Shown: positions 1 to 5,317 of the stretch, piece by piece | Layout: the number at the start of each line of letters is the position of its first letter | Position numbering within the stretch: the first letter of the stretch is position 1 | Source: a virus | Taxonomy: Duplodnaviria; Heunggongvirae; Uroviricota; Caudoviricetes | Reading direction: 5' to 3' (one strand) | DNA: 5,317 nt | IMG/VR virus record: IMGVR_UViG_2684622619_000018 | Program-made: the position numbers and the translations under genes | The notes under the pieces: generated by a model | What the model was told of the DNA's origin: nothing | Databases searched by the model: none | What the model saw: only the letters and a program-made list of their open reading frames with translations

Positions 1-11
1 AGTCACCTCTT

Positions 12-964
12 TTACCCGAGCACGCCAGTCGCAAAGGCGTGATCAAGAAAACGAAAAATTAACTCAATCTGAGAGCCGTACTTTTTCTCAAACTCCAGCG
101 GGTCTGCATGAAGTTCGTTGTGGTGCTCCCGGCACAACGGTAGCGTGAAAATATCGTGGGCCTTTGTCCCCATTCCCCCCTGACCATGACCAATCAGGTG
201 ATGCGGATCGTCAGCAGGCTTACCACAACACGCACACGGCTGTGTCTTTACCCAGCGCGTGTATTTCTCATTAACCCAGCGGCAACGTTTAGGCCGCCTC
301 ATGAACGATTCAGGAGACTCCGGATCAACGGCGATACTGACAACCGTTTTTTTCTGTGGTNNNNNNNNNNNNNNNNNNNNNNNNNNNNNNNNNNNNNNNN
401 NNNNNNNNNNCGCGCTACTGCCTCAGGTAGTGCATCCACCACCTGATTGCAGGCCGCCCACCAGGATAATTCAGCCAGCGATAATTCACGCTCCTGTGTG
501 CCATTCATTGCGTGACGAATGACGTCAATCATCCATGCTGACAGGTTTTGGTGAGCAAGTTGCTCAAGTGATTCGGAGGTCTGGTCACGCAACTGGTTGT
601 CGCAGTGCCAGCACAACACCATTGCGCCGGTACCATAACGGTGAATGACGGTTTCACTGTGGTGATAATCGCCGTGTGGCCACTGGCAGGATTTAACATG
701 GCGCAGTAACCAGTCAGACAGTGCGCCAGCGCCACCAGCAGCACGAATCACTCGTTCGTCGCTGAAAAATGGCAGTAATGATTTATCCTCCGCCAGCGGC
801 TGGCGAACGGCAGGAACGACCCCGGACGGCAGATTACGCATGCTTTTCGGTTCCGGCTCCACCAGTACCCGGGTATTGTGGAATACCGGCATGGATTCAC
901 GGCCCGGCTTAACGATCACCAGCCCGAGTTCCGGTACCAGAACAGGTCGAAGTAATACCCGCAC
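12..964 (-). CDS. DUF968-like phage protein (ydfU-like by position) with a C-terminal Cys/His HNH-like motif; one gene split into two apparent frames by the N-gap at 361-410
   Basis: ORF-track pieces 299..964 (221 aa) and 12..302 (96 aa) lie on the same strand either side of the gap. The 12..302 frame stays open upstream to the gap (…PQKKTVVSIAVDPESPESF-MRRPKR…), while the 299..964 frame stops 18 codons after it. GTG start at 964 sits 6 nt after a perfect GGAGGT Shine-Dalgarno. The C-terminal piece carries CACCGKP…DDPHH…GMGTK…CREHHNELH, a CxxC/HH/HxxxH pattern typical of HNH-type zinc-finger nucleases. The family name is from memory, not a search. Confidence 0.6.
361..410. other. Assembly gap (run of 50 N); true length unknown
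   Basis: 50 consecutive n characters in the sequence; it breaks the frame of the 12..964 gene. Confidence 0.95.
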
Positions 965-965
965 G

Positions 966-1244
966 TTACCTCCAGATGCGTTGCTGGAATGTGCGGGACG
1001 GACGCGGTGGGCGTTCGGAGTAAGGAAGCCTGACGGAGATTATCCAGTGACGATAATCGAGACTGAGGGCTTTCTTAACCTCGTATCCGCGCCTGCGGTA
1101 ACACTGAATCAGCCATTCAGCCTGTTCTTCGGTGCAGGGGTCGTGCTGATACCAGTCAGATTTGAATGCATGAGAACGCCGCCCGTGCCTGCTGGCAGGG
1201 GCGGCAGAGTTATCCGAATTGTAAAATTTGGTATCGTGCGCCAT
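966..1244 (-). CDS. Small phage protein of unknown function, 92 aa (rem-like by position between hok and the DUF968 gene)
   Basis: ORF-track entry 966..1373 begins at a GTG upstream of the intrinsic terminator at 1314-1343, so that start is unlikely. The first ATG after the terminator is at 1244 (MAHDTKFYNSDNS…). Its TAA stop (966-968) lies 1 nt from the GTG start of the next gene, suggesting coupling. The Shine-Dalgarno is weak (GAGA). Confidence 0.4.
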   Translation of the reverse strand: MAHDTKFYNSDNSAAPASRHGRRSHAFKSDWYQHDPCTEEQAEWLIQCYRRRGYEVKKALSLDYRHWIISVRLPYSERPPRPSRTFQQRIWR

Positions 1245-1313
1245 CTGTTTTCTCTGCTGGCGCAGCAGGTGCCAGTTGTTCAGGCTGACGGATGGATTGT
1301 AAACCAGAACGAC

Positions 1314-1343
1314 CAGAAAAAACAAAACCCGCCGAAGCGGGTT
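1314..1343 (-). terminator. Rho-independent terminator ending the hok transcript
   Basis: On the minus strand: AACCCGC-TTCG-GCGGGTT (7-bp stem, 4-nt loop) followed directly by TTGTTTTTTCTGG. It lies about 70 nt after the hok stop codon. Confidence 0.7.
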
Positions 1344-1411
1344 AAGTGCGGGTGCGTTGAGGATGCCTGACACATCAGCGGTGGCGAGGGATTTCTCCCC
1401 CGCCTGGTCTC

Positions 1412-1567
1412 TTACTCCTCAGGTTCGTAAGCTGTGAAGACAGCGACCTCCGTCTGGCCGGTTCGGANTCGTACCTCGCAGAGGTCTTTCCTCGTTACCA
1501 GTGCCGTCACTATGACGGTTAAACAGATGACGATCAGGGCGATTAACATCGCCTTTTGCTGCTTCAT
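1412..1567 (-). CDS. hokD: Hok/Gef family type I membrane toxin (HokD/RelF-type), 51 aa
   Basis: Minus-strand translation from ATG 1567: MKQQKAMLIALIVICLTVIVTALVTRKDLCEVRxRTGQTEVAVFTAYEPEE (x is the N at 1468). It has a single transmembrane helix and the conserved C-terminal Cys, and matches E. coli HokD as I recall it. AAGGAG Shine-Dalgarno lies 9 nt upstream. The in-frame ATG at 1624 (70-aa ORF in the track) is probably not the start. Confidence 0.85.
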   Translation of the reverse strand: MKQQKAMLIALIVICLTVIVTALVTRKDLCEVRXRTGQTEVAVFTAYEPEE

Positions 1568-1784
1568 AACCTGCTTCTCCTTGCCTTTCGGCGCGTAAGA
1601 GGCTAACCTACGTTTGTGAAGCATAGATTGGGCCTCAGATTAATGTTAAGCGTCTTGCAGGACGCGTAATGTTAACTGGGGCTTTTCTCTGTCTGCCTTA
1701 CGGTGGCATGCCCGAGGCAGACAGCCTCAAGCACCCGCAGCAATTCTACTTAACTCTCGCTTTACAGCAAACCGTTTTGCCCGA

Positions 1785-1800
1785 TATGGGAATTCCCATA
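1785..1800. repeat. Perfect 16-bp palindrome TATGGGAATTCCCATA (contains GAATTC), with a second GAATTC-centred imperfect dyad at 1802-1818
   Basis: Read directly: 1785-1800 equals its own reverse complement. 1802-1818 is GGAA-TGAATTCA-G-TTCC. Both lie just downstream of the smORF stop, in the hok leader. Confidence 0.9.
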
Positions 1801-1810
1801 CGGAATGAAT

Positions 1811-1915
1811 TCAGTTCCCCAGGCGCTCCATCAAAAACACAACCAGGCAGTAAACACCCACAACAGCAATAACAGCCAGAGCGCCTTCCATTACCAGTGA
1901 AATATCATCCGACAT
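1811..1915 (-). CDS. Unannotated small ORF: 34-aa single-pass membrane peptide (MSDDISLVMEGALAVIAVVGVYCLVVFLMERLGN)
   Basis: Not in the ORF track (below its length cut-off). ATG at 1915 is preceded by AAGGGAGGGAAT, a strong Shine-Dalgarno at correct spacing. Codon use is E. coli-like (CTG, GGC, GCT). Residues 10-28 form one hydrophobic helix. TGA stop at 1811-1813. Confidence 0.4.
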   Translation of the reverse strand: MSDDISLVMEGALAVIAVVGVYCLVVFLMERLGN

Positions 1916-1970
1916 ATTCCCTCCCTTGGTGTGAATCCCGGCGAACGTTTTTACCCCCACCGACAAATAA

Positions 1971-2000
1971 CATATACTAGAAAAGCAATAGCTATAGCAA
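1971..2000 (-). promoter_or_regulatory. Candidate sigma-70 promoter for the smORF-hok transcript
   Basis: Minus strand: TTGCTA, 18-nt spacer, TATATG, about 50 nt upstream of the smORF start. It overlaps an 8-bp palindrome ATAGCTAT (1988-1995). The match to consensus is only moderate. Confidence 0.25.
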
Positions 2001-2024
2001 CGCCTGCAAATGCATCTGGCCGGC

Positions 2025-2588
2025 TCATTGGTTCTCCCCCTGTGTCGCTTCTACTGCGATCTGACTGGCGTATTCGTTAATGGTAACGATAAGTTCTTGC
2101 TCGGCCTCATCCAGACAACTACCGATACCTCGCCTGTCCACTTCAGAAGCATCGAAATCTGCACGAAGCCTGGCGACCTTCAGGATTGCGGACAACACCT
2201 CATCAGGGATTGCCGGAGAGTTGGTTGACGTTTCCGAGATTATCCGAAAATTATTGGTTGACGAACCCTTATTTTCCCGAAAGTTTCCAGCCTGAAGCAT
2301 GGCGGCGCGGTGACACCAGATAATCCAGCCAAGCGCCATATCCCATGCCATGTATTCTCTATCGCCATTTTTTGCTCTGCGGCGATCTACAGATTCCCCG
2401 AAACGCTTCTCCATAAATAATTCATAGGCTGCCCGTTCATCCGATACTGATGCCAGTGATGCCAGTGCAATTTTTAATGCGGTAAGCATGTTGTTTTGAT
2501 CTTCATCGAGTCCGAACGGTATTTCATCCCGTGATGACTCAATTCCGGTAATCGTGTTCTGTAGCCATTCTTTGGTTAATTCAGTCAT
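2025..2588 (-). CDS. Hypothetical protein, 187 aa, no recognisable domain (ORFan accessory gene)
   Basis: ORF-track 2025..2588 with ATG start and an in-frame TGA one codon upstream. It is AT-richer than the replication genes and uses rare E. coli codons (AGA, ATA, CTA, TTA, AGG). No convincing Shine-Dalgarno; a GC hairpin (2598-2613) sits 9 nt upstream of the start. Confidence 0.55.
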   Translation of the reverse strand: MTELTKEWLQNTITGIESSRDEIPFGLDEDQNNMLTALKIALASLASVSDERAAYELFMEKRFGESVDRRRAKNGDREYMAWDMALGWIIWCHRAAMLQAGNFRENKGSSTNNFRIISETSTNSPAIPDEVLSAILKVARLRADFDASEVDRRGIGSCLDEAEQELIVTINEYASQIAVEATQGENQ

Positions 2589-2714
2589 TTTTCACTACCG
2601 CCCTTTCGGGCGGTCTCCTGATGTTCTGAGGGTGCAGGAATCCCTCCGGTTAAGGATTTAATAAAAATCATTTCTGATTTAAATTTTCAGTGTTTAGTTG
2701 TTGGTTTATAGCCT

Positions 2715-3026
2715 TTATGCTTCGGCCTTATTTCTCAGCCATACACAAACAGGACCATCTTCGGTGTCATGTATCGAACCGATAAACCATCCCTCACCTT
2801 CTGGTCGCTCAGGTTCCCATGCTGAAATATCAGGGCCATCTGCGTCCAGATTAAAATCATCTTCATCCATACTACGGATAGCCCACTGAAGATTATTTTT
2901 CTCCATCCAGGCGTTAAACTCTTCCGTTGAAATATATTCCCGACCATCACAGAATTTTTCATATTCAGGATGCGTCCAGCAGCCATATTCATTACGTTCC
3001 ACTGGCATTTCTTTAATTACGCTCAT
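2715..3026 (-). CDS. Hypothetical highly acidic, Trp-rich protein, 103 aa
   Basis: ATG at 3026 is preceded by AAGGGGGG 4 nt upstream. Its start overlaps the upstream gene's stop as ATGA. By my count about 25 Asp/Glu against 9 Lys/Arg, and 6 Trp. Confidence 0.6.
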   Translation of the reverse strand: MSVIKEMPVERNEYGCWTHPEYEKFCDGREYISTEEFNAWMEKNNLQWAIRSMDEDDFNLDADGPDISAWEPERPEGEGWFIGSIHDTEDGPVCVWLRNKAEA

Positions 3027-3211
3027 TTACCCCCCTTATTTAATTTTCTACGACACTTTTTACAATCATCTGGACTTTCGAATGTATCCGGCTCACGCTC
3101 ATTGCCAAAATACATCCACCCACCGCAAATACTTGTTATTTCACCTTCAGCAAAATAATGATGTTTTTTCGCCATAAGTGGCCTTGCCCAGCCCGGATTC
3201 GTTTTACTCAC
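3023..3211 (-). CDS. Hypothetical small Cys-containing protein, 62 aa, GTG start
   Basis: GTG at 3211 sits 6 nt after a perfect AAGGAGG and overlaps the upstream stop as GTGA. Four Cys (…SICGGW…DDCKKC…) suggest a possible zinc ribbon. An alternative ATG start at 3175 would give 50 aa. Confidence 0.5.
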   Translation of the reverse strand: MSKTNPGWARPLMAKKHHYFAEGEITSICGGWMYFGNEREPDTFESPDDCKKCRRKLNKGGK

Positions 3212-3564
3212 TTGTTGCCTCCTTTGCGAAGCTCTGCGACTAACTCGTCACATATGTGCGTCAAAGAGCAAAGTTTGATTGCTGGATGTTCGCGCACCAT
3301 CTCCACACCCTGCGCCCGCAATTCTGCCAGAAAAGCGTAGGGGTCAGTTTTTTCACTGTGGTACATGGCATCATAGATAATCATTGCAGCGACACCTGCC
3401 TGTCCTGCATCTGTGACGGATATATGCTCAAGGGCTACGGCCATTGCGTGTTTCAACCTCTCATTTTCCACCTCAAGCACCACACGATTAGCCTCCAGCT
3501 CTTCTATGCGTTTTTTTGCTGCTCCCAGCTCAACACGCAGCTCCTGATAGTTAATCTCGCTCAT
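3208..3564 (-). CDS. Hypothetical protein, 118 aa, with a coiled-coil-like N-terminus
   Basis: ATG at 3564 is preceded by GGGAGGAAGGAGA, a very strong Shine-Dalgarno, and overlaps the upstream stop as ATGA. The N-terminus (ELRVELGAAKKRIEELEANRVVLEVENERLK) has a heptad-like pattern. Confidence 0.6.
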   Translation of the reverse strand: MSEINYQELRVELGAAKKRIEELEANRVVLEVENERLKHAMAVALEHISVTDAGQAGVAAMIIYDAMYHSEKTDPYAFLAELRAQGVEMVREHPAIKLCSLTHICDELVAELRKGGNK

Positions 3565-3785
3565 TCTCCTTCCTCCCGCACTGCTGTTTTATATGCCCGA
3601 AGCACATGCGATGTTTTTCCTGACACAGTGCTTCTCAGAAAGAAAATTCCACTGGTGTTTATTACCAGATACGGGTCAGCAAGACGCAGCATATCCAGTA
3701 TGTGATTATGTTTTCTTGTTTCCAGCACCGTACTTGAAATAAGCATATGTGACACGGGGCCGAAATCATGATATCTGATTTTCAT
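3561..3785 (-). CDS. Hypothetical protein, 74 aa
   Basis: ATG at 3785, 21 nt after the upstream stop, with a GGTGA-type Shine-Dalgarno. Its stop overlaps the next start as ATGA. Confidence 0.45.
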   Translation of the reverse strand: MKIRYHDFGPVSHMLISSTVLETRKHNHILDMLRLADPYLVINTSGIFFLRSTVSGKTSHVLRAYKTAVREEGE

Positions 3786-3806
3786 ATCATCACCCTGCTG
3801 TAAAAA

Positions 3807-4505
3807 TTACCCGTTATCTCCTGTCGTTATTTTCTGTATGACATCACGATGCTTATTAATTTCCCGCAGCGCGGCGCATAAGCGCTCCCACTTCTGAACC
3901 TGACCTTTTGCCCGGCGCAGCTCGCGGTTAGCCACATGCAGCGATGGTAAAATCAGACCATCCGGATGCTTTCTGATGAACGACGACTGTGACTGCACTG
4001 TGACCGCCACACTTTCAGTTTTAATTTCTTCCTGTGTTTCCGCTTCCCGGACTGGTAACGCAACACCTGCCGGCTGAGGAAAGGCTTTACCATCGGTTTC
4101 CGTTACCGATGCAGCTTTCGGCTCTGCCGGTAAATTATCGCCCGGTATGCAGTAACGATATTTACCGTCCTGATTTACGCGAATCAGACGACCTTTGCTG
4201 ACAGCCATCGCCAGTGATGAATTCGCCCGGCGGGAGGTAATCCCGAACATTAACGCCAGTTCGTCAGCCGACTGAGGACCATGCTGTTCAATCGCGTTAA
4301 TCAGCATCTCTGCAGTGGTTTTTGGGGCCGCTTCAGTTGCCTCACTCGTCAGCCACCACATCGACCCCTTGTTATCAGCTTCGCCACGACGCTTCAGCTT
4401 CCAGAGTTCGGTAACAGCATCGTCACGGCTGATTTCAAGACGGGCTGCAATCTCGTGCGACGAGGCTTTTTTCAGTGCTTTCAGTGCGTCAAAAACGGTT
4501 TCCAT
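3807..4505 (-). CDS. Putative DNA-binding protein with two tandem winged-helix-like modules, 232 aa
   Basis: ORF-track 3807..4571 is trimmed to ATG 4505 because GGGAGGA lies 8 nt upstream and 4571 would overlap the P-like gene. Two similar segments by eye: [41 protein letters not shown]… and [46 protein letters not shown]…. Confidence 0.55.
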
Positions 4506-4539
4506 TAAATTTTCCTCCCGGTAAAAATTACTTCTCAAC

Positions 4540-5202
4540 TCAGACAAAACCGGCCGCCTTCCGGCGCTCATATTCCTGTTTCAGCAATTCAATTGGCGTT
4601 GGCCCTGGCGGGCGTTTGGGTGCTGCCAGTTGTCGCCGGACTGGCGGAACACTGAGGCCATTACCAACATGCTTTGCCCATTTCGTCAGCTGCCTTTCCA
4701 CAAGCCGTTTTAACTCCCCTTCGGTCATCTGGCGCTCAATCCCCTTTGAACGCATCTCGAGGCAAATGTGGTACAGCACCGGCTGTGGCCACGGGTATTT
4801 ATCACTCCCGTCGTACCGCCAGGATTCATTCCTCCAGCGACGGTACTCCTCCATCACGGCATCCACCGTCAGGCCAAATGGATTTGCCCCGCTCTCCGAA
4901 ATCAACGCCACAAACTCAGCCAGGTCCGGAGGCCACGTTTCACCCGCCCGGCAGCGGTCCATGCACTGACGGCAGACCTGCCGGATTTGCTGTTCAGTCA
5001 TCGCGCCAATCTGAGCAATCCAGAGCTTCGACGGCGCAGCCCCGTTCTTCTGGGTCCAGCGGTTCGAATACACCTCCCCCATAAGTTCCCACAGCTTCCA
5101 GGCCGTTTCCGTTGCTGATAAATCCGTTTTCACGTTCCCACTGTTCACGTGCTGCCCGAATTTCCTGAACTGCCCGTGATGCGGTGCCACCTGGTGCTGC
5201 AT
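4540..5202 (-). CDS. Lambda P-like replication protein (DnaB helicase-loader family), 220 aa
   Basis: The C-terminal ~150 aa align by eye with lambda P as I recall it (MTEQQIRQV…/TMEQVNAGMRV…, [32 protein letters not shown], and the same distance to the C-terminus). ATG 5202 has AAGGGGGTAAGCC upstream. The G-rich third-position codon style of the certain part continues up to 5202. The start could instead be 5082 or 5001. Confidence 0.65.
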
Positions 5203-5317
5203 GGCTTACCCCCTTGCTGACTGGTTTTACCTGTGCCCTGACGTGCTGCACGTGACGGGCAAATTTCTGCTCCCACTGAACCTGCGTGAAAACCTTCCCC
5301 TCCGCCATCCAGTAATC
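4994..5317 (-). CDS. 3' part of the upstream replication-module gene (lambda O-like position), 5' end beyond the window; its true stop is uncertain
   Basis: This frame is open from the window edge to TGA at 4994 and shows the same G-rich third-position codon style between 5317 and about 5205. Below 5202 that style moves to the P-like frame, so the real coding end may be near 5205 (frameshift or draft error) or at 4994 (a 208-nt out-of-frame overlap). Confidence 0.35.
   Translation of the reverse strand, partial: DYWMAEGKVFTQVQWEQKFARHVQHVRAQVKPVSKGVSHAAPGGTASRAVQEIRAAREQWERENGFISNGNGLEAVGTYGGGVFEPLDPEERGCAVEALDCSDWRDD

Follow-up and report, generated by a model that had tools for sequence, protein, structure and literature searches.

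Dyad symmetries beside a prophage hok gene probably combine hok/sok RNA elements with an unrelated remnant of a KilA-N/BstA-family gene

Introduction

Do the repeats and dyad symmetries that crowd around the start of a prophage hok gene form a single regulatory structure, or do they have separate origins? The question is raised by a 5,317-nucleotide stretch of Caudoviricetes DNA (IMG/VR record IMGVR_UViG_2684622619_000018, referred to here as the window), in which direct and inverted repeats lie between positions 1641 and 1818. The initial annotation had assigned them to the hok leader and had read them as RNA fold-back helices which keep the toxin silent or, at the DNA level, as operator sites. 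We think it probable that they are two unrelated objects, namely the RNA elements of the hok/sok locus and a remnant of approximately 37 bp, with a 1-nt deletion, of a KilA-N/BstA-family gene.

Results

A check of the sequence confirmed that the repeats exist as described. TATGGGAATTCCCATA at 1785-1800 is a perfect palindrome of 16 bp, and the adjacent segment 1802-1818 (GGAATGAATTCAGTTCC) is an imperfect dyad with an 8-bp core, TGAATTCA, and bulged flanks, inside which lies the stop codon (1813-1811) of a small ORF. Closer to hok, positions 1689-1697 (CTGTCTGCC) are perfectly complementary to 1716-1724 (GGCAGACAG), forming a 9-bp inverted repeat, GCGTC-TTGCAG-GACGC at 1650-1665 is a hairpin with a 5-bp stem, and the direct repeat TAATGTTAA is present in two copies, at 1641-1649 and 1667-1675. 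The earlier estimate that 0.08 palindromes of this length would be expected by chance agrees with our simulation, in which 9.4% of 1000 Markov-1 simulated windows held a perfect palindrome of at least 16 bp, so that the 16-bp palindrome is by itself only marginally unusual. It can be regarded as non-random only once comparative sequence data are added.

The genes, transcripts and promoters around the repeats are as follows.

1412-1567, minus strand: hok toxin coding sequence of the hokD/hokW type, 51 aa (ORF list; Pfam HOK_GEF; hokD annotation in an identical O157:H7 record)
1412-1624, minus strand: mok frame, 70 aa, which extends hok in frame at the N terminus (ORF list; mokW is at the homologous place in 933W)
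1318-1736, minus strand: predicted full-length hok mRNA (5' end by homology, 3' end by the intrinsic terminator at 1343-1326)
1743-1770, minus strand: hok promoter, with -35 TTGCTG at 1770-1765 and -10 TAGAAT at 1748-1743 (read from the sequence)
1616-1686, plus strand: Sok antisense RNA, placed by homology (coordinate transfer from sokW of 933W, AF125520)
1581-1609, plus strand: putative Sok promoter, TTGCCT, 17-nt spacer, TAACCT (tentatively read from the sequence and its position relative to the sokW start)
1811-1915, minus strand: annotated small ORF, 34 aa, hydrophobic (WP_001278460.1), with its stop codon within the gene remnant

Region 1616-1736 is a canonical prophage hok/sok locus of the hokW/hokD type, and as such already known. 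The toxin matches the Hok/Gef family (PF01848) with 81.6 bits against a cut-off of 22, and the Rfam sok family (RF01794) matches 1562-1736 on the minus strand over the full model (1-157) with 114.9 bits against a gathering threshold of 59. That the model starts at 1736 supports the placement of the mRNA 5' end there, and the minimum free energy (MFE) fold closes both ends of the transcript. A promoter scan of the window did not list 1581-1609 as a promoter, a Pfam search with the small ORF gave no match, and a terminator scan found the hok terminator at 1343-1326 and nothing at the dyads at 1785-1818. Weak Rfam matches to isrK and rsmX at 1322-1408 (E <= 1) were discarded, as they correspond only to the hok terminator region.

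Given the positions of the -10 and -35 elements, the dyads at 1785-1818 lie at about -49 to -82 and not in the leader. The location proposed in the initial annotation is thus correct for 1641-1735 and incorrect for 1785-1818, which is outside the transcript and upstream of the hok promoter. The -10 region and the transcription start site are kept in every hok locus, and upstream of about -45 the loci diverge into many unrelated sequence classes.

Within the transcribed part, four RNA elements could be placed.

1725-1736, minus strand: tac element GGGUGCUUGAGG, 5'-terminal in the hok mRNA (partner of 1350-1362 in the MFE fold of the full-length transcript)
1350-1362, minus strand: fbi (fold-back inhibition) element, the partner of tac (MFE fold of the full-length transcript)
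1689-1724, minus strand: hok mRNA 5' stem-loop, formed by the 9-bp inverted repeat around GGCATGCC (consensus fold; inside the Rfam match)
1639-1676, no strand assigned: Sok terminal hairpin or, on the opposite strand, Sok-target hairpin, comprising the 5-bp hairpin at 1650-1665 and both copies of TAATGTTAA

The proposal that the dyads act as RNA fold-back helices also stands for 1641-1735, where they are hok/sok helices, and falls for 1785-1818, which cannot join the hok mRNA fold-back from a position upstream of the promoter. The folding and covariation analysis which the initial annotation had called for, performed on 60 distinct hok leaders, recovered the 1689-1724 and 1639-1676 helices in the consensus, and the pair 1722/1691 covaries, being G-C in 16 and A-U in 40 of the 60 homologues. 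In this leader-only consensus tac pairs with 1678-1684, and the MFE fold of 1736-1318 predicts the long-range pairing of tac (1736-1725) with fbi (1350-1362). On the other strand, Sok (1616-1686) folds at -29.2 kcal/mol (z = -5.2). The TAATGTTAA copies pair through G.U on the Sok strand only, and the terminal hairpin region reaches -29.2 kcal/mol on the plus strand versus -17.8 on the minus strand.

The 1689-1724 stem-loop and the 1639-1676 hairpin would therefore be helices of the hok leader, tac-fbi pairing would keep the full-length mRNA closed, and the plus strand would give rise to Sok (~1616-1686), with its long terminal hairpin built on TAATGTTAA via G.U pairs. The structures and the homology come from the present analysis; the mechanism is that established for R1 hok/sok and would apply here by analogy. 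Dyads acting as RNA helices with pairing of the 5' and 3' ends are textbook hok biology, including the fbi concept (PMC9841398). This part of the locus is standard, its RNA structures having been known since the 1990s, and is of little importance here.

The remaining dyads belong to a different object, which comprises the following features.

1781-1817, plus strand (sense): remnant of a KilA-N/BstA-family gene (blastn, colinearity, orientation, synteny)
1785-1800, no strand assigned: perfect palindrome of 16 bp, a shortened copy of the 22-24-bp palindrome CGATATGGGAATTCCCATATCG
1802-1818, no strand assigned: imperfect dyad from codons S-E-L-I-Q-S, TCGGAATTAATTCAATCA in intact alleles (comparison with intact genes)

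In sister loci the perfect palindrome is longer, with 22-24 bp and the sequence (C)CGATATGGGAATTCCCATATCG(G), of which the window copy is one T short. With the lost T restored, the remnant reads CCC GAT ATG GGA ATT CCC ATA (T)CG GAA TGA ATT CAG TTC, that is P-D-M-G-I-P-I-S-E-*-I-Q-F, and corresponds to codons D-M-G-I-P-I-S-E-L-I-Q of the intact gene. By blastn the window type matches intact genes over 33-34 nt at 94% identity. The similarity to KilA-N genes runs past the palindrome (33-54 nt, 81-97% identity), up to 54 nt at 81-83% in loci L033, L084 and L103. The equivalent of the second dyad is deleted in L203 and replaced in L009.

The genomic context agrees with this origin. Window segments 2662-2571, 1813-1782 and 1748-1314 are colinear, in the same orientation, with 1839-1930, 3105-3137 and 3653-4085 of sister locus L114, and in six loci (L081, L085, L088, L097, L104 and L114) the intact gene lies between DUF551-like genes and hok. 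Its strand in the sister prophages is opposite to that of hok, and it occupies the same slot as the remnant. The match is short (33-37 nt) and two-thirds palindromic, so that the orientation of the remnant rests on approximately 13 asymmetric bases and on synteny. As judged from these sequence comparisons, 1781-1818 is shown to derive from a lost gene with KilA-N and BstA C-domains. What is left is not a functional gene: approximately 37 nt remain, carrying a frameshift and an in-frame TGA, and the ORF is not intact.

How widespread is the relic? Among 82 distinct hok-upstream flanks, 53 have no similarity to the gene, 24 retain the palindrome region only, four extend to the start of an intact gene and one gave a spurious 14-nt match; hok loci of the 933W type carry no trace of the gene. 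The relic was found in 741 E. coli genomes and the intact gene in 137. Signs of decay are visible in the 1-nt deletion of the window copy, the truncation in L203 and the mismatches in L131.

The intact parent genes are KilA-N ORFs of 240-270 aa in which ATATGGGAATNCCCATAT encodes DMGIPIS; the L114-type protein, with KilA-N and BstA_C domains, has 257 aa. The parent gene scores 94.5 bits against Pfam KilA-N and 73.8 bits against PADLOC BstA, the latter over the C-domain only, and BLASTP against BTP1 BstA gave 32% identity (E = 3e-16). A BstA_C-like domain was present in 83 of 84 sampled genes. On these matches the parent gene is predicted to be a BstA-family abortive-infection (phage-defence) gene. 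We also considered whether the palindrome is confined to genes with BstA_C, which is not fully tenable because five palindrome-bearing KilA-N genes (L021, L039, L071, L073 and L123) have no detectable BstA C-domain.

In intact genes the palindrome is an independent nucleic-acid element under constraint at the nucleotide level. It forms a perfect dyad of 16-28 bp in genes of many bacterial phyla, is also present on some contigs of giant viruses, and differs in sequence between alleles (CGAAACGGGAATTCCCGTTTCG is one heterologous allele). A first viral scan yielded almost only close relatives, all of which retain the palindrome and are uninformative for covariation. The informative sample, drawn from genome contigs as the best 80 loci by protein similarity to a query alignment, comprised 78 distinct sequences from many phyla, located by protein patterns outside the motif. 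The query alignment was partly ascertained via the palindrome, and the DNA-level codon and pairing tests are independent of that ascertainment. In the 78 sequences 93.1% of the cells were paired, versus 28-48% in slid controls, double changes occurred in 10 of 10 arm pairs, and 97 double-change cells were observed versus 20.8 +/- 3.7 after shuffling, with none of 500 shuffles reaching the observed value. Synonymous codon choice is extremely skewed there: Ile at the motif is encoded by ATA in 50 of 50 cases, versus 21% elsewhere in the same genes, and Ser by TCG in 46 of 51, versus 18% elsewhere. The palindrome arms therefore covary across phyla, even at the expense of amino-acid changes.

G.U cells were rare (7 of 780, versus 54 other mismatches), and at one pair GT and AC were balanced (3 versus 4), so that too few informative cells remain to assign an RNA strand and the palindrome gives no strand signal. 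Rfam (E <= 1) gave no match over 1781-1818 or over the palindrome in seven intact-gene loci. An array of operators with the core GGAATTCC near the 84 genes was rejected, since five copies were found and 4.3 were expected, and so was the use of the ATG in the palindrome as an internal translation start, because many alleles lack an ATG there. A literature search for a KilA-N palindrome, inverted repeat or hairpin, or for GGGAATTCCC in phage, returned nothing relevant, and the element in KilA-N/BstA-family genes is apparently undescribed.

Discussion

What could the dyads at 1785-1818 be doing next to hok? As operator or activator sites for the hok promoter, possibly bound by a prophage protein, they would be well positioned, since -49 to -82 would suit activation of class I or repression from upstream, and a perfect palindrome of 22-24 bp has the form typically bound by dimers. 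However, the 53 of 82 flanks which lack them include that of 933W hokW, with an identical promoter core, so they are not a hok operator, as the initial annotation had suggested they could be. The dyads are also found without hok in L009, L010 and L094, class C loci place them next to ninB, no second copy of the palindrome was found near the genes, and their origin from coding sequence has been demonstrated; taken together, this makes a hok operator very unlikely. We found no evidence for regulation of hok by the palindrome, and nothing connecting the dyads at 1785-1818 to the product of the DUF1627 'winged-helix' gene.

A role as RNA, namely a 3' hairpin which would terminate or stabilise the early-operon and small-ORF transcript and shield hok from read-through, appears improbable to us. 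The hairpin does lie just past the small-ORF stop codon and folds to about -12.8 kcal/mol, and in class C loci early transcription would meet the palindrome and, directly after it, an intrinsic terminator. Yet no U-tract or T-run follows the palindrome on either strand, the terminator scan was empty there, the z-score of the fold is only -1.2 on the minus strand, and the dyads can occur apart from the small ORF, as they do in PPompW loci. Chance would be compatible with the frequency of such palindromes in simulated windows, but the sequence recurs in longer perfect form in >120 viral contigs and 741 E. coli genomes, and the homology exceeds the palindrome; comparison at the sequence level has in our view already refuted this reading, to which we give practically no credence.

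The palindrome could also persist as a recombination or deletion hotspot, with a cruciform or hairpin that focuses breakpoints nearby, so that mosaic junctions would cluster at the palindrome edges. In every relic class the hok-side junction does lie 0-4 nt from the palindrome, each class has its own, unrelated flanks on both sides, and palindromes can retain their symmetry through intrastrand templated repair. Nevertheless, a 22-bp palindrome is short for SbcCD-type instability, and a hotspot would leave the deep conservation, covariation and codon bias in intact genes unexplained, which renders this explanation unlikely. Retention of the palindrome alone and the existence of solitary copies are better accounted for by selection, or by a recombination hotspot, than by purely neutral decay.

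Alternatively, the remnant could be a retained, functional solitary site for KilA-N/BstA-family abortive-infection proteins, an aba-like 'anti-BstA' decoy which shields the replicating prophage; by analogy with BstA this is possible, if doubtful. BstA systems are neutralised by a short cognate DNA element in their own locus (PMC8585504), and the presence of the BstA C-domain in the parent gene and in nearly all sampled genes (83 of 84) is consistent with such a site. So are the nucleotide-level selection on allele-specific arms, the scarcity of G.U, which fits pairing or symmetry at the DNA level over an RNA helix, and the survival of the palindrome part as the sole piece of the gene upstream of hok. 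There are two or three relic alleles (the window type, the DAGIPAS type of L131 and class C, perhaps descended from a DMGIPIST-type allele), two further alleles are solitary in 5 of 10 and 15 of 50 viral contigs in unrelated phage contexts, and in E. coli the relic is commoner than the intact gene (741 versus 137 genomes). Against the decoy, the only mapped aba, that of BTP1, has a different sequence, is located at the 5' end of the gene and contains repeats that are direct, not inverted, and no such palindrome is present in BTP1 bstA. Moreover, the five palindrome-bearing genes without a detected BstA C-domain do not fit, the window copy is damaged by its 1-nt deletion, and some solitary copies are flanked by gene debris and may be plain relics.

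More tentatively, the palindrome in general could be the cognate DNA ligand of KilA-N/BstA-family proteins, an aba-like self-immunity site lodged in a permissive loop, with solitary copies kept or captured as decoys. The arms of such a site would dictate the local amino acids of the host protein, and solitary copies (upstream of hok, beside ninB and inside other phage ORFs) would disarm the BstA-like defences of resident prophages. The location agrees with aba, as the parent gene belongs to the bstA family by its PADLOC BstA C-domain match, and the architecture does not, the palindrome being at codons ~58-66 and BTP1 aba being 63 bp that span the start codon. Since BTP1 aba differs in place and form, we reject the claim that the palindrome is the published aba. 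For the window copy itself, we infer that it has no role in hok control and that it is a relic in decay or else a DNA site recognised by BstA-like proteins, present here as a solitary copy.

An operator-like dyad beside a promoter can thus be the fossil of a neighbouring gene, which calls for caution when regulatory sites are annotated in mosaic prophages. The palindrome may bear on how DNA silences the BstA protein and provides a concrete, cheaply testable candidate aba for BstA homologues other than that of BTP1, and the solitary copies hint that phages may use it as a decoy against such defences.

Compared with known systems, the toxin locus resembles hokW/mokW/sokW of the Stx2 phage 933W and chromosomal hokD (RF01794; PF01848), with approximately 92% DNA identity from the -35 region to the terminator. 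It shares with 933W the mok and hok frames, tac, the position of Sok and the Sok hairpin including a 16-nt insertion at its tip. Unlike the window, 933W has no palindromes and its hok promoter abuts a different small ORF. R1 hok/sok is characterised by tac/fbi end pairing, ucb/dcb, a metastable 5' hairpin and Sok-triggered RNase III decay; our computed folds likewise predict tac-fbi pairing in the full-length transcript, pairing of tac with a downstream box in the leader alone, and complementarity of Sok to the mok leader. Unlike in R1, mok in the window is in frame with hok, and the tip of the Sok hairpin has an additional hairpin compared with the Rfam consensus.

Some proteins use cis-acting sites which lie within their own gene; lambda ori (gene O) and P22 pac (gene 3) are examples. 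The palindrome resembles these as a DNA element under its own selection hosted in coding sequence; lambda ori and P22 pac are conserved in sequence, whereas the palindrome is conserved by arm covariation. The KilA-N domain profile matches the APSES/Mbp1 DNA-binding domain (PDB 1BM8) with E = 2e-4. The seven residues encoded by the palindrome (s-D-M-G-I-P-I) face a gap in Mbp1 and are missing from the short KilA-N proteins of phages D3, HK544 and Mcat, so that the palindrome sits in a variable insert.

The closest counterpart is the BstA-aba system (Owen et al. 2021, PMC8585504), to which the parent gene is related through its homologous C-domain and in which a short cognate element, acting as DNA, overlaps the coding sequence of the BstA locus that carries it. 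Unlike BTP1 BstA, the parent gene has a canonical KilA-N N-domain (Pfam, 94.5 bits), and it adjoins hok in a nin-like region, whereas the BTP1-type gene lies downstream of cI. The BTP1 aba is a 5' segment with terminal CCCGCC direct repeats, and its counterpart here would be a covarying palindrome within the gene.

The hok/sok locus

The window matches a lambdoid prophage of E. coli O157:H7 at 99.9% identity. The genes in the window all lie on the minus strand, in the order replication protein P, DUF1627 protein, several small ORFs, 187-aa ORF, 34-aa hydrophobic ORF, hokD, 92-aa ORF and DUF968 protein. Masked or unknown sequence occupies 361-410 in the DUF968-family ORF (50 N in a row) and position 1468 within hok (a single N, which is A in homologues). 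All the repeats reported in the hok leader by the initial annotation were recovered at the coordinates given there, including two copies of TAATGTTAA.

Features of the hok region
1412-1567, minus strand: hokD
1650-1665: 5-bp hairpin
1689-1697 and 1716-1724: 9-bp inverted repeat, perfectly complementary
1748-1743, minus strand: hok promoter -10, TAGAAT
1770-1765, minus strand: hok promoter -35, TTGCTG
1785-1800: perfect 16-bp palindrome
1802-1818: imperfect dyad centred on TGAATTCA
1811-1915, minus strand: 34-aa hydrophobic small ORF MSDDISLVMEGALAVIAVVGVYCLVVFLMERLGN, annotated hypothetical, no Pfam match

The proposal that these repeats form a fold-back RNA holds for the hok/sok part (1616-1736) and fails for the palindromes, which lie outside the hok transcript. 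The Rfam sok family gave a full-length minus-strand match at 1562-1736 (114.9 bits; gathering score, 59), beginning at GGGUGCUUGAGG, and the module is about 92% identical to that of 933W, where mokW, hokW and sokW are annotated; coordinates transferred from 933W place Sok RNA at approximately 1616-1686 on the plus strand. When 60 distinct homologous leaders were folded to a consensus, the annotated helices were obtained again: stem 1716-1724/1689-1697, with one covarying pair (G-C/A-U at 1722/1691), the pairing of 1736-1729 with 1678-1684 that encloses it, and hairpin 1661-1676/1639-1654. Because the TAATGTTAA copies pair through G.U wobbles, this hairpin reaches -29.2 kcal/mol (z = -5.2) on the Sok strand and is far weaker, at -17.8 kcal/mol, on the hok strand. 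In the predicted fold of the complete inferred transcript (1736 to 1318, lone N replaced by A), 5' tac at 1736-1725 pairs with 1350-1362 near the 3' end, which would correspond to tac/fbi closure, the classic means of silencing full-length hok mRNA (PMC9841398). This half of what had been noticed is real, was rightly read as RNA and is already known, its mechanism being in all probability the established one.

The TAATGTTAA pair is no transposition footprint: with an offset of one base, the copies pair via G.U wobbles. Relative to the Rfam sok consensus, the window and 933W share a 16-nt insertion that adds a 5-bp hairpin to the tip of the Sok/Sok-target stem, whereas PPompW-type hok loci have another, shorter sequence there. 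The tip (1650-1665) occurs in two mutually reverse-complementary forms, GCGTC-CTGCAA-GACGC and GCGTC-TTGCAG-GACGC on the hok strand (window versus L032, L046, L084 and L142), which by their sequence represent an inverted 6-nt loop between 5-bp arms in otherwise near-identical hok loci. The hok 3' UTR and terminator (1322-1408, minus) weakly match Rfam isrK (27.2 bits against a threshold of 50), probably a mere hairpin-plus-terminator resemblance.

The palindromes are not part of hok

Given the positions of the -10 and -35 boxes, the two dyads sit at about -49 to -82. We gathered hok loci by anchoring on the -10/tac region, a choice that carries no bias as to the palindrome. The promoter core was common to all of them, and beyond about -45 the upstream sequences fell into many unrelated classes. 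The initial annotation had also suggested hok operator sites, but 53 of 82 distinct 300-nt upstream flanks, 933W included, contained nothing like the dyads, which conversely occur without hok after an ORF6N gene (L009). Among the matches listed, some 22 viral contigs carry the palindrome without hok, ahead of an intrinsic terminator, with DUF551-like genes to one side and ninB or other nin-region genes to the other. Outside hok, absent from most flanks and present without it, the dyads thus take no part in the hok fold-back and do not serve hok in general as an operator.

These hok-less loci include L010 (2163-2180), L094 (about 6074), L035, L061, L089 and about 17 more viral loci; the palindrome flanks are just AGCG and CGAC, with terminator GGGCCTCTTCGGAGGCCTTTTT 6-10 nt further. 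Their right flank resembles a DMGIPIST-type allele and so hints that they arose separately. In 933W-type loci another small hydrophobic ORF (MTWPEAF...VYSICRWG) adjoins the hok promoter in place of the 34-aa ORF. In L008 (17-1386) IS150 replaces most of the hok module, leaving the 5' leader and palindromes, and L006 is a plasmid-borne hok-plus-relic module between IS1 and IS5.

A remnant of a KilA-N/BstA-family gene

A perfect palindrome of at least 16 bp arose in 9.4% of Markov-1 simulated windows, so its length by itself is weak evidence. Sister loci, however, have a longer perfect palindrome, (C)CGATATGGGAATTCCCATATCG(G), of which the window copy is short by one T. A scan of viral contigs found ATATGGGAATNCCCATAT in at least 120; in about 45 of the contigs listed it lies within an ORF of 240-270 aa and codes for D-M-G-I-P-I-S in the context ...FFDELSRDMGIPISELIQSFKGG..QGTWVHP..., which belongs to a KilA-N domain (Pfam, 94.5 bits). 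Non-coding copies resemble KilA-N genes past the palindrome, the window type over 33-34 nt at 94% and others over up to 54 nt. With the lost T put back, the window plus strand reads CCC GAT ATG GGA ATT CCC ATA TCG GAA TGA ATT CAG TTC, so that the second dyad represents decayed S-E-L-I-Q-S codons. The overlap noted between this dyad and the small-ORF stop is real, and it is the gene remnant (1781-1818) that supplies the stop codon of the 34-aa ORF.

In six loci the intact gene lies exactly between the DUF551-like genes and hok, antisense to its neighbours; with one of them (L114) the window aligns colinearly and in matching orientation, at the remnant as well as to either side of it. The remnant is present in 741 E. 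coli genomes (median three copies per genome) and the intact gene in 137 of 5426 complete E. coli genomes, its sole annotation being 'KilA-N domain-containing protein'. The C-terminal half of the parent protein matches PADLOC BstA (73.8 bits, profile positions 148-272) and BTP1 BstA (BLASTP, 32% identity, E = 3e-16), and is homologous to BstA, a prophage abortive-infection protein. The best-supported reading is historical: the palindrome half of what had been noticed is a fossil of a BstA-family gene, dispensable to hok. What had been observed was confirmed, and its interpretation partly supported.

The palindrome of intact genes is constrained at the nucleotide level

A perfect palindrome, with differing arms, occupies the same codons in each of three distant homologues (54-59% identity).

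Palindrome alleles and encoded peptides
CCGATGCGGGAATTCCCGCATCGG: DAGIPAS
GAGGTCTATGGGAATTCCCATAGACCTC: SMGIPID
TCGAAACGGGAATTCCCGTTTCGA: ETGIPVS

We sampled 80 loci from species-representative genomes using protein patterns outside the motif (GTWVHP.. and AQWLSP.FAV). The sample covers Entero-, Alpha- and Betaproteobacteria, Verrucomicrobiota, Myxococcota, Dehalococcoidia, Bacillota, Spirochaetia and other groups, and the GC content of the genes ranges over 31-65%. Among the 78 distinct sequences, 34 had 12/12 Watson-Crick pairs round the axis and 21 had 11/12, the longest palindromes elsewhere in the same genes having half-arms of 3-7. In the 10-bp helix 93.1% of cells were paired, compared with 28-48% when the partner was slid by 1-3 columns. 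All ten pairs had changed on both sides, with 97 double-change cells against 20.8 +/- 3.7 after shuffling (observed value reached in 0/500 shuffles). The coupled changes were often non-synonymous, as in (M,I), (T,V), (A,A), (V,T) and (I,I), and also (D,S), (E,S), (S,D) and (V,T). At the motif, synonymous sites are fixed so as to fit the pairing, Pro being CCC or CCG according to the base to be paired.

Codon use at the motif and elsewhere in the same genes
Ile ATA: 50/50 at the motif, 21% elsewhere (p = 3e-34)
Ser TCG: 46/51 at the motif, 18% elsewhere
Gly GGA: 64/78 at the motif, 23% elsewhere
Ile ATT: 70/78 at the motif, 36% elsewhere
Pro CCC or CCG: 78/78 at the motif, 54% elsewhere

A stem is kept even in alleles that lack G-I-P (such as L331, L338 and L352), and the palindrome is single-copy in each locus. 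Aligned with the solved APSES domain of Mbp1, the seven encoded residues fall opposite a gap, and D3, HK544 and Mcat have short KilA-N proteins from which they are missing, which places the palindrome in a variable insert of the protein. The rarity of G.U cells (7/780, against 54 other mismatches) speaks somewhat more for pairing or symmetry of the DNA itself than for an RNA helix, an argument weakened by coding constraints. A search of seven intact-gene loci found no Rfam family for the palindrome, and we found no mention of it in the searchable literature, the BstA paper included. It is an apparently undescribed, strongly selected DNA element of a phage-defence gene family.

In the KilA-N gene of Klebsiella phage 2 LV-2017 (L428), the homologous place of the DMGIPIS palindrome is occupied by a different one of 25 bp, TAAAGGTGGGATTTTCCCACCTTTA (ORF nt 186-210, peptide FKGGIFPPL). 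In Planktothrix phage PaV-LD the arms CGATATCG...CGATATCG are retained and the sequence between them is altered. In two giant-virus MAG contigs (L021, L073), KilA-N genes in which no BstA C-domain was detected carry a 22-bp palindrome, CAATATGGGAATTCCCATATTG (N-M-G-I-P-I-L).

Possible activity of the remnant

The 1-nt deletion in the window, the truncation in L203 and the mismatches in L131 look like decay. The palindrome could also be a recombination hotspot or the 3' hairpin of an upstream transcript, both possible minor alternatives. More attractive, if unlikely, is that it acts as an aba-like element with solitary copies as decoys, since aba, a short stretch of cognate DNA that overlaps the bstA gene, is known to silence BstA (PMC8585504). 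Such a role would suit the retention of the palindrome part of the gene alone in 24/24 hok-upstream fragments, the relics left by at least two alleles (L131 matches the DAGIPAS type), and the exact 22-mers of two other alleles found outside KilA-N ORFs in 5/10 and 15/50 viral contigs, some within large unrelated ORFs. One such 22-mer, CGATATCGGAATTCCGATATCG, is read as ..P-D-I-G-I-P-I-S.. in L378 (7067), L388 (2712) and L401 (8965), in ORFs of 790-930 aa that are not KilA-N genes. Against an aba-like role, a few KilA-N genes that lack the BstA C-domain have the palindrome too, and it was looked for in BTP1 bstA, where there is none; aba of BTP1, the only one mapped, differs from the palindrome in both place and form.

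Follow-up and report, generated by a model that had tools for sequence, protein, structure and literature searches.

Directly upstream of a hok/sok toxin-antitoxin locus in a prophage of Escherichia coli O157:H7 lies a 34-codon reading frame (here ORF2) that could specify a small hydrophobic peptide, and the question raised by this locus is whether the frame is a gene and, if it is, whether its product belongs with the toxin, as a second toxin, a modulator of Hok or a leader peptide, with the lysis functions of the phage, or with neither. The window, i.e., the whole stretch of 5,317 bases that was analysed, is 100% identical to chromosomes of E. coli O157:H7, and in strain Sakai it lies within the lambda-like prophage Sp14. 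Its genes are all on the minus strand, in the order replication protein P, DUF1627, several hypothetical proteins, a 187-aa gene, ORF2, hok/sok, a rem-like gene, and DUF968; RusA and Q come after DUF968 in the full record. The ambiguous bases of the window (50 N at 361-410, within the DUF968 gene, and one N at 1468, in hok codon 34) are masked positions and not biology.

ORF2 runs on the minus strand from an ATG (1915-1913) to a TGA (1813-1811) and encodes MSDDISLVMEGALAVIAVVGVYCLVVFLMERLGN; the other features of the locus are given in Table 1. The distance of 243 nt from its stop to the start of hok at 1567, as given in the earlier note on this DNA, is exact. The description of the frame as unannotated fails, since ORF2 is ECs_2755 (NP_310782.1) of E. 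coli O157:H7 Sakai and is present in RefSeq as the "hypothetical protein" WP_001278460.1, with WP_001278450.1 as the allele from other prophage contexts.

Table 1. Features around ORF2 in the 5,317-base window, listed in the direction of transcription.
Feature	Positions	Strand	Details and basis
ORF1, 25-aa hydrophobic, unannotated, MSRPDAFAGVAIAIAFLVYVICRWG	1951..2028	-	Start codon shares bases with the TGA of the preceding 187-aa gene (ATGA)
Shine-Dalgarno sequence of ORF2, GGGAGGG	1919..1925	-	Sequence; 3 nt to the ATG (4 nt from the GGAGG core)
ORF2, gene of a 34-aa predicted single-pass membrane peptide (stop included)	1811..1915	-	Sequence, annotation, RIBOseq, codon-position pattern and dN/dS, hydropathy
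Palindrome CCGTATGGGAATTCCCATATCGG	1781..1803	-	Between the ORF2 stop and the hok -35; no T-run after it
Candidate hok promoter	1743..1770	-	-35 TTGCTG 1770-1765, 16-nt spacer, -10 TAGAAT 1748-1743; +1 at about 1736
hok mRNA leader / sok antisense region	1562..1736	-	Rfam RF01794, 114.9 bits, E = 1.8e-26, full-length
mok (1624-1412) with hokD (1567-1412) nested in the same frame	1412..1624	-	Sequence, annotation, PF01848
hok mRNA 3' end: fbi CCTCAACGCACCC (1362-1350) and intrinsic terminator (1343-1326)	1326..1362	-	Terminator scan and sequence

The near-consensus Shine-Dalgarno (SD) sequence noticed earlier is present at the spacing listed in Table 1, and the ECs2755 row of a published table contains the values 3 and -6.4, which we read as SD distance and free energy (PMC5597208, S4 Table). 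In the remaining alleles of the 34-aa type among the fetched loci, AAAGGAGGG occupies the SD position. GGAGG occurs 16 times in the window, and in six cases a start codon that opens an ORF of at least 20 aa comes after the motif, ORF2 being one of the six; of the other five starts, four begin long minus-strand ORFs of the window (three of them annotated in RefSeq) and the fifth is an internal in-frame GTG of one such gene. GGAGG-linked starts of this kind, together with conservation in which change is mainly synonymous, place ORF2 beyond what chance gives. The peptide has a single hydrophobic stretch (residues 11-29, mean Kyte-Doolittle value 2.72) between an acidic N-terminus and the C-terminal residues ERLGN, so that the one hydrophobic helix that had been proposed for it is borne out by sequence and hydropathy. 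With fewer than 50 residues and one helix of predicted membrane-spanning length, ORF2 has the features of a small single-pass membrane protein, and ECs2755 was called an inner membrane protein with one transmembrane segment by a predictor used in an earlier study (PMC5597208). The 34-aa type has a net charge of -3 and a single basic residue in the tail; its charge distribution suggests an N-out/C-in topology, which is uncertain because the diverged short type of the family described below has an N-terminal lysine.

Published ribosome profiling establishes that ORF2 is translated in vivo. In the RNAseq/RIBOseq study of Sakai by Hücker et al. (2017), ECs2755 belongs to a control group made up of the 250 shortest annotated genes, for which the mean ribosome coverage value (the ratio of footprint RPKM to RNA RPKM) in LB is 1.55 (PMC5597208, S2 Table). 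For ECs2755 in LB at 37 °C, 132.6 RPKM of RNA and 885.0 RPKM of footprints were recorded (ratio 6.79, coverage 0.95); the values were 167.7 and 116.7 RPKM in BHI (ratio 0.76, coverage 0.99) and 164.6 and 3.8 RPKM under cold and osmotic stress (ratio 0.02, coverage 0.65) (PMC5597208). A paralogous ORF2 copy that is unannotated in Sakai was independently called as the novel gene XECs145 (LB ratio 4.35, coverage 0.99) (PMC5597208); Sakai carries three copies of the ORF2 module, and RIBOseq reads could partly be common to them. The neighbouring genes ECs2758 and ECs2760 have only 7-9 RPKM of RNA in the same table (PMC5597208), and thus a promoter close to ORF2 probably drives its transcription in uninduced lysogens, although for the 34-aa type RNA levels alone point to such a promoter. 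In strain EDL933, mok/hok of the same prophage has 1871 RPKM of RNA and 37 RPKM of footprints (ratio 0.02) (PMC4765031, Additional file 8), as is expected of a sok-repressed toxin. We found no mention of the ORF2 peptide sequences, the WP accessions, or ECs2755 in full-text literature, the data being confined to supplementary tables, and no report of direct detection of the protein by western blot or mass spectrometry. The earlier note had named ribosome profiling as one check on this frame and variation among homologous loci as another; the profiling data are positive, and so, as set out next, is the comparison of loci, such that together they back a genuine gene for a small membrane peptide.

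The comparison covers 85 loci from viral and genome collections, to which others were added from annotated records of phages and E. coli genomes. Within the 34-aa type there are six nucleotide alleles, with eight variable coding sites of which seven are in third codon positions and six are synonymous, and the two replacements (V8A and E30D) are both conservative; the two main 34-aa sequences are found on 984 and at least 1,000 contigs in public collections. A diverged ORF2 of 29-30 aa (MLVLKCALAIAAVMAIYCLAVVLMDRLSD; the short type) occurs in the phages Tritos, mEp460_ev081, and Evi, in Shigella flexneri and E. ruysiae, and in many E. coli, and varies at 11 sites (eight in third positions, seven synonymous). 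When within-type variation is pooled for both types, 15 of the 19 variable sites are in third codon positions. The two types are 60-63% identical in nucleotides and about 50% identical in amino acids, with dN of 0.37 and dS of 1.08 (dN/dS of about 0.35). There is a third type, at locus L101 (MLAALKGFVAILAVVAIYCLVVVLMDRLSD), and in its C-terminal half nearly all differences from the short type are synonymous. A core AxxAV..[IV]YCL within a helix of about 19 residues and a tail [DE]RL[GS][ND] are conserved, and the mean Kyte-Doolittle value lies between 2.4 and 3.0 across all family types. The SD is kept in all types, 4-6 nt ahead of the start. The 34-aa type begins with ATG and most short-type loci begin with GTG, the copy on plasmid pINV having ATG instead. 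Conserved nucleotides around a disrupted frame, which the earlier note had regarded as the mark of an RNA element, were not found: frame-disrupted versions are present in databases only as singletons, and the RNA fold of the ORF2 region is no better than that of shuffled sequence (z = +0.36), with no significant structure at the SD. This pattern of substitution argues strongly for purifying selection on ORF2 at the protein level.

The family is narrow. A scan of one genome per species recovered ORF2 from no genus other than Escherichia and Shigella, apart from three short MAG contigs that had been binned to other taxa. Among 5,426 complete E. coli genomes, the module of ORF1 and ORF2 (34-aa type) is present in 674 (1,468 places) and the short type in 1,982 (2,294 places); many Shiga-toxin-producing strains have several copies of ORF2. 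In every RefSeq record examined, among the matches listed, the short-type match has no annotated feature. Searches of Pfam (hmmscan, E <= 10), PHROGs, NCBIfam, and PADLOC returned nothing meaningful for ORF2, and there was no structure match; a profile of the family run against 1.84 billion representative proteins recovered 22 clusters, all of them family members and none of them Hok. A tblastn search against phages matched only the diverged short type, probably a result of low-complexity masking. ORF2 follows the 187-aa gene, DUF551, ORF6N, an IS, or a divergent gene. It belongs to an Escherichia/Shigella prophage family of 29-34 aa, located in the nin-like region of lambdoid prophages and usually just upstream of the promoter of a hokD-type hok/sok locus.

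ORF2 is placed outside the hok transcription unit. The hok -10 and +1 are conserved across all hok loci aligned, and the +1 (about 1736) is taken from the start of the match to the Rfam hok/sok leader model. The leader begins with the 5' element GGGUGCUUGAGG, the complement of which is the fbi CCTCAACGCACCC at the 3' end of the hok mRNA; weak Rfam matches to isrK (27 bits, gathering score 50) and rsmX at 1322-1403 on the minus strand probably arise because this stretch is that 3' end (fbi and terminator). The ORF2 stop, at 1811, lies 75 nt upstream of the 5' end of the hok mRNA and also upstream of the hok -35, and the terminator scan found no terminator between ORF2 and hok. At short-type loci a mere 10 nt or so separates the ORF2 stop from the hok -35 that follows it, and thus transcripts of short-type ORF2 must run into hok. 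A promoter-like element (TTGAAT, TTGAAG, or TTGAGT, then 17 nt and CATATT) is found about 35-70 nt upstream of the short-type start in L004-L007, L096, L097, and L099; the fact that its hexamers have been kept although the sequence between them has changed supports a dedicated, putative sigma-70 promoter for short-type ORF2.

The interval between ORF2 and the hok -35 in the window is occupied by a near-perfect palindrome, CCG(A)TATGGGAATTCCCATATCGG, which was noted also in L092 around 1215-1240. It is a perfect 24-bp palindrome in the PPompW phages and, within the 34-aa type, a perfect 22-bp palindrome in the other class of alleles. It has stayed beside hok in the PPompW phages, which are without ORF2, and is absent from short-type loci. 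The palindrome may serve to bind a protein, or it may form a hairpin in RNA.

ORF2 is a real gene, and we consider it probable that its product is a lysogen-expressed, 34-residue, single-pass inner-membrane peptide with an accessory function that travels with hok. ORF2 is translated from its own strong SD, is expressed in uninduced lysogens, and forms a cistron of its own that ends before transcription of hok begins, outside the hok/mok/sok control circuit. The peptide is predicted to insert in the inner membrane, where it may act by helix-helix contact with another membrane protein of host or phage, and it would be expected to be non-toxic at its native level of expression. It would then represent an accessory function of the "moron" type, expressed in the lysogen and carried along with hok.

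The suggested mode of action is drawn by analogy. Several small bacterial proteins that cross the inner membrane once, among them AcrZ, MgtS, MgrB, and PmrR, have larger membrane proteins as the targets of their regulation. ORF2 resembles these in its size of less than 50 aa, its one predicted transmembrane helix with short termini, its own SD, its documentation by ribosome profiling, the lack of any domain-family match, and a conserved helix face with small residues. Unlike them, ORF2 is prophage-encoded and confined to Escherichia and Shigella, and it has no sequence relation to them. Binding of a partner protein by ORF2 would thus be a mode of action taken over from these proteins. Phage morons, on the other side of the comparison, are lysogen-expressed accessory genes with their own promoter that are inserted between conserved phage genes. 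ORF2 is like them in being a small cassette in variable gene contexts that is expressed in uninduced culture, with a promoter-like element in the short type, and unlike them in having no terminator of its own, such that it reads into hok, and in that a promoter of the 34-aa type is indicated solely by RNA abundance.

The family could instead be tied to Hok itself. The peptide might antagonize or modulate Hok at the inner membrane, for example by buffering leaky Hok in the lysogenic state or tuning Hok-assisted lysis on induction. This would explain why ORF2 travels with hok: all three diverged ORF2 types directly precede the promoter of hok/sok loci that are themselves nearly identical, an intact hok is downstream in 76 of the 78 34-aa-type loci with enough sequence in the fetched sample, and synteny this tight, shared by at least three types that have diverged, could point to a role connected with hok rather than an independent one. 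The numbers of ORF2 places in the 5,426 genomes given above can be set beside the 7,839 places (3,946 genomes) matched by a 451-nt query that extends from ORF1 across ORF2 into the beginning of the hok leader, most of them through the hok promoter/leader end only. It also fits that ORF2 is highly translated while hok is silent (ratios of 6.79 and 0.02), and that a short CL-V motif is common to both transmembrane helices. Against this, about half of the hokD-type loci are without ORF2. These include hokW/sokW of 933W/Sp5, an experimentally working toxin-antitoxin locus (PMC8621323), as well as the PPompW phages, in which a paa/adfO gene takes the place of ORF2 with the junction inside the last few ORF2 codons. 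Conversely, ORF2 is intact where hok has been replaced (L007, L099), has decayed (pINV, L097), or is disrupted (L013, L063). In addition, Hok is about 98% identical across loci while the ORF2 types share only about half of their residues, which gives no sign of co-evolution, and the similarity between the two proteins is not significant (hhalign of ORF2 against HokD: probability 1.3%, 5 columns). The synteny with hok is therefore strong but non-obligatory, and the earlier proposal of a Hok modulator is weakened. We regard modulation of Hok by ORF2 as unlikely, and its stronger form, in which the whole family is a dedicated membrane partner of Hok (a protein antagonist or co-factor, constitutive in lysogens), as distinctly unlikely.

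The loci in which ORF2 and hok have come apart have some further features. In L013 and L063, both of the 34-aa type, the hok leader is present, but unrelated DNA, perhaps inserted, stands in place of the hok coding sequence from the first codon on; the junction follows closely on the sok match (at about 1846-1848). The intact short-type ORF2 of L099 (E. coli) and that of L007 (S. flexneri) are followed by unrelated DNA from one and the same junction, right after the stop; upstream of ORF2 in L099 are genes for a SIR2-family deacylase and an NTP pyrophosphatase, and this locus may therefore belong to a defence island. The CL.V motif also suggested that ORF2 might be a truncated Hok paralogue, and this was rejected on the basis of the hhalign result and of the exhaustive profile search, in which no Hok was recovered; a protein search with HokD, for its part, returned only near-identical Hok sequences.

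A second type I-like toxin, i.e., a peptide with a toxicity of its own that is usually held in check, as with Hok, TisB, Ibs, or ZorO, is also hard to reconcile with the data, even though ORF2 is small, hydrophobic, and prophage-borne, and adjoins a type I toxin gene. ORF2 is among the better-translated small genes in unstressed LB, as opposed to mok/hok, which is the opposite of what a repressed toxin would show. There is no plus-strand promoter/terminator pair overlapping ORF2 that could provide an antisense RNA and no known (Rfam) sRNA, the match to the Rfam sok model being confined to 1736-1562, downstream of ORF2; nor is the SD occluded by significant structure. The negative net charge with its single basic tail residue likewise argues against a toxin, as does the lack of a toxin match in PADLOC, Pfam, or NCBIfam. 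As regards Hok/Gef proteins in particular (PF01848), ORF2 is similar in being small and hydrophobic, with Cys-Leu in the transmembrane helix, and in its position on the same strand and in the same module in tight synteny. It differs from them in having no detectable homology (hmmscan against Pfam at E <= 10, family profile search, and hhalign), no counterpart of the periplasmic C-terminal domain of Hok, and no mok-like leader, sok-like antisense RNA, or tac/fbi fold-back mRNA. Thus, the suggestion of a second toxin is not supported, in view of the heavy translation in normal growth and of the missing antisense elements and Hok homology; ORF2 is probably not a toxin at its native level, and we judge this explanation improbable. 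The proposed class of lysis or holin modulators also falls away, since ORF2 lies outside the lysis cassette, between the replication gene P and DUF968/RusA/Q and hence upstream of Q, and matches no holin family in PHROGs or Pfam.

The plus strand of the region does have weak promoter-like sites, at chance level (three found, 1.6 expected). One of them (1950-1978, TTTACC-17-TATACT), antisense to ORF1, points in the direction leading away from ORF2.

A regulatory role might reside in the transcription or translation of ORF2 rather than in its product, with hok being controlled through read-through or a 5'-extended hok mRNA. The lack of a terminator as far as hok, and the short-type transcripts that must enter hok, would allow for this. 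However, a pure uORF predicts neither purifying selection on the protein, nor conservative replacements, nor a conserved C-terminal motif, all of which are found in ORF2. The end of ORF2 is 43-75 nt before the hok +1, and ribosomes on ORF2 therefore cannot reach the hok leader structure; hok loci moreover function without ORF2 (PMC8621323). The more specific idea of a leader peptide, through which translation had been proposed to be linked to hok, draws on the position of ORF2 upstream of hok on the same strand, a position that it shares with Mok. Mok, unlike ORF2, overlaps hok within the hok mRNA, while ORF2 is wholly upstream of the hok promoter and start; since ORF2 is outside the hok mRNA and hok already has its own leader ORF in mok, ORF2 cannot be a leader peptide in the sense of mok. 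It is neither inside the regulated mRNA nor coupled to hok in translation, and its protein sequence is also selected. Control of hok by ORF2 as a uORF is accordingly a very unlikely explanation.

The 34-aa-type loci raise another possibility, that a membrane protein of 74 aa with two helices was broken by a homopolymer frameshift into ORF1 and ORF2, the 34-aa ORF being a pseudogene fragment of it. The ORF1 stop directly follows a G5 run (G5 then TAA, 1949-1957, minus strand), and fused proteins of 74 aa do exist (P0005, P0008, and P0009), through a 1-nt change in the G-run or T-run. Each of the fusions is on one or two contigs only, compared with the many contigs of the main 34-aa sequences, and they are therefore probably sporadic mutations or homopolymer sequencing errors. 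The G5 run and the separate ORFs are present in 85 of 85 scorable fetched loci, ORF2 is translated and has its own strong SD, and there is no ORF1 whatever in short-type and L101-type loci. We find a split remnant highly improbable. A programmed -1 frameshift at G5-TAA that would join ORF1 to ORF2 was likewise considered and is unsupported, given that the fusions are rare homopolymer-length variants and that ORF2 has its own SD.

ORF1 is intact in all 85 scorable loci of the 34-aa type, with the ATGA overlap and the SD conserved. Its allele classes differ by an in-frame indel of two codons, and it has non-conservative variants, e.g., Ala to Asp in the helix (37 loci), such that the constraint on ORF1 looks weaker. 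The exact ORF1 sequence was absent from the protein collection searched.

That ORF2 is a chance ORF or an RNA element and not a gene, as its small size and narrow taxonomic range might suggest, is barely credible and already effectively refuted by the ribosome profiling of ECs2755 and XECs145, the third-position bias and low dN/dS, the SD and start codon conserved across types, and the absence of an RNA-fold signal.

Annotation and documented translation of ORF2 were already in the record (PMC5597208); the three diverged types of the family, the widespread and largely unannotated short type, its conserved promoter-like element, and the non-obligatory synteny with hok are new here. ORF2 is thus a common gene, annotated and translated, that is nevertheless uncharacterised, and a large share of E. 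coli carries a copy. The short type constitutes an annotation gap, with 1,982 of 5,426 genomes carrying a sequence for which the RefSeq records examined hold no feature. Well expressed in lysogens and fixed beside hok/sok, ORF2 is a clean experimental target. If it were a partner of Hok, it would add a proteinaceous layer to a type I system that has been regarded as purely RNA-controlled. Our picture of hok/sok regulation would change if ORF2 interacts with Hok; otherwise, ORF2 would be one more accessory membrane peptide of prophages.

Follow-up and report, generated by a model that had tools for sequence, protein, structure and literature searches.

The 187-residue ORF at positions 2025-2588, on the minus strand of the IMG/VR virus record IMGVR_UViG_2684622619_000018, belongs to an E. 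coli O157:H7 lambda-like prophage, of which it is an unremarkable, exchangeable accessory gene. Judging from the layout of its upstream region, this mosaic gene is probably transcribed by read-through and translated from a portable split ribosome-binding site that doubles as a recombination junction. More tentatively, the ~75-nt cassette that carries this site may represent an undescribed, portable module for structured initiation and gene exchange, reused before interchangeable accessory genes in both early operons.

The whole stretch analyzed (5,317 nucleotides, hereafter the window) matches O157:H7 chromosomes identically and corresponds to the early-right (PR-type) operon of one of their Rac/Qin-type lambdoid prophages. 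The gene order of the prophage is cI/cro-ydaT-O-P-DUF1627-...-hokD-DUF968-rusA-Q, the operon, which is encoded on the minus strand, leading from the replication genes to hok/sok, DUF968, rusA, and Q. The 187-residue ORF starts with an ATG, with an in-frame TGA two codons upstream, and appears to fill one slot in the hypervariable, nin-like accessory region of this operon. The neighboring 118-residue ORF (3208-3564) returns a weak match with Ead_Ea22 (PF13935), under the cut-off. Four successive 4-nt ATGA/GTGA overlaps join the upstream genes, and a spacer of exactly 126 nt (2589-2714), already pointed out in the sequence-only reading of this DNA, interrupts the series. The features of the locus are the following:

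2715-3026, minus strand: upstream 103-residue gene (phrog_1372), followed in other prophages by the cassette and then by a DUF7167 or DUF4014 gene
2663-2714, minus strand: AT-rich 3' trailer of the 103-residue gene, including a weak dyad; distal 52 nt of the spacer, one of two alternative versions
2590-2662, minus strand: conserved cassette core, AATCCTTAACCGGAGGGATTYCTGCACCCTCARAWCAT-CAGGAGR-hairpin-TA...; proximal 73 nt of the spacer
2628-2646, minus strand: weaker stem GAGGG/CCCTC with a loop of 9, which could pair instead with AAUCC or UCCU
2615-2619, minus strand: Shine-Dalgarno sequence AGGAG, abutting the hairpin on its 5' side, 26 nt from the ATG, or 8-10 nt with the hairpin looped out
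2597-2614, minus strand: GNRA-tetraloop hairpin A-CCGCCC-GAAA-GGGCGG-U, -14.1 kcal/mol including the A-U closing pair, with none of 200 shuffles as good
2025-2588, minus strand: 187-residue ORF (RefSeq WP_000137954.1, "hypothetical protein"), predicted all-helical accessory protein, a mosaic of the Ead/Ea22-DUF551 pool that lacks the DUF551 domain
1951-2028, minus strand: unannotated membrane-like ORF of 25 codons, its ATG overlapping the stop codon TGA of the 187-residue ORF (ATGA)

The AT-rich trailer travels with the upstream gene and not with the 187-residue gene. Among the structures previously pointed out in the spacer, the hairpin CCGCCC-TTTC-GGGCGG is confirmed at 2598-2613 and reads CCGCCC-GAAA-GGGCGG in the sense RNA. 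The dyad AAATCA-TTTC-TGATTT lies exactly where it had been placed (2665-2680) but is weak (-2.5 kcal/mol), while the GAGGG...CCCTC repeat is present at 2628-2646 rather than at 2623-2641 and has a stability expected by chance (-5.8 kcal/mol, equaled by 30 of 200 shuffles). The statement that the gene lacks a good Shine-Dalgarno sequence is accurate for positions -5 to -13, where there is none, but overlooks the perfect AGGAG at 2615-2619. Every other gene of the window has a canonical Shine-Dalgarno sequence at 4-8 nt. The hairpin is followed by UAGUGAAAAAUG, without a U tract, and the terminator scan reports no intrinsic terminator there on either strand. Rfam 15 covariance models return no match in 2589-2714 at E<=1; elsewhere in the window, the same scan identifies sok at 1562-1736 and weak isrK/rsmX-like matches at 1322-1408. 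Two further candidates for the spacer were rejected. The first is a leader peptide, encoded by a 28-codon ORF extending from an ATG at ~2669 to a TGA that overlaps the ATG of the gene: its start codon is ACG in loci L003 and L004 and GTG elsewhere, it is wholly missing from a short form of the cassette, and its frame enters the gene in DUF7167 loci. The second is Pas, AgvB, or another prophage sRNA; Pas genes adjoin the holin/lysozyme operon and not the spacer.

The succession of AGGAG, hairpin, and start codon points to a split ribosome-binding site. The transcript would be made by read-through from the early promoter, and the stable GNRA hairpin between AGGAG and the start codon would loop out, reducing a distance of 22-27 nt to an effective 6-11 nt. 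In a sample of instances anchored on the hairpin alone, GGAG stands immediately 5' of the hairpin in 124 out of 125. The start codon is found 6-11 nt past the hairpin in 73 of the 77 unique contexts, with an AGGAG-to-start distance of 22-27 nt. A Shine-Dalgarno sequence of their own between hairpin and start occurs in five contexts, all of one Q-like type; the other 72 are devoid of GGAG, GAGG, or AGGA in this 3' spacer. Positions of the stem are paired in 97.3% of the cells of the alignment (11 of 406 unpaired), the unbiased set showing 21 one-sided changes that keep the pair and a single double change, with a further one in locus L126. The substitutions are mostly C-to-U opposite G, which are tolerated in the sense-strand RNA only, and full compensations (G-C to A-U or C-G to A-U) amount to two, in loci L126 and L237. 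A recurrent hairpin variant with a 4-bp stem reads CCGCCA-GAAA-GAGCGG. In the sample anchored outside the hairpin, covariation is not significant, as the observed values are reached by 70 and 60 of 500 shuffles.

Split, or "accommodated", sites have been described for T4 genes 38 and 25 (Nivinskas 1999; Malys & Nivinskas 2009; reviewed in PMC3014915), where the Shine-Dalgarno spacing is shortened from 22 to 5 nt and from 27 to 11 nt, respectively (PMC3014915). The cassette shares with them a Shine-Dalgarno sequence 22-27 nt from the start, a stable hairpin exactly in between, and a location between two cistrons of a phage operon, and its effective spacing of 6-11 nt compares with the 11 and 5 nt of T4. 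In contrast to the T4 sites, it is portable, precedes at least eight unrelated families, and lies inside a longer conserved leader. Moreover, whereas each T4 structure belongs to one gene and is proven by mutation and probing, the function proposed for the cassette is read from its layout only.

The cassette is widespread in E. coli and Shigella prophages. Of 5426 complete E. coli genomes, 2655, about half, contain its core (2590-2662) and 343 the full locus, and the core is also present on at least 120 viral and at least 120 metagenome contigs. The genes directly behind it belong to at least eight unrelated families and include DUF7167, DUF4014, MTELTKE-type, MQEIKENI, and Q-like ones, and 129 instances display 46 different pairings of upstream and downstream genes, with homology dropping sharply at both edges of the core. 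It is also found in the early-left operon of the Stx2a phage ArgO145, and one phage can hold up to two cassettes, which bracket a gene set and can be within 1 kb of each other. The short form is reduced to stop codon-TGT-CAGGAGG-hairpin-start. A leader common to thousands of loci and to many unrelated genes cannot be the signature of the insertion of the 187-residue gene, and its description as the gene's own upstream region has to be abandoned. Beyond Escherichia/Shigella, a search with a degenerate pattern in one genome per species returns only a contaminated MAG contig and a chance match within an EF-G-like gene. Owing to this confinement, the near-invariance of the cassette could result from recent recombinational spread and not from functional selection. 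Literature searches return no paper for the exact hairpin sequence and nothing relevant for "lygF", a gene name that appears in one Rac record.

These data could also describe a recombination linker, that is, a patch of homology for Rad52-type phage recombinases, whose hairpin would be incidental or would form a 3'-exonuclease barrier between cistrons. The Susskind-Botstein modular theory and the HK97/HK022 and HK620 genome papers reportedly invoke such conserved boundary or linker sequences at the junctions of lambdoid modules. As in these linkers, the cassette is a short, highly conserved non-coding patch whose flanking genes differ between phages; unlike them, it possesses an RNA-like architecture and a fixed register to the start codon, suggesting that it is more than neutral homology. 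The numerous flank combinations, the sharp edges, the presence in both early operons and around gene sets, and the restriction to one host genus all favor a linker, and, in work on homeologous recombination by Red/Rad52-type recombinases (PMC2327257, PMC3945230), phage recombinases are reported to build mosaics via short diverged homologies. Taken as the whole explanation, we consider it rather unlikely, as it accounts neither for the abutment of GGAG and hairpin, nor for a start codon spaced 6-11 nt away without another Shine-Dalgarno sequence, nor for the bias of the stem towards changes that are G-U-compatible on the sense strand. A linker and a split ribosome-binding site are compatible and do not exclude each other. 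In the split-site reading that we favor, the near-invariant cassette would also serve as the homology patch for recombinational swapping of the flanking genes.

The protein itself has 4326 homologues (E<=1e-3), falling into 1049 clusters at 50% identity, and PHROGs 14306, 660, and 60 match it; it is not the ORFan that it had been taken for. The accompanying remark that it has no recognizable motif is correct in that no Pfam or NCBIfam family is matched, but leaves aside these homologues and PHROG matches. Searches against Pfam (to E<=10), NCBIfam, PADLOC, and PDB sequence profiles return no match, PF13935 and PF04448 included, and direct similarity to the Ead/Ea22-like protein gp13 of the Stx phage ArgO145 is absent. 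The homologue matches split into modules (residues 1-47, 36-101, and 117-181), which are laid out in the gene as follows:

2451-2588, minus strand: N module (residues 1-46, MTELTKEWLQ...KIALASLA), common to many proteins of the slot and ending at the junction motif KIALASLE/A
2292-2450, minus strand: M module (residues ~47-99, ...ERAAYELFMEKRFG...WCHRAAMLQ), shuffled independently among relatives
2046-2240, minus strand: C module (residues ~117-181), 80% identical to the segment of protein P0153 located between Ead_Ea22 and DUF551
2025-2054, minus strand: putative deletion junction and retained 3' tail, the last ~9 codons sharing homology with the very 3' end of DUF551 genes

Residues 94-181 align with residues 176-263 of P0153 (80% identity), in which Ead_Ea22 covers residues 2-97 and DUF551 residues 284-341. 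A majority of the top homologues carry a C-terminal DUF551 domain (PF04448). This domain (...W-M-P-L-P-E-P-P) is missing from the 187-residue protein: homology extends to ...ASQIAVEA and is then limited to the last few codons of DUF551 genes, and the DNA downstream of the ORF, like its 3' tail, is homologous to DUF551-gene ends. Judged from these alignments, the protein is a three-module mosaic drawn from the Ead/Ea22-DUF551 pool of lambdoid prophages, and DUF551 was lost by in-frame deletion. The ancestor would be a DUF551-type gene whose core was removed in frame between short CAGAACC-like repeats, and the retained last codons would provide the tiny downstream membrane ORF with its ribosome-binding site and ATGA overlap. 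Ead/Ea22-like and DUF551 proteins include lambda Ea22, the Ea22 variants of Stx phages, and YfdS (PMC10834534, PMC4776307). The 187-residue protein resembles them as a mosaic, helical early-operon protein with swappable C-terminal domains, its C module being situated between both domains in relatives, but its gene resides in the right (nin-like) operon and not in the exo-xis region. The AlphaFold2 model, built on a 40-sequence alignment, is all-helical and poor (pLDDT 51.7). With such a model and no family or solved-structure match, the role of the protein can be argued from analogy with Ea22 only: it probably acts via helical oligomerization and protein contacts on the lysis-lysogeny decision or on host physiology, which is the weakest step of the proposed mechanism.

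The loss of the name-giving DUF551 domain could instead mean that the gene is a non-functional remnant, a deletion-crippled DUF551-type gene passively inherited within the clonal O157:H7 lineage. A pseudogene annotated in locus L130, which is a copy truncated at its N terminus, and the low confidence of the structure model are in line with this, and so is the 100% identity of the sequence among the listed O157 genomes, which is uninformative on selection. We regard it as unlikely: the deletion is in frame and leaves an intact ORF, the exact protein is present on at least 1000 contigs, and the DUF551-less ending is found again in further mosaics, behind different N-terminal modules (277 residues in locus L058), which indicates that it is propagated as a working module.

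The sequence-only reading had proposed a moron-like insertion. As a moron, the 187-residue gene would be driven by a promoter located in the AT-rich, dyad-bearing part of the spacer, and its 5' leader would consist of the two GC hairpins. The idea of horizontal exchange is borne out, as the gene is variably present and the content of the slot differs between related prophages (DUF7167, DUF4014, DUF551-type, Q-like, or other genes). Moreover, the spacer is AT-rich, the invariant core starts just past the AT-rich part, and one AT-rich version, which is not that of the window, has a TAAAAT hexamer ~7 nt before the core. Nonetheless, the promoter scan reports no sigma-70 promoter in 2589-2714 on either strand at consensus thresholds; the best candidates have 4+4 matches (8/12), with key -10 positions missing and an off-optimal spacing. 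Nor does a scan of 1300-3300 find a factor-independent terminator belonging to the gene, the sole terminator-like site of this interval being located after hok (1326-1343). Independent transcription of the gene appears unlikely from these scans, although the AT-rich part may contain a weak promoter. In addition, the same leader precedes unrelated genes, and its short form starts 3 nt past a stop codon, leaving no room for a promoter. The composition is not distinct either: GC along the locus is 0.42-0.53 as compared with 0.41-0.50 in the genes directly upstream, the gene itself having a GC of 0.479 and a GC3 of 0.47 among neighbors at 0.41-0.58, and the supposed use of rare codons vanishes against these neighbors (CAI-like index 0.62 and 8% rare codons, against 0.60-0.74 and 3-15%). 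Like morons of the HK97 gene 15 type (PMC3594210), the gene is extra, non-essential, and variably present among related prophages; unlike them, it has no promoter or terminator that the scans could find, shares the GC of its neighbors, and is translationally coupled to the next ORF, which overlaps its stop codon. The neighboring hok/sok locus fits the definition of a moron far better, and for the 187-residue gene we hold this origin to be improbable.

Another explanation makes the cassette a translational operator or repressor, whose structure sequesters GGCGGU or AGGA, or binds a phage RNA-binding protein, so that the accessory genes are expressed at low level or conditionally. The 3' arm GGCGGU, 8 nt from the ATG, resembles GGAGGU, 62 nt of the core are conserved in sequence beyond what structure demands, and predicted folds can pair the AGGA of the Shine-Dalgarno sequence with upstream UCCU or UYCUG, Y varying as a U-G or C-G pair; such pairing would repress, not aid, initiation. 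The rpmE and thrS initiation regions are non-contiguous and contain operator stem-loops (PMC7297116). As in the cassette, a stem-loop interrupts the initiation region, but it stands between an AU-rich enhancer and the Shine-Dalgarno sequence, not between the latter and the AUG, and is bound by a known protein. An operator is nevertheless very doubtful, since the sequestering helices have just 4-5 bp and are absent from the centroid fold, no candidate RNA-binding protein was found, and the short form, which is devoid of the upstream partner sequences, keeps the GGAG-hairpin-start layout.

Lastly, a boxB-like or put-like antitermination signal, with the hairpin letting RNA polymerase pass terminators on its way into the nin-like region, is extremely improbable: the lambda boxB pentaloop mimics a GNRA tetraloop, the cassette likewise places a GNRA-type hairpin in an early phage transcript, and its position, which we take to correspond to the lambda tR2 site, speaks for such a signal, but, unlike lambda nut, the cassette has no boxA-like sequence nearby (visual inspection of the alignment), no N-like gene among the annotations of the 19-kb prophage stretch (L001), and no promoter-proximal position, being ~5 kb from the early promoter and occurring also in the left operon and twice within 1 kb, while its hairpin always abuts the start codon, Rfam finds nothing at the spacer, and no terminator-like site lies downstream before hok.

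Taken by itself, the 187-residue gene matters little, as one more uncharacterized accessory gene of O157:H7 prophages, and its annotation should read DUF551-less member of the Ead/Ea22-DUF551 mosaic pool instead of orphan. Of more use is the shared and unannotated leader, whose layout predicts a ribosome-binding site of a rare type, for which proof has so far come from T4 alone. Should this be confirmed, such starts would be misjudged by gene callers and ribosome-binding-site models built to expect a Shine-Dalgarno sequence within 5-13 nt, and the cassette would provide a testable example of how lambdoid phages keep exchanged genes expressible after recombination.

Every long ORF of the window is encoded on the minus strand. 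The segment 1950-3050 is 100% identical to E. coli O157:H7 chromosomes, and in strain PV15-279 the region sits inside a lambdoid prophage, in which genes for a LexA-type repressor/Cro-like, YdaT, DnaT-like, P and DUF1627 and five small hypothetical genes are followed by hokD, a small gene, DUF968, RusA, Q, tRNAs, an esterase and the lysis genes. Pfam assigns lambda P, DUF1627 and Hok to genes of the window, and Rfam matches sok at 1562-1736; together with this gene order, they place the 187-aa gene (2025-2588, minus strand) and its spacer in a Rac/Qin-type prophage, among the nin-like accessory genes of its early-right operon. Because of 50 consecutive Ns at 361-410, DUF968 shows up as two separate ORFs (12-302 and 299-964), and hokD contains a single N at 1468.

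The sequence-only reading took the 187-codon ORF and the 126-nt gap at 2589-2714, both correctly delimited, for a moron-like insertion. The gap is a true break in packing, as the upstream genes overlap one another by 4 nt, and variable presence and horizontal exchange of the gene were rightly proposed. However, morons are defined by their own promoter, their own terminator and a deviating GC content (PMC3594210), and the 187-aa gene is very probably not a moron, since none of the three is seen, promoter and terminator having been sought in consensus scans. Profiles of GC content and codon use, the latter from a CAI-like index with E. coli codon frequencies, do not set it apart, and the gene is coupled to the following ORF. 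In this window the self-contained, moron-like unit is instead hok/sok, which fits the description much better because it carries a promoter-like site and a terminator:

1326-1736, minus strand: complete hok/sok type I toxin-antitoxin unit (Rfam, ORF and promoter/terminator scan)
1562-1736, minus strand: sok (Rfam RF01794, 114.9 bits)
1412-1567, minus strand: hokD, part of the unit
1649-1620, minus strand: promoter-like site (scan)
1343-1326, minus strand: intrinsic terminator (scan)
1322-1403, minus strand: weak isrK-like match (Rfam, 27 bits against a gathering score of 50) that overlaps the region of the hok terminator and probably reflects no more than its hairpin

The 187-aa protein had been called an ORFan, yet thousands of relatives exist: the database search reports 4326 related proteins at E<=1e-3, and an exhaustive HMMER scan 1049 matches among 50%-identity representatives. 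No profile match was returned by Pfam, NCBIfam, PADLOC or PDB, and the AlphaFold model is all-helical with low confidence (pLDDT 51.7). Close relatives are mostly longer and end with a DUF551 domain (PF04448). The similarity is divided among distinct blocks of the protein, namely residues 1-47, about 36-101 and about 117-181, and the matching proteins measure 69-463 aa. Relatives are encoded in the right operon and also in the exo-xis region beside Rad52/SSB genes. Residues 94-181 share 80% identity with the segment lying between the Ead_Ea22 and DUF551 domains of the relative P0153, and another protein with this block possesses a terminal dATP/dGTP pyrophosphohydrolase domain. This modularity agrees with the literature, in which Ea22-type proteins are described as mosaics whose C-terminal domains are portable (PMC10834534). 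With its family assignment corrected, the 187-aa ORF is an ordinary accessory gene.

The protein alignment tracks the relatives to ...INEYASQIAVEA and ends six residues later. In other E. coli, the sequence of 1737 to about 2052 is found after DUF551 genes. The ORF's final codons, GAAGCGACACAGGGGGAGAACCAATGA, align to GAACCGCCGCAGGAGGTGCGCCAATGA, which ends a DUF551 gene, and CAGAACC occurs in relatives both ahead of the DUF551 core and at its end, a pattern that fits loss of DUF551 by in-frame deletion, with short repeats as the endpoints. The same DUF551-less ending is fused elsewhere to other N-terminal modules, e.g. in a 277-aa protein of the compared locus L058, and so represents an established allele rather than a private lesion. 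The kept tail holds a ribosome-binding site and an ATGA overlap for the first of two small hydrophobic ORFs:

1951-2028, minus strand: unannotated 25-codon ORF, MSRPDAFAGVAIAIAFLVYVICRWG, its ATG overlapping the TGA of the 187-aa ORF
1811-1915, minus strand: 34-aa ORF (WP_001278460.1) with a good GGGAGGG ribosome-binding site

The 25-codon ORF peptide (…ICRWG*) is conserved after DUF551-type genes in two other loci (L131, L004) despite DNA divergence, and probably represents a genuine, very small membrane protein. The 34-aa ORF accompanies it and hok/sok in many E. coli.

Within the spacer, the hairpin CCGCCC-TTTC-GGGCGG (2598-2613) and the AT dyad (2665-2680) lie exactly where first noted; the GAGGG/CCCTC pair exists, five bases away from its reported position, at 2628-2646. 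On the sense strand, the RNA of the GC hairpin is capped by a GAAA tetraloop and folds with -14.1 kcal/mol, equalled by 0/200 shuffles, the GAGGG/CCCTC and AT dyads being weak (-5.8 kcal/mol, with 30/200 shuffles as good, and -2.5 kcal/mol). Taken as a whole, the 141-nt leader is predicted to be more stable than its shuffled versions (z = -3.0).

Searched with a 221-nt query that spans the spacer, 2655 of 5426 complete E. coli genomes give a match, which in the majority is limited to 2590-2662; pattern scans added at least 120 viral and at least 120 metagenome contigs. With one genome searched per species, this cassette is confined to E. coli and Shigella. Its short form consists of a stop codon, TGT, CAGGAGG, the hairpin and the start codon, and nothing else. 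The AT-rich distal part exists in two versions, each tied to the upstream gene, whose stop codon falls within it in one of them. In related prophages the gene 3' of the core is DUF7167, DUF4014, another MTELTKE-type or Q-like. MTELTKE/MAELTK-start proteins at this slot (L018, L021, L054, L058, L073, L106, L116, L123) have in common the motifs KIALASLEAEP and (A/R)AMLQ, where otherwise unrelated modules join and which look like in-gene recombination linkers. One contig carries two cassette copies within 1.1 kb, and in the Stx2a phage ArgO145 the cassette is present in the early-left operon too. A third, truncated leader copy of that phage (L137, 1190-1270) uses the upstream GGAGG (CTGGAGGTATATTTATG) itself as the ribosome-binding site of a gene, a hint that two fused ribosome-binding-site junctions gave rise to the full cassette. 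Neither Rfam nor a literature search by sequence returned a match; this widespread leader cassette is apparently undescribed.

Among 125 copies sampled by the hairpin alone, 124 have GGAG immediately 5' of it, the preceding base being variable. Of the 77 unique contexts in which an ORF follows, 73 have the start codon 6-11 nt beyond the hairpin, and a separate Shine-Dalgarno within this interval is seen in only five, which all belong to one Q-like gene type. Several copies of this type carry hairpin-weakening changes. In front of a Q-like antiterminator gene (L125, L225, L241), the 3' spacer contains a GGAG of its own (TGGAGATAATAATG), and a hairpin pair is broken in three of about six unique versions. 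A normal Shine-Dalgarno, at 4-8 nt, precedes every other gene of the window. Loop-out of the intervening hairpin would bring the AGGAG-type Shine-Dalgarno to the start codon, reducing the distance to AUG from 22-27 nt to 6-11 nt. The same arrangement is proven in phage T4, where hairpins shorten this distance from 22 to 5 nt (gene 38) and from 27 to 11 nt (gene 25) (PMC3014915), whereas here it is deduced from the layout. Stem variants are mostly C-to-U opposite G, keeping pairing only in the sense RNA, and two stem pairs are fully compensated (L126, L237). A split ribosome-binding site is the best-supported mechanism, one that we infer from layout and analogy because a formal covariation test of the hairpin was not significant and certain variants have a weakened stem.

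Across the 129 cassette instances the flanking genes form 46 combinations, drawn from about ten families on the upstream side and at least eight on the downstream side. Together with the published homeologous recombination in lambdoid phages, these flank combinations support a role of the cassette as a recombination linker, which is compatible with that of a split ribosome-binding site.

Follow-up and report, generated by a model that had tools for sequence, protein, structure and literature searches.

The four small overlapping open reading frames (ORFs) at positions 2715 to 3785 of the DNA analysed here (a stretch of 5,317 nucleotides, hereafter the window) are very probably accessory genes that were shuffled independently into an ordinary patchwork, not a conserved cassette. 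Overlapping small ORFs of unknown function are the expected and ordinary content of a lambdoid accessory region. An earlier note on this DNA had taken the four for a candidate accessory or anti-defence cassette. We find that no functional unit is marked out by their overlaps, a result that guards against over-interpretation of such gene runs. Among the four genes only ORF103 is noteworthy, as a member of a widespread family of acidic proteins.

The locus and its genes

The window is 100% identical to lambdoid prophage DNA of Escherichia coli O157:H7, for example that of strain PV15-279. The prophage site adjoins a tRNA-Ser gene, with mtfA on one side and yeeJ on the other. Every gene of the window is carried on the minus strand. 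In the direction of transcription these are the end of a DnaT-like/O-type gene, P, a DUF1627 gene, ORF74, ORF118, ORF62, ORF103, ORF187, a 34-aa hydrophobic peptide, hokD with the sok RNA, a 135-aa ORF and DUF968. The order in the full prophage (RefSeq) is cro, ydaT, O-like, P, DUF1627, the four ORFs, ORF187, hokD, DUF968, rusA and Q. The four ORFs and their flanking genes are as follows.

4540-5001, minus strand: replication protein P
3807-4505, minus strand: DUF1627 winged-helix gene, the upstream flank (RefSeq coordinates)
3561-3785, minus strand: ORF74, 74 aa, ATG start, basic
3208-3564, minus strand: ORF118, 118 aa, ATG start, Ea22-like N-terminus
3023-3211, minus strand: ORF62, 62 aa, GTG start, basic
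2715-3026, minus strand: ORF103, 103 aa, ATG start, predicted acidic alpha/beta domain
2025-2588, minus strand: ORF187, modular protein, the downstream flank

The spacing between the DUF1627 gene and ORF74 is 21 nt. The earlier note had located the four ORFs correctly, and its description of the segment as AT-richer than its surroundings also holds, with a GC content of 45.1% compared with 54.7% for the replication genes upstream and 52.1% for the genes downstream. All four ORFs are real genes. Each is under purifying selection when compared with diverged copies (dN/dS 0.07-0.68), the individual values being 0.07 for ORF62, 0.13-0.35 for ORF103, 0.18-0.68 for ORF74 and 0.32 for ORF118.

The note had recognised no domain in any of the four products, and scans with the Pfam, NCBIfam and PADLOC models likewise gave no match above threshold for any of them. 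There was no match to the PADLOC defence-protein models at E values up to 1. Each ORF is assigned to a PHROG family of unknown function, and a fold search of BFVD returned uncharacterised homologs alone. A literature search on the accessions and PHROG identifiers found nothing.

Like the phage morons, the segment consists of inserted prophage genes that are accessory, AT-richer and of unknown function. Morons bring their own promoter and terminator. In the segment, by contrast, neither could be detected above chance, promoter-like and terminator-like sites showing no excess inside 2715-3785. This bears on the possibility that the genes protect the lysogen, through superinfection exclusion or anti-phage defence. 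Prophage accessory regions often bear genes of that kind, and a hok/sok locus lies just downstream. However, expression from a repressed prophage would need the promoter that was not detected, none of the four ORFs is matched by PADLOC, and each product is a very small protein with a single domain. We therefore regard a protective function as very unlikely.

The junctions between the genes

The four genes are joined by three overlaps of 4 nt between stop and start codons, as the earlier note had observed.

3561-3564, minus strand: ATGA overlap of ORF74 and ORF118, at a mosaic breakpoint
3208-3211, minus strand: GTGA overlap of ORF118 and ORF62
3023-3026, minus strand: ATGA overlap of ORF62 and ORF103, at a mosaic breakpoint

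Strong Shine-Dalgarno sequences precede ORF118 (GGAGGAAGGAGA), ORF62 (AAGGAGG) and ORF103 (AAGGGGGG), in agreement with the near-consensus sites that the note had described, but that of ORF74, the first gene of the chain, is only moderate (AGGGTGA). The anatomy of the locus suggests that the genes are probably coupled in translation within one transcript, so in this form the proposed co-translation is upheld.

The GTGA overlap depends on the choice of start codon for ORF62. The RefSeq annotation starts at an internal ATG to give a protein of 50 aa, with which the overlap would vanish. Yet a GWARP motif lying upstream of that ATG is conserved in the ORF62 homologs (16 clusters together with tblastn matches). 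The GTG start, and the overlap with it, is therefore the better call.

Overlaps of this type are widespread in related settings. At 192 ORF74-family loci, 127 of 191 upstream junctions and 140 downstream junctions proved to be 4-nt overlaps. The neighbours belong to at least 10 unrelated families on each side, yet 4-nt overlaps prevail. Diverged relatives of ORF62 and ORF103 overlap with any neighbour, including traU and a DUF2726 gene on plasmids, and the lambda O-P-ren and nin genes are joined in the same way. The overlaps are the generic junction of such arrays, and are therefore no sign of a functional unit. Coupling of the ATGA type is a general syntax of these arrays that outlasts the shuffling of genes, and it implies nothing about shared function.

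Conservation of the gene order

The earlier note had held that the cassette would fall if the four genes were not conserved as a unit, and they are not so conserved. All four occur together solely in E. coli copies that are at least 95% identical to the window. We examined co-occurrence at 41 genome loci selected on diverged ORF103 relatives, 53 viral loci selected on ORF62 relatives and about 190 loci selected on diverged ORF74 relatives. Any of ORF62, ORF118 or ORF74 was found within 6 kb of ORF103 at 0 of the 41 loci, and any of the other three genes at none of the approximately 190 ORF74 loci, in single-sequence tblastn searches that could miss very diverged relatives of ORF74 or ORF118. 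ORF103 adjoins a diverged ORF62 once among some 33 such loci, in the contig L071.

The exchange of genes can be seen directly in a related E. coli element, L295. Its DNA is 92.8% identical to the window over 3554-3955 (the end of the DUF1627 gene and ORF74), and 92.4% identical over 2292-3025 (ORF103 with the intergenic region and the beginning of ORF187). The element encodes a DUF551 protein whose N-terminus has 86% identity to residues 1-100 of ORF187. Between these two regions, there is no DNA similarity to window positions 3026-3553, and in place of ORF118 and ORF62 there is an HTH gene followed by an ORF74-family paralog of 38% identity. The breakpoints of the exchange fall on the ATGA overlaps at 3561-3564 and 3023-3026. 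Intact inheritance of the block thus fails even in a close relative where the flanks are still 92-93% identical. Since the breakpoints lie on the overlaps and coupling survives the shuffling, coupling alone provides no basis for inferring a cassette.

In E. coli prophages that share these flanks, the slot between DUF1627 and hokD/DUF968 can be occupied by quite different genes. Its alternative contents include DUF977-DUF4406-Ea22-like, DUF977-QueH and DUF4406-DUF4752-Ea22-like-DUF551-IbrAB. The arrangement of the window was found in 343 of 5,426 complete E. coli genomes.

The exchange of genes at the overlap boundaries therefore indicates at least three separate modules rather than a co-evolving cassette. 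Module A would comprise the 3' end of the DUF1627 gene with ORF74, module B ORF118 with ORF62, and module C ORF103, the adjoining intergenic region and the 5' portion of ORF187. Some linkage between them is seen in the contig L071, a diverged sequence (63-69% protein identity) with the order Ea22-like, ORF62, ORF103, Ea22-like, joined by 4-nt overlaps. In several lambdoid loci, moreover, Ea22-like proteins with the C-terminus of ORF118 are encoded before ORF62. Some of the pairwise linkage (within B, or of B with C) may therefore be functional and not merely recent, and module B may be a semi-stable pair.

These data bear on the proposal that the four genes function together in anti-defence, in which an acidic protein resembling a DNA mimic would act with a small zinc protein and two partners against restriction or another defence system. 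The tight translational coupling, the elevated AT content, the conserved acidity of ORF103 and the fusion of its domain to Lar and Tad2-like domains (see below) would all be consistent with this, as would the three- to four-gene order that recurs once, in L071. But the four are not maintained as a unit, the middle pair has been swapped in L295, and the overlaps are generic. Nor do the proteins have similarity to known anti-defence structures or families, and the plasmid homologs of ORF103 are located in tra operons, outside the leading region. We consider a co-functioning cassette extremely unlikely.

Expression of the segment and comparison with lambdoid arrays

We suggest that the segment belongs to the delayed-early rightward operon of a lambdoid prophage of E. 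coli O157:H7. It would fill a slot for variable cargo that extends from the DnaT-like/O, P and DUF1627 genes to hokD-DUF968-rusA-Q, and would be the positional equivalent of lambda ren/nin. From the anatomy of the locus and what is known of lambdoid phages, the four genes would be transcribed within the long early transcript from pR, with neither promoter nor terminator of their own. Translation would proceed by termination and reinitiation at the 4-nt overlaps, a generic means of stitching small genes together, and recombination would exchange genes at exactly these boundaries. We are confident, on balance, that the segment consists of independent accessory genes arranged as a mosaic, which are expressed from the early transcript and coupled by default.

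The lambda ren/nin region and the exo-xis arrays of lambdoid phages provide the closest parallels. Like the segment, both consist of short ORFs on the same strand of an early operon, with overlaps of 1-11 nt that are mostly of 4 nt, and both are dispensable and mosaic with exchange at gene boundaries. The segment has the corresponding features of an accessory array: a same-strand position within an early operon, short overlaps, and boundary exchange with variable content. The four ORFs occupy the same position as ren/nin, between P and Q, but Pfam and PHROG comparisons reveal no homology to Ren or to NinB-NinH. The exo-xis region differs in its location. It is the usual home, in the early-left operon, of the relatives of three of the four genes, whereas the window is set in the early-right operon.

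The products most likely act singly, each as a small protein that would bind a macromolecule of the host or the phage early in development.

ORF74, ORF118 and ORF62

ORF74 (pI 9.6, PHROG 1001) has relatives of 33-49% identity that lie close to xis/int in Stx phages, in Fels-1 and in phages of Klebsiella, and a deep homolog search gave 3 clusters only. A DUF1627-like gene precedes the ORF74 relative in phage phi24B and L295 as well. However, a conserved DUF1627-ORF74 pair was rejected, because most loci of the family have other genes upstream (Rha-like, a gene for an 84-aa protein, and others). There is at most a weak tendency for the family to follow DNA-binding proteins, and ORF74 could be a basic protein that accompanies winged-helix regulators.

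ORF118 (PHROG 492/368) appears to be related in part to Ea22 of lambda. It matches the Pfam family Ead_Ea22 (PF13935) with 18.1 bits and E = 0.004, which is under the 27-bit cut-off. With the Ea22, Ead and Eae proteins of lambda and P22-like phages it appears to share the MSEIN motif and coiled-coil character; the N-terminus common to ORF118 and lambda Ea22 reads MSEIN-Q-LR, and the overall BLASTP E value for this pair is 0.007. Searches by tblastn gave partial matches, with patchwise identities of 48-86%, to genes annotated as ead/Ea22-like or Eae. The two proteins differ in length, lambda Ea22 having 182 aa compared with 118 aa. They also differ in their C-terminal domains, which are unrelated. 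The structure of that of lambda Ea22 has been solved (PMC10834534), and ORF118 lacks this domain. The C-terminal segment of ORF118 occurs in other proteins, two of which are bona fide Ead/Ea22 members. On these alignments ORF118 is tentatively classed as Ea22-like, a mosaic of Ead/Ea22/Eae-type segments with a C-terminal domain of its own. It might form a coiled-coil oligomer of the Ea22 type, of the kind that shifts the balance between lysis and lysogeny.

This raises the possibility that the genes are modulators of lysis/lysogeny or of host physiology of the exo-xis type, which have moved from the early-left to the early-right operon. Ea22 favors lysogeny, and exo-xis genes affect both lysogenization and induction (PMC7093339, PMC3824215, PMC10834534). 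The Ea22-like character of ORF118 fits such a role, as does the normal location of relatives of ORF74, ORF118 and ORF103 between the recombination genes and xis/int. Against this, the four include no ortholog of any characterized exo-xis gene, ORF118 has the C-terminal difference described above, and the ORF103 family is present also in plasmids, where there is no lysis/lysogeny decision to be made. We judge this reading doubtful. For the prophage genes a role of the exo-xis/Ea22 kind, itself rather unlikely, is comparable as an alternative to the possible but still improbable anti-defence role of ORF103 discussed below. Our preferred reading remains that of independent accessory genes.

ORF62 (PHROG 2358) is basic and contains three cysteine residues. 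In 17 sequences H17, H18, C29, C50 and C53 are invariant. The earlier note had likened the cysteine pattern to that of small zinc-binding proteins, and this is plausible because the cysteines are invariant together with two histidines. ORF62 therefore probably carries a putative zinc site, as judged from this conservation, and may be a small basic protein stabilized by the metal ion. Two other assignments were discarded. ORF62 does not resemble a Kunitz/BPTI protein, having no significant similarity to that family and not the six cysteines required for three disulfides. Coordinates in the PHROG profiles had suggested that ORF62 and ORF103 might be halves of one fused protein, but the long relatives of ORF103 have other fusion partners and are never joined to ORF62.

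The ORF103 family

ORF103 has a pI of 4.21, with 25 Asp and Glu residues compared with 9 Lys and Arg. The earlier note had remarked on this acidity, and it turns out to be a property of the whole family, for which the median pI is about 4.2 and the net charge -16. By profile search the family comprises at least 924 clusters at 50% identity. None of 74 members is matched by a Pfam model, and no PDB chain is matched by the ORF103 sequence or profile, nor was a structural relative found. The motif GWF-GSIHDTEDG-VC-WLR is strongly conserved. The predicted fold is compact, with two helices packed on a three-stranded sheet.

Homologs are found in phages of Escherichia, Erwinia, Klebsiella, Yersinia, Burkholderia, Vibrio, Pseudomonas and Acinetobacter. 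They are also present in 2,029 plasmid records, mostly from Klebsiella, of which 1,756 are predicted to be conjugative. Overall the family occurs in temperate and virulent phages, plasmids and integrative elements of Proteobacteria, and these profile matches place ORF103 in a large, un-named acidic family common to phages, conjugative plasmids and integrative elements. This makes the family the one lead to emerge from the locus, given its presence in about 2,000 plasmid records, including the clinically important Klebsiella IncFII plasmids, and in many phages. Its characterization would annotate thousands of genes presently termed hypothetical, on resistance plasmids and in O157 prophages.

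On the Klebsiella IncFII plasmids the homolog is the last gene of the tra operon, after traI, traX, finO, PIN, a hypothetical gene and DUF2726 in that order. The PIN and DUF2726 neighbors were considered as a known defence system, but have no PADLOC match. In an IncFIC plasmid the homolog lies between traW and traU, immediately 5' to traU, and 16 of the 41 species-level genome loci show the same placement, all 16 being integrative or conjugative elements, either chromosomal or plasmid. Anti-defence genes of plasmids cluster in the leading region that is transferred first (PMC11541004). The ORF103 homologs of the IncFII and IncFIC plasmids and of the 16 elements are not there, but within tra operons or at their distal end. 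The identification of the Klebsiella plasmid homolog WP_004152383 as the anti-CRISPR protein AcrIE10 was also rejected. Structures have been solved for AcrIE10, which is an RHH-plus-helical protein (PMC13530269), and no PDB chain was matched by ORF103, as noted above.

The strong acidity of ORF103 had suggested to the earlier note a likeness to DNA mimics. ORF103 does have in common with T7 Ocr and ArdA a small size, strong acidity, and carriage by phages and conjugative plasmids. However, it has no similarity to them in sequence or fold, and its predicted shape is compact, not elongated and DNA-like. The proposed likeness is not borne out, as there is no link in sequence or structure to mimics or to known anti-defence or defence proteins.

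ORF103 might nevertheless act by itself in counter-defence or host takeover, as an acidic decoy that blocks a basic DNA-binding protein of the host, the other three genes being unrelated passengers. Besides the family-wide acidity and the wide distribution in phages, plasmids and the 16 integrative or conjugative elements, this would be consistent with the company kept by the domain. In some members, fusions above the Pfam thresholds join it to the restriction-alleviation domain Lar (proteins P0158 and P0205), a Tad2-like domain of the Thoeris anti-defence kind (P0188), an Rv2179c-like exonuclease or a DHH/DHHA1 phosphoesterase, and genes for orphan Dam and C5 methylases and for DndB are among the neighbors of the family. 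Yet the fusions may mirror neighborhood only, because a one-base indel at an overlap will easily fuse adjacent genes; Lar and Tad2 domains are absent from the proteins of the window, and their tie to ORF103 is by fusion or neighborhood alone. The plasmid position outside the leading region and a fold without known relatives also weigh against the decoy. We regard it as possible, though the odds are against it. A broader proposal would see in the family a new class of proteins for counter-defence or host takeover, which might for instance be decoys for a conserved basic DNA-binding host protein that both phages and plasmids must neutralize. This proposal is somewhat speculative and we consider it unlikely. 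Thus an anti-defence role is weakly plausible, and for ORF103 alone of the four genes. In the reading of independent accessory genes that we favor, ORF103 would be a conserved acidic domain whose probable role is to sequester a basic protein of the host.

In other prophages, members of the ORF103 family are found among genes for N, ERF/RecT, DUF1317, Ea22, TraR zinc-finger proteins, orphan methylases, Xis and Int, an environment of the early-left, exo-xis type.

Exchange within genes in a related E. coli element

In L295, a related element from E. coli, one gene array contains two paralogs of the ORF74 family, at 4001-4225 and 4527-4754. These are 85% and 38% identical to ORF74 respectively, and are separated by an HTH gene. 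The 5' part of ORF187 (2289-2588 in the window) can be compared with 5189-5719 of L295, which encodes a protein with a DUF551 domain: the first 100 amino acids of ORF187 match the N-terminus of that protein at 86% identity. The C-terminus of the L295 protein differs from that of ORF187. Given that the N-termini are alike but the C-termini are different, mosaic exchange therefore occurs inside genes too. In P0200, a fusion protein of the ORF103 family, the ORF103 domain is joined to an ORF187-like segment.

An ORF103 homolog on Klebsiella plasmids

A conserved four-gene tail lies downstream of finO in the K. pneumoniae IncFII plasmid NZ_CP082990.1 (locus L096, 7002-9309). The order after finO is a PIN domain gene, a hypothetical gene, a DUF2726 (nuclease-like) gene and the ORF103 homolog, the last two overlapping by 4 nt. 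PADLOC gave zero matches on these four genes. Using tblastn, the ORF103 homolog was found in the records of more than a thousand Klebsiella plasmids.

The leader of ORF187 and the downstream region

The sequence between ORF103 and ORF187 (2580-2720) has an RNA folding z-score of −2.96, and contains two elements just ahead of the start codon of ORF187 (2588).

2615-2618, minus: GGAG
2597-2614, minus: hairpin ACCGCCC-GAAA-GGGCGGT, with a 7 bp G+C-rich stem and a GAAA loop

The hairpin is placed between the GGAG and the ATG of ORF187. Should the stem pair, the Shine-Dalgarno sequence would come to lie about 8 nt from the ATG, in a 'split SD' arrangement.

Downstream of ORF187 we find the following features.

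1811-1915, minus: 34-aa strongly hydrophobic peptide MSDDISLVMEGALAVIAVVGVYCLVVFLMERLGN, annotated in RefSeq between ORF187 and hokD
1412-1736, minus: complete hok/sok type I toxin-antitoxin locus, comprising hokD and an Rfam sok match
1412-1567, minus: hokD, with one N at 1468
1322-1403 and 1326-1343, minus: overlapping intrinsic-terminator-like hairpin with T-run and isrK match

The peptide may be a small membrane protein. The sok match (1562-1736) scores 114.9 bits. The terminator-like hairpin is the only strong one with a T-run across the whole window, and the overlapping match to the isrK family of Hfq-binding sRNAs is sub-threshold: it scores 27 bits, where the gathering score is 50.

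Antisense ORF, sequence gap and integrase

One further ORF is found on the strand opposite ORF118 and ORF74, antisense to both.

3256-3705, plus: 149-aa ORF

It has no RefSeq annotation and conservation falls on the minus-strand genes, so it is probably spurious. The DUF968 gene appears as two ORFs in the ORF list because it is split by 50 consecutive N (a masked stretch or a gap) at 361-410. At 1938-4301 of the prophage locus L001, an IS1203 (IS3-family) element disrupts the integrase gene, and since the gene is split, normal excision of this prophage may not be possible.
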